From Actinomycetota bacterium (GTDB lineage: Bacteria > Actinomycetota > UBA4738 > HRBIN12): a DNA stretch of 64,000 bases. The translations under genes and the position numbers were made by a program. Below the pieces are notes generated by a model. That model did no database searches. It was not told the DNA's origin and saw only the letters and a program-made list of their open reading frames with translations. The number at the start of each line of letters is the position of its first letter. Position 1 is the stretch's first letter. This document shows, one piece after another, positions 1 through 64,000 of the stretch. The stretch covers positions 1,603 through 65,602 of the forward strand of contig VAXZ01000111.1 in NCBI GenBank assembly GCA_005885035.1. The letters run 5' to 3'.

Positions 1-1028
1 TCGCGGGAGGGATCGCCGGTCACGGATATGACGTCGATCTGGTCCTCAGCCGCGCTGAGGGCCATTACCTCCAGGAGGTACCCGACTCGGTTCGGATCGT
101 GGACCTTCATGCGCGACGCCTCCTCTCGAGCATCCCCGGCCTCGTGCGCTACCTCCGTCGCGACCGCCCGAACGCGATGCTCACGTCCATGAACTACGTG
201 AACATCGTCGGTATCTGGGCCAGGACGATCGCGCGGGTGGATACCAGGTTGATCGTGAACGAGCAGAACGCGCTTTCGCTCGAAGCCGCGCACTCGCCCC
301 GCCGGCGACACCGGCTCATGCCACGATTGATCAGGCACTTCTATCCATGGGCCGACGGCGTGACGTCCGTCGCGCGGGGAACGGCGGACGATCTCGAAAG
401 CACGGCGGGTGTGTCCCCGAGCCTGATCGAGGTCGTGCACAACCCGATCGTGACCACGGAACTGCGAGAGCTGGTGGCGGAGCCGCTGGGCCATCCTTGG
501 TTCGGCCGCGGACAGGTCCCCGTGGTGCTCGGGGTAGGACGTCTCGCACCCCAGAAGGACTTCGGGACGCTGATCCGCGCCTTCGCTCGGGTGATCGCGC
601 GACGTCCATGTCGCCTCATGATCCTCGGGGACGGGCCCGAGCGGGCGTCCCTCGAGATGCTCGTCGCCGAACGAGGGTTGACGGGATCGGTCGATCTTCC
701 TGGTTGGATCTCCAACCCATACCCGTATATGGCGCATGCGGGCGTCTTCGTGCTTTCCTCTCGATGGGAAGGGCTTCCTTCGGTGCTGATCGAGGCGCTC
801 TTCTGCGGGGTTCCGGTCGTCGCCACGGACTGCCTCAGCGGTCCCCGGGAGATCCTCGAGGGCGGCAGGTACGGCGCGCTCGTCCCGGTCGGGAACGAGG
901 ACGCGCTCGCCGCGGCTATCGAGAGAGCGTTGACGGGCGAGTTGGAGCTACCGCCGGCGGAGAGCTGGGAACCGTACGAACAGGAGACCGTCGTGAGGCG
1001 CTACCTGGAAGTCCTGGTGGGAGGGTAG
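1..1028 (+). CDS. Glycosyltransferase family 4 (GT4), 5'-truncated by the window edge
   Basis: Reading frame is open from nt 3. ORF track gives 99..1028, but the upstream translation (AGGIAGHGYDVDLV...) still looks like a GT-B N-domain. C-terminal GT4 motifs GVGRLAPQKDF and SRWEGLPSVLIEALFCGVPVVATD. Stop lies 2 nt before the next start. Confidence 0.8.
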   Translation, partial: AGGIAGHGYDVDLVLSRAEGHYLQEVPDSVRIVDLHARRLLSSIPGLVRYLRRDRPNAMLTSMNYVNIVGIWARTIARVDTRLIVNEQNALSLEAAHSPRRRHRLMPRLIRHFYPWADGVTSVARGTADDLESTAGVSPSLIEVVHNPIVTTELRELVAEPLGHPWFGRGQVPVVLGVGRLAPQKDFGTLIRAFARVIARRPCRLMILGDGPERASLEMLVAERGLTGSVDLPGWISNPYPYMAHAGVFVLSSRWEGLPSVLIEALFCGVPVVATDCLSGPREILEGGRYGALVPVGNEDALAAAIERALTGELELPPAESWEPYEQETVVRRYLEVLVGG

Positions 1029-1030
1029 CG

Positions 1031-2239
1031 ATGCGGAGGGTCGTCTACGCGCTGTCGCTGGTCCTGATCTTCACGATCCCCTGGGAAGGAGCGCTGCAAT
1101 CGGGGCTGGGAACCATCGCGACGGTCATGGGGATCGTGGTGACGGTGCTCTGGGTCGCGCTGATCGCGATGACCGGGCAGATGCGCCGGCCGATCACTTT
1201 CCTCTACGTGACCTGCATCTTCGTGTTCTGGATCGGGCTCACGGCCTTCTGGAGCGCCGATCCCGTCAACAGCATGAGTGCCGTCCTTCGATGGATCGAG
1301 TCCCTCGTTTTCACCTTCACGCTGTGGGACCTCTACCGGACCCGAACGGAAGTCCTGATGGGCCTCCAGGCATACGTGCTCGGCTCCTACGTGGCCATCG
1401 CGGGAGCGTTCGCGAACTACCTCGGTTCGCACGCCTTCTACACCCACTACGAGCGCTTCAGTCCCGGCAACACCAATCCGGACGGGTACGGTTTCACGGT
1501 CGCCCTTGGTGTCCCGATCGCCTGCTACCTCGCTGCGGCTCCCGAGACCTCGAGACGAGCCCGGGCGATCAACCTTGCGTACCTCCCGGTGGGCTTCGTT
1601 GGCATCGCGCTGTCGGGGACCCGGACCGCGTCGGTGGCGGCAGCGGTCGGTCTGCTGTTCGGCCTCGCCCTGCTCACCCGACTGAAACTATCCACGCGGG
1701 TCGCGGTCGTGGCGCTCCTGGCGTCGACGATGCTCGTGGTGTTGCCGATCGTTCAACCGTTGAAGTCGTTCCAGCGGCTCGGGACGACCGGAACCGACCT
1801 CAGCCAAGGCAACCTGAACGGCAGGACCGCGCAATGGGCTCAAGGCTTCGTCGCCCTCTCCGATCATCCGTTCTTCGGCGTGGGCACCGACCAATACCGT
1901 TCCGTGAACACCCTCGACAAGGTGGCCCACAACTCCTACCTGTCGGTCATGGTCGAGCTCGGTTTGGTTGGCTTCGCGATGTTCGCCTCGATCCTGTGGA
2001 TCGCTTTCCGATACGCCTTGATCCAGCCGAAGTGGGACAGGAGGTTCTGGGTCACCCTCCTCACGGTTTGGGCGATCGGCGCTTCCACGCTGTCCTATGA
2101 ACATCGGAAGACGACATGGCTCGTCCTGACGCTGTGCGTGGCAGCCGGGTCGATCGTCCGTGAACCCGCACCGCCGGCACGTGAGGAACCCGACACGGTC
2201 GCGTCGGTCCCGGTTGGCGTCCTGGGCCGGTCCGGATGA
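1031..2239 (+). CDS. O-antigen ligase / Wzy-like polymerase family membrane protein
   Basis: ATG at 1031 (aa 229 of ORF 347..2239; upstream part is out-of-frame read-through over the GT). Multi-TM protein with FFGVGTDQYRSVNTLDKVAHNSYLSVMVELGLVGF (Wzy_C/O-antigen ligase signature). ATGA overlap with the next gene. Confidence 0.7.
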   Translation: MRRVVYALSLVLIFTIPWEGALQSGLGTIATVMGIVVTVLWVALIAMTGQMRRPITFLYVTCIFVFWIGLTAFWSADPVNSMSAVLRWIESLVFTFTLWDLYRTRTEVLMGLQAYVLGSYVAIAGAFANYLGSHAFYTHYERFSPGNTNPDGYGFTVALGVPIACYLAAAPETSRRARAINLAYLPVGFVGIALSGTRTASVAAAVGLLFGLALLTRLKLSTRVAVVALLASTMLVVLPIVQPLKSFQRLGTTGTDLSQGNLNGRTAQWAQGFVALSDHPFFGVGTDQYRSVNTLDKVAHNSYLSVMVELGLVGFAMFASILWIAFRYALIQPKWDRRFWVTLLTVWAIGASTLSYEHRKTTWLVLTLCVAAGSIVREPAPPAREEPDTVASVPVGVLGRSG

Positions 2240-3102
2240 CCCTTCCGACGTTCGTTGGGATCGGGGTTCCGCGCGCCGGGACGACCTGGCTGCACACGCT
2301 GCTATCCGGGCATCCGGACGCGTACCTCCCCACACGGCGGAAAGAAGTGCGGTTCTTCGACCGCCACTTCGACCGAGGGGTCGAATGGTACGAGGGGTTC
2401 TTCTCTCCTCCGGAGGGAGCTGGCGGATACCGAGCGATCGGCGAGATCTCTCCTCAGTACCTCTACGGCCAAGAGTGCCCGACGAGGATCGCGACGGTGC
2501 TGCCGTCCGCGAAGCTCCTCGTGATGCTGCGGCATCCGGTCGACCGGGCGTACTCCCAGTACGGGTTCCTCTTGCAACGGCGCAACTACCGGGGGTCGTT
2601 CGAAGAGTTCCTGAGGGCCAGACCGCGAGCCCTCGAGATGGGCTATTACAGCCGCCATCTGCGGAGGTACCTCGATCGCTTCGATCGGGGACAGATCCTG
2701 CCCATCGTCTTCGAGGAAGCCGTCCGCGGCGGCGAGACGGTCCGTCGCGATCTGGCCGGCTTCCTCGGCATCTCCGAAGGTGCGTTCCCGGCGGCGATCG
2801 ACCGCGTGAACGCGAGCTCCATGCCCAAGTACCCACGGATCGCGAACCTCGCCGTCAGGACCGGCCGACGCCTCAGGAGGCGGCACCTGGAATCGATCGT
2901 CGATCTGGGAGGTCGATTGGGTGTTCGCCGGTTCATGACGAGCGGCACGCAGGTTCCGAGATTGGATACTGACCTCAGGAGCGAGCTCGGCCGGCGGTAC
3001 GTGGATGAGTTCGATGCGCTGGAAGGGATGCTGGGCATCGATCTGAGCTGTTGGAAGGATCGGCCGGCGAAACGGAGGACGGGCGATGCCGCGCCGGTCT
3101 AG
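2236..3102 (+). CDS. PAPS-dependent sulfotransferase (P-loop sulfotransferase fold)
   Basis: 5'-PSB motif VPRAGTTWLH and 3'-PB motif RHPVDRAYSQY. 288 aa. Confidence 0.8.
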   Translation: MTLPTFVGIGVPRAGTTWLHTLLSGHPDAYLPTRRKEVRFFDRHFDRGVEWYEGFFSPPEGAGGYRAIGEISPQYLYGQECPTRIATVLPSAKLLVMLRHPVDRAYSQYGFLLQRRNYRGSFEEFLRARPRALEMGYYSRHLRRYLDRFDRGQILPIVFEEAVRGGETVRRDLAGFLGISEGAFPAAIDRVNASSMPKYPRIANLAVRTGRRLRRRHLESIVDLGGRLGVRRFMTSGTQVPRLDTDLRSELGRRYVDEFDALEGMLGIDLSCWKDRPAKRRTGDAAPV

Positions 3103-4324
3103 GACACGACCGAACGGGGATCGGTCGCTCGACGTGTTGATCGTGTCCCAGCCCGCCGACTACGGTGTCGCGATCTACGTCCGGGAGCTGGCCCGATCGG
3201 CCGTGGAGGCCGGGCACGATGTGACCGTGATCAGCCCCCCGGAGTCGCGAGGGCCCTTGGCCAGCTGGGTCACGAGCGTCGGAGCCCGGCATCACACACT
3301 CGACATGGCCCGCAGGCCCGCCCTCCGTGATCCCTTCGACGTCTTGACCCTCCGCCGTCTCGCGCGAGGGCGCGACGTCCTGCACGTGCATTCGTCCAAG
3401 GCGGCCGCGCTCGGGCGCGTCGCGGCAGCGACCCTGCCGCGACGAGCCCGACCCGCGGTCGTGATGACTCCCCACTACTGGTCGTGGCTCGTCGGCGGGC
3501 GGCTTGAGGCCCTCTACCGGTGGATCGAGCGGCTGCTTGCTCGCCGCTGCGACGTGATCGTCGCCGTCTCCGAACGGGAAGAGGTGGAAGGTCGCTCGGT
3601 GCTGGGCGCGGACGCCCGACTGCTGTTGATACCGAACGGCGTCGATCGAGCACACTTCTCCCCTGAGGGACCGTCTGCGGAACGAGACGTCGGCCATCCC
3701 CTGATCGCCTGCGTGGGAAGGCTGAGCGAGCAGAAGGGTCAGGACGTCGCGATCCGCGCGCTCGCGCTGCTGAGCGATCGCACGTCGAGGCTCCGCCTCG
3801 TCGGGGGGGAGAGCACCCCGGGGCACCGCAGGCAGTTGGAGGAGCTCGCCAACTCGCTCGGCGTCGCGGAGCGGATCGAGTGGCGCGGTCCCGTGGACGA
3901 CACCGCCCCCGAGTACCGCGCCGCCGACGTGGTCATCGCGCCGTCCCGGTGGGAAGGCATGTCGCTCGCGTCGCTGGAGGCATTGTCGTGCGGTTCGGCG
4001 ATGGTCGCCACCGATGTGTCCGGGAGCGAAGCCCTCGGGTCCGCAGCCGTGATCGTGCCTCGAGACGATCCCGATGGGCTGGCCGGAGCCATCGACAGGC
4101 TCCTTCGCGATCCGGAGAAGCGGCGAGCGCTCGGGCTTGCGGCGAGAGCCCAGAGCCGGCCGTTCGACGTGTCCGCGACGATGCGTCGGAACCTCGATCT
4201 GTGGACCGAGCTCGTGCATGGAGGAGCCTGGCAAAGGAGTCAGGAGGACGGCTCGGGAGCGGTCGGGTCGGCCGTGCCCGGGACGCCTTCCGCTGCAACA
4301 GGGACGTGGACGACGGATGCGTGA
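3086..4324 (+). CDS. Glycosyltransferase family 4
   Basis: SRWEGMSLASLEALSCGSAMVATDVSGS and GRLSEQKG motifs. 412 aa. Overlaps the flanking genes. Confidence 0.85.
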   Translation: MPRRSRTRPNGDRSLDVLIVSQPADYGVAIYVRELARSAVEAGHDVTVISPPESRGPLASWVTSVGARHHTLDMARRPALRDPFDVLTLRRLARGRDVLHVHSSKAAALGRVAAATLPRRARPAVVMTPHYWSWLVGGRLEALYRWIERLLARRCDVIVAVSEREEVEGRSVLGADARLLLIPNGVDRAHFSPEGPSAERDVGHPLIACVGRLSEQKGQDVAIRALALLSDRTSRLRLVGGESTPGHRRQLEELANSLGVAERIEWRGPVDDTAPEYRAADVVIAPSRWEGMSLASLEALSCGSAMVATDVSGSEALGSAAVIVPRDDPDGLAGAIDRLLRDPEKRRALGLAARAQSRPFDVSATMRRNLDLWTELVHGGAWQRSQEDGSGAVGSAVPGTPSAATGTWTTDA

Positions 4325-5138
4325 CGCCTCCGACGACACGCTCCCGCCCGTCCGGTACGTGAGCATGCCCGGGAGCCCCTACACGGGTTCCACACTCTTG
4401 GGGATGCTGATGGCCAATCACCCTGCTTGTACCTCGATCGGCGCGGCGACGGGTCTCACGGCCAAGGTGGATCTGGACACCTACCTGTGCTCGTGCGGCC
4501 TGCTGTTCACCGAGTGCTGCTTCTGGCATCGCATCGCCCGACGGACGGAGGAGCTCGGGTATCCGGTGACCGTGTTCAAGACGAACTTCTGGAACACACA
4601 TGTCCGGGTCTCGGGACGCCGATGGCTCAACGGGGTCGTCGTGAGCTCGCTCGGGAACCCCTCGTTGACGGCCATCCGCGACGCGACGGTCGGCAGGACC
4701 CCTCCGGTTCGCCGGCGCGTCTCGGAGGCGAGGGCAACCACGTGGAGCCTGGCTCGGTCGATCCTGGAGGAGACGGGCAGGAGCGTGTTCGTGGACACGG
4801 CGCGTGATCATCAACGTCCGCGCTACCTCGCAGGTGCACCTGGCCTGCGGCTCAAGGTCATCCATCTGGTCCGCGATCCGCGCGGCAACGTCGCCAGCAT
4901 CATGAAGCACACCGGCGTCGACGTCGGGCACGCGGCTCGCCAGTGGCGCCACTACAACGTGGAGGCCGATCGCGTCGGTCGCTCGTTCCCACGCGGAGCG
5001 TGGATGCGGCTGCATTACGAGGAGCTGTGCTCGCAACCGCAAGAGACACTGGAGCGCGTCGCGATGTTCATCGGGGTGGAGCCCATCCCGGTGTCCGATC
5101 ACCTGCAGCCATCCGAGCATCATGTGATCGGCAACTGA
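4317..5138 (+). CDS. Sulfotransferase (P-loop fold)
   Basis: ATG at 4317 (aa 82 of ORF 4074..5138), overlapping the GT stop by 8 nt. SMPGSPYTGSTLLG (PSB-like loop) and KVIHLVRDPRGNVAS (3'-PB-like RDPR). Confidence 0.7.
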   Translation: MRDASDDTLPPVRYVSMPGSPYTGSTLLGMLMANHPACTSIGAATGLTAKVDLDTYLCSCGLLFTECCFWHRIARRTEELGYPVTVFKTNFWNTHVRVSGRRWLNGVVVSSLGNPSLTAIRDATVGRTPPVRRRVSEARATTWSLARSILEETGRSVFVDTARDHQRPRYLAGAPGLRLKVIHLVRDPRGNVASIMKHTGVDVGHAARQWRHYNVEADRVGRSFPRGAWMRLHYEELCSQPQETLERVAMFIGVEPIPVSDHLQPSEHHVIGN

Positions 5139-5150
5139 CCTCGGGTACGA

Positions 5151-6008
5151 GTGGCCATGAGCGACTCTCGCCGGCTGCTCGTGTTCGTCCACATCAACAA
5201 GACGGCTGGAACGACCGTGCGATACATCCTGCGCAGCTCGTACGGGGCTCGGCATTGCGACGTGGAGCCGTGGCACGGCGCCTGGACTGACCCCCCGTTC
5301 TCGACCCCCGACCTGCAGCGCGTCCGTCGGCTCTACCCGAGGCTCACCAGCATCGCCGGCCACCGCGTGAGCGGATACATCGACCTGGAGGAGCCCGGGA
5401 CCGAGTTCAGGTACCTGACCTTCCTCCGCGAACCGATCGCCCTCTGTGCTTCTCGCTTCCAATATCGCCTCGACCACCGGAAGAGGACCGATCTTTCCTT
5501 CGAGGCATGGATCCAGAAGGACTGGGTTCGCAACGCCCAGACGCAGCGGATCGGCGGTACGGCGGATGCGAACGAGGCGATCTCGGTGATCTCCCGGAAA
5601 GAGATGTTCGTCGGCGTCACCGAGGCGTTCGACCGCTCCATCGTCTTGCTGCGCGCCCTCCGCGCACCTGACCTCGACATCCGCTACGCGCCGGTGAACG
5701 TCGCCAAGAGCTCGCGCATCGCGAAGGATCTTCTGGACGATCCTCGCACCCGGGCGATGATCGTGGAGGCGAACCAGGCCGATCTCGAGCTCTACCGGCA
5801 CGTGAAGGAGGAGCTCTTCCCGGCGATGGAGCGCGGATACGGTCCTTCGCTCGCCGATTCCGTCGCAGCGTTCCGTGACGGTCAGGCGAAGCGATTCAAC
5901 CGGCGGCATCTGGCCATGTACGGGCTCAAGCAGCGCTTGGTGCTCCAGCCGGCTATGAAGCTCTACCGACGGTCGAGCAGGCACGACGTCGTCGACGTGC
6001 CTCATTGA
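5151..6008 (+). CDS. Sulfotransferase, Sulfotransfer_2-like (HS2ST/Gal3ST-type)
   Basis: N-terminal FVHINKTAGTT resembles the FVHIPKTGGT 5'-PSB of Sulfotransfer_2 enzymes. 285 aa. Starts 13 nt after the previous gene. Confidence 0.6.
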   Translation: MAMSDSRRLLVFVHINKTAGTTVRYILRSSYGARHCDVEPWHGAWTDPPFSTPDLQRVRRLYPRLTSIAGHRVSGYIDLEEPGTEFRYLTFLREPIALCASRFQYRLDHRKRTDLSFEAWIQKDWVRNAQTQRIGGTADANEAISVISRKEMFVGVTEAFDRSIVLLRALRAPDLDIRYAPVNVAKSSRIAKDLLDDPRTRAMIVEANQADLELYRHVKEELFPAMERGYGPSLADSVAAFRDGQAKRFNRRHLAMYGLKQRLVLQPAMKLYRRSSRHDVVDVPH

Positions 6009-6308
6009 GCATCAGGGACCGGACCCTCAACGATCCAGCCGAAGGCTGAGGTCCCTGCCGATGAGCTCCGCGGTCTTGCCGATGCCGTCTCGGAAGCGCT
6101 CGCGCAACTCCGTCGCGAGCTTCCTCGGGCGATCGGGGCGCGCGACGCAGGTTCCCGCGTCCGTGTTCGTCGCGCCCAGTCCCCCGCTCGCTTCGGGATC
6201 CACGGATCGACCTCTCTCCCGAGCGAGTCGTTCGTGAAGACGCGCTCGAGCAGCATGGGGCCGTCGTCCCCGCCTTCGCCGCGCCGACGACGATGAGATC
6301 GGGAAGCG

Positions 6309-7769
6309 TCACGGTGCGCTCGGATCGGACCCGTCGATCGCTTCCCGGATCGCGTCCTTGATCTCGATCACGACGCTCTCGAACGCTCGGTCGGTATCGA
6401 TGCGATGGACCACCGAACCATCGAATCGGAGATCGGCGCTGATCGCATGCCGCAGCCGCACGTAGCCTTCGGGCTCCCGCTTCTGTCGGTGAGCGTTCCG
6501 AGCGAGCGTGACCTCGAGCGGGGCCGTGAGATGGAACACGATGTCGGGAGCGGGGATGTCCCGATACAGCCGACCTTCGAGCGCAGCCAAGACGCGGCGA
6601 GCCGACGGACGACCGGAGCGCAGGGGGAGATGCCCGAGCTGCGGCCCGTCCGGAGCACCCCCCGTTCCCGAGGGGTACCGATCACTCAGGACGATCGTTC
6701 CGCCAGGGGACCGCTCGAGGGCTCCGAGGATCAGCGCCCGTCGCTCGTACGCCAGCATGATGGAGCGGAACGCGAACAGGAGCGGGTAGCCCCCTCGCGT
6801 CGGAGGATCCTCCTCCATCTTGGCTTCGACCCGAAGAAGTCGCTGCTCGGGGAACAGGGTCCGGAACGCGGGCAGCAGGACATGGGGGAGGAAGGTGAGC
6901 CACGTGCTCGGCGGCTTCCCCGCGTGGATCCGCCGGACCTGATGGTCCCGACCGAGCCAAGCCTCGACCTCGTTCAGGATCGTGGACTTGCCACTCGCCT
7001 CGGACCCCACGAACGCGATCGATCGGACGGGGATCTGCGGCGTCTCGCCGCCGGCTCCGCCCAAGCCGACGAGGACCTGGTGCACCACATCCTCGAATCC
7101 CTCGCGGGAGTCGTCGGTGATCTCGGCGATCAGGAGTCGTTCGCGGATCGCTTCCCTCACCGCCAGGCGTTCGAAGAGCTCCACGGCACGCGCGAGCCTG
7201 CCCGCGACCTGGTTGCGGCTCCGTCCGGCCAGCTCACGGCGCGGATCTGGACGTCTCATCGCACGTTCCACCAGCAGATCGAGCGGAGCCCTCACGTAGA
7301 CGATGCGGTCGGGCATGGGAACCAGGCGAGCGAAGCGGTCCAGATCGACGTCCCCGTACGGAGCATCGCTGTACACGAATAGTTGGTACGCCGAGAGGAG
7401 GACCCCTTCGTCGACCAGAACCGTCCTCCGGTCGGACGCGCGGCGAGCCAACTCGTGCACGCCAACCTTCCGGACGATGTTCAGCCGGTAGTTGTACTTC
7501 GCGAACGTGGATGGCGCGTAGCGCCGGAGTCGGTCGAACGCGAAGCGGACGAACTCCCCATCCCGCCTATACGCTCGGACGAACGACGGGAACGAGATCA
7601 CGTCCGCCGCGAGATTGATCGTGCTGGGATCGGTTATCCACCGCAGGCCCGCACGGTCGCGCACCAGATCGACGGACAGGATCGCGCGAGAGCCGTTGCT
7701 CCGCCGACGAACCTCCTTCGCGAGGCTCGTCTTCCCCGCTCCGCTGCACCCGATGAACTCAACGATCAT
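6309..7769 (-). CDS. Tandem double P-loop NTPase/kinase-like protein, function unknown
   Basis: Two Walker A motifs (FIGCSGAGKTS and FVGSEASGKST), each followed by similar downstream blocks (DEGVLLSAYQLF). Likely start is M34 (MIVEF) at 7769, which forms an ATGA overlap with the stop of the upstream GT gene. ORF track start is 7868. Confidence 0.55.
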   Translation of the reverse strand: MIVEFIGCSGAGKTSLAKEVRRRSNGSRAILSVDLVRDRAGLRWITDPSTINLAADVISFPSFVRAYRRDGEFVRFAFDRLRRYAPSTFAKYNYRLNIVRKVGVHELARRASDRRTVLVDEGVLLSAYQLFVYSDAPYGDVDLDRFARLVPMPDRIVYVRAPLDLLVERAMRRPDPRRELAGRSRNQVAGRLARAVELFERLAVREAIRERLLIAEITDDSREGFEDVVHQVLVGLGGAGGETPQIPVRSIAFVGSEASGKSTILNEVEAWLGRDHQVRRIHAGKPPSTWLTFLPHVLLPAFRTLFPEQRLLRVEAKMEEDPPTRGGYPLLFAFRSIMLAYERRALILGALERSPGGTIVLSDRYPSGTGGAPDGPQLGHLPLRSGRPSARRVLAALEGRLYRDIPAPDIVFHLTAPLEVTLARNAHRQKREPEGYVRLRHAISADLRFDGSVVHRIDTDRAFESVVIEIKDAIREAIDGSDPSAP

Positions 7770-8929
7770 CGGTGGGGCACCGCCGGTCGTGCCGTCTCCA
7801 GATACACGGCATCGGTGGCCGTACGCATGACGGGCAACGTGAAACGCGCGCTCACGTGCGCTCGGCACAGGCGACCGATCTCGCGCCGCTCGTCGGACGA
7901 CATCGCTCGGTAACGCCTGATCTGCATCGCGAACCCTTCGACGTCACCCGGCCGGACGAACGGGATGAACCCGGCGTCTTCGGCGATCTCTCGGTGGGGC
8001 GGGATGTCGGACAGGATGACCGGGCATCCGGCAGCCATCGCCTCCAGGACGGCCACCGGCAGACCCTCGCCGTTCGAGGTGGAGACGAAGACGTCGGCTT
8101 CGGCGCACGCGACGAACACCTCTTCTCGGGGGATGAGGCCTCGCAACGTGACGCGGTCCCGAAGGCCCGCGCGGTCGATCCGGGCTTCCAGCTCCGTTCC
8201 GAGCCGTCCCCCACCGATGAAGACGAGTCGACCGCCGTCGTCGCGGTCCACGCTGCTTGCGAACGCGTCGAGCATGACGAACGGGTCCTTCACGACATCG
8301 AGACGACCTACGGACAGGACGGTGAAGCGCCCATCCTCCCTGCCGACCGGGGCGGCAGCGACGGCGCGGTCGACCCGGTCGATGTCAGCTCCGTTCTGGA
8401 CGACCCGCCAACGATCGCGTACGAGCCATTTCAGCGCCCGCGGCAGGCTCTCGTACGCCGACCGGCTGCAGAAGATCACGCGATGGAAGGTCGCGAGGGG
8501 GACGACCATCAACGCCTTGTCCCGAAGCCGGTAATCGTAGAACGAATCCTGGACGGTGTAGACCAGCGAACGCCGGAGCCGGCGCGATCGGCGCCGGGCG
8601 AGCACCGCGAGCAGCAACAGGACGCCCGACTGCGGGGCGTGAGCATGGATGACGTCGTAGTCATCGGCATCCAGCGCGCGCCCCAAACTTCGGAAGAACC
8701 CTCTCAGCGTTCCGTCACCAGCGAACATCGTGATCTCCGAAGGTGGGGTCAATCGCGGCACGAAGTAGGTGCTGATCGAGAGATCGCGCTCTCCGATCAA
8801 CGGGAGACAGTGCTCGTTGTACTGCCCGTTGGTCTCGCCGAGCATCAGGATCAGGTGCAAGACCTTGAGCCTTCGCACGGCGGCATCCTGCGTGCCGGTC
8901 GGGACGGGTCGGCCCTCGCTATCGAGCAT
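7766..8929 (-). CDS. Glycosyltransferase family 4
   Basis: GEGLPVAVLEAMAAGCPVILSDIPPHREI; GT-B fold. 387 aa. Confidence 0.85.
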   Translation of the reverse strand: MLDSEGRPVPTGTQDAAVRRLKVLHLILMLGETNGQYNEHCLPLIGERDLSISTYFVPRLTPPSEITMFAGDGTLRGFFRSLGRALDADDYDVIHAHAPQSGVLLLLAVLARRRSRRLRRSLVYTVQDSFYDYRLRDKALMVVPLATFHRVIFCSRSAYESLPRALKWLVRDRWRVVQNGADIDRVDRAVAAAPVGREDGRFTVLSVGRLDVVKDPFVMLDAFASSVDRDDGGRLVFIGGGRLGTELEARIDRAGLRDRVTLRGLIPREEVFVACAEADVFVSTSNGEGLPVAVLEAMAAGCPVILSDIPPHREIAEDAGFIPFVRPGDVEGFAMQIRRYRAMSSDERREIGRLCRAHVSARFTLPVMRTATDAVYLETARPAVPHR

Positions 8930-9716
8930 GTGTTGTCAAGCGGGGCCGGAGCTCCGTCGCGAGCAGGTCGGCCGTGGCTCCCTCGGTATCGAGGCGAAAT
9001 ACCTCCGGTGCCCCCCAGGCCTCGATGCGACGGAGCACCGCGTCGAACGATCGGCGGTACGTGTCGAGGAACCGGTAGCCCTCCTCGACCCCCTCGCCCT
9101 TCGTCCTGTGGAGCTGAGAACGCCCGTTGATCCTCCGCCACAGAACATCGTCGGGTGCATCCAGCCAGACGATCGCGCTGAGCTCTCGAACCCATAACCG
9201 AAGCATGTCCTCCCACCACGCATCGAAGGCGGGCGTGGCCGTGAACGGCTTCCCTTCAGCCTTCAGACGAACGAGGGCGTAGATCGGCCCCTGATCGAGC
9301 ACGGTGACGCCGCCGCGGCGGCGCATCTCACGTCGGAGGACGGTCCGCCACCGCGTCACGTACACCAAGAGCTTGAACTCCGGCCACGTCATCCGAGGCG
9401 GTCGGCGGTCGGTCGCGAGGATCGGCAGCAGGCGCGGGGTCGCCGTCGCGACCCGGAGGAGGTGGGATGGCAGCCGCGTGTGGATGAAACCGCCCACGGC
9501 GAACTCGGAGTCCTCGCACATTGACCGCGTGAGGGTGGACTTCCCGGAACCCGCCACGCCTGCGACTTCGACCAGGCGTGGCTTCGGCAGCGTCGGAAGG
9601 CGGGACCAGCGACGATGATCGATGGTGGTGCCCACGATGCCGTCGAAACCTCCCTTTCGGCCGAGATGCTCGTGCTTCGATGGGAAACGGTACGCGGGCA
9701 CCTCGCTTGCGGCCAT
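8919..9716 (-). CDS. P-loop NTPase/kinase-like protein, single-module paralogue of 6309..7769
   Basis: Walker A VAGVAGSGKSTL. LDQGPIYALVRL and WLDAPDDVLWRRI blocks resemble each half of the tandem protein. Confidence 0.5.
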   Translation of the reverse strand: MAASEVPAYRFPSKHEHLGRKGGFDGIVGTTIDHRRWSRLPTLPKPRLVEVAGVAGSGKSTLTRSMCEDSEFAVGGFIHTRLPSHLLRVATATPRLLPILATDRRPPRMTWPEFKLLVYVTRWRTVLRREMRRRGGVTVLDQGPIYALVRLKAEGKPFTATPAFDAWWEDMLRLWVRELSAIVWLDAPDDVLWRRINGRSQLHRTKGEGVEEGYRFLDTYRRSFDAVLRRIEAWGAPEVFRLDTEGATADLLATELRPRLTTHAR

Positions 9717-9821
9717 CTGATGAACGCCGTACCTGGGCTACGGTCCGCGGTGCAGGGCGGATCATGCCGCCCTCGTCGACGCGCAAGAAGCGGCCAGCCG
9801 AGGGCGCGAACGTAGCCTCGG

Positions 9822-9839
9822 TACATCGGTTGCGTGATG
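9822..9839 (+). promoter_or_regulatory. Shared 18-nt motif TACAYCGGTTGCGTGATG, copy 1, in a divergent intergenic region
   Basis: 17/18 identity with 12393..12410. Lies between the divergent genes 8919..9716(-) and 10060..11439(+). Confidence 0.4.
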
Positions 9840-10059
9840 GGAACGCCGCACGCACCAGCGTCGCTCGCGTCTTAGGCGCGTCCTGAAAGAAAGATGGTGG
9901 CCGACGGGTCGCATCGGCTCGGTACGTTTCTTACGGCGAAACGCGCATGCGCTGGAAGGGACCGGACCGCCACACTCGGTTCTCCAGACCGCGGAGGGGC
10001 GAATGGAGAGCGCGATCACCGGGACCGTGCTTCGTGCACCGTGCGGCGGAGCCTAGAGG

Positions 10060-11439
10060 ATGGCTGTTCGCGAACCCCTCGTGGTTCTCCCCACGCCTCG
10101 CGTGTTGCGGTTCCGCCCTCCTCTTTCGAGTCTCATCCCCGTCACGGACGCGCTTGCCCTCGGGATCGTGTACGTCCTCGTGGGGTTCCACCCCGTCGCG
10201 ATCGTGTTCGCCGTGCTCACGTTCCTGATCCTCAACAGCGACTCATCTCGGATCTTCCGGGTCAACCCCCGTCTCGGCGACGACGCAGCCTGGTTGCTGG
10301 GTCGCGTGGCCGTCTCCCTCCTGTTGCTGATGTCGGTGGTGGCGGTCGCCAAGCTCCCGCTCGACATCCGCGCGCACCTGAGCAACCTCACGGTGATCGC
10401 GCCACTCTCCGCGATCGCCGTGATCATCGGCCGGGCGGCCGCGTACGCGTTGGGTCGGGCGGCGAAAGGTCGAGGCGTCGCCTCCGAGCGAACCCTGATC
10501 GTCGGAGAAGGCGAACTGGCGATCGGGCTCGCGAAGACCCTGCTGGACCATCAGGAGTTCGGGTTGCGGCCCGTCGGGTTCCTGGGCCGATCGCAGGATG
10601 GGTCCGCGGTCCTCCCCTTCCTCGGTGAGTGCGCGGAACTCGATCACGTCGTTCACCAGCATTCGGTGAGTCGAGTGCTCATCGCATTCGGCGATACCGA
10701 CGACAAGGATCTCGCGACCGTCCTTCGCGCCAGCGAGCGGACGCCCGCGGAGATCCACGTCGTTCCGCGATTCTTCGAACTGAGCGGGATCCCCCAGGGG
10801 GCCGCCGTTGACGACGTCTGCGGCATCCCGCTGTTCCACCTCCGCCGGCCGGCGCTCCGTGCGGCGGCACGGGTGGAGAAGCGGGCCTTCGACCTCGTTG
10901 GATCCACGCTCCTGCTCCTGCTCACCGCGCCGCTCCTCGCGATCGCCGCCCTCGCCGTCCGCTTGTCGAGCCCGGGTCCGATCCTGTTCCGGCAGAAGCG
11001 GGTCGGCCTCAACGGTCAGGTCTTCGAGATCGTCAAGTTCCGGACGATGCGCGAGAATGACGACTCCGACACGGCATGGTTCTCGGGCGACGACGATCGG
11101 GTGACCAGAGCCGGGCGCATCCTCCGGATGACGAGCATCGATGAGCTGCCGCAGCTGTTGAACGTGCTTCGGGGAGAGATGTCACTCGTCGGTCCCCGAC
11201 CGGAGCGACCCCACTACACGGACCAGTTCGCGGCCACCGTGTCCCGCTACGACGACCGACACCGGGTGCTCGGTGGGATCACCGGGTGGGCACAGATCCA
11301 TGGTCGATCGCGTGGCTTGGACGCCGTGCCGGAACGCGCACGCCTGGACAACTACTACATCGAGAACTGGTCGGTCTGGCGGGACCTCGTGATCATCGTC
11401 CGGACGGTCGCCGTGCTGCTGCGCGGCGACGACGGCTAA
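10060..11439 (+). CDS. Polyprenyl-phosphate glycosyl-1-phosphate transferase (WbaP/exopolysaccharide 'sugar transferase' family)
   Basis: N-terminal TM region. C-terminal catalytic domain with KRAFDLVGS...[19 protein letters not shown]...[24 protein letters not shown]. Confidence 0.9.
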
Positions 11440-12095
11440 GCGGTCGGCGTTCCGTCCGAGGAGAGGTAGCCAAGGCCTCTCAACGCTTCATCGATCCGGC
11501 AGGACCCGAACTCCGTGACGAGGCGCCGGAGGTCGCGCCGCGTCCGACCTCGCCCCGTGTAGGCGCGGAACCGGAGGGTCCTCGGCATGCCCGCGGGGGG
11601 GATCTCGTCCGGGTCCAGCTCCCAGGGGTGGAAATAGAACGTGAACCATGGGTTGGAGCGCAGGTGCTTCGCTACGCCCCAACGGAACACCGGATAGGGG
11701 ATCAAGCGGAAGTACGCGCCGCCGGCCCACGGGACGTGGATCGTCGCGATCGGGACGCGGGTCATCTGGATCTCCAACAGGCCGGGCCGGATCTCCGTGA
11801 CGGTCGCCCCTGGTGGGACCGTTGCCGAGATCTGCCCGTACCGATCGTGTTGCGTGAATCCGAAGTAACTGGAGTCGTACCGGTATCCGGCCTCAGCGAC
11901 CAGATCAAGGACGAGATCGCTCACGGAGAAGTTGGGTGCACGGACACCGAGAACCTCGGAGCCCGCTACCTGTTCGAGGCGGTCCTTCGACCGGCCGAGC
12001 TCCTCCTTGATCTCATCGGGGGTCAGCTGGTTCAGGTTCCGGTGCAGATAGGTATGACTGGCGATCTCGTGTCCATCGTCCACGATCCGCTGCAC
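11436..12095 (-). CDS. Polysaccharide deacetylase (NodB, EPS/PEP-CTERM-locus subtype), N-terminally disrupted
   Basis: HEIASHTYLH (NodB motif 2). The frame stays open upstream to 12266 and encodes DWFHAENV..TFFVLGWVAERYP, but it is closed by an in-frame TAG at 12267..12269 with no start codon. First usable start is GTG at 12095. Confidence 0.6.
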   Translation of the reverse strand: MQRIVDDGHEIASHTYLHRNLNQLTPDEIKEELGRSKDRLEQVAGSEVLGVRAPNFSVSDLVLDLVAEAGYRYDSSYFGFTQHDRYGQISATVPPGATVTEIRPGLLEIQMTRVPIATIHVPWAGGAYFRLIPYPVFRWGVAKHLRSNPWFTFYFHPWELDPDEIPPAGMPRTLRFRAYTGRGRTRRDLRRLVTEFGSCRIDEALRGLGYLSSDGTPTA

Positions 12096-12392
12096 GACCG
12101 CGGGGTAGCGTTCCGCGACCCACCCGAGGACGAAGAACGTCGATCGGACCCGGGCGGCTGCAAGGATATCCAGGAGCTCGTGAACGTTCGGTTCGAGCCT
12201 CGACTCCAGCCGGTCCCAATCATGCGTTGGCAGGCTCGCCCGGACGTTCTCGGCGTGGAACCAGTCCTAGCCTAGGGGACCCCTGGTTCGATGCCACCCG
12301 CGTCCACCATGCTCGAGTTCAAGCCGATGGACGGGGGGTTCAAGGGCGAAACGTGGCCTGCTGACCTGCCCCGCGAGATCGCGTACGTCGTC

Positions 12393-12410
12393 TACACCGG
12401 TTGCGTGATG
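12393..12410 (+). promoter_or_regulatory. Shared 18-nt motif TACAYCGGTTGCGTGATG, copy 2
   Basis: Lies between the divergent deacetylase gene (-) and the metallophosphoesterase gene (+). Confidence 0.4.
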
Positions 12411-12568
12411 TCGCACCTACGGTCTCGGACCTAGGGTGCAGTGAACGATCGCGCGCCGCCGCGCGAGCTTCCCTTGCGTCTGCACCCTTGAGTGGCGGCG
12501 AGACATGGGGGAGTCGTCGTGGAGCAGCCATCAGGAGCCAAGTGGGTCTCAACCTGTTGGGACGCATC

Positions 12569-13868
12569 ATGATCGTGTCACCGCGGAAGCCGCTCGAATG
12601 GGTGGTTGTCTTCTCATTGCTCGTGGCCGCAACCGTCCTGGTTCCCGTCACCGCCGAGGCCTCCAGCAACTGCGGCACCTCGAGCGGCCACAACCTTTGC
12701 CTCTCGGCTGCTGACACCCTGACCGGTGAACAGACCGTCACCGTCACGAACTCGCCCAACAACGGCGTCGTGTTCGCGACGTGGGTCCCGTCGGGCGGGA
12801 AAGCCCTGCAACTCATAGAGATCGATGCGCCCTCCCCGGCCACGACCGACTATTCCTTCGTGTGGCCGACCCAGAAATACCTGGACGGCTCGGGCACCCT
12901 GTCCCTACAGGCAGGTTCGATCGGCTCGGCGGCCGTCATGATCGCCGTCACCCTGAGCAATGGCAACACAACGGACTTCCAACACAGCCCGAAGGACTGG
13001 ATGAACTCCCTACCCGGATCGTGGACGGGGCCGGAGGATCCGACGATCCTCGCGGTCGGGGACGGCCCGTCGAACGAGGTGACGTCCAACGCCGTCGCCA
13101 GCCGGATCGCCGCACTCGATCCACCGTTGTTCCTGTTCCTCGGCGATGTCTATGAGACGGGCACGTTTACAGAGTTCCGGAACCATTACGGGGCTTCTGA
13201 GCTCGACACGCCTGGGGCGGGGACGCTCTGGGGAGAGACCGCCGACATCACGCAGCCCACCCTCGGGAATCACGAGAAGCCCAACTCAGCGGCCTTCATC
13301 GACTACTGGCACGGGAGGCCGCTCTTCACGAGCTTCACGTTCGGCGGGACCCTGTTCCTTGACATGAACTCAAGCGCGTCGATGAGCGCGACCAGCGCGC
13401 AGTACCAGTTCGTCAAGAGCGCGGTCACCAACCCTTCAGCCCCGAACTGCATCGTCGCCTTCTGGCATATCCCCGCCGTTGTAACGAACACGTCGGTGAC
13501 GGCCGGTCAGACAGCCATGTGGGCGCTGCTCGCGAACAACGGCGTCGATCTACTGGTGACCGGGCACCAGCACAAGATGGTGGAGTTCAACCCGCTCGAC
13601 GCCGATCTCAACCCCACGCCGCAGGCCCACCTGGTGCAGCTGGTCTCCGGAGCGGGGGGGCACAAGCTCGCCGGGCCGACCTCCGTCGGAGCACGCGTCG
13701 CGTGGTCGAAGGGGGGCACGGCGGGATTGCTCTCGCTGTCGCTCGCCGGAGCAGCCGGGGGGAACGCTGCAACGAGTATCGGCTGGCAGTTCCAGACCGT
13801 AAGCGGGAGCGATCTCCATGATGGATCGGTCGACTGTGGCTCCGTCGCGAACCACGCCCCGGTCGTGA
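12569..13868 (+). CDS. Secreted calcineurin-like metallophosphoesterase (3' end frameshifted)
   Basis: ATG at 12569 (aa 57 of ORF 12401..14590) followed by a signal peptide MIVSPRKPLEWVVVFSLLVAATVLVPVTAEA. Phosphoesterase motifs LFLGDVYETG, TLGNHE and VTGHQHK. The rest of the ORF track's 729-aa read-through is low-complexity Arg/Gly out-of-frame sequence. Confidence 0.7.
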
Positions 13869-13892
13869 ACTCCGAGCTCCCCCACGACGTCC

Positions 13893-14525
13893 GTGTCCTT
13901 CGACACCGCCGGGACGTACGTCCTGCGGCTCACCGGAGACGACAGCGCGCTCCAGTCCTCGGACGACGTCACGGTGACGGTGTTACCGGAAGGGGTGGCC
14001 ACGCTCACGGTGCCCATCGGCGCGAGTTCGGACGACGCCGAAGAGTCATCCGTCGACGGATCGGTCGCGCTGGGGAACCCAGCCCTCAAGATCGTGAACC
14101 GCGCCGGTGTGAACCAGACCGTGGGGCTACGGTTCGCCGGATTGTCGATCCCGCAGGGCGCGACCATCCAGAATGCCTACATCCAGTTCCAGTGCAGGGT
14201 GCAGACCACCGCGGCTGCGTCGCTCTTGATCGAGGGGCAGGCAGCGGACAACCCAAGTACGTTCGCGAGGATCACGAACAACATCTCCTCCCGTGCTCGA
14301 ACGTCGGCCGACGTCGGGTGGGTCCCGGCGCCGTGGGGAACGGTCGGAGCACAGGGTCCCGATCAACAGACGCCGGATCTCACCAGCGTCATGCAAGAGA
14401 TCGTCAACCGCGGAGGATGGGGCCCCGGCGATCCCATGGTCTTCATCATCACCGGCACGGGAGTCCGCACGGCGGAAGCCTTCGACGGCCTGTTCGCGCC
14501 CGTCCTTCACGTGACGTACGCGTAG
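13893..14525 (+). CDS. C-terminal beta-rich domains of the metallophosphoesterase, encoded in the +1 frame
   Basis: Frame opens right after TGA at 13866..13868. SFDTAGTYVLRLTGDDSALQSSDDVTVTV is Ig/PKD-like, followed by a domain with IPQGATIQNAYIQFQ. Confidence 0.5.
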   Translation: MSFDTAGTYVLRLTGDDSALQSSDDVTVTVLPEGVATLTVPIGASSDDAEESSVDGSVALGNPALKIVNRAGVNQTVGLRFAGLSIPQGATIQNAYIQFQCRVQTTAAASLLIEGQAADNPSTFARITNNISSRARTSADVGWVPAPWGTVGAQGPDQQTPDLTSVMQEIVNRGGWGPGDPMVFIITGTGVRTAEAFDGLFAPVLHVTYA

Positions 14526-14586
14526 GTCCGCGGACGGGCATCGCCTCGTTCCGGCGTTGCCGGTTGGCACTCGCCTGGCTATCCTG

Positions 14587-14613
14587 TTAGCACTCAAGGC
14601 CTAGGAGTGCTAA
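14587..14613 (+). promoter_or_regulatory. CIRCE operator (HrcA-binding inverted repeat) upstream of groES
   Basis: TTAGCACTC-AAGGCCTAG-GAGTGCTAA is a perfect 9-N9-9 match to the CIRCE consensus, 53 nt upstream of groES. Confidence 0.9.
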
Positions 14614-14665
14614 TGGCTCCTCGGGCCCGGACGGTAGGGAAGACCGAAGGAGGAGGTAGTCGAGG

Positions 14666-16593
<1,928 letters not shown>

Positions 16594-16618
16594 GACCGGG
16601 CCGGACGAGAACGACCAC

Positions 16619-16644
16619 GAGGGCGGGGCGCGAGCCCCGCCCTC
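16619..16644 (+). terminator. Stem-loop terminator downstream of groEL
   Basis: GAGGGCGGGGC-GCGA-GCCCCGCCCTC, perfect 11-bp stem, 26 nt after the groEL stop. Confidence 0.55.
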
Positions 16645-16674
16645 GTCCTCTGTCGGCCCCTTGAGCGGGAGCTC

Positions 16675-17754
16675 ATGCATACACTCGTGCCCGTGTTCGA
16701 GGACCTGCTCGCGGGCTGGGACGGCGAGGAGATCGTCACCCGCTACGACGGCCCGACCGAGACCTGGATGTTCGTCGGGGTGCATTCGACCGTGCTCGGA
16801 CCCGCGATGGGCGGCACCCGGATGAAGGCCTACTCGGCTCCGGGAGACGGTCTCGGCGACGTCCTTCGCCTCTCCCAGGCGATGACCTTCAAGCAAGCGG
16901 CCGCGCATCTTCCCTACGGAGGCGGCAAGGCCGTCCTGGCCGTCCCGAACGTGCCTCCCCCCGGGTCGTCGGCCCGACGCGAGATCCTGCTCCGGTACGC
17001 GGCACTCGTCGATTCGCTCCACGGGACGTACGTGACGGCGGCGGACATGAACACCGGCGCACCTGATATGGACGTGATCGGCGAGCGGACGAACCACGTG
17101 CTCGGACGCTCGAGGGACCGGGGGGGTTCGGGCGATCCCGCACCGGGCACGGCCTTGGGGGTGTTCCACGGGATCCGATCGGCGTGGCGCCACGTCAGCG
17201 GTTCTGCGGAGCTGGATGGCGTCGTCGTCCTGGTGCAGGGTGTTGGCTCGGTTGGCGACCGCCTCGCCGATCATCTCGGCGAGGCGGGCGCTCACCTACT
17301 CCTCGCCGATGTCGATGAAGGGCGTGCCGAGAAGACGGCCGAGCGCGTCGGCGGCACGGTCATCCAGCCGGACTCGGTCATCGCGACGGCCTGTGACGTC
17401 TTCGCGCCGTGCGCGGCCGGTGCGGTCCTCACGGCGGCGACGATCCCGCGGCTGGCGTGTCGCGTCGTGGCTGGAGCGGCGAACAATCAGCTCGGCAGTG
17501 GTGAGGATGCCGCGCTGCTTGCGCAGCGCGGCATCCTCTACGCCCCCGATTACGTGATCAACGCGGGTGGCGTGATCCACCTGGCGGGCTACGAGACGCT
17601 CGGATGGGACGAGGCCATGATGCGGGCGCGCCTGGCGGGGATAGGCGAGACCCTTGCCGGGATCTTCGCAACGGCGGACGCGGAGGGGATCACCACCGCC
17701 GAAGCCGCCGACCGGCTTGCCCTGGCGCGTCTCGCCGCGGGCGATCCCGGTTGA
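16675..17754 (+). CDS. Leucine/valine (Glu/Leu/Phe/Val family) amino-acid dehydrogenase
   Basis: GGTRM...K motif region. GVGSVG Rossmann motif. 359 aa. Confidence 0.85.
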   Translation: MHTLVPVFEDLLAGWDGEEIVTRYDGPTETWMFVGVHSTVLGPAMGGTRMKAYSAPGDGLGDVLRLSQAMTFKQAAAHLPYGGGKAVLAVPNVPPPGSSARREILLRYAALVDSLHGTYVTAADMNTGAPDMDVIGERTNHVLGRSRDRGGSGDPAPGTALGVFHGIRSAWRHVSGSAELDGVVVLVQGVGSVGDRLADHLGEAGAHLLLADVDEGRAEKTAERVGGTVIQPDSVIATACDVFAPCAAGAVLTAATIPRLACRVVAGAANNQLGSGEDAALLAQRGILYAPDYVINAGGVIHLAGYETLGWDEAMMRARLAGIGETLAGIFATADAEGITTAEAADRLALARLAAGDPG

Positions 17755-17782
17755 GGGCCGAGATGGTCGGTGGCCGCTCCGG

Positions 17783-18628
17783 TTACGACAGGACGCGCTT
17801 GCGGAATCCGTCGATCCCGAGCGCCAGGAACAGCGCGGTGAACCCGATCAACCCCCCGTAGACCGCCACGTAGGGCATGTGCGGCACCTGGGGCGTCAAG
17901 GAGATCCGCATCCCTTCGCTCATGTACACGAGCGGATTGAGCAGGACCACGGCCTTGAGCCACGGGATCGGGGTGAGGGTCGCCCAGGGGTAGTAGGTGG
18001 CTCCGAGGAACACGATGGGGATCACCACGATCCCGAACAAGAGCGGCACCTGTCGCGGTTGCACGCGGGTGCCGAGGACCAGCCCCAAGGAAGAGGCGGT
18101 CCCCGCAGCGAGGGGAAGCAACGTGAACAGCAGCAAAGGCCGAACATCCAGATGGACGGGAGTGGCCGGGACGAACATCGCGAGCGGGAACACGATGGCT
18201 GCGGCGATCAGACCCTGAAGCGCCCCTGCCACCACCTTCTCCACCGCGACGCTCCAGACGGGGAGCGGGGCCATCACCCGGTCCTCGATCTCCCTGCTGT
18301 AGCCGAATTCCTGAACGAGGGGCAGCGCGACCGACTGGATGCCCTGGAAGATGCAGGCGATCGCGACCACGCCGGGGACCAGGATGCTCGAGAACGCGGC
18401 GGCTCCCGCGGCTCCGCCGACGCCCTGACCGATCTTGGGGAACACGTACGCGAACACGAAAACGAACAGGAGTGGCTGCATCACGGTCCGCGCGATGAAC
18501 TGGACGAACTCCTTTCGGAGCACCGACAGATCGCGAAGCAGGAGGGCGCCGAACGCGACCGTCGGCGTGCTGCTGAAGGCCCCCGTCGCCGGAAGGCCCT
18601 CGACCACCGTGGTCGTCGTTCCGTTCAT
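17783..18628 (-). CDS. ABC-2 type transporter permease
   Basis: 6-TM ABC-2 permease. Start overlaps the ATPase gene stop. Confidence 0.8.
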   Translation of the reverse strand: MNGTTTTVVEGLPATGAFSSTPTVAFGALLLRDLSVLRKEFVQFIARTVMQPLLFVFVFAYVFPKIGQGVGGAAGAAAFSSILVPGVVAIACIFQGIQSVALPLVQEFGYSREIEDRVMAPLPVWSVAVEKVVAGALQGLIAAAIVFPLAMFVPATPVHLDVRPLLLFTLLPLAAGTASSLGLVLGTRVQPRQVPLLFGIVVIPIVFLGATYYPWATLTPIPWLKAVVLLNPLVYMSEGMRISLTPQVPHMPYVAVYGGLIGFTALFLALGIDGFRKRVLS

Positions 18629-19614
18629 TCGCGTAGATCCTTCCCGGTGAGATTGATGAAGACGGTCTCGAGGGTGGGCTCGTCGAGCGACACGTCGTGC
18701 ACGGGGAACCCGCCGGCCTCGGCCGCCTGGATCACGCGCGGCAGGACGCCGGCGGAGCCGCGGACGGTCAGCTGGACCGTTCCACCCAGGACGGCGGTCC
18801 CGGTGACCCCTTCCAGGTCGCGAAGGTGGGCCCCGAGGCGCTCGGGTTGCTCACCCGCCTGGACCCGGACGATCGCGTCGCCGCCGACCGTCCGCTTGAG
18901 ACCCGCCGGCGTGTCGAGCGCCAGGATCCGGCCGTGGTCCATGATCGCGACCCGCTGGCAGAGCTTGTCGGCCTCCTCCATGAAATGGGTGGTCAGCACG
19001 ATCGTCTGGCCCTCTCGGTGGATCTGACCGAGGATCTCCCACAGAGCCAGCCGGGATTGGGGGTCGAGCCCGGACGTCGGTTCGTCCAGGAACAGGACAT
19101 CGGGGCGGTGGGCCACGGCTCGGGCGAACAGCAGACGCTGCGCCATCCCACCGGACAGGGTCGAGACGTCGGCGTCGGCCCGGTCGGACAACCGGAAGAG
19201 CTCGAGGAGGCCGTCCGCCGTCCGTGCCGCCGCCCGCGCTCCCATGCCGAAGTACCGTCCGTGGAAGTAGAGGTTCTCCCGGACCGTCAGGCTTCGATCG
19301 AGCGTGTTCGTCTGGGAGACCACCCCGACCTTCGCCTTGGCCGACGGCGGGTCCGCGACCACGTCGATGCCGGCGACGATGGCCTTGCCCGAGGTGGGGA
19401 TGACCCGCGTCGTCAGCATCCCCACGGTGGTGGTCTTGCCCGCACCGTTCGGTCCGAGCAGGCCGAAGATCTCGCCGGCGCGGACGTCCAGGTCGAGCGC
19501 GTCGACCGCTTTGACACCGGTGGGGTAGACCTTGGTCAGCTGGGTCGCCCGGATGACGAGCCCATCATCGGCTGCATCGGCCGTCGTGGTCGTGGTTGAA
19601 GGAACGGTATCCAC
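18625..19614 (-). CDS. ABC transporter ATP-binding protein
   Basis: Walker A GLLGPNGAGKTT, signature LSGGMAQRL, Walker B VLFLDEPTSGLD. Confidence 0.9.
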   Translation of the reverse strand: MDTVPSTTTTTADAADDGLVIRATQLTKVYPTGVKAVDALDLDVRAGEIFGLLGPNGAGKTTTVGMLTTRVIPTSGKAIVAGIDVVADPPSAKAKVGVVSQTNTLDRSLTVRENLYFHGRYFGMGARAAARTADGLLELFRLSDRADADVSTLSGGMAQRLLFARAVAHRPDVLFLDEPTSGLDPQSRLALWEILGQIHREGQTIVLTTHFMEEADKLCQRVAIMDHGRILALDTPAGLKRTVGGDAIVRVQAGEQPERLGAHLRDLEGVTGTAVLGGTVQLTVRGSAGVLPRVIQAAEAGGFPVHDVSLDEPTLETVFINLTGKDLRE

Positions 19615-19662
19615 GGGTACCCACGATACGGCGGGTCCGGGGTTCGGACACTCCGGCGCGGA

Positions 19663-20061
19663 TCAGACGATCGGTTTCTCGACGCCGGCTCGAGCGATCC
19701 CGGACACGAGCCCCGCGACGAGCACGATGTTGGTGACGGCGAAGATCCACCAGAACCACGCTGCCGACCCAGCCGGCACCGAGACCATCGCGTGCAGCGT
19801 GGTCACGAGCGCCGTCAGGCCCGACTCGAGGACGAACGCCCACGACCACCACCACGCGTCGTCCAGCCGGCGCGAGATCATCAGCGCCAGCGCCGCCGAG
19901 GACAGGCCGGCGATGCCGCAGACCCGAACGTACGTGTAGTCGGGGTAGGGCACCTGATCGAACCAGGTGACCAGGATCCATCGCGGGCTAACCGCGATCG
20001 CGGTTCCGCACACTCCCCAGACGGCAGCGAACAGCAGAAGCGCGCGTCGCAGGAACGCCAT
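19663..20061 (-). CDS. Small integral membrane protein (132 aa), first gene of the ABC-2 exporter operon
   Basis: MAFLRRALLLFAAVWG...; 4 predicted TM segments. The ORF track's 595-aa extension is antisense to the AlkP gene. Confidence 0.5.
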   Translation of the reverse strand: MAFLRRALLLFAAVWGVCGTAIAVSPRWILVTWFDQVPYPDYTYVRVCGIAGLSSAALALMISRRLDDAWWWSWAFVLESGLTALVTTLHAMVSVPAGSAAWFWWIFAVTNIVLVAGLVSGIARAGVEKPIV

Positions 20062-20199
20062 CCCGGGCCCTTCCTCCTTGCTCGGGCCCGAAGCGGCCCA
20101 AAGTCGCTGGTAGGATACGCGAACCGCGGATGGCTCCTGTCGCACGAGCGCGCCCGCCGTCCGCTCATCGGACCGCGGACCGGAGGGGATACGAGCAAC

Positions 20200-21612
20200 A
20201 TGCAGGACGGCCCCAGGGTCGCAGTGATCGGACTCGACTGCGTAACCCCCACGCTCCTGTTCGACGATCTTCGTTCCGAGGTCCCCACCATCGCGAAGCT
20301 GATGGACAACGGCATGTACGGCGACCTCGCCAGCATCACCCCTCCGATCACCGTGCCCGCCTGGGCGTGCGGGCTGACGGGTCAGACCCCTGGGCAGCTC
20401 GGCATCTACGGGTTCCGCAATCGCAAGGACGTCACCTACGACGGACTCTCGATCGTCCATTCCGGCTCCGTGAAGGAGCCCGCCGTCTGGGACGCGTTGG
20501 GTGCGAGCGGCATGCGTTCGCTCCTGATCGGGGTGCCGCCCTCGTATCCACCGCCCGCCGACTTCCCCGGTTGGCGCGTCGGGTGCTTCCTCACGCCTCC
20601 CTCGGCGGACCGCTACGCCTATCCGCAGGATCTCCAGGCCGAGATCGAAGAGGAGCTCGGGGGGAAGGGCCAGTACATCTTCGACATCCCGAACTTCCGG
20701 GAGGCCGGCTTCGACGTCACGTTGGATCAGGTGTTCAAGATGACCGAGCGGCGATTCCGGGTGGGTCGACGGCTGATCCAGAACAAGCCTTGGGACTTCT
20801 TCATGCTCTGCGACATCGCGCCGGACCGCCTGCATCACGTCTTCTGGCAGTACGTGGATCCGGCGCACCCGCGACACGAACCCGGCAACCGGTACGAGGG
20901 AGTGTTCCACGACTACTACCGCTTCTTGGATCGCGAGCTGGCATCGCTCGTCGAGCTGATCCCCGAGGACGCGGTGACGATCGTGATGTCCGATCACGGC
21001 GCCCGCCCCATGATGGGCGGTCTGTGCTTCAACGACTGGTTGATCCAAGAGGGATACCTCGTGCTCGACGAGCCCGTCGACGGAGGCCCGGTTCCCTTCA
21101 AGGATGTCTCGGTCGATTGGTCCCGGACCGCGGCGTGGGGCGACGGCGGCTATTACGGGCGGTTGTTCCTCAACGTCAAGGGGCGCGAGACGCAGGGTGT
21201 CGTCGACCCCTCGCGCTACGAAGCGACTCGAGACGAGCTGATCCAGAAGCTCGAAGCTGCTCCCGGACCGGACGGCACGCCGCTCGGGACGAGGGTCCTC
21301 AAGCCGCAGGACGTCTATCCCGAGGTTCGGGGTGTCGCCCCCGACCTCCTCGTCTATTTCGGCGACCTGTCGTGGCGCTCCGTGGGCTCGATCGGCAACC
21401 CGAGCATGTTCACGTACGAGAACGACACCGGCCCCGACGGGGCCAACCATGACCGGGACGGCGTCTTCATCATGAACGGTGCTCCCCGCCAGCCCACCGG
21501 CAAGATCGAGGGACTCCGCCTCGTCGACGTGGGTCCGACCATCCTCTCCCTCTACGACATCGACGCGTCCCGGGCGCTGCCCGCGGCTGTCGGAAGGAGC
21601 TTCCTCGCATGA
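20200..21612 (+). CDS. Alkaline-phosphatase superfamily: type I phosphodiesterase/nucleotide pyrophosphatase family protein
   Basis: ATG at 20200 (aa 137 of the ORF). PAWACGLTG block resembles the NPP catalytic Thr loop. 470 aa. Stop overlaps the cysC start. Confidence 0.75.
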   Translation: MQDGPRVAVIGLDCVTPTLLFDDLRSEVPTIAKLMDNGMYGDLASITPPITVPAWACGLTGQTPGQLGIYGFRNRKDVTYDGLSIVHSGSVKEPAVWDALGASGMRSLLIGVPPSYPPPADFPGWRVGCFLTPPSADRYAYPQDLQAEIEEELGGKGQYIFDIPNFREAGFDVTLDQVFKMTERRFRVGRRLIQNKPWDFFMLCDIAPDRLHHVFWQYVDPAHPRHEPGNRYEGVFHDYYRFLDRELASLVELIPEDAVTIVMSDHGARPMMGGLCFNDWLIQEGYLVLDEPVDGGPVPFKDVSVDWSRTAAWGDGGYYGRLFLNVKGRETQGVVDPSRYEATRDELIQKLEAAPGPDGTPLGTRVLKPQDVYPEVRGVAPDLLVYFGDLSWRSVGSIGNPSMFTYENDTGPDGANHDRDGVFIMNGAPRQPTGKIEGLRLVDVGPTILSLYDIDASRALPAAVGRSFLA

Positions 21613-22241
21613 CCGAGCGGCGCGGTTTCACCGTCTGGTTCACCGGCCTTTCGGGCGCCGGCAAATCGACGATCGCCGAGATGCTGTACCACGAGTTCCA
21701 GGCCCGCGGGATGAAGACCGAGATCCTCGATGGTGATGTCGTGCGGCAGAACCTGTCCAAGGGTCTCGGCTTCTCCAAGGAGGACCGCGATCTCAACATC
21801 ATGCGGATCGGGTTCGTGGCGAACCTCCTCACGCGCAACGGCGTCGCTACGATCTGTTGCCCTATCAGCCCGTACCGAGAGACCCGGGACGCTGTTCGCG
21901 CAGAGGTCGGGGACTTCGTCGAGGTGTACGTCCACGCGACCGTCGCAGAGATCGCGGCGCACCGGGACCCGAAAGGCCTTTACAAGAAGGCGCTGGCGGG
22001 AGAGTTGACCGGCTTCACGGGCGTCGATCCAGACGCGCCGTACGAGGCGCCGGAGCACCCTGAGCTCGTCGTCGACACGATGGTGGAGACGCCCGAAGAG
22101 TCCCTGCAGCGCGTGCTCACGACGCTGACCGCGCTCGGGTACCTCGAGAGCGACGAGCCGATGGTCGAGGGCGACCGCGTGCACTCCGGCATGACCGATC
22201 TGCGCGTGCACGAGACGGGGCACGTCGTCAAGGAACACTGA
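21609..22241 (+). CDS. cysC: Adenylyl-sulfate (APS) kinase
   Basis: WFTGLSGAGKSTIA P-loop, DGDVVRQNL.GLGFSKEDRDLNIMRIGFVA. 210 aa. Confidence 0.9.
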   Translation: MTERRGFTVWFTGLSGAGKSTIAEMLYHEFQARGMKTEILDGDVVRQNLSKGLGFSKEDRDLNIMRIGFVANLLTRNGVATICCPISPYRETRDAVRAEVGDFVEVYVHATVAEIAAHRDPKGLYKKALAGELTGFTGVDPDAPYEAPEHPELVVDTMVETPEESLQRVLTTLTALGYLESDEPMVEGDRVHSGMTDLRVHETGHVVKEH

Positions 22242-22260
22242 GCGTCGATACCATCCGGTC

Positions 22261-22794
22261 GTGCGGAACGATTCGCCCGATCCGATCGCCGATCCCGCCG
22301 GCTATCAACAGCACCTGTTGGGTCTGCTCGGCGACGACGATCCCGCCGAGGTGCAGTCTTCGACGGCGGCTTCGGTCCGAGCCCTGCTCCGGGACGCGGG
22401 GACCCACGCCAGCGACCCGCCAGAGCCGGCGGAATGGTCGGTGGTGCAATGCGTCGCGCACATGACCGACGCAGAGCTGGTCGTGAGCGGGCGGTACCGC
22501 TGGATCCTGGCCCACGATCGTCCGCCATTGATGGGCTACGACCAGGATCGGTGGGTCGACGAGCTCCATCGGCCGCCCGAGCCGGCAGAAGAGCTGCTCG
22601 CCGTGTTCGAACCGCTCCGGGCGGCGAACGTCGCCCTGTGGTACCGCACCCCTGAGGAGCGGAGGGACCGTCTCGGGATCCACGCGGAGCGCGGACCCGA
22701 GAGCTACGAGCTGACGTTCCGGCTGATCGCCGGGCACGACCGGTTCCATCTGGCGCAAGCCGATCGCGCGCTGACAGCGATCCGCGCTTCGTAG
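22261..22794 (+). CDS. DinB/YfiT-like (DinB_2) family protein
   Basis: Four-helix-bundle metal-binding family; CVAHMTDAELV..RYRW. Confidence 0.7.
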   Translation: MRNDSPDPIADPAGYQQHLLGLLGDDDPAEVQSSTAASVRALLRDAGTHASDPPEPAEWSVVQCVAHMTDAELVVSGRYRWILAHDRPPLMGYDQDRWVDELHRPPEPAEELLAVFEPLRAANVALWYRTPEERRDRLGIHAERGPESYELTFRLIAGHDRFHLAQADRALTAIRAS

Positions 22795-22847
22795 CTCCCG
22801 AGGCGCCACAGGTCCTCTGCTACCCTCTCGCCATGTAGGCCTTCGAC

Positions 22848-22869
22848 GCCCACCCGGCGACGGGTGGGC
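22848..22869 (+). terminator. Hairpin GCCCACCCG-GCGA-CGGGTGGGC followed by a T-rich tract
   Basis: Perfect 9-bp stem between the DinB-like gene and guaB3. Confidence 0.35.
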
Positions 22870-22892
22870 GTTCGCGTTCTCTGGGGGAGCAC

Positions 22893-23943
22893 ATGGAATT
22901 CGAGATCGGCATCGGCAAGACGGCGCGTCGGGCCTACGGGTTCGACGAGGTCGCCATCGTTCCGTCGCGAAGGACCCGCGACCCCGAGGACGTCAGCATC
23001 GCGTGGGAGATCGACGCGTACACCTTCGGTCTGCCGATGATGACCGCGGCGATACGACGAGATCGCGGGGCTCCCGGACGATAAGGCCACCCGCCGGATG
23101 CAGGAGCTCTACGCCGAGCCGATCCGCGAGGACCTGATCGGTCGTCGCATCCAGGAGATCAAGGCCGGCGGCGTGGTCGCCTGCGCCTCGCTCACCCCGC
23201 AGCGGGTGGAGCGCTACGCGAAGCTGGTCCTCGAGGCGGAGCTCGACATCCTCGTGATCCAGGGGACGGTCGTTTCGGGCGAGCACGTCTCCAGTCAGCA
23301 TGAGCCGCTCAACCTCAAGGAGTTCGTCCCGTCGTTCGACATCCCCGTGATCGTCGGAGGGTGCGCGTCGTATGCGACCGCGCTGCACCTGATGAGGACC
23401 GGAGCGGTCGGCGTCCTCGTGGGTGTCGGACCGGGGAACGCGTGCACGAGTCGAGGGGTCCTCGGGGTCGGCGTGCCGCAAGCGACGGCGATCGCCGACG
23501 CGGCCGCAGCTCGGCGGGAGCACCAGCACGAGACCGGGCGCTACTGCCACGTGATCGCGGACGGAGGCATGCGCACCGGCGGCGACATCGCGAAGGCGAT
23601 CGCCTGCGGAGCGGACGCGGTGATGATCGGTTCCCCGCTCACACGGTCCCTCGAGGCTCCGGGTCGCGGTTACCACTGGGGGATGGCGACGTTCCATCCG
23701 ACCCTGCCTCGTGGCGCCCGCGTCAAGACGCAGCAGGTGGCGTCGCTCCGGGAGATCCTGGTGGGGCCGGCGCACGAGAACGACGGCACCTTCAACCTCT
23801 TCGGCGCGCTCGCGACCTCGATGGCCACCACCGGCTACGAGACGATCAAGGAGTTCCAGAAAGCCGAGCTGGTGATCGCCCCGGCGATCAAGACCGAGGG
23901 CAAGACGTATCAGACCCAGCAACGGGTGGGGATGGGCCACTAG
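22893..23943 (+). CDS. guaB3: IMP dehydrogenase family protein GuaB3, disrupted by a frameshift and an internal deletion near 23041..23100
   Basis: N-terminal fragment 22893..23084 (MEFEIGIGKTARRAY..IVPSRRTRD..DAYTFGLPMM). The rest runs 23098..23943 in another frame (LVIQGTVVSGEHV..GGCASYATALHLMRTGAVG..IADGGMRTGGDIAKAIACGADAVM). About 30 aa expected between the two pieces is absent. Confidence 0.7.
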
Positions 23944-23946
23944 TCG

Positions 23947-25378
23947 ATGCCCGAACAGCCCCGCCCGGTCCTCGTCGTCGACCTGGGGGCGCAGTACGCA
24001 CAACTGATCGCCCGTCGGGTCCGGGAAGCGCACGTCTACTCCGAGATCGTTCCCCACGATCTGGATGCGAAGGGCTTCGCCGCGAAGCGTCCAGCCGGCA
24101 TCATCCTGTCCGGCGGCCCGGCGAGCGTCTACGAGCCGGGAGCACCCCAGCTCGACCCGCACATCTTCGACCTGGGCGTGCCGGTCCTCGGCATCTGCTA
24201 CGGCCACCAGCTGATGGCGCGGGCGTTGGGCGGGGAGGTCGCGGCGACCGGGCAGCGGGAATACGGTGCGACCGTCCTGCACGTGTCGCAGCCGACCCTG
24301 CTGCTGCGCGACCTCCCTGCGACCGACACGGTCTGGATGTCCCACGGCGACGCCGTCACGCGGTCTCCGGAGGGGTTCCGCGTCACGGCCTCCACCGAGC
24401 AGATCGCGATCGCAGCGATGGAAGATCCCGACCGGGCTTTGTTCGCCGTGCAGTTCCACCCCGAGGTGTCACACACGCCGAACGGGCAGGCGGTCATGAA
24501 GCGGTTCCTGGTGGATGGGTGCGGGCTGCTCCCGGATTGGACGCCGACCAACATCATCGAGGACGCGGTCGAGCGGATCCGCGCCACCGTCGGCGACGCG
24601 AAGGTCTACTGCGCCCTGTCCGGTGGGGTGGATTCGAGCGTCGCGGCGCTCTTGGTGCACCGGGCCGTCGGCGGTCAACTGACCTGCGTGTTCGTGGACA
24701 CCGGGCTCCTGCGTGCTGGCGAGCCCGAGCAGGTCGAAGAGACCTTCGCTCGGCATCTTCACGTGCCGTTCGTCCACGTGAAAGCCGGCGACGACTTCTT
24801 CGCCAGCCTCGCCGGCGTGACGGACCCGGAGGCGAAACGCCGGATCATCGGTGCTGGATTCGTCCACGCCTTCGAGGAGGCCGCCGGGCCGCACACCGAT
24901 CAGCGCTTCCTGGTGCAGGGCACGCTCTATCCGGACGTGATCGAGAGCGGCTCGAAGACGGGAGCGACGATCAAGACCCACCACAACGTCGGTGGCTTGC
25001 CCGACCAGATCGATTTCGACGGCATCGTCGAACCCCTCCGCGACCTGTTCAAGGACGAGGTCCGCAAGGTCGGAGAGGAGCTGGGGATGCCGGAGGAGAT
25101 CGTTCAACGGCAACCGTTCCCCGGGCCGGGCCTGGCCGTGCGGATCGTGGGGGAGGTGACGCCCGAACGAGCGGAGAAGGTGCGGGCCGCCGATGCGATC
25201 GTCCGCGACGAGATCCGTCGTGCCGGCCTCGAACGCGAGACCTGGCAAGCCTTCTGCGTCCTCCTCGGAGATGTCCATGCGGTCGGCGTGATGGGTGATC
25301 GTTCGCGAGGTTCCGGGCGTGAACCGCGTGGCGTACGACATCACCTCCAAGCCGCCGGGCACGATCGAATGGGAGTAG
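23947..25378 (+). CDS. guaA: GMP synthase (glutamine-hydrolysing), C-terminus frameshifted with a ~110-nt internal deletion
   Basis: GATase and ATP-PPase domains intact (SGGVDSSV). In-frame sequence matches the guaA consensus up to ...VGVMGD (D at 25297). The canonical terminus [26 protein letters not shown] follows immediately in the +1 frame and ends at 25378. Confidence 0.8.
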
Positions 25379-25416
25379 GGCCGGCCGACATCGCCGGTGA
25401 TGCCTTCCAGGACCTG

Positions 25417-25866
25417 ATGCCGTTCAACCACTGCTGGGGCTGCGGTGCCGACAACCCGGCCGGTCTCCGGCTCAAGAGCAGGTGGTCAGCGGACGATCCC
25501 GAGGTCGCGATCGCGACGTTCCGTCCGCGCCCCGAGCACATGGCGGGCCCGCGGCACGTCCTCAACGGGGGCATCATCGCCACGATCCTCGACTGCCACG
25601 GCGTGTGCACCTCTGTGGCGGACGCGTATCGACGGGAGGGACGAGCGATCGGTCGTGGCGACACGATCTGGTTCGCGACCGGCTCGCTCGACGTCAGGTT
25701 TCTGGCGCCGGTCCCGGTCGATGCCGCTGTCGAGCTTCGAGCCAGGGTCGTCGAGCACAGGGAGCGGAAGACGGGCCTCGACTGCACGCTCGCGGCGGCC
25801 GACGACATCTGCGCCCGGGCGGCCGTGACGGCCGTCCGCGTGCCGCCGTCCTGGCTCCAGGCCTGA
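25417..25866 (+). CDS. Hotdog-fold (PaaI/YbgC-like) thioesterase
   Basis: [19 protein letters not shown]...; 149 aa. Fused to guaA in the ORF track only through out-of-frame read-through. Confidence 0.7.
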
Positions 25867-25872
25867 GACGGT

Positions 25873-25898
25873 GGGGCCGCTCCTTCCGGAGCGGCCCC
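25873..25898 (+). terminator. Bidirectional stem-loop terminator
   Basis: GGGGCCGCTCC-TTCC-GGAGCGGCCCC, perfect 11-bp stem, 7 nt after the thioesterase stop and facing the convergent sortase gene. Confidence 0.6.
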
Positions 25899-26040
25899 AT
25901 CCTTCCCACGTCCCGCGTCAGGGAAGCGTGTTCGCCTCGTCAAGCGCGGCGAGGAACGACCCATCGGGGAACGACTTCGGCGTCTCGGCCAACGAGCCCT
26001 CCGGAGGCGACGTCGGCTGAGCGTAGCCTCCCGTCCGCCC

Positions 26041-26727
26041 TCAGGTCGGCGAGCGGGTGAGATCCGCCTCCACGATCAGTCGCTGCGAGCTGGCGTACTT
26101 CGGATTGCAGGTGGTGAGGACCAGCGTGGGCCGGCTGGTCTGTCGCAGGACGACGCCCGCCGTCGCTTCGGGCAGGACGAAGTTCCTCGTGACGGCGTAC
26201 GTGTACGTGCCGAACCCGGTGAGCAGCTGGATCGTGTCGCCCGGCCGGACCTGATCCAGGTTGAAGAACGGGTGCAGGTAGGTCGTGCGGTGCCCCGCGA
26301 TGCCGACGCGACCCATCCCGTCCCACGGGTCCGCGGTGTCGACGTAATGCCCGGGCCCGGACTTCAGCGATGTGTAGTCGGTGCCCTGCACGACCACCAT
26401 GTCCAGGCCGATCCGGGGGATCCTGATCACCCCGTAGGCGCTTCCGGGGATGACAGGCGATCCGGGCCGCGGGCCCTCGGAGGGCGGCCGGGGGTTCGCG
26501 ATCTGCCCTTCGATCGCCGGTCGCAAGGCATCCTGTGCCCGCTGCGTCTGCAGGCCGGTTCCCCAGAGGAGCCAGGCGACGTACCCGGCGAAGAACGCCG
26601 CGCCCATCAGGCAGAGCAGCCCGAACCACCGGACCGGTGTCCGCCAATCCAGACGGCGTCGCGCGGGGACGCCGGTTACCAGGGCGCTCACGGCATGAAC
26701 CGTACCGTGGGCCATCCGGTCCAACAT
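26041..26727 (-). CDS. Class E sortase
   Basis: TLVLTTC catalytic Cys motif, N-terminal TM anchor, HRTTYLHPF. Start chosen at M57 of the ORF (MLDRMAHG). Confidence 0.85.
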   Translation of the reverse strand: MLDRMAHGTVHAVSALVTGVPARRRLDWRTPVRWFGLLCLMGAAFFAGYVAWLLWGTGLQTQRAQDALRPAIEGQIANPRPPSEGPRPGSPVIPGSAYGVIRIPRIGLDMVVVQGTDYTSLKSGPGHYVDTADPWDGMGRVGIAGHRTTYLHPFFNLDQVRPGDTIQLLTGFGTYTYAVTRNFVLPEATAGVVLRQTSRPTLVLTTCNPKYASSQRLIVEADLTRSPT

Positions 26728-26770
26728 CGGCCGGACGTCGCGTCCGTTCGGACTCCTACACTGGGCGCGC

Positions 26771-29050
26771 ATGTCCTCGCCGATGTCCCCCCTGCTCGAG
26801 CCTCTCAACGACATCCAGCGCGAGGCGGTCCTGCACACCGAGGGCCCGGTCCTGATCGTCGCCGGCGCGGGGAGCGGCAAGACCCGGGCGCTCACCCATC
26901 GGATCGCCTACCTGATCAGGGAACACGGGGTCAGCCCTCACCAGATCCTCGCCATCACCTTCACGAACAAGGCGGCGCGGGAGATGGCCGAACGGGTCGA
27001 GCGGCTGGTTGGCTCGGGCGTCGCCCGGAGCATGTGGATCCTGACGTTCCACGCGACGTGCGCCCGCATCCTCCGCCGCGAGCACACGCATCTCGGCGTT
27101 CCCTCGGGCTTCACGATCTACGACGACGGTGACACCGAACGGCTGATCGCCGGCATCCTCAAGGAGCTCGATGTCGACCCGAAGCGGTTCCCTCCGAAGG
27201 CGATGGCCGCGGCGATCTCCAAGGCGAAGGACCGCGTGATCGCGCCCGACGCATTCGCCCAGATGGCGTCGAACTTCTACGAGGAGATCGTCGCGAAGGT
27301 CTACGTGGGGTACGAGCGGCGGAAGCACGACGCGGGCGCGTTGGACTTCGATGACCTCATCAGCGAGACGGTCCGGCTCTTCCGCGACCACCCCGACGTC
27401 TTGCGTCACTATCAGGAGCGGTTCCGGTACATCCTCGTGGACGAGTATCAGGACACGTCCAGGGCGCAGTACGAGCTGGTGAACCAGCTTGCCAGCTTGT
27501 ACCGGAACGTGTGCGTCGTCGGTGATGCAGATCAGGGCGTCTACTCGTGGCGAGGCGCCACGATCCAGAACATCCTCGACTTCGAACGCGACTATCCGGA
27601 CGCCCAGGTCTTCCTGATGGAGCAGAACTACCGCTCCACCGGCAACATCCTCGCGGTCGCGAACGCGCTGATCGAGCACAACACGCAGCGGAAGCCCAAG
27701 ACCCTGTGGACGGATTCGGCCGCGGGCGAGCTCGTGGTCAACTTCCGCGCGAACGACGAGCACGAAGAGGCGCTCTTCGTCGCCTCGGAGAGTCAGCGGC
27801 TCCGGGACGAGGACGGACATCGCTACCGGGACGTCGCGGTCTTCTACCGGACCAACGCGCAGTCCCGGGTGATCGAGGACATCTTCATGCGCGTCGGCAT
27901 GCCCTACCGCGTGTTCGGCGGGGTTCGGTTCTTCCAGCGGCGCGAGGTCAAGGACGTGCTCGGATACCTCCGCCTGCTGCTCAACCCACAGGACGTGATC
28001 AGCTTCCGCCGCGTCGTCAACATGCCGAAGCGGGGGATCGGGGACCAGACGGTCGCGGCGGTCGAGGCGTTCGCCCGCGACGAAGACGTCGACGTCGTCG
28101 AGGCGTGCCGGCGAGTAGACGAGATCTCGCTGTTGAACGCGCGGGCCAAAGGGGCGGTCGCGGGGTTCAACCAGGTCATGATCGCGCTCGAGGGCCATCT
28201 GGCGGACGGAGCGACGGCCGCCAGGATGGTCGAGTTGGCCGCGCAGGAGTCCGGGTACCTCGCCGAGCTCGAAGAGGAGCGCACGATCGAGGCGCAAGGG
28301 CGGATCGAGAACATCCAGGAGCTGGCGGGCGCGGCGATGGAGACCGCGGCGCGCGATCCCGAGAGCGGTCTCGCCGGTTTCCTGGAGCAGGTGTCGCTGG
28401 TGGGTGAGCAGGACGACTACGAGGAGGAGGACTCGAGCGTCACGCTGATGACGCTGCACATCGCGAAGGGTCTGGAGTTCCCGGTGGTGTTCGTCGTGGG
28501 GATGGAGGACGGGATCTTCCCGCACTTCCGCTCGATGACCGATCAGGCGGAGCTCGAGGAGGAGCGCAGGCTGGCGTACGTCGGCATCACGCGAGCACAG
28601 GAACGCCTGTACCTCACGCACGCGTGGAGCCGGACGCTGTTCGGACAGACCAGCTACAACCCGCCGTCACGCTTCCTGGGTGAGATCCCCGAGCACCTGG
28701 TCGAGGCGAAGGAGTCCGAGACGCGCGTCCAACAGCGTTCTCGGTCGAGGTACGGCCGGGCGCAGGTCGACGGCGGGAAGAGCGGCGGGTACACCGTCGT
28801 CGGACTGCCCGGGCGGAGCGGCGAGGTGGCGGTCGACCGAGGATGGAAGGCGCCCTCGGTGCCGCCGATCCCCAAGCGCGAGACCCCGGCAGTCAAGGCA
28901 GGCGACACGGTCCTGCACGAGCGATGGGGTGAGGGGGTGATCGTGCAGATGACCGGGTACGGCGAGGATGCTGAGGCGACGATCCGGTTCGCCGAGGTGG
29001 GGGAGAAGCGTGTCCTGCTCGCCTACGCGCCGCTGAGGAAGGTCGGATAG
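26771..29050 (+). CDS. pcrA: ATP-dependent DNA helicase PcrA/UvrD
   Basis: AGAGSGKTRALTHRIAYL (motif I), DEYQDTS, and a C-terminal HERWGEGVIV tail domain. 759 aa. Confidence 0.95.
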   Translation: MSSPMSPLLEPLNDIQREAVLHTEGPVLIVAGAGSGKTRALTHRIAYLIREHGVSPHQILAITFTNKAAREMAERVERLVGSGVARSMWILTFHATCARILRREHTHLGVPSGFTIYDDGDTERLIAGILKELDVDPKRFPPKAMAAAISKAKDRVIAPDAFAQMASNFYEEIVAKVYVGYERRKHDAGALDFDDLISETVRLFRDHPDVLRHYQERFRYILVDEYQDTSRAQYELVNQLASLYRNVCVVGDADQGVYSWRGATIQNILDFERDYPDAQVFLMEQNYRSTGNILAVANALIEHNTQRKPKTLWTDSAAGELVVNFRANDEHEEALFVASESQRLRDEDGHRYRDVAVFYRTNAQSRVIEDIFMRVGMPYRVFGGVRFFQRREVKDVLGYLRLLLNPQDVISFRRVVNMPKRGIGDQTVAAVEAFARDEDVDVVEACRRVDEISLLNARAKGAVAGFNQVMIALEGHLADGATAARMVELAAQESGYLAELEEERTIEAQGRIENIQELAGAAMETAARDPESGLAGFLEQVSLVGEQDDYEEEDSSVTLMTLHIAKGLEFPVVFVVGMEDGIFPHFRSMTDQAELEEERRLAYVGITRAQERLYLTHAWSRTLFGQTSYNPPSRFLGEIPEHLVEAKESETRVQQRSRSRYGRAQVDGGKSGGYTVVGLPGRSGEVAVDRGWKAPSVPPIPKRETPAVKAGDTVLHERWGEGVIVQMTGYGEDAEATIRFAEVGEKRVLLAYAPLRKVG

Positions 29051-29060
29051 GAGGAGCACG

Positions 29061-30965
29061 ATGGCGGGCATGCAACCCCACGACGTCTTCCGCTTCACGA
29101 GCACGACCGACCCTCGCCTGTCTCCGGACGGGGCGTCGGTCGCCTACGTCGTCGCGTCGGTGGACGAGGAGAGCGGAGAGCCGCGGAGCTCGATCTGGTC
29201 GGTGCCGGTCGACGGGTCGACGGAGCCTCGCCGACTCACGTTCGGACCGAAGCGGGACGCGACCCCGCGATGGTCTCCCGATGGACGTTGGCTCGCGTTC
29301 ACGTCGGTCCGAGATGGTGAGGTCGCGCAGCTGTACGTGGCGCCGGTCGATGCTCCGGGCGAGGCCCGCCGGCTGACCGATCTGAAGGAAGACGTGCACG
29401 GCCCGGTGTGGGCGCCGGAAGGTTCGCGCATCGCGTTCACGGCACGCGACCACGATCCGGACGATGACATCGACGAGCCCTCCCGCCGGCCGCCGCGTCG
29501 GATCGATCGACTGCAGTATCGGTTGGACAAGGAAGGGTGGACGGCCAGACGGACGCATCACGTGTGGATCGTCGGCTTGAACGACGGCGACCGACCGACA
29601 CAGCTCACGTCGGGCGACTACGAGGACCTGGATCCCACGTGGGCGCCCGATGGCTCCCGGATCGCCTTCGTGTCGGCCCGCCACGAGGACTGGGACCTCA
29701 CGACGACGTCGGACGTCTACGTCGTGCCGTCATCGGGTGGCGAGCCGAAGCGGCTGACCGCGACGGACGGCGCCTACGCCCGTCCCTCTTGGTCCCCGGA
29801 TGGAGGCTGCATCGCCGCGTTCTTCGTACCGGGTGCGTTCGATGACCCTCGGCACGCCCGCGTGGTCGTGGTCGATGCCGCCGACGGCGAGCGTTCGATG
29901 CTCACCGAGGACCTGGATCGCAACTGCCTGCCGTACCCGCCGATCCGAGAGCCGGTGTGGGACGACGAGCAGTTGATCTTCGCGATCGAAGACGCGGGAA
30001 CGGTGCCGCTGTTCCGAGTCCCCACGGACGGTTCGTCGCAGCCATGGCGTGTCTCGGGACAGGATGGCTGGGTCACCGGGTACGACCTGGCCGCCGGGAT
30101 CCTCGTCCACACGCTCACCACCCCGACCACACCGTCGGAGCTCTTCGTCGGCGACCGCCGTTTGACGGACGTCTCGCTTCCGTTCGGGAAGGAAGTCGAG
30201 CTGTCGGAGCCCGAGCCGTTCACCGCGGTCGCGCCCGACGGCGCGCAGATCGATGCCTGGGTGATGCGACCCGTCGACTTCGACGAGGAGCAGACGTATC
30301 CCGCCGTGCTCAACATCCACGGAGGACCCTTCACCCAATACGGACAGCGGTTCTTCGACGAGTTCCAGGTTCAAACCGGTGCGGGATCCGTCGTCGTCTA
30401 CGCGAACCCGCGCGGGTCCTCGGGCTATGCGGAGGAGTGGGGACGTGCGATCCGTGGGCCCGTCGAGGGCGGCCCCGGATGGGGATCGGTCGACTACGAC
30501 GACCTGATGGCGGTCGTCGACGAGGCCGTGAAACGGTATCGGTTCATCGACCCCGATCGCCTCGCGGTGATGGGAGGGTCCTACGGCGGCTACATGACCT
30601 CATGGATCGTCGGGCACACCGATCGGTTCCGCTGCGCCATCTCGGAACGGGCGGTGAACGACATGGCCTCGGAGGACGGCACCGCTGATCTCGCCGGGTT
30701 CTTCCGTGGCTACGTCGGGGCTGCCGCCTGGGAGGAGCCGGAGGCGTACGCGCGGATCTCACCGCTCTCCTACGCAGCGGACATGACCACCCCCCTGCTG
30801 ATCCTGCACTCCGAGGAGGATCTTCGTTGCCCCATCAACCAAGGTGAGCAGCTGTTCACCGTGCTTCGGAGCATGCGGCGGGATGTGGAGCTCGTTCGTT
30901 TTCCGGCGGAGAGTCACGAGCTCACGCGATCGGGCAGCCCGACCCATCGCGTGCAGCGCTTCTAG
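29061..30965 (+). CDS. S9 family serine peptidase (acylaminoacyl-peptidase-like: beta-propeller plus alpha/beta-hydrolase)
   Basis: GGSYGGYMT nucleophile elbow; N-terminal TolB-like WD/propeller repeats. 634 aa. Confidence 0.85.
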   Translation: MAGMQPHDVFRFTSTTDPRLSPDGASVAYVVASVDEESGEPRSSIWSVPVDGSTEPRRLTFGPKRDATPRWSPDGRWLAFTSVRDGEVAQLYVAPVDAPGEARRLTDLKEDVHGPVWAPEGSRIAFTARDHDPDDDIDEPSRRPPRRIDRLQYRLDKEGWTARRTHHVWIVGLNDGDRPTQLTSGDYEDLDPTWAPDGSRIAFVSARHEDWDLTTTSDVYVVPSSGGEPKRLTATDGAYARPSWSPDGGCIAAFFVPGAFDDPRHARVVVVDAADGERSMLTEDLDRNCLPYPPIREPVWDDEQLIFAIEDAGTVPLFRVPTDGSSQPWRVSGQDGWVTGYDLAAGILVHTLTTPTTPSELFVGDRRLTDVSLPFGKEVELSEPEPFTAVAPDGAQIDAWVMRPVDFDEEQTYPAVLNIHGGPFTQYGQRFFDEFQVQTGAGSVVVYANPRGSSGYAEEWGRAIRGPVEGGPGWGSVDYDDLMAVVDEAVKRYRFIDPDRLAVMGGSYGGYMTSWIVGHTDRFRCAISERAVNDMASEDGTADLAGFFRGYVGAAAWEEPEAYARISPLSYAADMTTPLLILHSEEDLRCPINQGEQLFTVLRSMRRDVELVRFPAESHELTRSGSPTHRVQRF

Positions 30966-31001
30966 ATCGTGCTGGAGTTCCTGAACCGGCACCTTCGGGA
31001 G

Positions 31002-31024
31002 GGCGCCTCAGCCTGAGAGGCGCC
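31002..31024 (+). terminator. Hairpin between convergent genes
   Basis: GGCGCCTC-AGCCTGA-GAGGCGCC. Includes the stop codon of the minus-strand gene. Confidence 0.35.
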
Positions 31025-32465
31025 GCAGGACGTTCCGCGTGATCTGTTCGACCGTGCCGTCACTCAACCCGTAGGCCCAGTCGGTCACCCCGGCGTTGAT
31101 GACGGTGCCGCCGCCCGGGGTCGTGAAGGCGCCGAGGACGGCGTGATTGTGCTCCAGGCGATACGCGCTCGCCTCCCATCCATCGCCGAACACCGCCGCG
31201 GCGGCGTGCTCCAGCTCCCCAGGTTCGTTCGCGTAGCGCATCGGCTGCTCGTCGCGCTTCCACAATCGAGCCGGCGCGGTCGCGAGCACCTCCAGGGTCT
31301 CGGGGGCGCCGTCCGCGTGGGTCGGGACCGGAAGCCCCTCGGCGCCGGTCGTGAGCTCGCACCCGTCGACCTCGTAGGCGACGATCGAATCGGCGAGCCC
31401 CAGCGCATCCCCGTACCGGAGCCGCGTCCCTTCGAATATCCAATGGTTCGGACGGCAGACCGTGTATGCGCCCGAGGCGCGAGGGACGCCGAGGCCGTAG
31501 CGCGAGTACCCGCCGCGGGTGAAGGTCAACCCGGTCGTCGAGGTCTCGGGCCGCCCGATGCGCCGGTCCGACCACAGGCCGGTCAACGATCGTTCGTTGA
31601 CCGTCCCGAGCACCGGATCCTCATCCGCCCGGTACTTGAAGGAGGTCATCGTGCGCCGCTCGTCATCGAATCGGACCTGCCAGCAGCAGGTGTTCCCGCC
31701 GAAGATCGCGGCGTTGCCCCCGGCGGCGGTGAACGCATCGAGCCGGTCGCGCATCCCCCAGGACCAATACTCGTCGTGCCCGACCGAGACGAGGAGCCGG
31801 CGGTCCTGTAGCAGGTCGGGGCGGGCATCGAGGTCGGTGGAGATCGCGATGTCGACGGCGAACCCGCTTCGCTCGGCCCAGCGCAGGACCGGCCGCTCCC
31901 AGTTCCACCACCCGGCGCCGCCGCTCCACACCGACAGTCCGAGCCGCTCCGCCCATTCGAAGTACCACAGTCCCTCCCGGTCCGGGAGCGGCTGCATCTT
32001 CCGTCGATGGGGCTCCGGCTTGACCAGGAACCCCGGGGCCAGCGGTCGCTCCGAGGAGACCTGCGTTCCGCCCGTGTAGAGCGACGGCCCTCCCCAGTCG
32101 TTGTAGGCGTCGTACGTGGCCGTCGAGAGCACCATGAGGATCGGCGCCGCCTCTCGGGGGCGCGATCGGACGACGAAGAACGCATCGGCACGCTGGTCGC
32201 CCGAGGTCAGGGTCACGGCGTAGTACCCGGAGCGCCAGCGTTCGCCGACCGGGACCTCCAACGCGGCCGGCCACCCGCAGCCCATGGAACTCGCATCCTC
32301 CGGCACGGCGTGGTGGCCGGCCGCCCCCTCGGCGGACCACACCTCCTCGCGGTTCGCCCCGTCGCGCGCGACCTCGACCGCGAACCCCTCGAGGTCGGTG
32401 GAGGCGTGGATCGCGACGGCTTCGCCGGGCTCGACCGACCGTGGCCAGCAGTACGCCTCGAGCAT
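31008..32465 (-). CDS. Hypothetical protein, N,N-dimethylformamidase large-subunit-like (DmfA2-like) fold
   Basis: 485 aa; MVLSTATYDAYNDWGG, VSVGHDEYWSWGMRD, GGNTCCWQVRF. Family assignment is from memory only. Confidence 0.45.
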   Translation of the reverse strand: MLEAYCWPRSVEPGEAVAIHASTDLEGFAVEVARDGANREEVWSAEGAAGHHAVPEDASSMGCGWPAALEVPVGERWRSGYYAVTLTSGDQRADAFFVVRSRPREAAPILMVLSTATYDAYNDWGGPSLYTGGTQVSSERPLAPGFLVKPEPHRRKMQPLPDREGLWYFEWAERLGLSVWSGGAGWWNWERPVLRWAERSGFAVDIAISTDLDARPDLLQDRRLLVSVGHDEYWSWGMRDRLDAFTAAGGNAAIFGGNTCCWQVRFDDERRTMTSFKYRADEDPVLGTVNERSLTGLWSDRRIGRPETSTTGLTFTRGGYSRYGLGVPRASGAYTVCRPNHWIFEGTRLRYGDALGLADSIVAYEVDGCELTTGAEGLPVPTHADGAPETLEVLATAPARLWKRDEQPMRYANEPGELEHAAAAVFGDGWEASAYRLEHNHAVLGAFTTPGGGTVINAGVTDWAYGLSDGTVEQITRNVLRRLSG

Positions 32466-32488
32466 CGCCGGAGACTAGCGGAAGGAAA

Positions 32489-32653
32489 CTAGTGGAAGAG
32501 TGCGAAGTATCCGGCGATCAGGATCAGCACGCCGACGACGACGGGGGCGATCACCCACGCGAGCCCGAGCCGGCCTCGGTACGGACCGAGCGTCCCGACC
32601 TTCGTGGTCGGCTTCAATCCCGGCGGCCGGATCGTCATCTTCTTGCGCGACAT
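32489..32653 (-). CDS. Small (54-aa) single-TM protein
   Basis: MSRKKMTIRPPGLKPTTKVGTLGPYRGRLGLAWVIAPVVVGVLILIAGYFALFH; basic N-terminus plus one TM helix. Confidence 0.35.
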   Translation of the reverse strand: MSRKKMTIRPPGLKPTTKVGTLGPYRGRLGLAWVIAPVVVGVLILIAGYFALFH

Positions 32654-32766
32654 CGTTCCGAGTGTACGAGGGCATCCTCGGCCGGAGCGGCACCGACCTT
32701 CGGCCCATTGACACAGCGCCTCCGGGCTGGCGTGATGGTTCTCGTCCGAGCCGGGAGGGGAAACCG

Positions 32767-34288
32767 ATGCGGAAGCAACGTTCGACGCGCCTGTTCGCAG
32801 CCGCCGCACTTGCCTCATTGGTCATCACTGCGCTGGTTGGGAACACCGCTTCGGCCCACAAGATCCCGCGATGGGTCAAGCACGTACAGCATTGGAACGG
32901 CGGGATCTCCAACGGTGTGCGCGAGCGCGCTGCGCAGGCGTCGGGCGGCCTCGTGATCCCCCAGACCCTCTCCCGGCCTGTCGTGAAGATCGGATCGCCG
33001 GCTCTCGACAACGTGCAGATGAACGGTGACAGCGATCCGCCGCTCCCGCAGGACGAGCCGTCGATCGCCGAGAGCCTCGACGACCCGATGAACGCCGTGG
33101 CGGCATCCAACGACTACACCGGTGACGGGTTCTGGATCGGGTCCACGACGGATGGCGGGCAGACCTGGGCGAGCCAGTGGAAGGACCCGAAGTTCAGCTT
33201 CGACGGCGGACGATGCTTCGCGTCGGATCCCTCCGTGGCGTACAGCCTCCGCGACCACGCCTTCTACCTCTCGACCCTCTGCTACTTCTCCACGACGCCG
33301 GCATCGGAGATCCAGGTATGGAAGTCGGTCGATGGTGGGGGAACGTGGAGCTCGTCGCAGCAGCCGGCGCTCGTGGTCACGAATCACGCGACGGACGGGT
33401 CGATCGACGCCTCCGTCTTCTACGACAAGGAGCTGATGGCGGTCGACAACACGCCCGGCAGTCCGTACTTCGGACGGCTCTACGTCACGTATACGAAGTT
33501 CCACATGACGGGCGGCTCGTACGCACGGAGCGACTACTGCCCGGTGCAGGCGGCGTACACGGACGCGATCCCGACGGCGGATCCGGCCGCGTCGTCGTGG
33601 GGTCACACGGCGATCGTCCCGGATGCGCCTGGCGCCAAGGGCACGGGATCGTCCGCGAACCAGTTCTCCACGCCGCTCGTCGACGATCAGGGAGCGCTCG
33701 ACGTCGCGTTCGTGCAGGAGGACTGCAACACGAGCATCGATCACGCGTTGTACTTCGCCCGCTCGGACACCGGCGGCGCGTCCTTCGGCGGGATCGTTCG
33801 CGTGGATCGGCCCGGGTGGTTCTCGGACAACCCGAACGCGAACGACAACCTTCCCGGCAAGTGCGGACATCTCGTTGCAATCGTCCGACGACTTCGGCGC
33901 CACGTGGACCGCCCCGAGGACGATCAGCGTGAGATCGAACGGCAAGGCGGCTCCACGTGATCAGTTCTTCCCGGCGATCGGGGTCGACCCGGACGGCGTA
34001 TGGTTCGCGATCTGGCAGGACACGCGTCTGGACCCTGCGAACCATCTGATCTCGACGTTCCAGGGTGAGTCGTCCAACGGCGGACAGACGTGGACCAACC
34101 ATCTGATCTCGACGGCGTCGTTCGATCCGCGGAAGTCATTCTTCACGTGTGGGTGCTTCATCGGTGACTACAACCAGATCGCGGTGTCCTCCGAGGTAGT
34201 GCTCCCGGCATGGACCGACGGCAGGGACTCGCCACCGAAGCCGGCCGGAGACTCGAACGTCTGGACCAACGTGGAGATCAGGTCCTAA
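32767..34288 (+). CDS. Secreted BNR/Asp-box repeat protein (sialidase/glycosyl-hydrolase-like beta-propeller), frameshifted near 33851..33880
   Basis: Signal peptide MRKQRSTRLFAAAALASLVITALVGNTASA. Asp-boxes STTDGGQTW, SVDGGGTWSS, SSDDFGATW and SSNGGQTW. N-terminal part is in the frame of ORF 32500..33960; C-terminal part is in the frame of ORF 33623..34288. Confidence 0.7.
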
Positions 34289-34372
34289 GGGAAAGCTACG
34301 CGCGGAAGCGAGCCGGGCGGTCGGGAGGCCGCCCGGCAGCGCAACCTGAGCGCTTCGTTACACTCGGGCGCG

Positions 34373-34780
34373 ATGGGTGAGAAGTACCGCATCGTCGTCG
34401 CGAAGCCCGGTCTGGACGGCCACGACCGCGGTGCGAAGATCGTGGCACGCGCGCTCCGAGATGCCGGATTCGAGGTGATCTACACCGGGCTGCACCAGAC
34501 CCCGGAGCAGATCGTGGAGACCGCGATCCAGGAGGACGCCGACGCGGTCGGGTTGTCGCTGCACTCGGGCGCCCACATGACGCTCTTCCCGAAGGTCGTC
34601 CGGATGATGCGGGAGCGCGGCGCCGAAGACATCCTCGTCTTCGGCGGTGGGATCGTACCGGACGCCGACATCAGGAAGCTCGAGGCCGAAGGCGTCGAGC
34701 GGATCTTCACGCCGGGCGCCACCACGACCGAGATCGTCGATTGGCTCCGTGGCCGGCTCGAACGGGCGTCGGCGGGCTGA
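34373..34780 (+). CDS. Methylmalonyl-CoA mutase small subunit (cobalamin-binding domain protein)
   Basis: [32 protein letters not shown]; B12-binding Rossmann-like domain, 135 aa. Confidence 0.85.
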
Positions 34781-34793
34781 TCCCGAGGGACCG

Positions 34794-35936
34794 ATGGATC
34801 TCTACGAGCACATGGGCAAGGACCTGTTCCGCGTCCAGGGCATCCCGACACCGGCGGGCAGGGTCTGTCGGACCCCGCAAGAAGCGGCCGACGCGGCCCG
34901 CACCTTCGGCGGCTCGGCGGTCGTCAAGGTCCAGGTGCAGATCGGCGGTCGTGGCAAGGGAGGCGGGGTTGAGCTCTGTCGCTCGCCGGACGGTGCCGCG
35001 GCGGCGGCCGAGCGGATGCTCCGAGACGGGTTCATGGGCCACGTGGTCGACCGCGTGCTCGCGGAGGAGCTCCTCCCGATCGCGCAGGAGTTCTACACGT
35101 CGATCGTGCTCGAACGGACCACGGGCGGATACCTCGCGATGATGACCGCCGAGGGCGGCGTCGACATCGAGGCCCTCGCCCGCGAGCGGCCGGAGACCAT
35201 CCGCCGGGTCCAGATCGATCCGCTGCTCCGCCTTCGCACCTACCACGTCCGCGAGCTCACGGGAGCCCTGCCGGTCGCGGCGCGCGAAGGCGCAGCCGAT
35301 GTCGTTCGGAAGCTGTTCGAACTCCTGTGGGAGCGCGACGCGACGCTCGTTGAGGTGAACCCCCTCGTGCTCCTCGACGACGGCCGCGTGGTCGCGCTCG
35401 ACGCGAAGGTCACGGTCGACGACAACGCGCTGCCCCGTCACCCTGACCTGGCCGCGTTGGCGCAGGAGTTCCCGATCGACCCCGTCGAGAAGCGCGCGAA
35501 GGATGCGGGTCTGCAATACGTCAAGCTCGAGGGCGAGGTTGGCATCATCGGCAACGGCGCCGGGCTCGTGATGGCGACGCTGGACATCGTTGCGCGTGCC
35601 GGCGCCAGGGCGGCCAACTTCCTGGACATCGGAGGCGGAGCGAGCGCCGACACGATGGCGACGTCGCTCGAGGTCATCCTGTCCGATCCGGCGGTCCGAT
35701 GCGTCTTCGTCAACATCTTCGGCGGCATCACGCGATGCGACGTGGTCGCGAACGGTGTGCTCGAGGCGCTGACGCGCGTCGATGCGACGGTCCCGCTCGT
35801 GCTCCGCCTGGACGGGACGAACGCCGAGGAAGGCCGCAGGATCATCGACGAGGCGAGGCATCCCATGATCGTTTCGGTCCCAACGATGGACGAAGCTGCT
35901 GCCGAGGCCGCGCGGCTATCGCGTGAGGCCGCGTGA
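34794..35936 (+). CDS. sucC: Succinyl-CoA synthetase beta subunit
   Basis: ATG at 34794 (aa 50 of the ORF). ATP-grasp domain plus CoA-ligase domain ([12 protein letters not shown]). Confidence 0.95.
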
Positions 35937-36805
35937 GCGTTCTCGTCGGCGCCGACACGAAGCTGCTGGTCCAGGGGATGACCGGCAAGGAGGGCACGTT
36001 CCACACCCTCCGGAACCGGGCGTACGGGACGGACGTCGTCGCCGGGGTGACGCCGGGCAAGGGCGGGCAGGACGTCGAGGGGATCCCGGTCTTCGACACG
36101 GTTGCCGAAGCCGTCGACGCGACGGGCGCGAACACCTCGATGATCTTCGTCGGACCGCGGTTCGCGGCCGAGGCCATCTTGGAGGCGGCCGACGCGCGGA
36201 TCGGCCTCGTCGTGTGCATCACGGAGGGCATCGCGGCCCGTGACATGGCCGAGGTGCATGCGTACCTGGAAGGGACGGCGACCACGCTGGTCGGACCGAA
36301 CTGCCCGGGCGTGATCAGCCCCGGACTCGCGAACGTCGGCATCATCCCCGGCGAGGTGTGTGCGCCGGGACGCGTCGGGTTCGTGAGCCGGTCGGGCACG
36401 CTCGTCTACCAGATCGTGTACGAGCTCACGTCCAGGGGGATCGGCCAGTCCACGTGCATCGGGATGGGCGGGGACCCGGTGCACGGGATCGGCTTCATCG
36501 AGTCGCTCGCCCTGTTCGAAGGGGATCCGGACACCGAACTGATGATCATGACCGGCGAGATCGGTGGCGACGACGAGGAGCGCGCCGCCTCGTACATCGC
36601 CGAACGGGTCGCGAAGCCCGTCGTCGCGTACATCGCGGGGTTCGAAGCCCCGGTGGGGAAGCGCATGGGTCACGCGGGCGCCATCGTGACCGGGTCCACC
36701 GGAACCGCGGCCGCGAAGGCCGAGGCGCTCGAGTCGGTCGGGGTACAGGTGGCCCGGACCCCCTCGCAGGTCGCCCGGCTGGTGGCGGACCGGCTCACGG
36801 GATGA
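35933..36805 (+). CDS. sucD: Succinyl-CoA synthetase alpha subunit
   Basis: [14 protein letters not shown], active-site His loop [12 protein letters not shown] overlap with sucC. Confidence 0.95.
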
Positions 36806-38076
36806 GCGCCGGGTTCCCGGCCGCACCCGAGACCCCCGCCGACACGCGTCCGACGGCGTTGCTGCGCTCGGGGGTACGCCGGGGCGCGCTCCTGGTCTTC
36901 CTCCCGGTGTTCGTGGCCGGGCAGGCGATCGCGTGGCTCACGTACGCCGTGAGCCGTTGGTACCGGCCGTGGTCGTGGTTCAAGATCGGGCTCGCGGAGA
37001 CGCTCGCGAGCGCACGGGTCACGTTCACCGCACGGAGCTCGGGTGGGCCCGCAGGGATCGGGCCGTCTTCTCAGGCTGGATCGGTGCTGGAGGTCGGGAT
37101 CGGCGCGCTCGCGATCGCGGTCGTCGTGCTCGCCTTCCGAGCGGGGCGCGAACAGGCTCACGGGCTGGAGGAGCGCCCGCTCGCCGCCGCGATCGCCGGC
37201 GCCGGACCGTCCCTAGGGTTCGCCGTCCCGATGGCCGTGATCGCGCCGTTCGTGACGCTCGGGTTCCCGCAGTTCGGGATCGATCATCTCCGGCCGGTGT
37301 GGTGGGAGGCGCTCGTCCTGCCACTCATCGTGTGTGCCTCGTGTGGGGCGATCGGCGGTCTCTCGGCCGCGCGCGCGGCGCTCGAGGCACGGGGACGCTG
37401 GGGCCCCCGGGCGGTCGGCGCGGCCCGCGGCGGGTTCACCGGCTTCTCGTGGGGCCTCGCGCTGGCGTTCGCCGGGTTCCTGGTGCTCGCCGTGTTGGAA
37501 CCGGGAGCCACCGGAGCGTACGCGCGGTTCGTCGATCGTTCGAGCGGGAGCGGGGCGGCCCTCCTCGTGCAACACGCGCTCCTGCTGCCGAACCAGTTCG
37601 GGATGATGCTCGCCACGTCGATGGGCATCCCGACGAGCCTCGACGTCGGGGCGACGACGGTCGTCCGGCTCACCCTGTCCGGGATCCACACGGAGGGGAA
37701 CGTCGGTGCGGGGTTGGCAGCGCTCGTCGGTGCACCGTCGACGGCCGCCGCCTTTCCCGTCTGGTACCTGGCCTTCCTCGCGATCCCGGCAGCAGCGACG
37801 GTGATCGGCGGACGGTCGGCGGGGCGCGCCGCGGGAGGGCGGCCGGAGGCCGCCCTCCGCGGCGCGCTCGCCGGGGTGGTCTACGCCGTGCTCTGTGGGG
37901 TCGCCTCCTGGGCGGCCACGATCGTCCTCCCGCCGTGGTCGGCGATCCTCGGCGGGTCGCTCCGGCTCGGCGTCGATCCGGCCAGCACGATGCTGGTCGC
38001 GCTTCTGTGGGGGGTGGTCGGCGGAGCGATCGGATCGACGTCGTGGCAGGTACCGCAGCCCGCCGCGCAGCCTTGA
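36802..38076 (+). CDS. Integral membrane protein, function unknown
   Basis: ATG at 36802 overlapping the sucD stop. About 10 TM helices, Gly/Ala-rich. 424 aa. Confidence 0.6.
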
Positions 38077-38089
38077 AGCGGCCGTCCCG

Positions 38090-38827
38090 CTAGGCGCCGA
38101 CCTCGCTGAAGTTGTTCTCGATCTGGGTGTACCGGCGCCACGCCTGGCCCCATCCGTCATCGGTACGCGGGAACCGCTCGACCGGCGTGTTCGGGTTCTG
38201 CCGGTCCCAGATGCCGAAGAAGGTGCGGCCGTAACCAAGGAGGTAGCGGGTGCCGGTGTGCGTGTACTGCACGACCGCGCTGTCGCTCGGGTCGGGCTGG
38301 GTCTGTGGCGCGGGGGCTGAGGTCGCCTCTGGTCCGCTCGTCGTCGCCGCCGTATCGGGGACGGCAACGTGGTTCGGCTCCTGCGCGACGAATCGTAACC
38401 AGGCCTGCCGCCAGCCGTCGTCGGTTCGTGGGAACCGCTCCGTCGGAGCGCTCGGCTCCTGCCGGTCCCAGATGCCGAAGAAGCCTTCGCCGTAGCCGAG
38501 CACGTATCGGTATCCCGAGTGCGTGTACTTCTGCGCCGCACCCGACGGGACCCCGGAAGTGGTCGCCGGCTCGGGAGTCGGTGTCGGCGTGGCGGCTCCC
38601 CACGGCGTCGACTGCTCCGCGACCGGCGCCTCCGATCCGCTGCCGCTCGTGTTGGACTTGTCGGAGGACGATGCCGACGGCGCGGTCGTGGAAGACGACG
38701 TCTGGTTCGTCGGCTCCGGCTTCTGCGCCATGGCTTCCGCACGCGGGACGGTCAGGTCGCTGTAGCAGTAGCGGCACTTGATCGCCTCGTCCTGGATCTC
38801 TTCCGCGCAGTACGGGCACTTCTTCAC
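38090..38827 (-). CDS. Zinc-ribbon protein with a Ser/Thr/Pro-rich linker and two tandem ~47-aa repeats ([31 protein letters not shown])
   Basis: GTG at 38827 preceded by a GGAGGA Shine-Dalgarno. [18 protein letters not shown] zinc ribbon. The ORF track's longer N-terminus is antisense to purN. Confidence 0.6.
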
Positions 38828-38914
38828 CGCGATCCTCCAGCTGGTAGGCGGTCTTCGGGTGGCCAGCTTACCGTCTCCGGTTGGCGCCCAGGCTCGGCGG
38901 TAGCATGCGCCTCC

Positions 38915-39523
38915 ATGAGCGAGAGGATCGCCGTGTTGGTCTCCGGGTCGGGCACCAACCTGCAAGCACTCATCGACGATCCCTTCATCCGGCCGCATCT
39001 GACGCTGGTGCTGTCGGACCGACCAGGTATCCGCGCGCTCGACCGCGCCGAAGCGGCGGGGATCCCCACCGTGGTCCTCGAACCGAGGTCCTACCCCGAC
39101 CGGGAGAGCTTCGATCAGGCGATCCTGGATCTGTTCCTCGAGCGAGACATCGACGCGTTGGTGAGTGCCGGCTATCTCCGGGTGCTGGGCAAGCGGGTGC
39201 TTGACGTCTACGAGGGCCGGTGGCTCAACGTCCACCCGGCGCTCCTCCCGGCCTTCCCGGGCATGCATGGTGTTCGGGATGCACTCGCCTACGGCGTGCA
39301 CGTGACGGGGGTGACCGTGCATCTGGTCGACGAGGGCGTGGACTCCGGTCCGATCGTGCTCCAGGGATCGGTGGAGGTCCGGCCGGACGACGACTGGGAT
39401 TCCCTGGAACTTCGGATCCACGAGGTCGAGCACCGCCTCCTGCCGCGCGCGGTCCGCGCGATGATCGACGGAAGGCTGCGGCGGGACGGCCGGCGCGTTC
39501 GCATCGTCGAGGAGGAGCCGTGA
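38915..39523 (+). CDS. purN: Phosphoribosylglycinamide formyltransferase
   Basis: ATG at 38915 (aa 133 of the ORF). [14 protein letters not shown] and [12 protein letters not shown] motifs. Confidence 0.9.
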
Positions 39524-39525
39524 GC

Positions 39526-41070
39526 ATGCATACGGGCCACCCGATCCGTCGCGCGCTGCTCGCCGTCTACGACAAGACCGGGATCGTCGAACTCGCGCAG
39601 GGACTGCGCGAGTTCGACGTCGAGCTGGTCTCGAGCGGCGGAACGGCCGCAGCGCTGCGCGCCGCCGGCCTCGACGTCACCGAGGTCGCGGAAGTGACGG
39701 GGTCGCCGGAGATGCTGGGTGGGCGCGTGAAGACGCTCCACCCGAAGATCCATGCGGGACTGCTCGCCGATCGCCGCAACAAGGACCACGTGGCGCAACT
39801 CCGCGAGCACGCCATCGATCCCTTCGACCTCGTCGTCGTGAACCTCTACCCCTTCCGGGAGACGGTCGCGAGCGGAGCGACCGCCGACGACGTGATCGAG
39901 AAGATCGACATCGGCGGCCCGGCGATGATCCGGGCGGCCGCGAAGAACTTCGAGTCGGTCGGTGTCGTGGTCAGTGCTGATCGCTACGGGTCGGTGCTCG
40001 ACGAGATCGCCCGGGAAGGCGGTCTCACGCGCGCGACCCGTTCCGCGCTCGCGGCCGAGGCCTTCGCCCACACGGCCGCCTACGACGTCGCGATCGCGCG
40101 ATGGTTCGCGGAGCGATCAGCGCCCGACGGCCGGCTGCCGGGGTTCGTGGGTCTCGCCCTCGCGAAGATCTCCGATCTTCGTTACGGCGAGAACCCGCAT
40201 CAACGCGGCGCGCTCTACCGGGAGGCCGGTGGCCCCGGCGTGCTGGGCGGTGCCGAGGTCCTCCAGGGCAAGGAGATGTCGTTCAACAACTGGCTGGACA
40301 CCTGGGCGGCCTACGACCTCGCGATCGCGCTCCCGAAGGATGCGTGCGTGATCGTGAAGCACAACAACCCTTGTGGCGCGGCCGCGCGCGAGAACTGCGC
40401 GGCGTCGTACGCGGCCGCGTACGAGTGCGACAGCGTGAGCGCCTTCGGTGGGATCGTGGCGTTCCATGGCGAGTGCGACGCGCTGGCAGCCGATGCGATG
40501 CGGGACGTGTTCACGGAGGTCGTCGTGGCGCCCGGGTTCTCGGATGACGCGCTCGCGGCGTTCGCCACCCGGCCCAACCTCCGGGTCGTTCGGGCTCCGC
40601 TGGAACGGGCGACAGGCCTCGACGTCCGAACGATCCCCGGAGGAGCGCTCGTCCAAGATGTCGATCTGATGGGGGAGTCACCCTCGGACTTCCGGGTGGC
40701 GTCAACGCGAGAACCCTCGGCGCAGGAACGGGAAGACCTCTCGCTGGCGTGGACGATCGCGTGGCGGGTCAAGTCGAACACGATCGTGTTCGTGCGCGAT
40801 CGTGCGACGGTCGGGATCGGCGCCGGGCAGATGTCGCGCGTCGACGCATCCTGGATCGCCGCGCGGAAAGCCGGGGACCGCGCGAAGGGCGCCGTGCTTG
40901 CCTCCGACGCATTCTTCCCCTTCCCGGACGCGCTGGAGGTCGCCGCCGAAGCGGGCTGCACGGCGGTGATCCATCCGGGAGGGTCGAAGGGAGACCAAGA
41001 GGTCCTCGCGACGGCGGAGGCGCACGGGATGGCGGTGATCATCACCGGGACGCGTCATTTCCGACACTGA
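39526..41070 (+). CDS. purH: Bifunctional AICAR transformylase / IMP cyclohydrolase
   Basis: ATG at 39526 (aa 103). MGS-like domain plus AICARFT domain. 514 aa. Confidence 0.95.
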
Positions 41071-41113
41071 ACGCGCCGTCCGGCTTCAGCATCGCGGCCG
41101 GTAGGATTCCGCC

Positions 41114-41983
41114 GTGACCGCCAGGATCCTCGACGGCAAGACGACCTCCGCGCAGATCCGTTCGGAGGTCGCGGAGCGGGTCCAGGCGTTATCGGACAAG
41201 GGCATCATCCCCGGCCTGGCCGCCGTCCTGGTCGGCGACGACCCGGCCTCCCGGATCTACGTAGGTCAGAAGCACAAGGCATCTGCGGACGTCGGGATCC
41301 GCTCCGAACAGGTGGACCTCCCCGCCTATGTCACGGAGCACGAACTGCTCGCCACGATCCGCCGGCTGAACCGCGACCCCGAGATCCACGGCATCATCGT
41401 CCAGCTGCCGCTACCGGGACATCTGCCGGAGCTCGACATCCAACGCGCGATCTTGCCCGAGAAGGATGTGGACGGTCTTCACCCATGGAACATCGGCATG
41501 ATGGTGCGCCGCGGGCCGTGCTTCCTCCCCGCCACGCCGTACGGGATCGTCGAGCTCCTGCTCCGGTGCGAGGTTCCTCTGGAGGGAGCGGAGGCGACGA
41601 TCGTCGGATACGGCGAGCTGGTAGGGGCGCCCCTGTCGGTGATGCTCACGCAGAACTCGGTCCGAGGCAACGCCACCGTGACGTCCACCCACATCCGCAC
41701 CCGGGATCTTCGCGCCCACACGCTCCGCGCCGACATCCTGGTCGCGGCCGCGGGGGTGCCGCAGCTGATCGGCGCGGACATGGTCAAGCCGGGCGCAACC
41801 GTCGTCGACGTCGGCGTGCACCGGACGGATCACGGGCTGGTCGGTGACGTCCGGTTCGACGAGGTCGCCGAGGTCGCCGGGGCGATCAGCCCCGTCCCCG
41901 GCGGCGTCGGTCCCATGACCGTCGCGATGCTCCTCGTCAACACGGTCCAGGCCGCCGAGGCGCAGGCCTACGGGCGGCCGTGA
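41114..41983 (+). CDS. folD: Bifunctional 5,10-methylene-THF dehydrogenase / methenyl-THF cyclohydrolase
   Basis: ILDGKTTSAQIRSEV...YVGQKHKASADVGI. Confidence 0.95.
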   Translation: MTARILDGKTTSAQIRSEVAERVQALSDKGIIPGLAAVLVGDDPASRIYVGQKHKASADVGIRSEQVDLPAYVTEHELLATIRRLNRDPEIHGIIVQLPLPGHLPELDIQRAILPEKDVDGLHPWNIGMMVRRGPCFLPATPYGIVELLLRCEVPLEGAEATIVGYGELVGAPLSVMLTQNSVRGNATVTSTHIRTRDLRAHTLRADILVAAAGVPQLIGADMVKPGATVVDVGVHRTDHGLVGDVRFDEVAEVAGAISPVPGGVGPMTVAMLLVNTVQAAEAQAYGRP

Positions 41984-42897
41984 CCCGTCCCCCGGGACGC
42001 CTCGCGACGCTGCTCGCTCGCGGGGGGTTCGCCGTCACGGGAGAGATCGTTCCGCCCAAGGGAGCTTCCGGCGACCCCGTCTCCGAGCACGCACGAGGAC
42101 TCGTCGGCTACGTCGATGCAGTCAACCTGACCGACAACCCGGTCGCGAGCGCCCACATGTCGCCCCTCGCGGGCGTGCGTTTCGTCGCGGAGGCGGGGAT
42201 CGAGCCGACCGTGCAGCTCACCGTTCGCGACCGGAACCGCCTGGGGCTCACGGCGGATCTGCTCGGCGCATGGGCTCTGGGCGCGAGGAACGTGTTCTGC
42301 CTTTCCGGCGACCCCGTCCACGTGGGGGACCATCCGGACGCGGCCGTGGTGGGAGACCTGACGGTGGGCGAGGTGATCGGTCTCGCGCGACGGATGCGTG
42401 ACGATGGAACGACCCTCGCGAACACCGAGCTCGCCGACCCTCCCCGCTACCTGATCGGTGTCGCCGACGTGCCGTTCGCGGAGCCGTACGACCCGTCCCG
42501 GCTGGAATCGAAGCTCGACGCGGGCGCGGACTTCGTCACCACGCAGATCGTCTACGACGCCGAGCGCCTGGCTGGATGGGCGGAGGCGATGCGTCCGCGC
42601 GGGCTCTTCGAGCGGGCGAAGGTGATCATCGGGGTCACGCCGCTCCGGAACGCGAAGCAGGCGCGGTTCATGGACGAGAAGCTCCCCGGGGTGCGGGTCC
42701 CGTCGCCGACGATCGCCGCGCTCGAGGCCGCCGGCGAGGACGCCGGCGCCGTCGGGATGGATCTCACGGTCCAGCTGGTCGAAGCGATCCGGACGATCCC
42801 CGACATCGCCGGGATCCACGTGATGGCGATGGGGCATGATGCGGTGACCCGGGACCTGGTCGAGCGGACGGGCCTGTTCCCTCGGCCGACCGTCTAG
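41980..42897 (+). CDS. metF: Methylenetetrahydrofolate reductase family protein
   Basis: TIM-barrel MTHFR family; ATGA overlap with folD. 305 aa. Confidence 0.8.
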   Translation: MTRPPGRLATLLARGGFAVTGEIVPPKGASGDPVSEHARGLVGYVDAVNLTDNPVASAHMSPLAGVRFVAEAGIEPTVQLTVRDRNRLGLTADLLGAWALGARNVFCLSGDPVHVGDHPDAAVVGDLTVGEVIGLARRMRDDGTTLANTELADPPRYLIGVADVPFAEPYDPSRLESKLDAGADFVTTQIVYDAERLAGWAEAMRPRGLFERAKVIIGVTPLRNAKQARFMDEKLPGVRVPSPTIAALEAAGEDAGAVGMDLTVQLVEAIRTIPDIAGIHVMAMGHDAVTRDLVERTGLFPRPTV

Positions 42898-42943
42898 GGC
42901 ACCCGGAGGGCTCCGGCCGGTCAGGAACGAGCGACCGGATCCG

Positions 42944-44059
42944 TCATCGCTCGTCGACCGGGACGTACCTGCGATCTCGCGGTCCGACGTATTCGGAACC
43001 GGGCCGGATGATGCGGTTGTTCGCGTACTGCTCGCGCACGTGCGCGGTCCAGCCGACCATCCTGGCGAGCGCGAAGATCGGCGTCATCAGGTCGGTCGGG
43101 ATCCCGAGCATGTGGTAGACGCCCGCCGCGTACAGGTCGACGTTCGGATAGAGCCCCTTCTGTTCGAAGGTGGTCTCCTCGAGGGCGGAGAAGATCTCGT
43201 ACCACTTCGGTTGGTTCCGTCGCTCACCGAGGTCCTTGCAGAGCTGCTTCAGCACGGTCGCGCGTGGGTCCATCGTCGTGTACACCGCGTGTCCGAATCC
43301 GAAGATCTTCTCCTTCCGTGCGAGGCGGTCCCGGACGTACGCCTCGGCGTTCTCGGGTTTGCCGACCTCCTCGGCCATCTTCTGTGCCTCTTCGTTCGCA
43401 CCGCCGTGGAGCGGCCCTTTGAGTGCTCCGATCGCGCCCGTCATCGCCGAGAACGTGTCGGACAACGTCGACGCGATGATCCTCGCCGTGAACGTGGACG
43501 CGTTCATCGTATGGTCCGCGTAGAGGACGAACGTGGTGTCGAGGACGTCGGCGTCCTTGGGATCCGGTTCCTGCCCGTGGAGCATCCAGAGGAAGTTGGC
43601 GGCGTGCGAGAGGCCGGGATCGGGCGGGATCACCTCGCGTCCCGTCCGGACCCGGTCGAAGGTCGCGATCAGCGTCGGCGTCCCGGCGATCAGCCGCATG
43701 GCCTTGCGGTACTCGGCCTCGGGCGACTCGTCCCATCCGTCCGGGTCGAACGCGGAGGATGCGGACACCGAGGTCCGCAGCATCGACATCGGCGACGTGT
43801 TTTGTGCCAGCGTCGGCATCATCTTCGCGAGGAACGGATGGAGCTCGCGTTCACGGACCAGGAACCGGTTCAGCTTCTCCAGCTCTGCCCTCGTGGGGAG
43901 CTCGAGGTTGTGGAGGAGGTAGATGACCTCCTCGAAGCTGGCGTTGCGAGCGAGGTCCTCGATCTCGTACCCGACGTACCATAGGCGGCCGGCCGCTCCG
44001 TCGATATCGGAGATCCTCGTCTGCGCGGCGATCACCTCGCGCAGCCCCTTGTCGCTCAT
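42944..44059 (-). CDS. Citrate synthase (short, 371-aa type)
   Basis: GFGHAVY and HGGANE catalytic motifs. Confidence 0.95.
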   Translation of the reverse strand: MSDKGLREVIAAQTRISDIDGAAGRLWYVGYEIEDLARNASFEEVIYLLHNLELPTRAELEKLNRFLVRERELHPFLAKMMPTLAQNTSPMSMLRTSVSASSAFDPDGWDESPEAEYRKAMRLIAGTPTLIATFDRVRTGREVIPPDPGLSHAANFLWMLHGQEPDPKDADVLDTTFVLYADHTMNASTFTARIIASTLSDTFSAMTGAIGALKGPLHGGANEEAQKMAEEVGKPENAEAYVRDRLARKEKIFGFGHAVYTTMDPRATVLKQLCKDLGERRNQPKWYEIFSALEETTFEQKGLYPNVDLYAAGVYHMLGIPTDLMTPIFALARMVGWTAHVREQYANNRIIRPGSEYVGPRDRRYVPVDER

Positions 44060-44110
44060 ACCACTCAGGATAGTCGGGCCGGATGCCGTCGGCCGCTACC
44101 CTGACCGACC

Positions 44111-45199
44111 ATGGCGATCCGCGTGACCCTCGTGCCGGGAGACGGGATCGGTCCCGAGGTGATCGGGGCTACCCGTCGAGCGATCGACGCCACCGGCGTT
44201 CCGGTCGAGTGGGATCCGCAGGAGATCGGCGCACGCGCGTTCGTTCGGACCGGCGACCCCTTGCCGAGCGCGACGCTCGATTCGATCAGGGCGAACCGCG
44301 TCGCGCTCAAAGGGCCGGTCGAGACCCCGCCGGCATCCGGGATGCGAAGCGTGAACCTCGCGCTCCGCCGCACGCTGGATCTCTACGCGAACATCCGGCC
44401 CTGCCGCCTCCACGCGGGGGTCCCGTCTCTCTATGACGCGGTCGACCTGGTGGTCGTCCGAGAGAACACCGAGGACACGTACACCGGCATCGAGCTCGAG
44501 ATGGGAACCCCTGCGGTCCAGGAGCTGATCGGCTTCATCGCCGCGACCACGGGAGCGGTCGTTCCGTCGGACAGTGGGATCTCGGTGAAGGAGATCACGG
44601 AGCACGGCAGCGAGCGGATCGCGCGGTTCGCCTTCGGCTACGCGCGCGCGAACGGGCGCGCCAAGGTCACGGCGAGCCATAAAGCGAACATCATGAAGTT
44701 CTCCGACGGGCTCTTCCTCGACGTCGTGCGGCGCGTCGCGAAGGAGTACCCGGAGATCGACTTCGAGGATCGGATCATCGATGCGCTCTGCATGCAGCTG
44801 GTCCAAGCACCCGAGCGGTTCGACGTGCTGGTGCTCCCGAACATGTACGGGGATCTGGTCGCCGAGCTCTGCGCCGGGATGATCGGCGGGCCGGCCGTCG
44901 CGCCGGGTGCACACTTCGGCGGGACGGCAGGACGCGAGCTGGCGGTGTTCGAGGCAACCCATGGGACGGCGCAGAGGCTCGCCGGTGCGAACCGGGCGAA
45001 CCCGGTCGGGGCGATCCTCTCGGGATCCATGATGCTCCGGCACCTGGGAGGAACGAGCGCTGCCGATGCGCTCGAGGCGGCCGTCGTCGAGGTCCTCCGT
45101 GACGGAGCCGATGTGACCCCGGATCTGCGGGCGCCGGGCGATGATCGCCCGACCGTCGCCACGGCGGAGATGACCGACGCCGTGATCGCGCGCCTGTAA
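44111..45199 (+). CDS. Isocitrate/isopropylmalate dehydrogenase family protein (NAD-IDH-like), paralogue 1
   Basis: LVPGDGIGPEV, NLYGDLVAEL; 362 aa. Confidence 0.8.
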   Translation: MAIRVTLVPGDGIGPEVIGATRRAIDATGVPVEWDPQEIGARAFVRTGDPLPSATLDSIRANRVALKGPVETPPASGMRSVNLALRRTLDLYANIRPCRLHAGVPSLYDAVDLVVVRENTEDTYTGIELEMGTPAVQELIGFIAATTGAVVPSDSGISVKEITEHGSERIARFAFGYARANGRAKVTASHKANIMKFSDGLFLDVVRRVAKEYPEIDFEDRIIDALCMQLVQAPERFDVLVLPNMYGDLVAELCAGMIGGPAVAPGAHFGGTAGRELAVFEATHGTAQRLAGANRANPVGAILSGSMMLRHLGGTSAADALEAAVVEVLRDGADVTPDLRAPGDDRPTVATAEMTDAVIARL

Positions 45200-45263
45200 C
45201 TCGCCGATCGCGCGATCGAACGGCCGCTACCATGGCGCGCCTCATGGGACGAGGAGAGAGCGC

Positions 45264-46187
45264 GTGAAGATCACCGTCGTCGGCAGCGGCTTCGTCGGAC
45301 AGACGACGGCGATGCGGCTGCTCGAGAAGGACCTCGGGGAGATCTGTCTGATCGACATCATCGAGGGCAAGCCGCAGGGGCTGGCTTTGGATCTCAACGA
45401 GGCGTCTCCGATCGAGGGCTATCTGCCGCTGATCGCCGGGACGAACGACTACGCGGATACGGCCGGCTCCGACGTCGTCGTGATCACCGCGGGGTTCCCC
45501 CGGCAGCCCGGCATGAGCCGGATGGACCTGTTGGGGAAGAACGCGTCGATCATGACCGACGTGGTCTCGAGCGTCGTGCCCGGCTCGCCGGCCACCATCC
45601 TGATCGTGGTCTCGAACCCGCTGGATGAGATGACCTTCCTTGCAGCGGAGCGGAGCGGGTTCCCGCGTGAGCGTGTCCTCGGGATGGCCGGCGTCCTCGA
45701 TTCGGCGCGCCTCCGCTTCTTCATCGGGCAGGAGCTCGGCGTCCCGCCCAGGGAGGTCGAGGCGATGACGCTCGGCTCGCACGGAGACTCGATGGTCGCC
45801 CTGCCGAGGCATGCGACCGTGAACGGGCGGCCGCTTCCCGAGCTCGTCGACGAGCCGACGCTCGACCGTCTGTTCCGGCGAACGCGCGACGGCGGCGCCG
45901 AGGTCGTGGCGCTCCTCAAGAGCGGCTCCGCTTACTTCGCCCCCAGCGCGGCGATCGCGTCGATGGTGGAGGCCATCGTCAACGACACGAAGGCGACGCT
46001 GCCGGTGTGCGCCTGGGTGACCGGACAGTACGGGATCTCCGACGTTTACGTGGGGGTGCCGGCGCGGCTCGGCCGCGCCGGCGTCGAAGAGATCGTCGAG
46101 CTCGACCTCAACGAGGACGAGCTCGTGAAGCTCCGCGCGGCTGCCGAAGGCATCCGCGCGAAGTGCGCCGACCTCGCGTCGCTCTAG
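45264..46187 (+). CDS. mdh: Malate dehydrogenase (LDH-like type)
   Basis: GTG start, KITVVGSGFVGQTTA, VVVITAGFPRQPGMSR. Confidence 0.95.
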   Translation: MKITVVGSGFVGQTTAMRLLEKDLGEICLIDIIEGKPQGLALDLNEASPIEGYLPLIAGTNDYADTAGSDVVVITAGFPRQPGMSRMDLLGKNASIMTDVVSSVVPGSPATILIVVSNPLDEMTFLAAERSGFPRERVLGMAGVLDSARLRFFIGQELGVPPREVEAMTLGSHGDSMVALPRHATVNGRPLPELVDEPTLDRLFRRTRDGGAEVVALLKSGSAYFAPSAAIASMVEAIVNDTKATLPVCAWVTGQYGISDVYVGVPARLGRAGVEEIVELDLNEDELVKLRAAAEGIRAKCADLASL

Positions 46188-46416
46188 GCCGTACGATCGC
46201 GTTGATGTGGCGGTTCGTGAACCTCACCCGCGTCCATACGAGGAACTTCTTCACGAACTGGTCGACCTACGACGCGCCCGTGGGTACCAAGCTCCGGCTC
46301 ACCGCCAGGAACCGGCTGAAGGCGCTGCGGACGGGGTGTTGTGGCAACCACGGCGAACCCGGCTGCTGACAACTGCCCGCGGATCCCGGTCGGGGTCCCG
46401 AGGATCACCGCCAGCA

Positions 46417-47493
46417 CTAACCGGCGTCGCCGCGGAGCACCTCGTTCGCGAGCGCCTCGCCCATCTCGAGCGTGCTCGCCTGGCCGCCGAGATCCGGTGT
46501 CCGGATCTCGGCGCGGCCGAGCACCCGATCGACGGCTCGCTCGACGGCGTCCGCGGCCCTCAGTTCCCCGAGGTGCCGGAGCATCATCGATCCGGAGAGC
46601 ACCATCGCGATGGGGTTGGCGATCCCTTGCCCGGCGATGTCCGGCGCGCTGCCGTGAACCGGTTCGAACACGGCGTACTCCCAACCGATGTTCGCGCCCG
46701 GGATCAGGCCCAGCCCTCCCACCAAGCCGGCGCAGAGGTCGCTCAGGATGTCTCCGTACAGGTTGGGGAGCAGGAGCACATCGAAGTCCTGTGGCGAGCG
46801 GACGAGCCGGGCAGAGAGGGTGTCGATGTGGACGTCCTCCCAGGCGACGTCCGGATAGTCGCCTGCGTCCGTGCGAGCGGTCTCGAGGAAGATGCCGTCG
46901 GAGTAGCGCATCACGTTCGCCTTGTGGCCGACCGTGACCTTCCGCCGGCGGTTGGCTCGGACGTACTCGAACGCGAAGCGGACGATCCGCCTTGCGCCCG
47001 AGACGCTGATGGGCTTGAGCGTGATCCCGGCGTCCCCGGGGATCTCGAACCCGCCGAGATCGTGGAGCTTCCGGCGGAGGGTCGTCGCGTCGGGCGTACC
47101 TCGTGCGAATTCGATCCCGCGATAGAGGTCCTCCGTGTTCTCGCGGATCACGACGAGGTTGACGCCGTGGTGCCTGGTGGGGACACCGGGGAGCGAACGG
47201 GCCGGGCGGACGGCGGCGAACAGGTCGAGACCCTGCCGCAGGGCCACGTTGACGCTCCGGAACCCATCACCAACCGGGGTGGTGATCGGACCCTTGATCG
47301 CCGTCCGGCATCGCCGGACCGCCTCCAGCGTGCCTTCGGGGAGCAGGGCGCCGTCGGTCTCGAGCGCCGAAGCGCCCGCCGGTCGCTGTTCCCATCCGAG
47401 GTCGACCCCGGTGGCGTCGAGCACCAACCGTGTCGCGGCGGAGACCTCCGGGCCGATACCGTCGCCGGGGATCAGAACCACCTCGTGCGTCAT
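46417..47493 (-). CDS. Isocitrate/isopropylmalate dehydrogenase family protein, paralogue 2
   Basis: LIPGDGIGPEV, NLYGDILSDL; 358 aa. Confidence 0.8.
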   Translation of the reverse strand: MTHEVVLIPGDGIGPEVSAATRLVLDATGVDLGWEQRPAGASALETDGALLPEGTLEAVRRCRTAIKGPITTPVGDGFRSVNVALRQGLDLFAAVRPARSLPGVPTRHHGVNLVVIRENTEDLYRGIEFARGTPDATTLRRKLHDLGGFEIPGDAGITLKPISVSGARRIVRFAFEYVRANRRRKVTVGHKANVMRYSDGIFLETARTDAGDYPDVAWEDVHIDTLSARLVRSPQDFDVLLLPNLYGDILSDLCAGLVGGLGLIPGANIGWEYAVFEPVHGSAPDIAGQGIANPIAMVLSGSMMLRHLGELRAADAVERAVDRVLGRAEIRTPDLGGQASTLEMGEALANEVLRGDAG

Positions 47494-47577
47494 CGAGCGT
47501 GACGCTACCCGATGAAACGAGCGATCCGACCGTCCGTGCTACGGTCGTTCCTCTCGCAGGAAGGGACTGGTGGCGGG

Positions 47578-48336
47578 TCAGAAGCGCTCGAACAGGATCG
47601 CGCGCTTCACCTCCTGGATCGCCTTCGTGACCTCGATGCCTCGCGGACACGCGTCCGTACAGTTGAACGTCGTGCGGCATCGGAAGACCCCGGTCTTCTC
47701 CGAGAGGATCTTCATCCGTTCGCGTCCCGCCTCGTCGCGCGAATCGAAGATGAACCGGTGCGCGTTGACGATGGCGGCCGGTCCGACGTAGGCCCCGTCG
47801 CCCCAGAACACCGGGCACGACGTGGTGCATGCCGCGCAGAGGATGCACTTGGTCGTGTCGTCGTACCGGTGGCGATCCTCCGGCGATTGCCGGCGTTCCT
47901 TCTCTGGTTCGCCCGAGTCGTTGATCAGGTACGGGAGGATCGAGCGGTAGCCGTCCATGAACGGCTCCATGTCGACGATCAGATCCTTCAGAACGGACAG
48001 GCCGCGGATCGGTTCGATCGTGACCCTCGGTGCCACGTCCTGCGCCAACACCTTGCACGCGAGCTGGTTCCGCCCGTTGATCAGCATCGCGTCGGACCCA
48101 CATATCCCGTGGGCGCACGATCGGCGGAAGCTGAGGGTCCCGTCGTGGTGCCACTTGATCTGATGGAGCACCTCGACGAGCCGTTCGAGCGGGTCGCACC
48201 GAACCGACCATTCGTCCCACCATGAGTCCTCGGAGACCTCGGGGTTGAACCGGCGCACCCGGACCGTGAGCGGGATCGTGTCCGTGGTGGGGCGCTCCCG
48301 GTCGGAGGCGTCGAGGACGTCCGCGGCGCTCACCAT
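47578..48336 (-). CDS. sdhB: Succinate dehydrogenase iron-sulfur subunit
   Basis: 2Fe-2S, 4Fe-4S and 3Fe-4S Cys clusters (CAHGICGSD, CILCAACTTSCP, CTDACP). Confidence 0.95.
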   Translation of the reverse strand: MVSAADVLDASDRERPTTDTIPLTVRVRRFNPEVSEDSWWDEWSVRCDPLERLVEVLHQIKWHHDGTLSFRRSCAHGICGSDAMLINGRNQLACKVLAQDVAPRVTIEPIRGLSVLKDLIVDMEPFMDGYRSILPYLINDSGEPEKERRQSPEDRHRYDDTTKCILCAACTTSCPVFWGDGAYVGPAAIVNAHRFIFDSRDEAGRERMKILSEKTGVFRCRTTFNCTDACPRGIEVTKAIQEVKRAILFERF

Positions 48337-49967
48337 CAGTACTTGCGCTCCATCGGCACGTACGGGCCCATCTTCACGGGCTTGTACTCGATGCGGATCG
48401 ACCCGTCAGGCTCCCGATAGGCGAGCGTGTGCTTCAGCCAGTTGGCGTCATCGCGGAGCGGGTGGTCCTCGCGGAAGTGGGCGCCCCGGCTCTCGGTGCG
48501 CTCGAGCGCGCCCGCCACGAGCGCGTCCGCGCAGTCCAGCAGGTAGCCGAGCTCGACCGTCTCCATGAGATCGGTGTTGTACCGGGCTCCCTTGTCGGTG
48601 AGCTCCTTACGGATCTCGCCGGCGTTGTCACCCGTCGTGCGTCCCAAGATGCCGTCGAGGAGCTCCAGGGTCGGCCGCTCCGGATGCTCCCATGGGGTGG
48701 CAAGGTCGGTCTCGCGGACGAACCTGGCCGCGTCGTCTCCGGCTCGACGGCCGAACACCACGAGATCGAGCAGGGAGTTGGTACCCAGTCGATTGGCCCC
48801 GTGGACGGAGACGCACGCGCATTCACCGACCGCGTAGAGGCCCGGCACGACGTCCTCATCCGCGCCCACGACCACGCGGCCGTCGGTGTCGGTTGGGATC
48901 CCCCCCATCGCGTAGTGCGCCGTCGGTTGGATCGGGACCGGCTCCTCCAGGGGTTCCACCTTCAGGTAGATCCGGGCGAACTCCGTGATGTCGGGCAGCT
49001 TCTCCTCGACCACCTTGGGATCCAGGTGGGAGATGTCCAGGTACACCCAGTCGCCGTTGGGTCCGCCGCCGCGGCCCTCCTTGATCTCCTGGTAGATCGC
49101 CCGCGAGACCATGTCCCGTGGTGCCAGGTCCTTGATCGTGGGGGCGTATCGCTCCATGAACCGCTCGCCCTCGCTGTTCAGGACGATGCCGCCTTCGCCG
49201 CGCGCGGCCTCGGACAAGAGCACGCCCAACCGGGCGAGGCCGGTCGGATGGAACTGGAACATCTCCATGTCCTCGAGGGGGATGCCGCGTCGCCACACCA
49301 CGGCGGGTCCGTCACCGGTGAGCGCGTGGGCGTTGGAGGTGACGCGGAACATCCGCCCGTAGCCGCCCGTGGCGAACACCACCGCCTTGGCGCGGAAGAC
49401 GTGGAGCTCCCCGGTCGCGAGCTCGAAGGCGATGATGCCCACGGTGACGCCGGCGTCATCCCGCAGCAGATCCAGGCAGTAGAACTCGTTGAAGAATCGG
49501 ACGTCGCGTTTGACGCACTGCTGGTAGAGCGTCTGCAGGATCATATGCCCGGTCCGGTCCGCCGCGTAGCACGCTCTTTTGACCGGCGCCTCGCCGTGGT
49601 TGCGGGTATGTCCTCCGAACCGCCGCTGGTCGATCCGCCCGTCCGGGGTCCGGTTGAAGGGAAGACCCCAGCGCTCCAACTGATAGATCGCCTCGACGGC
49701 CTCTTCGGTCATCAGCAGTGCCGCCGGCTGATCGACGAGGTAGTCGCCACCCTTCACGGTGTCGAACGCGTGCCACTCCGGCGAGTCCTCCTCGACGTTG
49801 CCGAGCGCGGCGCAGACACCGCCCTGGGCGGCTCCGGTGTGGGAACGGGTCGGATACAACTTGGAGAGCACCGCGGTTCTGCACCGCTCGGAGAGCTCGA
49901 TCGCCGCGCGCAGCCCGCCACCGCCGCCGCCGACCACCACCGCGTCGTACGTATGGGTCGTGGTCAT
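48336..49967 (-). CDS. sdhA: Succinate dehydrogenase flavoprotein subunit
   Basis: ATG at 49967 (aa 116 of the ORF). YDAVVVGGGGGG, RSHTGAAQGG. 543 aa. Confidence 0.95.
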   Translation of the reverse strand: MTTTHTYDAVVVGGGGGGLRAAIELSERCRTAVLSKLYPTRSHTGAAQGGVCAALGNVEEDSPEWHAFDTVKGGDYLVDQPAALLMTEEAVEAIYQLERWGLPFNRTPDGRIDQRRFGGHTRNHGEAPVKRACYAADRTGHMILQTLYQQCVKRDVRFFNEFYCLDLLRDDAGVTVGIIAFELATGELHVFRAKAVVFATGGYGRMFRVTSNAHALTGDGPAVVWRRGIPLEDMEMFQFHPTGLARLGVLLSEAARGEGGIVLNSEGERFMERYAPTIKDLAPRDMVSRAIYQEIKEGRGGGPNGDWVYLDISHLDPKVVEEKLPDITEFARIYLKVEPLEEPVPIQPTAHYAMGGIPTDTDGRVVVGADEDVVPGLYAVGECACVSVHGANRLGTNSLLDLVVFGRRAGDDAARFVRETDLATPWEHPERPTLELLDGILGRTTGDNAGEIRKELTDKGARYNTDLMETVELGYLLDCADALVAGALERTESRGAHFREDHPLRDDANWLKHTLAYREPDGSIRIEYKPVKMGPYVPMERKY

Positions 49968-50404
49968 CCGATGGGTCCCCACCCGGTGGGGTCGAACGTC
50001 ACGACGATGACCGTGCCGAGCACCATCAGCGTGAACCCGATCACGTAGAACGCCATCGTGATCGCGAAGCGCCACCCGGGTGGGCGCACGTAGTCGAGCG
50101 TGATGGTGCGCAGCCCGTTGATCCCGTGCAGCAGCGCGAGCATCAAGAGCATCCAGTCCCACGTCCGCCAGAACGGGCTCTGCCAGCGAACCGCCACGAA
50201 GCCGAAGTTGATCCGATCGACCCCACCCGCCGGCAGATGCATGATCAGCGTGTGCCCGACGGCCAGGACCAGCAGCAGGAGGCCGCTGATCCGCATGAAG
50301 ACCCAGGTCCAAAGCTCGAAGCCGCCGATCGGCCGCCCGCGGCCGAGCGCGGCTTCACGCGCGTCGGGCGGAGCGGCCGGGCGAGGGGACGTGGTGGTCG
50401 CCAT
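49964..50404 (-). CDS. sdhD: Succinate dehydrogenase hydrophobic membrane anchor subunit
   Basis: ATG at 50404; 3 TM helices. 4-nt overlap with sdhA. Confidence 0.8.
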   Translation of the reverse strand: MATTTSPRPAAPPDAREAALGRGRPIGGFELWTWVFMRISGLLLLVLAVGHTLIMHLPAGGVDRINFGFVAVRWQSPFWRTWDWMLLMLALLHGINGLRTITLDYVRPPGWRFAITMAFYVIGFTLMVLGTVIVVTFDPTGWGPIG

Positions 50405-50406
50405 GG

Positions 50407-50811
50407 TCACCTCCGGGCGAGGTCCCAGGCCTGCCCGAGCATGATCCAAGCGGTCGGGATCAAGGTCAGGATGAAGACGGCCGTGAACGCGATCGAGATC
50501 GGTCTGATCCGCGACACCAAGCGTGGGAAGAAGTCGATCAACGTGATCTTGAGGCCGTTCAATGCGTGATAGAGCACCGCGACGACCAGCCCCAACTCCA
50601 AGAGACGGACGATCGGGTTGTCGTAGGCAGCCGTGATCCGGTCGTACGCCTCCGGGCCCCAGCCGACCGCGGCCGTGTCCACGACGTGTGCGAACAGGAA
50701 CAGGATGACGGCGACGCCGGTGATGCGGTGAAGGATCCACGACCACTGGCCCTCGTGGCCCCGGTAGATCGAGCCGTAGTCGCTCTTGGACTTCCTCGAT
50801 CGGATCGCCAC
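50407..50811 (-). CDS. sdhC: Succinate dehydrogenase cytochrome b subunit
   Basis: 134 aa, 3 TM helices, heme-ligand His in HRITGV. Confidence 0.8.
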   Translation of the reverse strand: MAIRSRKSKSDYGSIYRGHEGQWSWILHRITGVAVILFLFAHVVDTAAVGWGPEAYDRITAAYDNPIVRLLELGLVVAVLYHALNGLKITLIDFFPRLVSRIRPISIAFTAVFILTLIPTAWIMLGQAWDLARR

Positions 50812-50937
50812 GCCGTGGTCGCTCCTCGTTCGCCCCAGGGACGTTCCCTTCCAGGCTATCGCGTCACCGACGACGGTCGTTGGCCGGGCGGTCCAGCGAG
50901 CCCGGCGGAGTCTACTCCGAACCGTCCCCTGGAAGGC

Positions 50938-51570
50938 TCATGCGACCCGGACGGCTGCGAGAACCCCTTCGCGCGTGGGCACGATCGTCGAGACGAATCG
51001 CTCGTCCTGGGCGATCAGGTGGTTGTGCTCTCGGATCGCTTCCGGGCCGTCTCCGTCATCGAACACCGTCCCGCCTCCATACCCGAGCGTGTTGTCACAG
51101 AGATAGAGCCCGCCGACCCGGATCCGCTCCGATGCCGCTCGCCAGGCGTCCGGGTAGCCCGTCTTGTCGATGTCGCAGAAAACGACATCGAAGGGGCCGT
51201 CGAGCAGCGATAGCTGCTCGACGGCGTCGCCCACGTGATACGTCACGCGTTCGCCGAGGCCGGCGCGAGCGAGGAAGCTCGCGCCGGCCTCGGTGTTCGC
51301 CGCATCACCGTCGGTGCAGTGCACCTCGCCTCCGGGGCCCACCGCTCGCGCGAACCAGTAGGCCGAGTACCCGAACCCGGAGCCGAGCTCCATCACCCGG
51401 CGCGCTCCGATCGACCGCGCCAACACCTCCAGCGTGACGCCGACGTTCCGCCCCACGATCGGGAAGCCTCGCCGGGTGGCCTCGGCCTCCATCTCCAACA
51501 GCACCGGCTCGTCGAAGCGCTTGAGCCGCTCGGCCATGTACGCCTCGATCCGGGGATCCACGATGTCCAT
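50938..51570 (-). CDS. Class I SAM-dependent O-methyltransferase (catechol/caffeoyl-CoA OMT family)
   Basis: ATG at 51570 (aa 204 of the ORF). VMELGSGFGYSAYW, VFCDIDK. Confidence 0.8.
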   Translation of the reverse strand: MDIVDPRIEAYMAERLKRFDEPVLLEMEAEATRRGFPIVGRNVGVTLEVLARSIGARRVMELGSGFGYSAYWFARAVGPGGEVHCTDGDAANTEAGASFLARAGLGERVTYHVGDAVEQLSLLDGPFDVVFCDIDKTGYPDAWRAASERIRVGGLYLCDNTLGYGGGTVFDDGDGPEAIREHNHLIAQDERFVSTIVPTREGVLAAVRVA

Positions 51571-51615
51571 GACCTCCACGCTACCCGACCCGGCGGGTGG
51601 GATAGGCTCCGGCGG

Positions 51616-52140
51616 ATGTCGGAGACGAGCGGATCGGGCCGTCGCAGTCGGATCGTCGAGCTGCTGCGCGAGGGTCATCGACCGATCACCGGCTCGGAGC
51701 TGTCGTTGTCGCTCGGCGTGTCCCGGCAGGCGATCGTGAACGACATGGCGATCCTCCGTGCGGCGGGTGAGCCGATCGACGGCAGCCCGCAGGGCTACCA
51801 CTGGGACGGGGATCCGACGAGCGGCGTCTTCGCGATCCTGACCTGTGTCCATGACCGGGAGGGATCGCGGAGGGAGCTCGAGACGCTCGTCGCGCACGGC
51901 GTCGCCGTGCACGACGTCGTGATCGATCATGCGCTCTACGGCGAGGTCCGGGCGGACCTCATGATCTCCTCGCACCGCGACGTCGATCGGTACATGGAGG
52001 TGCTCCACGGATCCGACACGCAGCTGCTGTCGTCGCTGACCGGTGGAGTCCACCGGCACCGCGTTCGCGCCCCCGACGACGTCGCCCTCGCATCCGCGCG
52101 GGGGGATCTCGAGCTGCTCGGGTTCCTCCGCGAGGGGTGA
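51616..52140 (+). CDS. HTH plus 3H-domain transcriptional regulator (NiaR/YrxA-like)
   Basis: ATG at 51616 (aa 128). N-terminal HTH ([17 protein letters not shown]); C-terminal 3H domain with conserved His residues. Confidence 0.65.
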
Positions 52141-52144
52141 TGCG

Positions 52145-53725
52145 GTGAGCGACGAGCGCCGCGTCACGGACTCGGGCATCGAGCTCCGGGCCCTCTACGA
52201 GCCGAGAGACCTCGACGGATGGGACCCCGGCGACCGCCTCGGCGACCCCGGGGCGTTCCCGTTCACGCGCGGCCCGTACCCCTCGATGTACCGCGGCCGT
52301 CTGTGGACGATGCGCCAGTACGCAGGCTTGGGCGCCGCCGAGGACACCAACCGCCGGTTCCGCTACCTGCTGGAACACGGTCAGACGGGCCTGTCGGTCG
52401 CGTTCGATCTGCCGACCCAGATGGGTCTGGACTCGGACCATCCTCGAGCGGAAGGTGAGGTAGGCAGGACCGGGGTCGCGATCGATTCGGTCGAGGACAT
52501 GGAGCGACTCTTCGCCGGGATCCCCCTCGGCGAGGTGTCGACGTCGATGACGATCAACGCCACCGCGCCGATCCTGCTGCTGCTCTACGAGCTCGTCGCC
52601 GAGGGACAGGGCGTCGCCGCCGCGAACCTCGCCGGGACCGTCCAGAACGACCTCCTGAAGGAGTACGCGGCACGCGGCACATACATCTATCCGCCGGAAC
52701 CCTCGATGCGGCTGATCACCGACCTGTTCTCCTACTGCAACGACCGGATCCCCCGCTGGAACACGATCTCGATCAGCGGGTATCACATGCGCGAGGCCGG
52801 GGCGACGGCCGCGCAGGAGATCGCGTTCACGCTCGCGGACGGGATCGCGTACGTGCAGGCGGCACTCGACGCCGGCCTGAGCGTCGACGACTTCGCTCCG
52901 CGCCTGTCGTTCTTCTTCGCCTGCCACATGAACTTCTTCGAGGAGGTCGCGAAGTTCCGTGCCGCGCGGCGTTTGTGGGCCCTGATCATGCGGGACCGGT
53001 TCGGAGCGAAGGATGAGCGTTCGATGACGCTCCGGTTCCACACGCAGACCGGTGGGGCCACGCTCACGGCGCAACAGCCGGAGAACAACATCGTGCGGAC
53101 CGCGCTCGAGGCCCTGTCGGCGGTGCTCGGCGGCACCCAATCGCTCCATACGAACGCCTTCGACGAGGCGTTGGCGCTCCCGACGGAGCGCTCCGCCGCG
53201 ATCGCCCTCCGGACCCAGCAGGTGATCGGCTACGAGACCGGGATCTCGGAGGTGGCGGACCCACTGGGCGGCTCCTACTTCGTCGAATCGCTCACCGACG
53301 ACCTCGAGCGAGCCGCACGGGAGTACCTCGAGAAGGTCGACGCGATGGGTGGGGCGGTGGCGGCGATCGAGGCGGGCTTCTATCAGGACGAGATCCACGA
53401 GGCGGCGTTCCGCATGCAGCGATCGATCGAGCGAGGGGAGCGTGTCGTGGTCGGACTCAACCGGTTCCAGGTCGGCGAGACGACCTCGCTCGAGCTGCAG
53501 GGGATCGGAGAAGATGAGGTCGCCCGTCAGATCGAACGGCTGCGGGCGCTCCGGGCTTCTCGCGACGACGCGGCCGTCCAGGCGGGGCTCGCGGACGTAG
53601 CACGGGCGGCGCGCACCCCCGAGAACCTCCTCCCGCCGATGAAGGAAGCGCTCCGCGCACGGGCGACGCTCGGCGAGGTCTCGGACACGCTGCGGGACGT
53701 GTTCGGCGAGTACCGGCCGCGCTAG
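52145..53725 (+). CDS. Methylmalonyl-CoA mutase large (catalytic TIM-barrel) subunit
   Basis: GTG at 52145; [53 protein letters not shown]. Confidence 0.9.
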
Positions 53726-53748
53726 CGCCTCGCGCGTTGGGTCGTCGG

Positions 53749-53901
53749 TCAGAACAGGTCCGCCGTGGCGTGGATCATCGCCGCGAGGCCGGCGACGCCG
53801 AGCGCGACCGCGACGAACCGGTTCCTCGGCCACATCAGAGCCCCGAGGCCGAGGCAGGCGAGCCCCACGAGGAGCTCGGTGACGCTCGTCACGTTGGCCA
53901 C
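53749..53901 (-). CDS. Possible 50-aa hydrophobic small protein
   Basis: VANVTSVTELLVGLACLGLGALMWPRNRFVAVALGVAGLAAMIHATADLF; two TM helices; GTG start. Coordinates are approximate. Confidence 0.25.
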   Translation of the reverse strand: MANVTSVTELLVGLACLGLGALMWPRNRFVAVALGVAGLAAMIHATADLF

Positions 53902-53935
53902 GGCGCGGCAAGGCTAGCCGCTACGCTGTGCCGCC

Positions 53936-54625
53936 ATGGACGTCGCGATCGTGGGCGGAACCGGCGCCGAGGGGTTCGGGCTCGCGCAGCGACTCGCGAA
54001 GGCGGGCCACCACGTGACGATCGGCTCGCGGCTCGCGGAGAAGGCGGCCGCGAGCGTCGAGGAAGCGAAGTCCTCGCTGGGTCCCGACGCGTCCGTCGAC
54101 GGAGACGTGAACGCGGCGTCGGTGGTGGGGAAGGCCGTCGTCTTCGTCACGGTCCCGTTCGCCGGCCAGGCGATGGTCTACGAAGCGTTCAAGGATGCCC
54201 TCGCTCCCGGAACGGTCGTCTGCGACTGCACGAGCCCCCTCATGACGGCCGTCGGCGGCCGAGCCAGCCACGCCCTGCGGCCGTGGCACGGCTCGGCCGC
54301 CGAGTTCGCGAAGTCCCTGCTGCCGAAGGGCACTCGGTTGGTCGCGGCCTTCCACACGGTCGCGGCCGACGTCCTTCGGGATCTGGACGCGGAGGTCGAC
54401 TCCGACGCCCTCGTTATGGGTGATGATGCCGACGCCAAGGCGGTCGTGGGGGCGCTGATCGCCGACATCCCCGGCATGCGGTGGGTGGATTGCGGCGGCC
54501 TACAGATGGCCAGGATCGCCGAGGGCCTCACCCCGCTGCTGATCTCGATCAATGCGCGCTACAAGGTGCGCGAGTCCGGGTTCCGGGTCACCGGCCGGGA
54601 CGTCTGGGGCGATCCGCGGGGATGA
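53936..54625 (+). CDS. NADPH-dependent F420 reductase (Npd) family protein
   Basis: MDVAIVGGTGAEGFGLAQRLAKAGHHVTIGSR Rossmann fold. 229 aa. Confidence 0.8.
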   Translation: MDVAIVGGTGAEGFGLAQRLAKAGHHVTIGSRLAEKAAASVEEAKSSLGPDASVDGDVNAASVVGKAVVFVTVPFAGQAMVYEAFKDALAPGTVVCDCTSPLMTAVGGRASHALRPWHGSAAEFAKSLLPKGTRLVAAFHTVAADVLRDLDAEVDSDALVMGDDADAKAVVGALIADIPGMRWVDCGGLQMARIAEGLTPLLISINARYKVRESGFRVTGRDVWGDPRG

Positions 54626-54626
54626 G

Positions 54627-55493
54627 ATGAGCGGTCCCGGGACCTCGGTCCGGATCGATGATTGTTCGCTGTGGGTGGTCGAGCGAGGGCCCGAAGACGG
54701 GTTCCCGTTGATCGCTCTGCACGGCGGGCCCGGGCTCGACCATCACGAGTTCGGCGACTACCTGGATCCCGTCTGCAACGACGGGGTCCGCCTGCTGCTC
54801 GTCGACCAGCGGGCTCAGGGAAGATCGGAGCCCACTCCGCCCGGCACCTGGACGCTCGAACGGATGGCGCAGGACGTGATCATGCTCGCGTTGGCGCTGA
54901 AGCTCCGGCGTTACGCGGTGCTCGGCCATTCCTACGGAGCGTTCGTGGCGTTGCAGAACGCGGTCGACTATCCGGGTCAGGCCGTCGCGACGGTCGTGGG
55001 CGGCGGCGTGGCATCCGTCCGCGATCTGGAGGGAGTCGCTGATGCGCTCGAGTCGTTCGAGCCGGCCGAGCTGCGCGAGCAGGTCGCGTCGTCCTGGGAG
55101 CGGGCACCGAGCGTTACGACGCCCGAGGAGGTCGCTTCGCTGCACCATGACCAGCTGCCGTTCCACTTCCGAGACCCGAACGATCCGCGGATCGCCGAGT
55201 ACGAACGCCGATCGGCCGGCGGCGCGTACGCGCCCGAGGTCCTCCGCCGCTTCGCGACCGCCGGGAACGGGGGCATCGATCTCGAGGACCGGCTCCCCGA
55301 GGTCACCCAACCGGTGCTGGTCCTGGCGGGCCGCCACGACCGCACCTGTCCGGCCGAAACGTCGGAACGGATGGCTGGCCTGCTTCCCCGGGGCGAACTT
55401 CACGTGTTCGAGGAGAGCGCCCACATGACGTTCGTCGAGGAGCCGGACCGGTACCTGGAGGTACTTCGTGGGTTCCTCGCCCGATCACGGTGA
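54627..55493 (+). CDS. Alpha/beta hydrolase (proline iminopeptidase-like)
   Basis: ATG at 54627 (aa 26). HGGPG oxyanion loop, GHSYGA nucleophile elbow. Confidence 0.8.
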   Translation: MSGPGTSVRIDDCSLWVVERGPEDGFPLIALHGGPGLDHHEFGDYLDPVCNDGVRLLLVDQRAQGRSEPTPPGTWTLERMAQDVIMLALALKLRRYAVLGHSYGAFVALQNAVDYPGQAVATVVGGGVASVRDLEGVADALESFEPAELREQVASSWERAPSVTTPEEVASLHHDQLPFHFRDPNDPRIAEYERRSAGGAYAPEVLRRFATAGNGGIDLEDRLPEVTQPVLVLAGRHDRTCPAETSERMAGLLPRGELHVFEESAHMTFVEEPDRYLEVLRGFLARSR

Positions 55494-56243
55494 CAGGCCC
55501 TCCGCCCGGCGCCAGTGGTCCTCCAGCAGCCGCGCGTACCGCTCGGGCTCGGCCCGGTGCGGTGGATCGAAGTGGTGCCGTCCGTCGAACACGTCGAGGC
55601 GGAAGTCCGGGAACGACGTTGCGAGACGCTCGGCCATGCGCCGGTAGTAGTCCGGGTTGCTGAGCCCACCGAGCACGAAGAGGACGGGGCGGTCGAACGC
55701 CCGCATGTCGGCGCTCGAGAACGCGAACCGTTCGAACGCCGCCGCGATCGCGCGCGTCCCGTCGGGACGACTCGCCATCCACGACGGAGGCGGACCGGGT
55801 GGAGGTTCCGGGGGTTCGACGCCGTCCGCGAGCTGCGCGCGCATGAACGCCGGCAACATCTGCTCGGGCGGCAGCGCGGTCGCGTCGATCGCCCGATCCG
55901 CCGCCGCTGCCTCCTCGGGGGTCCGGCCCTCGATCCCCGCCCACGCCGGCTCGGCCAGGGTCAGGCTCCGCAACCGATCGGGTCGCGTCAGCGCATAGGC
56001 CAGGGACGATGCCCCACCGCCCGAGTACCCGACCAGGTGGAACCGTGCGAACCCGGCCTCGTCCGCGACCCGATCGATCCCGGCGACCTCGGTGTCCAGC
56101 CCGTAGGCGGGAGGGACCTCGCTTGTCCCATACACCTCCAGCTCTTTCGCCCGGGCGCTGACGTCCCGGTCGAACGCTCCCATCAAGGCCGCGTACGCGA
56201 TGTGGGCGGGCAAGATCGCCCCCGGAAGCAGGATCGCGTCCAT
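55485..56243 (-). CDS. Alpha/beta hydrolase
   Basis: GYSGGG nucleophile motif, 252 aa. Confidence 0.8.
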
Positions 56244-56280
56244 CGCAAGAGAGTCTCGCAGTCGATGTGAACGGAGCGCG

Positions 56281-56761
56281 ATGGTCGTGATGGCCGTCCC
56301 GAGGAACGAGGCGCTCGTTCGCCGCTTCTACGAGGAGGTCTGGAACGGGGGGAACGTTGCGGTCGCCGAAGAGATCTTCGCGCCGGACTACCTCCGGCAC
56401 GACCTGGCGCCCAACCCGCGCCGCCCCGGGTGGTGCGGGCATGGCCGCGATCGCGACCGCCTTCCGCGCCGCGTTCCCGGACCTCAGGATGGACGTCGAT
56501 CTGATCCTTTCGGACGGCGACCTCGTCGCGGCACGCTGGACCAGCACGGGCACGTTCAGCGGGCCGTGGGGCGACGTGGCTCCCACCGGCGCTCGCGCGA
56601 CCTTCAGCGGCGTGAACATCTTCCGGATCCGCGACGGGCGCGTCGTCGAGCTCTGGAACCACCGCGACGATCTCGGGCTCATGGAACAGGTCGGTGCGCG
56701 GGTGTTCGCCGGAAGCCAACGCGATCCCATGGGCGAGCGCGCCGACCGCGCCGAACGCTAA
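56281..56761 (+). CDS. SnoaL-like / NTF2-like ester cyclase family protein, frameshifted near 56425..56440
   Basis: N-terminus [28 protein letters not shown] in the frame of ORF 56200. C-terminus [40 protein letters not shown] in the frame of ORF 56357. Confidence 0.6.
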
Positions 56762-58500
56762 TCGATCACGGCGAGCAGGGCGTCGAGCTCCACGACCTGT
56801 CCGACCCGGATCGGGAGGTCGGTGATCTCGCCCTCCCGCGTCGAGGCGATGTGGTTCTCCATCTTCATCGCTTCGAGGATGCAGACGACGTCGCCGGCCT
56901 GGATCGGTTGGCCCTTCTCGACGAGGACCTTCACGATCGTCCCCTGCATCGGCGCGCGGATCTCGCCGTGCACGTGTTCGCCGTGATGCGTCGCGTGCGA
57001 CGACGGGGCCTTGGGTGCCGCGACGCGGCGCTCGTCGAAGATGCGGATCGGTACCCGCCGCCCGTCGACCTCCACGAGGATGTCGCGTGCCCGCGTCGAC
57101 CGTGGCTGCGCGACGGCAGGCTCCAGGTCGGCTTGCGCCGGCAGGTGCGCGTCGACCAGGGCGCGTTCGAGCCACGTGGTCGTATGGGTCGACGTTCTGA
57201 ACGCCTTCGACTCCAGGATCCATCGGTGAACAGGGATCGTGGTCGGCACCCCTTCCACGACGAACTCGTCGAGCGCGCGAAGCATGCGGCGTCGGGCCTG
57301 CTCGCGATCGATCCCGCTCACGATGAGCTTCGCGAACAAGGAGTCGTAGTCCCCCGGGATATCGCGCCGGGCGCCGACCCCGCTGTCCACACGAACGAAC
57401 GGTCCGCTGGGCTCCTCGTATCGGCTGATCCGCCCCGGTCCCGGGAGGAAGTTCCGCCCCGGGTCCTCGGCATTGATCCGGCATTCGATCGCGTGGCCGT
57501 TCGCGCTGACCTCCAGACCCGCGAGGGAGCCACCCAACGCGACCTGGATCTGCAGGGCGACCACGTCGAGCCCCGTCACCATCTCGGTGACGGGGTGCTC
57601 GACCTGGATCCGGGTGTTCATCTCGAGGAAGTAGAAGGAGCCGTCTTCGTCGAGGATGCATTCCACCGTTCCGGCGTTGAGGTAGCTGGCTTCCTTCGTG
57701 AGGGAGATCGCCGCCTCGGCGAACCGCTCGCGAAGCCCTTCGTCGAACTGCGGCGACGGCGTCTCCTCGATCAGCTTCTGGTGGCGTCGCTGGACGGAGC
57801 AGTCGCGCTCGCCCAAGAACACGACCTTGCCCTTCGCATCGGCGATGATCTGCGCCTCGACGTGTCGGGCGTGATCGACGTACCGCTCGAGGAACACTTC
57901 GGAGCGGCCGAAGTACGACTTCGCCTCGCGGGCCGCCCGCTTGAGTGACTCCTCCAATCGATCCGCGTCCCGAACGACATGCATGCCCTTGCCCCCACCC
58001 CCGAACGCCGCCTTGACGAGCAGCGGGAACCCGATGCGAGGCGCCTCCTTCCTCGCGATGGCGACATCGACCGGCTCCCGTGTCCCCGGGATGATGGGGA
58101 CACCCGCCGCGTCGGCGATCCGTCTCGCCGCGGCCTTGTCTCCCAGGCGCTCGATCGCCGCGGCTGGGGGACCCACGAACGTGAACCCTGCCTCTTCCAC
58201 GGCCGTGGCGAAGTGGGCCCGTTCGGCGAGGAAGCCGTAGCCGGGGTGGATCAGCGTCGAGCGCGACTTCTGGGCGGCCTCGAGGATGGCCCCGATCGAG
58301 AGGTAGGAGTCGGTGGCAAGCGCTGGACCGATCCGGTACGACTGATCGGCCATCTCCACGTGCAGCGCGTCGCGGTCGGCATCGGAATACACCGCGACGG
58401 TCGGGATCCCCATCTCGCGACACGTCCGCATGATGCGAACCGCGATCTCGCCACGGTTCGCGACCAGCAGCTTGGGTCGTTTCGTCGGGGTCTTCGTCAC
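56758..58500 (-). CDS. accA: Acetyl/propionyl-CoA carboxylase alpha subunit (biotin carboxylase plus BCCP)
   Basis: [14 protein letters not shown]; ATP-grasp; C-terminal biotinyl EAMKMEN. Confidence 0.95.
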
Positions 58501-58556
58501 TCGCGTATCGTTCTCCCCTGCGGCCTCATCCGAACCCCTCTCGCGAGGAGCGCGAC

Positions 58557-59318
58557 GTGCTGACCCGTGATGACCTGCTGGAGGTCCTCGCCGCGATCAC
58601 CGTCACGGCTCCGGTTCGGTCGGACGAGGTTACTCCCTCGACGAACGCTACCGCGGTGGCGTTGGCGGAAGCGGGCGAGCCCGAGTGGACGCTTGTGGCG
58701 ACCGCGCACCAGACCGAGGGGAAGGGCCGGCTCGGTCGTTCCTGGTCCGATGTCGCTGACGGCAGCCTGTTGTTCTCGTTCGTGCTCCGTCCCCACCTCA
58801 CCTCCGCGCGGACCGGATTGCTGTCCCTGCTGGCCGGCGCAGAGATGGCCAACGCGATCCGCGCCACCACCGGCCGCCGCGCGACCTGCAAATGGCCGAA
58901 CGACCTGATCCTCCATGACACCAAGGTCGGCGGTGTCCTGCTCGAGTCGAGCGTCGTCGACTCGGCCGTGCGATACGTCGTCGTCGGGATCGGCGTGAAC
59001 CTCGAGCCGCCGCACGACGTCCCGGGTGCGGGAGGGATCGGCACCGCCGTCGGGCAGCGAGACCTCCTGCGTGCGTTCTTCACCCGGTTCGCCGCCGCGT
59101 ACGGCGCTGCGGACGTCGCGTTCCCGCAACGGGTCCGAAGCGCGTGGCTCTCGATGTCCTCGACGGTGGGCCAGGTCGTCCGAGCGACGACCGTCGACGG
59201 AAGCGAGGTGACCGGTCGCGCCGTCGGGATCGACGACTTCGGCAGCCTGCTCCTATCGACCGACGCGGGCGAGGCTCGGGTCACGTACGGCGAGGTCGAG
59301 CATCTCGGGATCGGCTGA
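58557..59318 (+). CDS. birA: Biotin--[acetyl-CoA-carboxylase] ligase (no DNA-binding domain)
   Basis: GTG start; TEGKGRLGRSW, KWPNDL. Confidence 0.9.
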   Translation: MLTRDDLLEVLAAITVTAPVRSDEVTPSTNATAVALAEAGEPEWTLVATAHQTEGKGRLGRSWSDVADGSLLFSFVLRPHLTSARTGLLSLLAGAEMANAIRATTGRRATCKWPNDLILHDTKVGGVLLESSVVDSAVRYVVVGIGVNLEPPHDVPGAGGIGTAVGQRDLLRAFFTRFAAAYGAADVAFPQRVRSAWLSMSSTVGQVVRATTVDGSEVTGRAVGIDDFGSLLLSTDAGEARVTYGEVEHLGIG

Positions 59319-59363
59319 TCTCCCGCGGTTGCCGGGGCGTGATGCGGGGGGTACGGTCCCGCC

Positions 59364-59996
59364 ATGCCGTTCCCGAGACGTCTGCTGATCCCCGACGAAC
59401 AGCTCGTCCTCGATCTCCGCCCGCACCCGATCGCACTCGTGATGCCCGCCGTCCTCACGATCGTGGCGTTCGTGGCCGCCGCCTGGCTGAGCGCCAACAC
59501 CACCGTCGACTGGCTCTGGTGGGCGTTGTTCCTCCTCGTCGTCCTGCTCTACCCGGTGCCGAAGCTCATCGCGTGGCTCACCTCGAACTTCGCCGTGACG
59601 AGCGACCGGGTGATCCACCGTCAGGGGTTCATCGCCAAGCGATCCATGGAGATCCCGCTGGAGGCCATCAACGACGTTCGCTTCGAGCAGGGGATCCTTG
59701 ACCGGATCGTCGGCGCCGGGACCCTCGTCATCTCGTCGGCGTCGGAGTTCGGTCGCAACAGCTTCGACAACATCCGGAACCCGGAGGGGGTCCAGATGGT
59801 CATCTACGAACAGGGCGAGTCCAACAAGAAGCGGATGTACCAGGGCTCGGCGGGCGGGCAGGGCTCTCCGCCACCCCCCCCGACGGCACCGTCCACGACG
59901 ACCGAGCTCGAAAGGCTGGCGAAGCTGCGCGCCGAGGGCGTGCTGTCCGAGGAAGAGTTCCAAGCCCAGAAGGCCAAGATCCTGCGCGAGGGATAG
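59364..59996 (+). CDS. Bacterial PH-domain (YdbT/DUF304-like) membrane protein with a C-terminal SHOCT domain
   Basis: Two TM helices plus a PH-like domain; C-terminal ELERLAKLRAEGVLSEEEFQAQKAKIL is a SHOCT motif. Confidence 0.7.
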   Translation: MPFPRRLLIPDEQLVLDLRPHPIALVMPAVLTIVAFVAAAWLSANTTVDWLWWALFLLVVLLYPVPKLIAWLTSNFAVTSDRVIHRQGFIAKRSMEIPLEAINDVRFEQGILDRIVGAGTLVISSASEFGRNSFDNIRNPEGVQMVIYEQGESNKKRMYQGSAGGQGSPPPPPTAPSTTTELERLAKLRAEGVLSEEEFQAQKAKILREG

Positions 59997-60283
59997 CCCT
60001 TACGTCATCGTCGTCTTGGATCCGCAGGCCGCCGTCATCTGCCGCCGTCAACGGGTGGACGGGCTCCCTATCCGGCGCCGAGGTCGTCGGTGGCGAGGGG
60101 CGCCCTGAACCGTGCACGAGAGACCCTGGAGCGCAATGGGTGGCAGCAGGCCTTGCGCGAGCCCGATCTCTTCGGATCCGTCCGAGCCGGCGAAAGGGGT
60201 GGTTGAAACCTGTGATCCGGAGGGGCAGGCTCTCGGGACCGCTTCGGTCTCAGCGTTCCCCGGCCGATACGGTAAGGGTCCGC

Positions 60284-61498
60284 ATGTCGAGAGGTCAGGC
60301 AACCTTCCCCGTCGGGCTGCGAGTGGTCGCGGCCACCAGCGCGCTCCTGGCGCTGTCTTGGTACGCGCCCAACGCGAGCGCGAACCCGCCGACCAGCAAG
60401 CAGGACGTCCATCAGGCGGAGCGGGCCTACCAGGCCGCAGTGGCACGGGTCAGTGCCATCAGGGACCAGGTCGCCTCGATCCAAACGAGGCTCCAGACGG
60501 CGATCGCGGCGGTCGAGAAGCAGCAGCAGCTCCTGGAGCAGATCACCGCCGACCTGCTGGAGACACGCGCTCGGATCGCCGACGCGCAGGCCCGGTACGA
60601 CGCGATCCTGGCCCAGCTCAACAGCCGCGCCGTGCAAGCGTTCATGTCGGGACCCGCCTCGAACCTCGATTGGATCTTGGGGGCGACCTCGCTGGTGGAT
60701 CTGTCGGACCGGGTGGAGTTCGTGGATGCCGTCAGCCAGTCCGACGCCGACCTCGCTGCACAGGTTGACTACCTGCATCAGCAGCTCCTGTTCGACGAGG
60801 CGCGGTTGGAGGACCTCCAGACGCAGCGCAGGGTCAAGCTTGCCCAAGCGAAGGCCACCCAGGACCAGATCGCGAGGGACCTCCAGCAGCAAGAGAACCT
60901 GCAAGCGGAAGCCACCCAGATCGCGGAGCAGTACTTCCACAAGTACCGGTCGGTGAAGAAGAAGCGAGCCCAGGAGATCCAAGCGGCAGCGCAGGCTGCC
61001 GCGGCGAGCACCAGCCACCACGACCCGGTCCCGCTGCCGGCGGAGTACCGGCACATCCTCAAGATCTGCCCGGTCCAGAAACCCGTCTACTTCAGCGACG
61101 GCTTCGGGGCGCCTCGATACACCGGGCACTACCACCTCCACGCCGGGGTTGACCTCGTGACGGCGAAGGGGCAGGAGATCTATGCACCGTTCGACGGGGT
61201 GGCCCGTACGTCGTATAACGCCCTCGGCGGCAACGCCGTGTACGTGACGGGACAGGACGGCTACGTCTACAACGCCCATGTGGACCACTACTCAGCACTG
61301 TCCAACGGTCCGGTGAAGACGGGCGATGTGATCGGGTACGTCGGCGACACCGGTGACGCGATCGGCACCCCGCACGATCACTTCGAGTTCCACCCGTTCT
61401 TCCCGGTCCCCTCCGACTGGCCGGTCAGTTACTACGGCTATCGCGTGATCGGGACCGCGATCAACCCGTACCCGTTGCTCGTCGCGGCCTGCGGCTAG
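60284..61498 (+). CDS. Secreted coiled-coil M23 family peptidoglycan endopeptidase (RipA/EnvC-like architecture)
   Basis: ATG at 60284 (aa 49). Signal peptide, long coiled-coil, M23 motifs HYHLHAGVD and HDHFEFH. Confidence 0.85.
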   Translation: MSRGQATFPVGLRVVAATSALLALSWYAPNASANPPTSKQDVHQAERAYQAAVARVSAIRDQVASIQTRLQTAIAAVEKQQQLLEQITADLLETRARIADAQARYDAILAQLNSRAVQAFMSGPASNLDWILGATSLVDLSDRVEFVDAVSQSDADLAAQVDYLHQQLLFDEARLEDLQTQRRVKLAQAKATQDQIARDLQQQENLQAEATQIAEQYFHKYRSVKKKRAQEIQAAAQAAAASTSHHDPVPLPAEYRHILKICPVQKPVYFSDGFGAPRYTGHYHLHAGVDLVTAKGQEIYAPFDGVARTSYNALGGNAVYVTGQDGYVYNAHVDHYSALSNGPVKTGDVIGYVGDTGDAIGTPHDHFEFHPFFPVPSDWPVSYYGYRVIGTAINPYPLLVAACG

Positions 61499-61504
61499 GT
61501 TCGC

Positions 61505-63541
61505 TCATCCGGCCGGAGCGGGCGCGATCGTGAGCGCCCAACTCGACTCGTAGCTCCGGCCATCCCGAGCGGTTGCCACGATGTCCACGACGTAGGCGCC
61601 GGGATCGAGCGTGGCGTTCGCGGCCACGTGCCCTGCGGAGAAGCGCTGGATCTGCGGACGCAGCGGTTCACCGCCTTCGGGTGTGACGACGATGACGACC
61701 CCGCTGAGGGGGAGCTCCGCGCCGTCCGGCGCGAACGCGGTCGCGTGGATGGGGTTGGGGCCTGCCGTGGCCTGATCGACGAAGGACTGCAACGAGACCC
61801 CGTCCGGGAACGAGGTGGTCGCGGTCACCGGTGCGTCCGGGAACGCGACGGTCGAGGTCGATCCCTCGGAGTTCGTGACCAAGTTCATCGGCACCTCCAC
61901 GGTGCTCGCTCCGGATCGGATGAGCGCCGTGACCCTCCAGGTCCCCATCACCGAGACGGCGGTTCCCTGCCCGACCCAGGCGCCCTTCATCCCCTCGGCG
62001 CCCGGGGCCTGGGAGCCCATGTCCTGGTGGTCCATCGGTTGGGTCAGCCGGATCTGCGAGACGGGAAGATCCGGGCGCGTCACCGACCGGAACCGCAGGG
62101 TCACGGCGTCGGCGCTCACGGGCGAGCCGGTGTCGTAGCTGGTCACCTCGGCGCGGAACGCGTTCGGCCCCGCGAAGCCGGGCGTCATGGAGAGCGAGAC
62201 CCGCGTGGTGGTGGCGAAGTCGGCGCCGGTCGCCGAACCGGCGACCGGCGCCGGCCCGGTCGCCGCGGCGGCTGCCGCGGCGACCGGGGGGTTCAGTCCG
62301 CTGAGCACACCCGTGAGGACCAACACGCCGAGCGCGAGGGTGGTCTCGGCTCCGATGAAGCGCCGCAGGGGTCCTTCGTCGTGAGCCAGGATCGCCACGT
62401 TCCGGAGCCGGTTCGTGGCGCCGAGTCCGATCAGCACCAGACCTGCCGCGGCCTTCGCGATCAAGATCAGCCCGTAGCTAGCTCGCAGACCGTCGAGGAG
62501 GTTGGACATCCCGCCGAGCTCGCTGATGGCGCGCAGGAGGCCGGTGACGGCCACGACGCCTACCGACCAGACGGCCAGGTCGGAGAACCGCCGAGCCTCC
62601 TGCAGCGGAGGTCGACCGGTGCCGAGCCGCTCCCGCAGCAGCACCAGCAGCAGTACGAGCCCGCCGATCCACAGACCGGCCGCCACGAGATGGAGCCACT
62701 GATACGCCTGCTGCAGGAGCGGGTCGGGCGCGGCGGCCGCGTGCCCGCTGGAGACCCGGATCGCCATCGCGACGACGGCCGCCGCGCCCGACCCCCACAG
62801 GGCGGCGCGCCACCGCTCGCGGGCGGCGGCGAGCACGGCGCAGACCGCGGCGGCGAGCGTGGCGACGATCAGCCAGAGGTAGGGCCGCCCGGTCGCGGTC
62901 TGCACGAGATCGTTGAGCGCAACGCCAACCGTCTGCTGCTCCGCGACGAGCAGGCCGACTGCGCCCGCGAACGCGACGAGGGCGGCCGCCAGGCCGACGA
63001 TCCGGAGCGAGCGAGGCGCACCGCCGAAGAGGCCGAGCCCGACCACCGCGGCTCCGAGGAGCAGCATCGACCCGGCATACAGGGCGGTCTTCGCCGAAAC
63101 GGCGAGGGGCGTCGGACCGGAGGTGCTGGCGGCCGGCGCGGCCCCCGGTGAGATGGCGCCCTGCACCGGCCCAACGCCGAAAGCGAACACCCCGGCCGTC
63201 TCGTGACCGTCCTGCCTGGACACCACCTGCCAGCTCACGGTGTACACGCCGTCGGGCATGCGGGCGGGCAGCGACACCATCAAGGTGCGCGGCGGCTGGA
63301 GGGTCGGAGGACCGACCGAGAGCTTCGTGCCCCCGGAGCCGAGGAGGAGGATCGTCGACAACGCGGGATCCGGCGACTCGGTGAAGGTGAGGCGGATCTC
63401 GCTCGGCGCCTTCGGGAGCGACGCGCCGCTCGCGGGGTCCGACGATGCCAGGTTCGCGTGTGCCGAGGCACGGCTCCCGGCGGTCGCGAGAACGATCATC
63501 GCCAGCAGACCGATGACGATGACGTTCGCGAGCCGCCTCAC
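61505..63541 (-). CDS. CopC-CopD fusion copper-resistance protein (YcnJ-like) with a large C-terminal extracellular extension
   Basis: N-terminal CopC domain HANLASSDPASGASLPKAPSEIRLTFTE, then 8 TM helices of CopD, then ~250 aa of extracytoplasmic beta-rich sequence. Confidence 0.85.
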   Translation of the reverse strand: MRRLANVIVIGLLAMIVLATAGSRASAHANLASSDPASGASLPKAPSEIRLTFTESPDPALSTILLLGSGGTKLSVGPPTLQPPRTLMVSLPARMPDGVYTVSWQVVSRQDGHETAGVFAFGVGPVQGAISPGAAPAASTSGPTPLAVSAKTALYAGSMLLLGAAVVGLGLFGGAPRSLRIVGLAAALVAFAGAVGLLVAEQQTVGVALNDLVQTATGRPYLWLIVATLAAAVCAVLAAARERWRAALWGSGAAAVVAMAIRVSSGHAAAAPDPLLQQAYQWLHLVAAGLWIGGLVLLLVLLRERLGTGRPPLQEARRFSDLAVWSVGVVAVTGLLRAISELGGMSNLLDGLRASYGLILIAKAAAGLVLIGLGATNRLRNVAILAHDEGPLRRFIGAETTLALGVLVLTGVLSGLNPPVAAAAAAATGPAPVAGSATGADFATTTRVSLSMTPGFAGPNAFRAEVTSYDTGSPVSADAVTLRFRSVTRPDLPVSQIRLTQPMDHQDMGSQAPGAEGMKGAWVGQGTAVSVMGTWRVTALIRSGASTVEVPMNLVTNSEGSTSTVAFPDAPVTATTSFPDGVSLQSFVDQATAGPNPIHATAFAPDGAELPLSGVVIVVTPEGGEPLRPQIQRFSAGHVAANATLDPGAYVVDIVATARDGRSYESSWALTIAPAPAG

Positions 63542-63978
63542 GGGGCGGCCCCCTTGACGAAGTCGACGGATGCCGTGACGGGCGGCGCGAACGGGAGATG
63601 ATCGGCCGCGACGAACTCGGCCGTCAGGACGTGCGGACCCGCGGGCACATCGCTCAGATCGATCACCTGTTCCGTCCCGTAGGTCATCGACACCAGTGCG
63701 CCGTCCAGAAGGAGGTGCACGTGGCCGGTATCAGGGGCGATCGAGGTCGTCGTCGCCTGGACGATCGTTCCCCCCGTGAGGTTGAGCACCACGTTCATCT
63801 CCGAACCGCTCACTCGCTCGTGTTCGTGCGGTTGCAGGAACGCGATCGTCGCGGTCGCGGCGGGCCGGATCGCGGTCGCAGACGTCTTCGGTCCGAGCAG
63901 CGCTCGGGGGACGAACGCCGACGTGATGACGAGCACTCCGGCGATCACGAGCAGCCCATACGCAGCCGCGAGCGGCAC
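63538..63978 (-). CDS. Secreted copper-associated protein (DUF4399/YcnI-like), upstream partner of copCD
   Basis: Signal/TM MPLAAAYGLLVIAGVLVITSA; HxH..DG motif (HVHLLLDG). 4-nt overlap with copCD. Confidence 0.4.
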   Translation of the reverse strand: MPLAAAYGLLVIAGVLVITSAFVPRALLGPKTSATAIRPAATATIAFLQPHEHERVSGSEMNVVLNLTGGTIVQATTTSIAPDTGHVHLLLDGALVSMTYGTEQVIDLSDVPAGPHVLTAEFVAADHLPFAPPVTASVDFVKGAAP

Positions 63979-64000
63979 ACGAGGGAACCCGTTGCCATGC

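Follow-up and report, generated by a model that had tools for sequence, protein, structure and literature searches.

The gene for GMP synthase (guaA) in this 64-kb window (i.e., the whole stretch of DNA that was analysed) is interrupted near its 3' end, and the gene in front of it, guaB3, is interrupted as well. The question raised by the locus is whether the organism itself carries these lesions or whether they arose during assembly of the record.

Reading frames and domains of the gua locus

Three-frame translation indicated that guaA, which starts at 23947, reads normally up to ...AVGVMGD, the final D being encoded by gat at 25297–25299. Past 25299, the same frame continues as out-of-family sequence that remains open up to a stop at 25864–25866 and is the frame of the downstream thioesterase-like gene. 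The true C-terminus of GuaA, which consists of 26 residues, was found one base out of frame and is followed by a stop at 25376–25378 (Table 1). Motifs expected of GuaA were evident in the translation, including GICYGHQ and FHPEV of the GATase domain, the P-loop SGGVDSS and the C-terminal KPPGTIEWE. In agreement with this reading, Pfam searches of the 5' portion identified GATase at residues 9–189 (E 5.5e-46) and an NAD_synthase-like match at residues 206–244. The GMP_synt_C domain was divided between two frames, with profile positions 1–31 of 92 in residues 421–452 of the long ORF (24.6 bits, under the cut-off of 27) and positions 68–92 of 92 in the 26-residue remnant (E 2.2e-11), which was 100% identical to residues 489–514 of protein P0002. 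Profile positions 32–67 were absent, and no complete domain was present in a single frame. Similarly, the recorded ORF scored 631.8 bits with NCBIfam model NF000848 (cut-off 400) but covered only positions 1–450 of 512. Judged by these domains, the recorded guaA ORF is not a functional member of the GuaA family.

The extent of the loss was determined by comparison with intact sequences. The closest proteins in a large protein collection were 514–517 aa long and had 37 aa between GVMGD and IVREV. The soil metagenome contig L082 matched the window with 99.83% identity over 1204 nt, and the alignment broke at 25299 and resumed at 25298 with 113 nt of the contig unmatched. Thus, the deletion and frameshift of about 110 nt near the C-terminus of guaA noted in the preliminary description, with about 37 residues absent from the C-terminal domain, were borne out by translation, Pfam and the L082 alignment, the missing segment being exactly 113 nt, or 37 codons plus the 2 nt that account for the frameshift. 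At the junction, the window reads GGGTGAT-CGTTCGCG, whereas relatives read GGGTGAT-GGCAGGACC...(113 nt)...CGCAACGCAT-CGTTCGCG, which can also be written GGGTGAT-GGCAGG...CAACGCAT-CGTTCGCG. The guaA breakpoint is ambiguous over the 2-nt AT, and no direct repeat was noted there. Insertion of the 113 nt from contig L088 into the window restored a 514-aa GuaA without mismatch to that of L088, and the repaired protein covered positions 1–512 of 512 of NF000848 with a score of 752.9 bits. Since the 37 missing residues have conserved counterparts in the GMP synthase structure PDB 5TW7, the difference is explained by loss from the window rather than insertion in relatives, and an intein- or intron-like insertion in the latter was ruled out on the same grounds.

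The earlier observation that guaB3 also carries a deletion on the 100-nt scale held as well. This gene is divided into a 5' piece at 22893–23053 and a 3' piece at 23054–23943 in a different frame, and its repair with 110 nt from L088 gave a protein of 386 aa with two differences from that of L088 and a match to TIGR01304 over positions 2–365 of 365 (556 bits). A search for a second, intact guaA, as suggested in the preliminary description, found none within the 64-kb window (tblastn).

The thioesterase-like protein of 165 aa encoded downstream of guaA was found as an exact copy on at least 23 contigs. Its sole Pfam record was a faint 4HBT match, and no match was obtained with NCBIfam. The ATG of this gene overlaps the guaA stop by 10 nt at 25369–25378 (ATGGGAGTAG), an arrangement that is kept in all relatives and that suggests translational coupling of the two genes. 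Following the deletion, the thioesterase-like gene stands in frame with the 5' portion of guaA. The resulting 639-aa ORF (23947–25866) is a spurious by-product of this change of frame.

The locus in independent assemblies of the same population

Contigs for comparison were gathered through exact copies of neighbouring proteins (DinB-like and thioesterase) and represented four kinds of assembly, namely N-containing IDBA-style scaffolds from several soil samples (CRIT18-1_SAMN089028xx), MEGAHIT k141 contigs, JGI contigs and a sibling NCBI MAG (GCA_005885585.1, contig VAWJ01000025.1). An intact left guaA boundary was present in 18 of the loci fetched, which came from at least 14 distinct contigs. 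Across guaA, these sequences were 99.8–100% identical to the window at the DNA level up to 25299, and the deletion junction appeared in none of the at least 14 distinct near-identical contigs when all fetched loci were checked. Both missing segments, i.e., those of guaA and guaB3, were present in all comparators; guaB3 was called as 386 aa, and guaA was called as 514 aa in most, with the exception of L084, L085/L114, L091 and L120, in which it was broken or shortened by N runs of their own. A 28-mer that spans the junction was absent from the JGI metagenome contigs in a scan of metagenome_contigs, and a scan of the same collection with the shared left flank identified one contig, which was intact.

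To the right of 25298, identity between the window and the comparators was 96–99.5% as opposed to 99.8–100% on the left. This contrast hints that the record may be a strain mosaic across the join. The variable region of the population near guaA begins only about 400 nt downstream. Strain variation was concentrated at 25700–26050, where the comparators differed at up to 31 columns per 50 nt; this stretch includes the 3' end of the thioesterase-like gene and the next intergenic region.

In a scan of genome_contigs, the best relatives were all uncultured Actinomycetota MAGs with no more than 79% amino-acid identity. Sample and MAG accessions of the near-identical comparators point to the Angelo grassland-soil study and, given identity of at least 99.9–100% to contigs of those samples and MAGs, we infer that the window belongs to the Angelo MAG series (PRJNA449266). 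As judged from these matches, the source is almost certainly an uncultured soil Actinomycetota population that was sampled repeatedly by the Angelo grassland-soil metagenomes and whose guaB3-guaA-thioesterase locus is ordinary and intact. Look-ups of exact products had no record of the window's 759-aa PcrA or of the fused 639-aa ORF.

Deletions along the window and in sibling records

Deletions in the window were called by direct comparison with near-identical contigs, which replaced a GC3 frame-plot/ORF filter that proved too noisy. This approach identified seven private, N-free deletions in 64 kb, or about one per 9 kb, which ranged from 99 to 121 nt (mean approximately 109 nt) and affected unrelated genes (Table 1). 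Five of the seven were not multiples of 3. The calls at 5136, 12268, 13866 and 48600 rest on one or two comparators each. Microhomology at the window junctions was 0–2 nt, which is the level expected by chance, and one junction contained unmatched bases; slippage-type direct repeats beyond this 0–2 nt were not seen at any window breakpoint. Only two sites, approximately 22880 and 26020–26040, had small indels that were peculiar to the window; both are intergenic, and the coding sequence was essentially free of small indels or other lesions.

Table 1. Positions of gua-locus features, window deletions and sibling-MAG deletions (window coordinates)
Feature	Position	Strand	Remarks
guaB3 (GuaB3-family IMP-dehydrogenase-related protein)	22893..23943	+	Split by 110-nt deletion at 23053
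guaA 5' portion, codons 1–451	23947..25299	+	GATase, ATP-pyrophosphatase and first ~31 residues of C-terminal dimerisation domain; free of other lesions
guaA deletion junction GAT/C, 113 nt absent	25297..25300	+	Breakpoint ambiguous over 2-nt AT
guaA 3' remnant, 26 aa + stop, shifted frame	25298..25378	+	Translation, Pfam, protein identity
Thioesterase-like gene, 165 aa	25369..25866	+	Separate gene in all intact relatives
Deletion of 110 nt, sulfotransferase gene, near 3' end	5136..5137		Compared with L102 and L101
Deletion of 99 nt, polysaccharide deacetylase gene (- strand), 5' end and upstream intergenic DNA	12268..12269		Compared with L101
Deletion of ~121 nt, gene for 704-aa hypothetical protein	13866..13871		Compared with L101; 5 unmatched bases (GAACT) at join
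Deletion of 110 nt, guaB3	23053	+	Compared with near-identical contigs including L088
Deletion of 113 nt, guaA	25299	+	Compared with L082, L088 and others
Deletion of 101 nt, BNR-repeat protein gene (540 aa), split	33861..33862		Deletion absent from 8 of 8 comparators (L093–L100)
In-frame deletion of 108 nt, succinate dehydrogenase flavoprotein gene (- strand)	48600..48601		Compared with L109 and L110
Sibling-MAG deletions, L116	17426–17498, 18562–18606		Contig comparison
Sibling-MAG deletion, L094	30134–30210		Contig comparison
Sibling-MAG deletions, L109	46859–46923, 55807–55866, 56495–56537		Contig comparison
Sibling-MAG deletions, L096/L110	36919–37005, 37597–37671, 46244–46314		Contig comparison

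Comparable deletions were noted in sibling MAG records of the species at other sites, where the window and other contigs are intact. Thus, GCA_005885585.1 had six private N-free deletions (76, 48, 78, 64, 58 and 47 nt) in 45.5 kb and GCA_005883145.1 had three (87, 67 and 69 nt) in 23 kb. Microhomology of 5–6 nt, above the level of chance, was associated with three of the deletions in GCA_005885585.1 and may be due to joining by overlap or to true slippage. Unscaffolded MEGAHIT, JGI and Logan contigs, on the other hand, showed one comparable event in approximately 112 kb aligned. This was in the JGI contig L111 (Ga0209376_1006924), which was without 130 nt at window positions 19764–19893, an intergenic segment upstream of a phosphodiesterase gene that all other comparators have, and the difference could be due to a natural indel polymorphism or to a further error of assembly.

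The distribution of N runs differed between kinds of record. Raw scaffolds contained 20 N runs in 129 kb (1.55 per 10 kb), whereas the MAG records and the window contained no N but 1.1–1.3 deletions per 10 kb. Four of the 16 MAG deletions overlapped an N run in a scaffold from another sample. At guaA, an N run of L085 begins 2 nt past the window breakpoint; at 5136, the first N of a 10-N run of L101 falls exactly on the breakpoint; and at 13866, a 10-N run of L101 lies inside the missing segment. At 12268, alignments of L102, L103 and L104 stopped 0–5 nt away (12263–12268), in the case of L102 at the end of the contig. Because N runs start or alignments stop at or within a few nt of the breakpoints in guaA, at 5136 and at 12268, these sites are positions at which assemblies of the population are prone to break. 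True gap lengths behind the N runs of raw scaffolds ranged from 23 to 306 nt, with 5 of 10 longer than 121 nt. The range of the MAG deletions was narrower (47–121 nt, none of the 16 longer than 121 nt), and each MAG had its own narrow size class.

Several irregularities were noted in individual scaffolds. At 4958–4967 of L101, a 10-N run occurs where no sequence is missing, and at 3739–3748 of L084 (window approximately 21002–21076), the sequence flanking a 10-N run is partly duplicated. The raw scaffold L090 has an N-free deletion of its own, of 41 nt at window positions 20544–20585, which shortens the phosphodiesterase gene from 470 to 347 aa. The presence of this deletion in a raw scaffold indicates that N-free deletions can precede MAG curation.

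Variation between strains was also considered in relation to the breakpoints. Contig L103 aligned (at least 90% identity) only from 5136, yet the contig itself reaches upstream past the deleted segment by about 290 nt (window approximately 4850–5136; L103 1–399), which suggests that the sulfotransferase gene bordering this breakpoint is strain-variable. Contig L104 also aligned only from 5136, but it begins within the deleted segment and is not informative in this respect. Strain polymorphism, which would suggest de Bruijn bubbles, was not supported as a trigger of the deletions, as SNPs were not clearly enriched in the deleted segments, where variable columns numbered 0–2 per 100 nt compared with 0.1–0.7 elsewhere, counts too few to claim enrichment.

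Origin of the deletions

The preliminary description had left a choice between mis-assembly and real decay of this gua copy. The seven private N-free gaps and the like sets in sibling MAGs favour the former, while decay is opposed by the intact state of the locus in every independent assembly of at least 99.8% identity. The 113-nt gap in guaA is thus one of seven similar private gaps, and for this reason an artefact is preferred to gene decay. On the strength of the contig comparisons, the gap is very probably a local assembly or gap-closure error in the MAG record and not a lesion in the organism. In addition to being private to one record, lesions of this kind recurred irrespective of gene function and were co-located with scaffold gaps or contig ends; the guaA lesion was not common to relatives or independent data, and no spectrum of small indels and nonsense mutations accompanied it. 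Contigs in the assembly behind the window would have ended at certain positions, and the ends would then have been joined without the intervening 100–120 nt or so and without N placeholders, perhaps because a scaffold gap was sized as zero, through automated "scaffolding error correction" or by removal of Ns. Faulty joins of this kind, occurring about once per 9 kb, would have fallen on both guaB3 and guaA by chance. Deletions in two adjacent genes of the GMP pathway had been regarded as striking, but this adjacency is better described as a coincidence, given that like deletions occur seven times across the window in unrelated genes.

Automated correction by ra2.py is said to be that of Brown et al. 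in 2015. According to the study of the Angelo MAGs, samples were assembled one by one with IDBA-UD at a maxk of 200, and the dereplicated bins were then corrected for scaffolding errors by an earlier described procedure prior to deposit under PRJNA449266 (PMC6784897). In the script of the same laboratory, ra2.py, scaffolding errors of local extent are either repaired or masked with Ns (PMC5220378). The same group reports that errors of local assembly and faulty N gaps are a prominent feature of IDBA-UD output (Chen et al., 2020, Genome Res, PMC7111523).

A variant of the assembly error is that Ns in a deposited scaffold were stripped at submission or preparation and the flanks concatenated, the missing bases never having been assembled. 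The density of N runs in raw scaffolds is close to that of deletions in MAG records, junction microhomology in the window is at the level of chance, and 10-N runs placed on zero-length gaps, as in L101 at 5136, would vanish without trace and raise no contradiction. Nevertheless, half of the raw-scaffold gaps measured exceed the longest MAG deletion, the size class is narrow and particular to each MAG, and some sibling-MAG junctions have a 5–6 nt overlap that suggests overlap-based joining. Plain N-stripping was therefore rejected as the full mechanism, its expected sizes being poorly matched to raw-scaffold gap lengths, and was kept as a sub-variant that is possible but rather doubtful.

Alternatively, a genuine and recent event may have removed the missing segments (113 nt in guaA, 110 nt in guaB3) from one clone, for example by end-joining, and left a GMP auxotroph or a strain that relies on guanine salvage. 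Actinomycetota commonly possess NHEJ, which gives 0–4 nt of microhomology, and the window junctions are of this type; the guaA junction is also clean and its sequence unambiguous, and the lower identity of the right flank is consistent with a record from a somewhat distinct strain. This explanation requires seven independent events of 99–121 nt in 64 kb, including events in housekeeping genes such as that of the succinate dehydrogenase flavoprotein, with almost no small indels in the same DNA and with no trace of the events in at least 14 independent contigs. Neither the like events at other sites in sibling MAGs, which unscaffolded contigs do not show, nor the position of several breakpoints 0–2 nt from N runs in scaffolds of other samples would be expected from it, and it is considered quite improbable. 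In its fullest form, an abundant soil actinobacterium would include a clone that is naturally mutant in both guaA and guaB3, depends on guanine salvage and expresses a truncated GuaA-thioesterase fusion, the seven uniform losses of about 110 nt being due to an unusual size-constrained process; so much is very improbable. The idea that the locus encodes a real GuaA-thioesterase protein or uses a programmed frameshift draws on the 639-aa ORF, which runs without a stop from guaA into the frame of the thioesterase-like gene. No frameshift could restore GuaA, since 37 residues conserved in all GMP synthases are absent. The 23-aa linker of the putative fusion derives from guaA read out of frame, the two genes are separate, with the 10-nt overlap, in all relatives, and the fused product was not on record in an exact-product look-up. 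Functional recoding or fusion thus has a negligible probability and, on the sequence comparisons, may be regarded as effectively refuted.

With assembly error as the favoured explanation, the finding has no biological consequence, as the guaB3-guaA locus of the organism itself is almost certainly normal. It does call for caution with this record and with no fewer than two sibling MAGs of the species, all of which carry silent, N-free deletions of approximately 50–120 nt at roughly one per 8–9 kb. Such deletions create false pseudogenes, false fusions (e.g., the 639-aa "GuaA-thioesterase") and false pathway gaps. Roughly one gene in ten would be wrong in a metabolic reconstruction, pseudogene count or prediction of auxotrophy that is based on such records.

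In comparison with known systems, the window gene resembles GMP synthase GuaA (NF000848; structures 5TW7 and 1GPM) over residues 1–451 and the last 26 residues. It differs from the family in that the recorded gene lacks model positions of approximately 451–487 and is frameshifted. The gene resembles the genuine pseudogenes of decaying bacterial genomes in being biosynthetic and in having an internal deletion and a frameshift. In natural decay, the indel spectrum is broad and consists mostly of small events, point nonsense mutations occur as well, and close relatives have the lesions in common. The window, by contrast, has a single narrow size class of deletion, no small lesions and only events that are private to the record. 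Local errors of IDBA-UD and their correction by ra2.py (PMC7111523, PMC5220378) offer another comparison. The errors reported there are unsupported sequence, wrong repeat numbers and spurious Ns, and no explicit description of N-free deletions of approximately 50–120 nt was found in that literature (PMC7111523, PMC5220378). The likeness lies in short lesions that are private to one record, in their recurrence every few kb in arbitrary genes and in their occurrence at sites where other assemblies of the population have N runs or contig ends, and the IDBA-UD type of error in which Ns are inserted despite overlap was itself seen here in the raw scaffolds L101 (at 5136) and L084.
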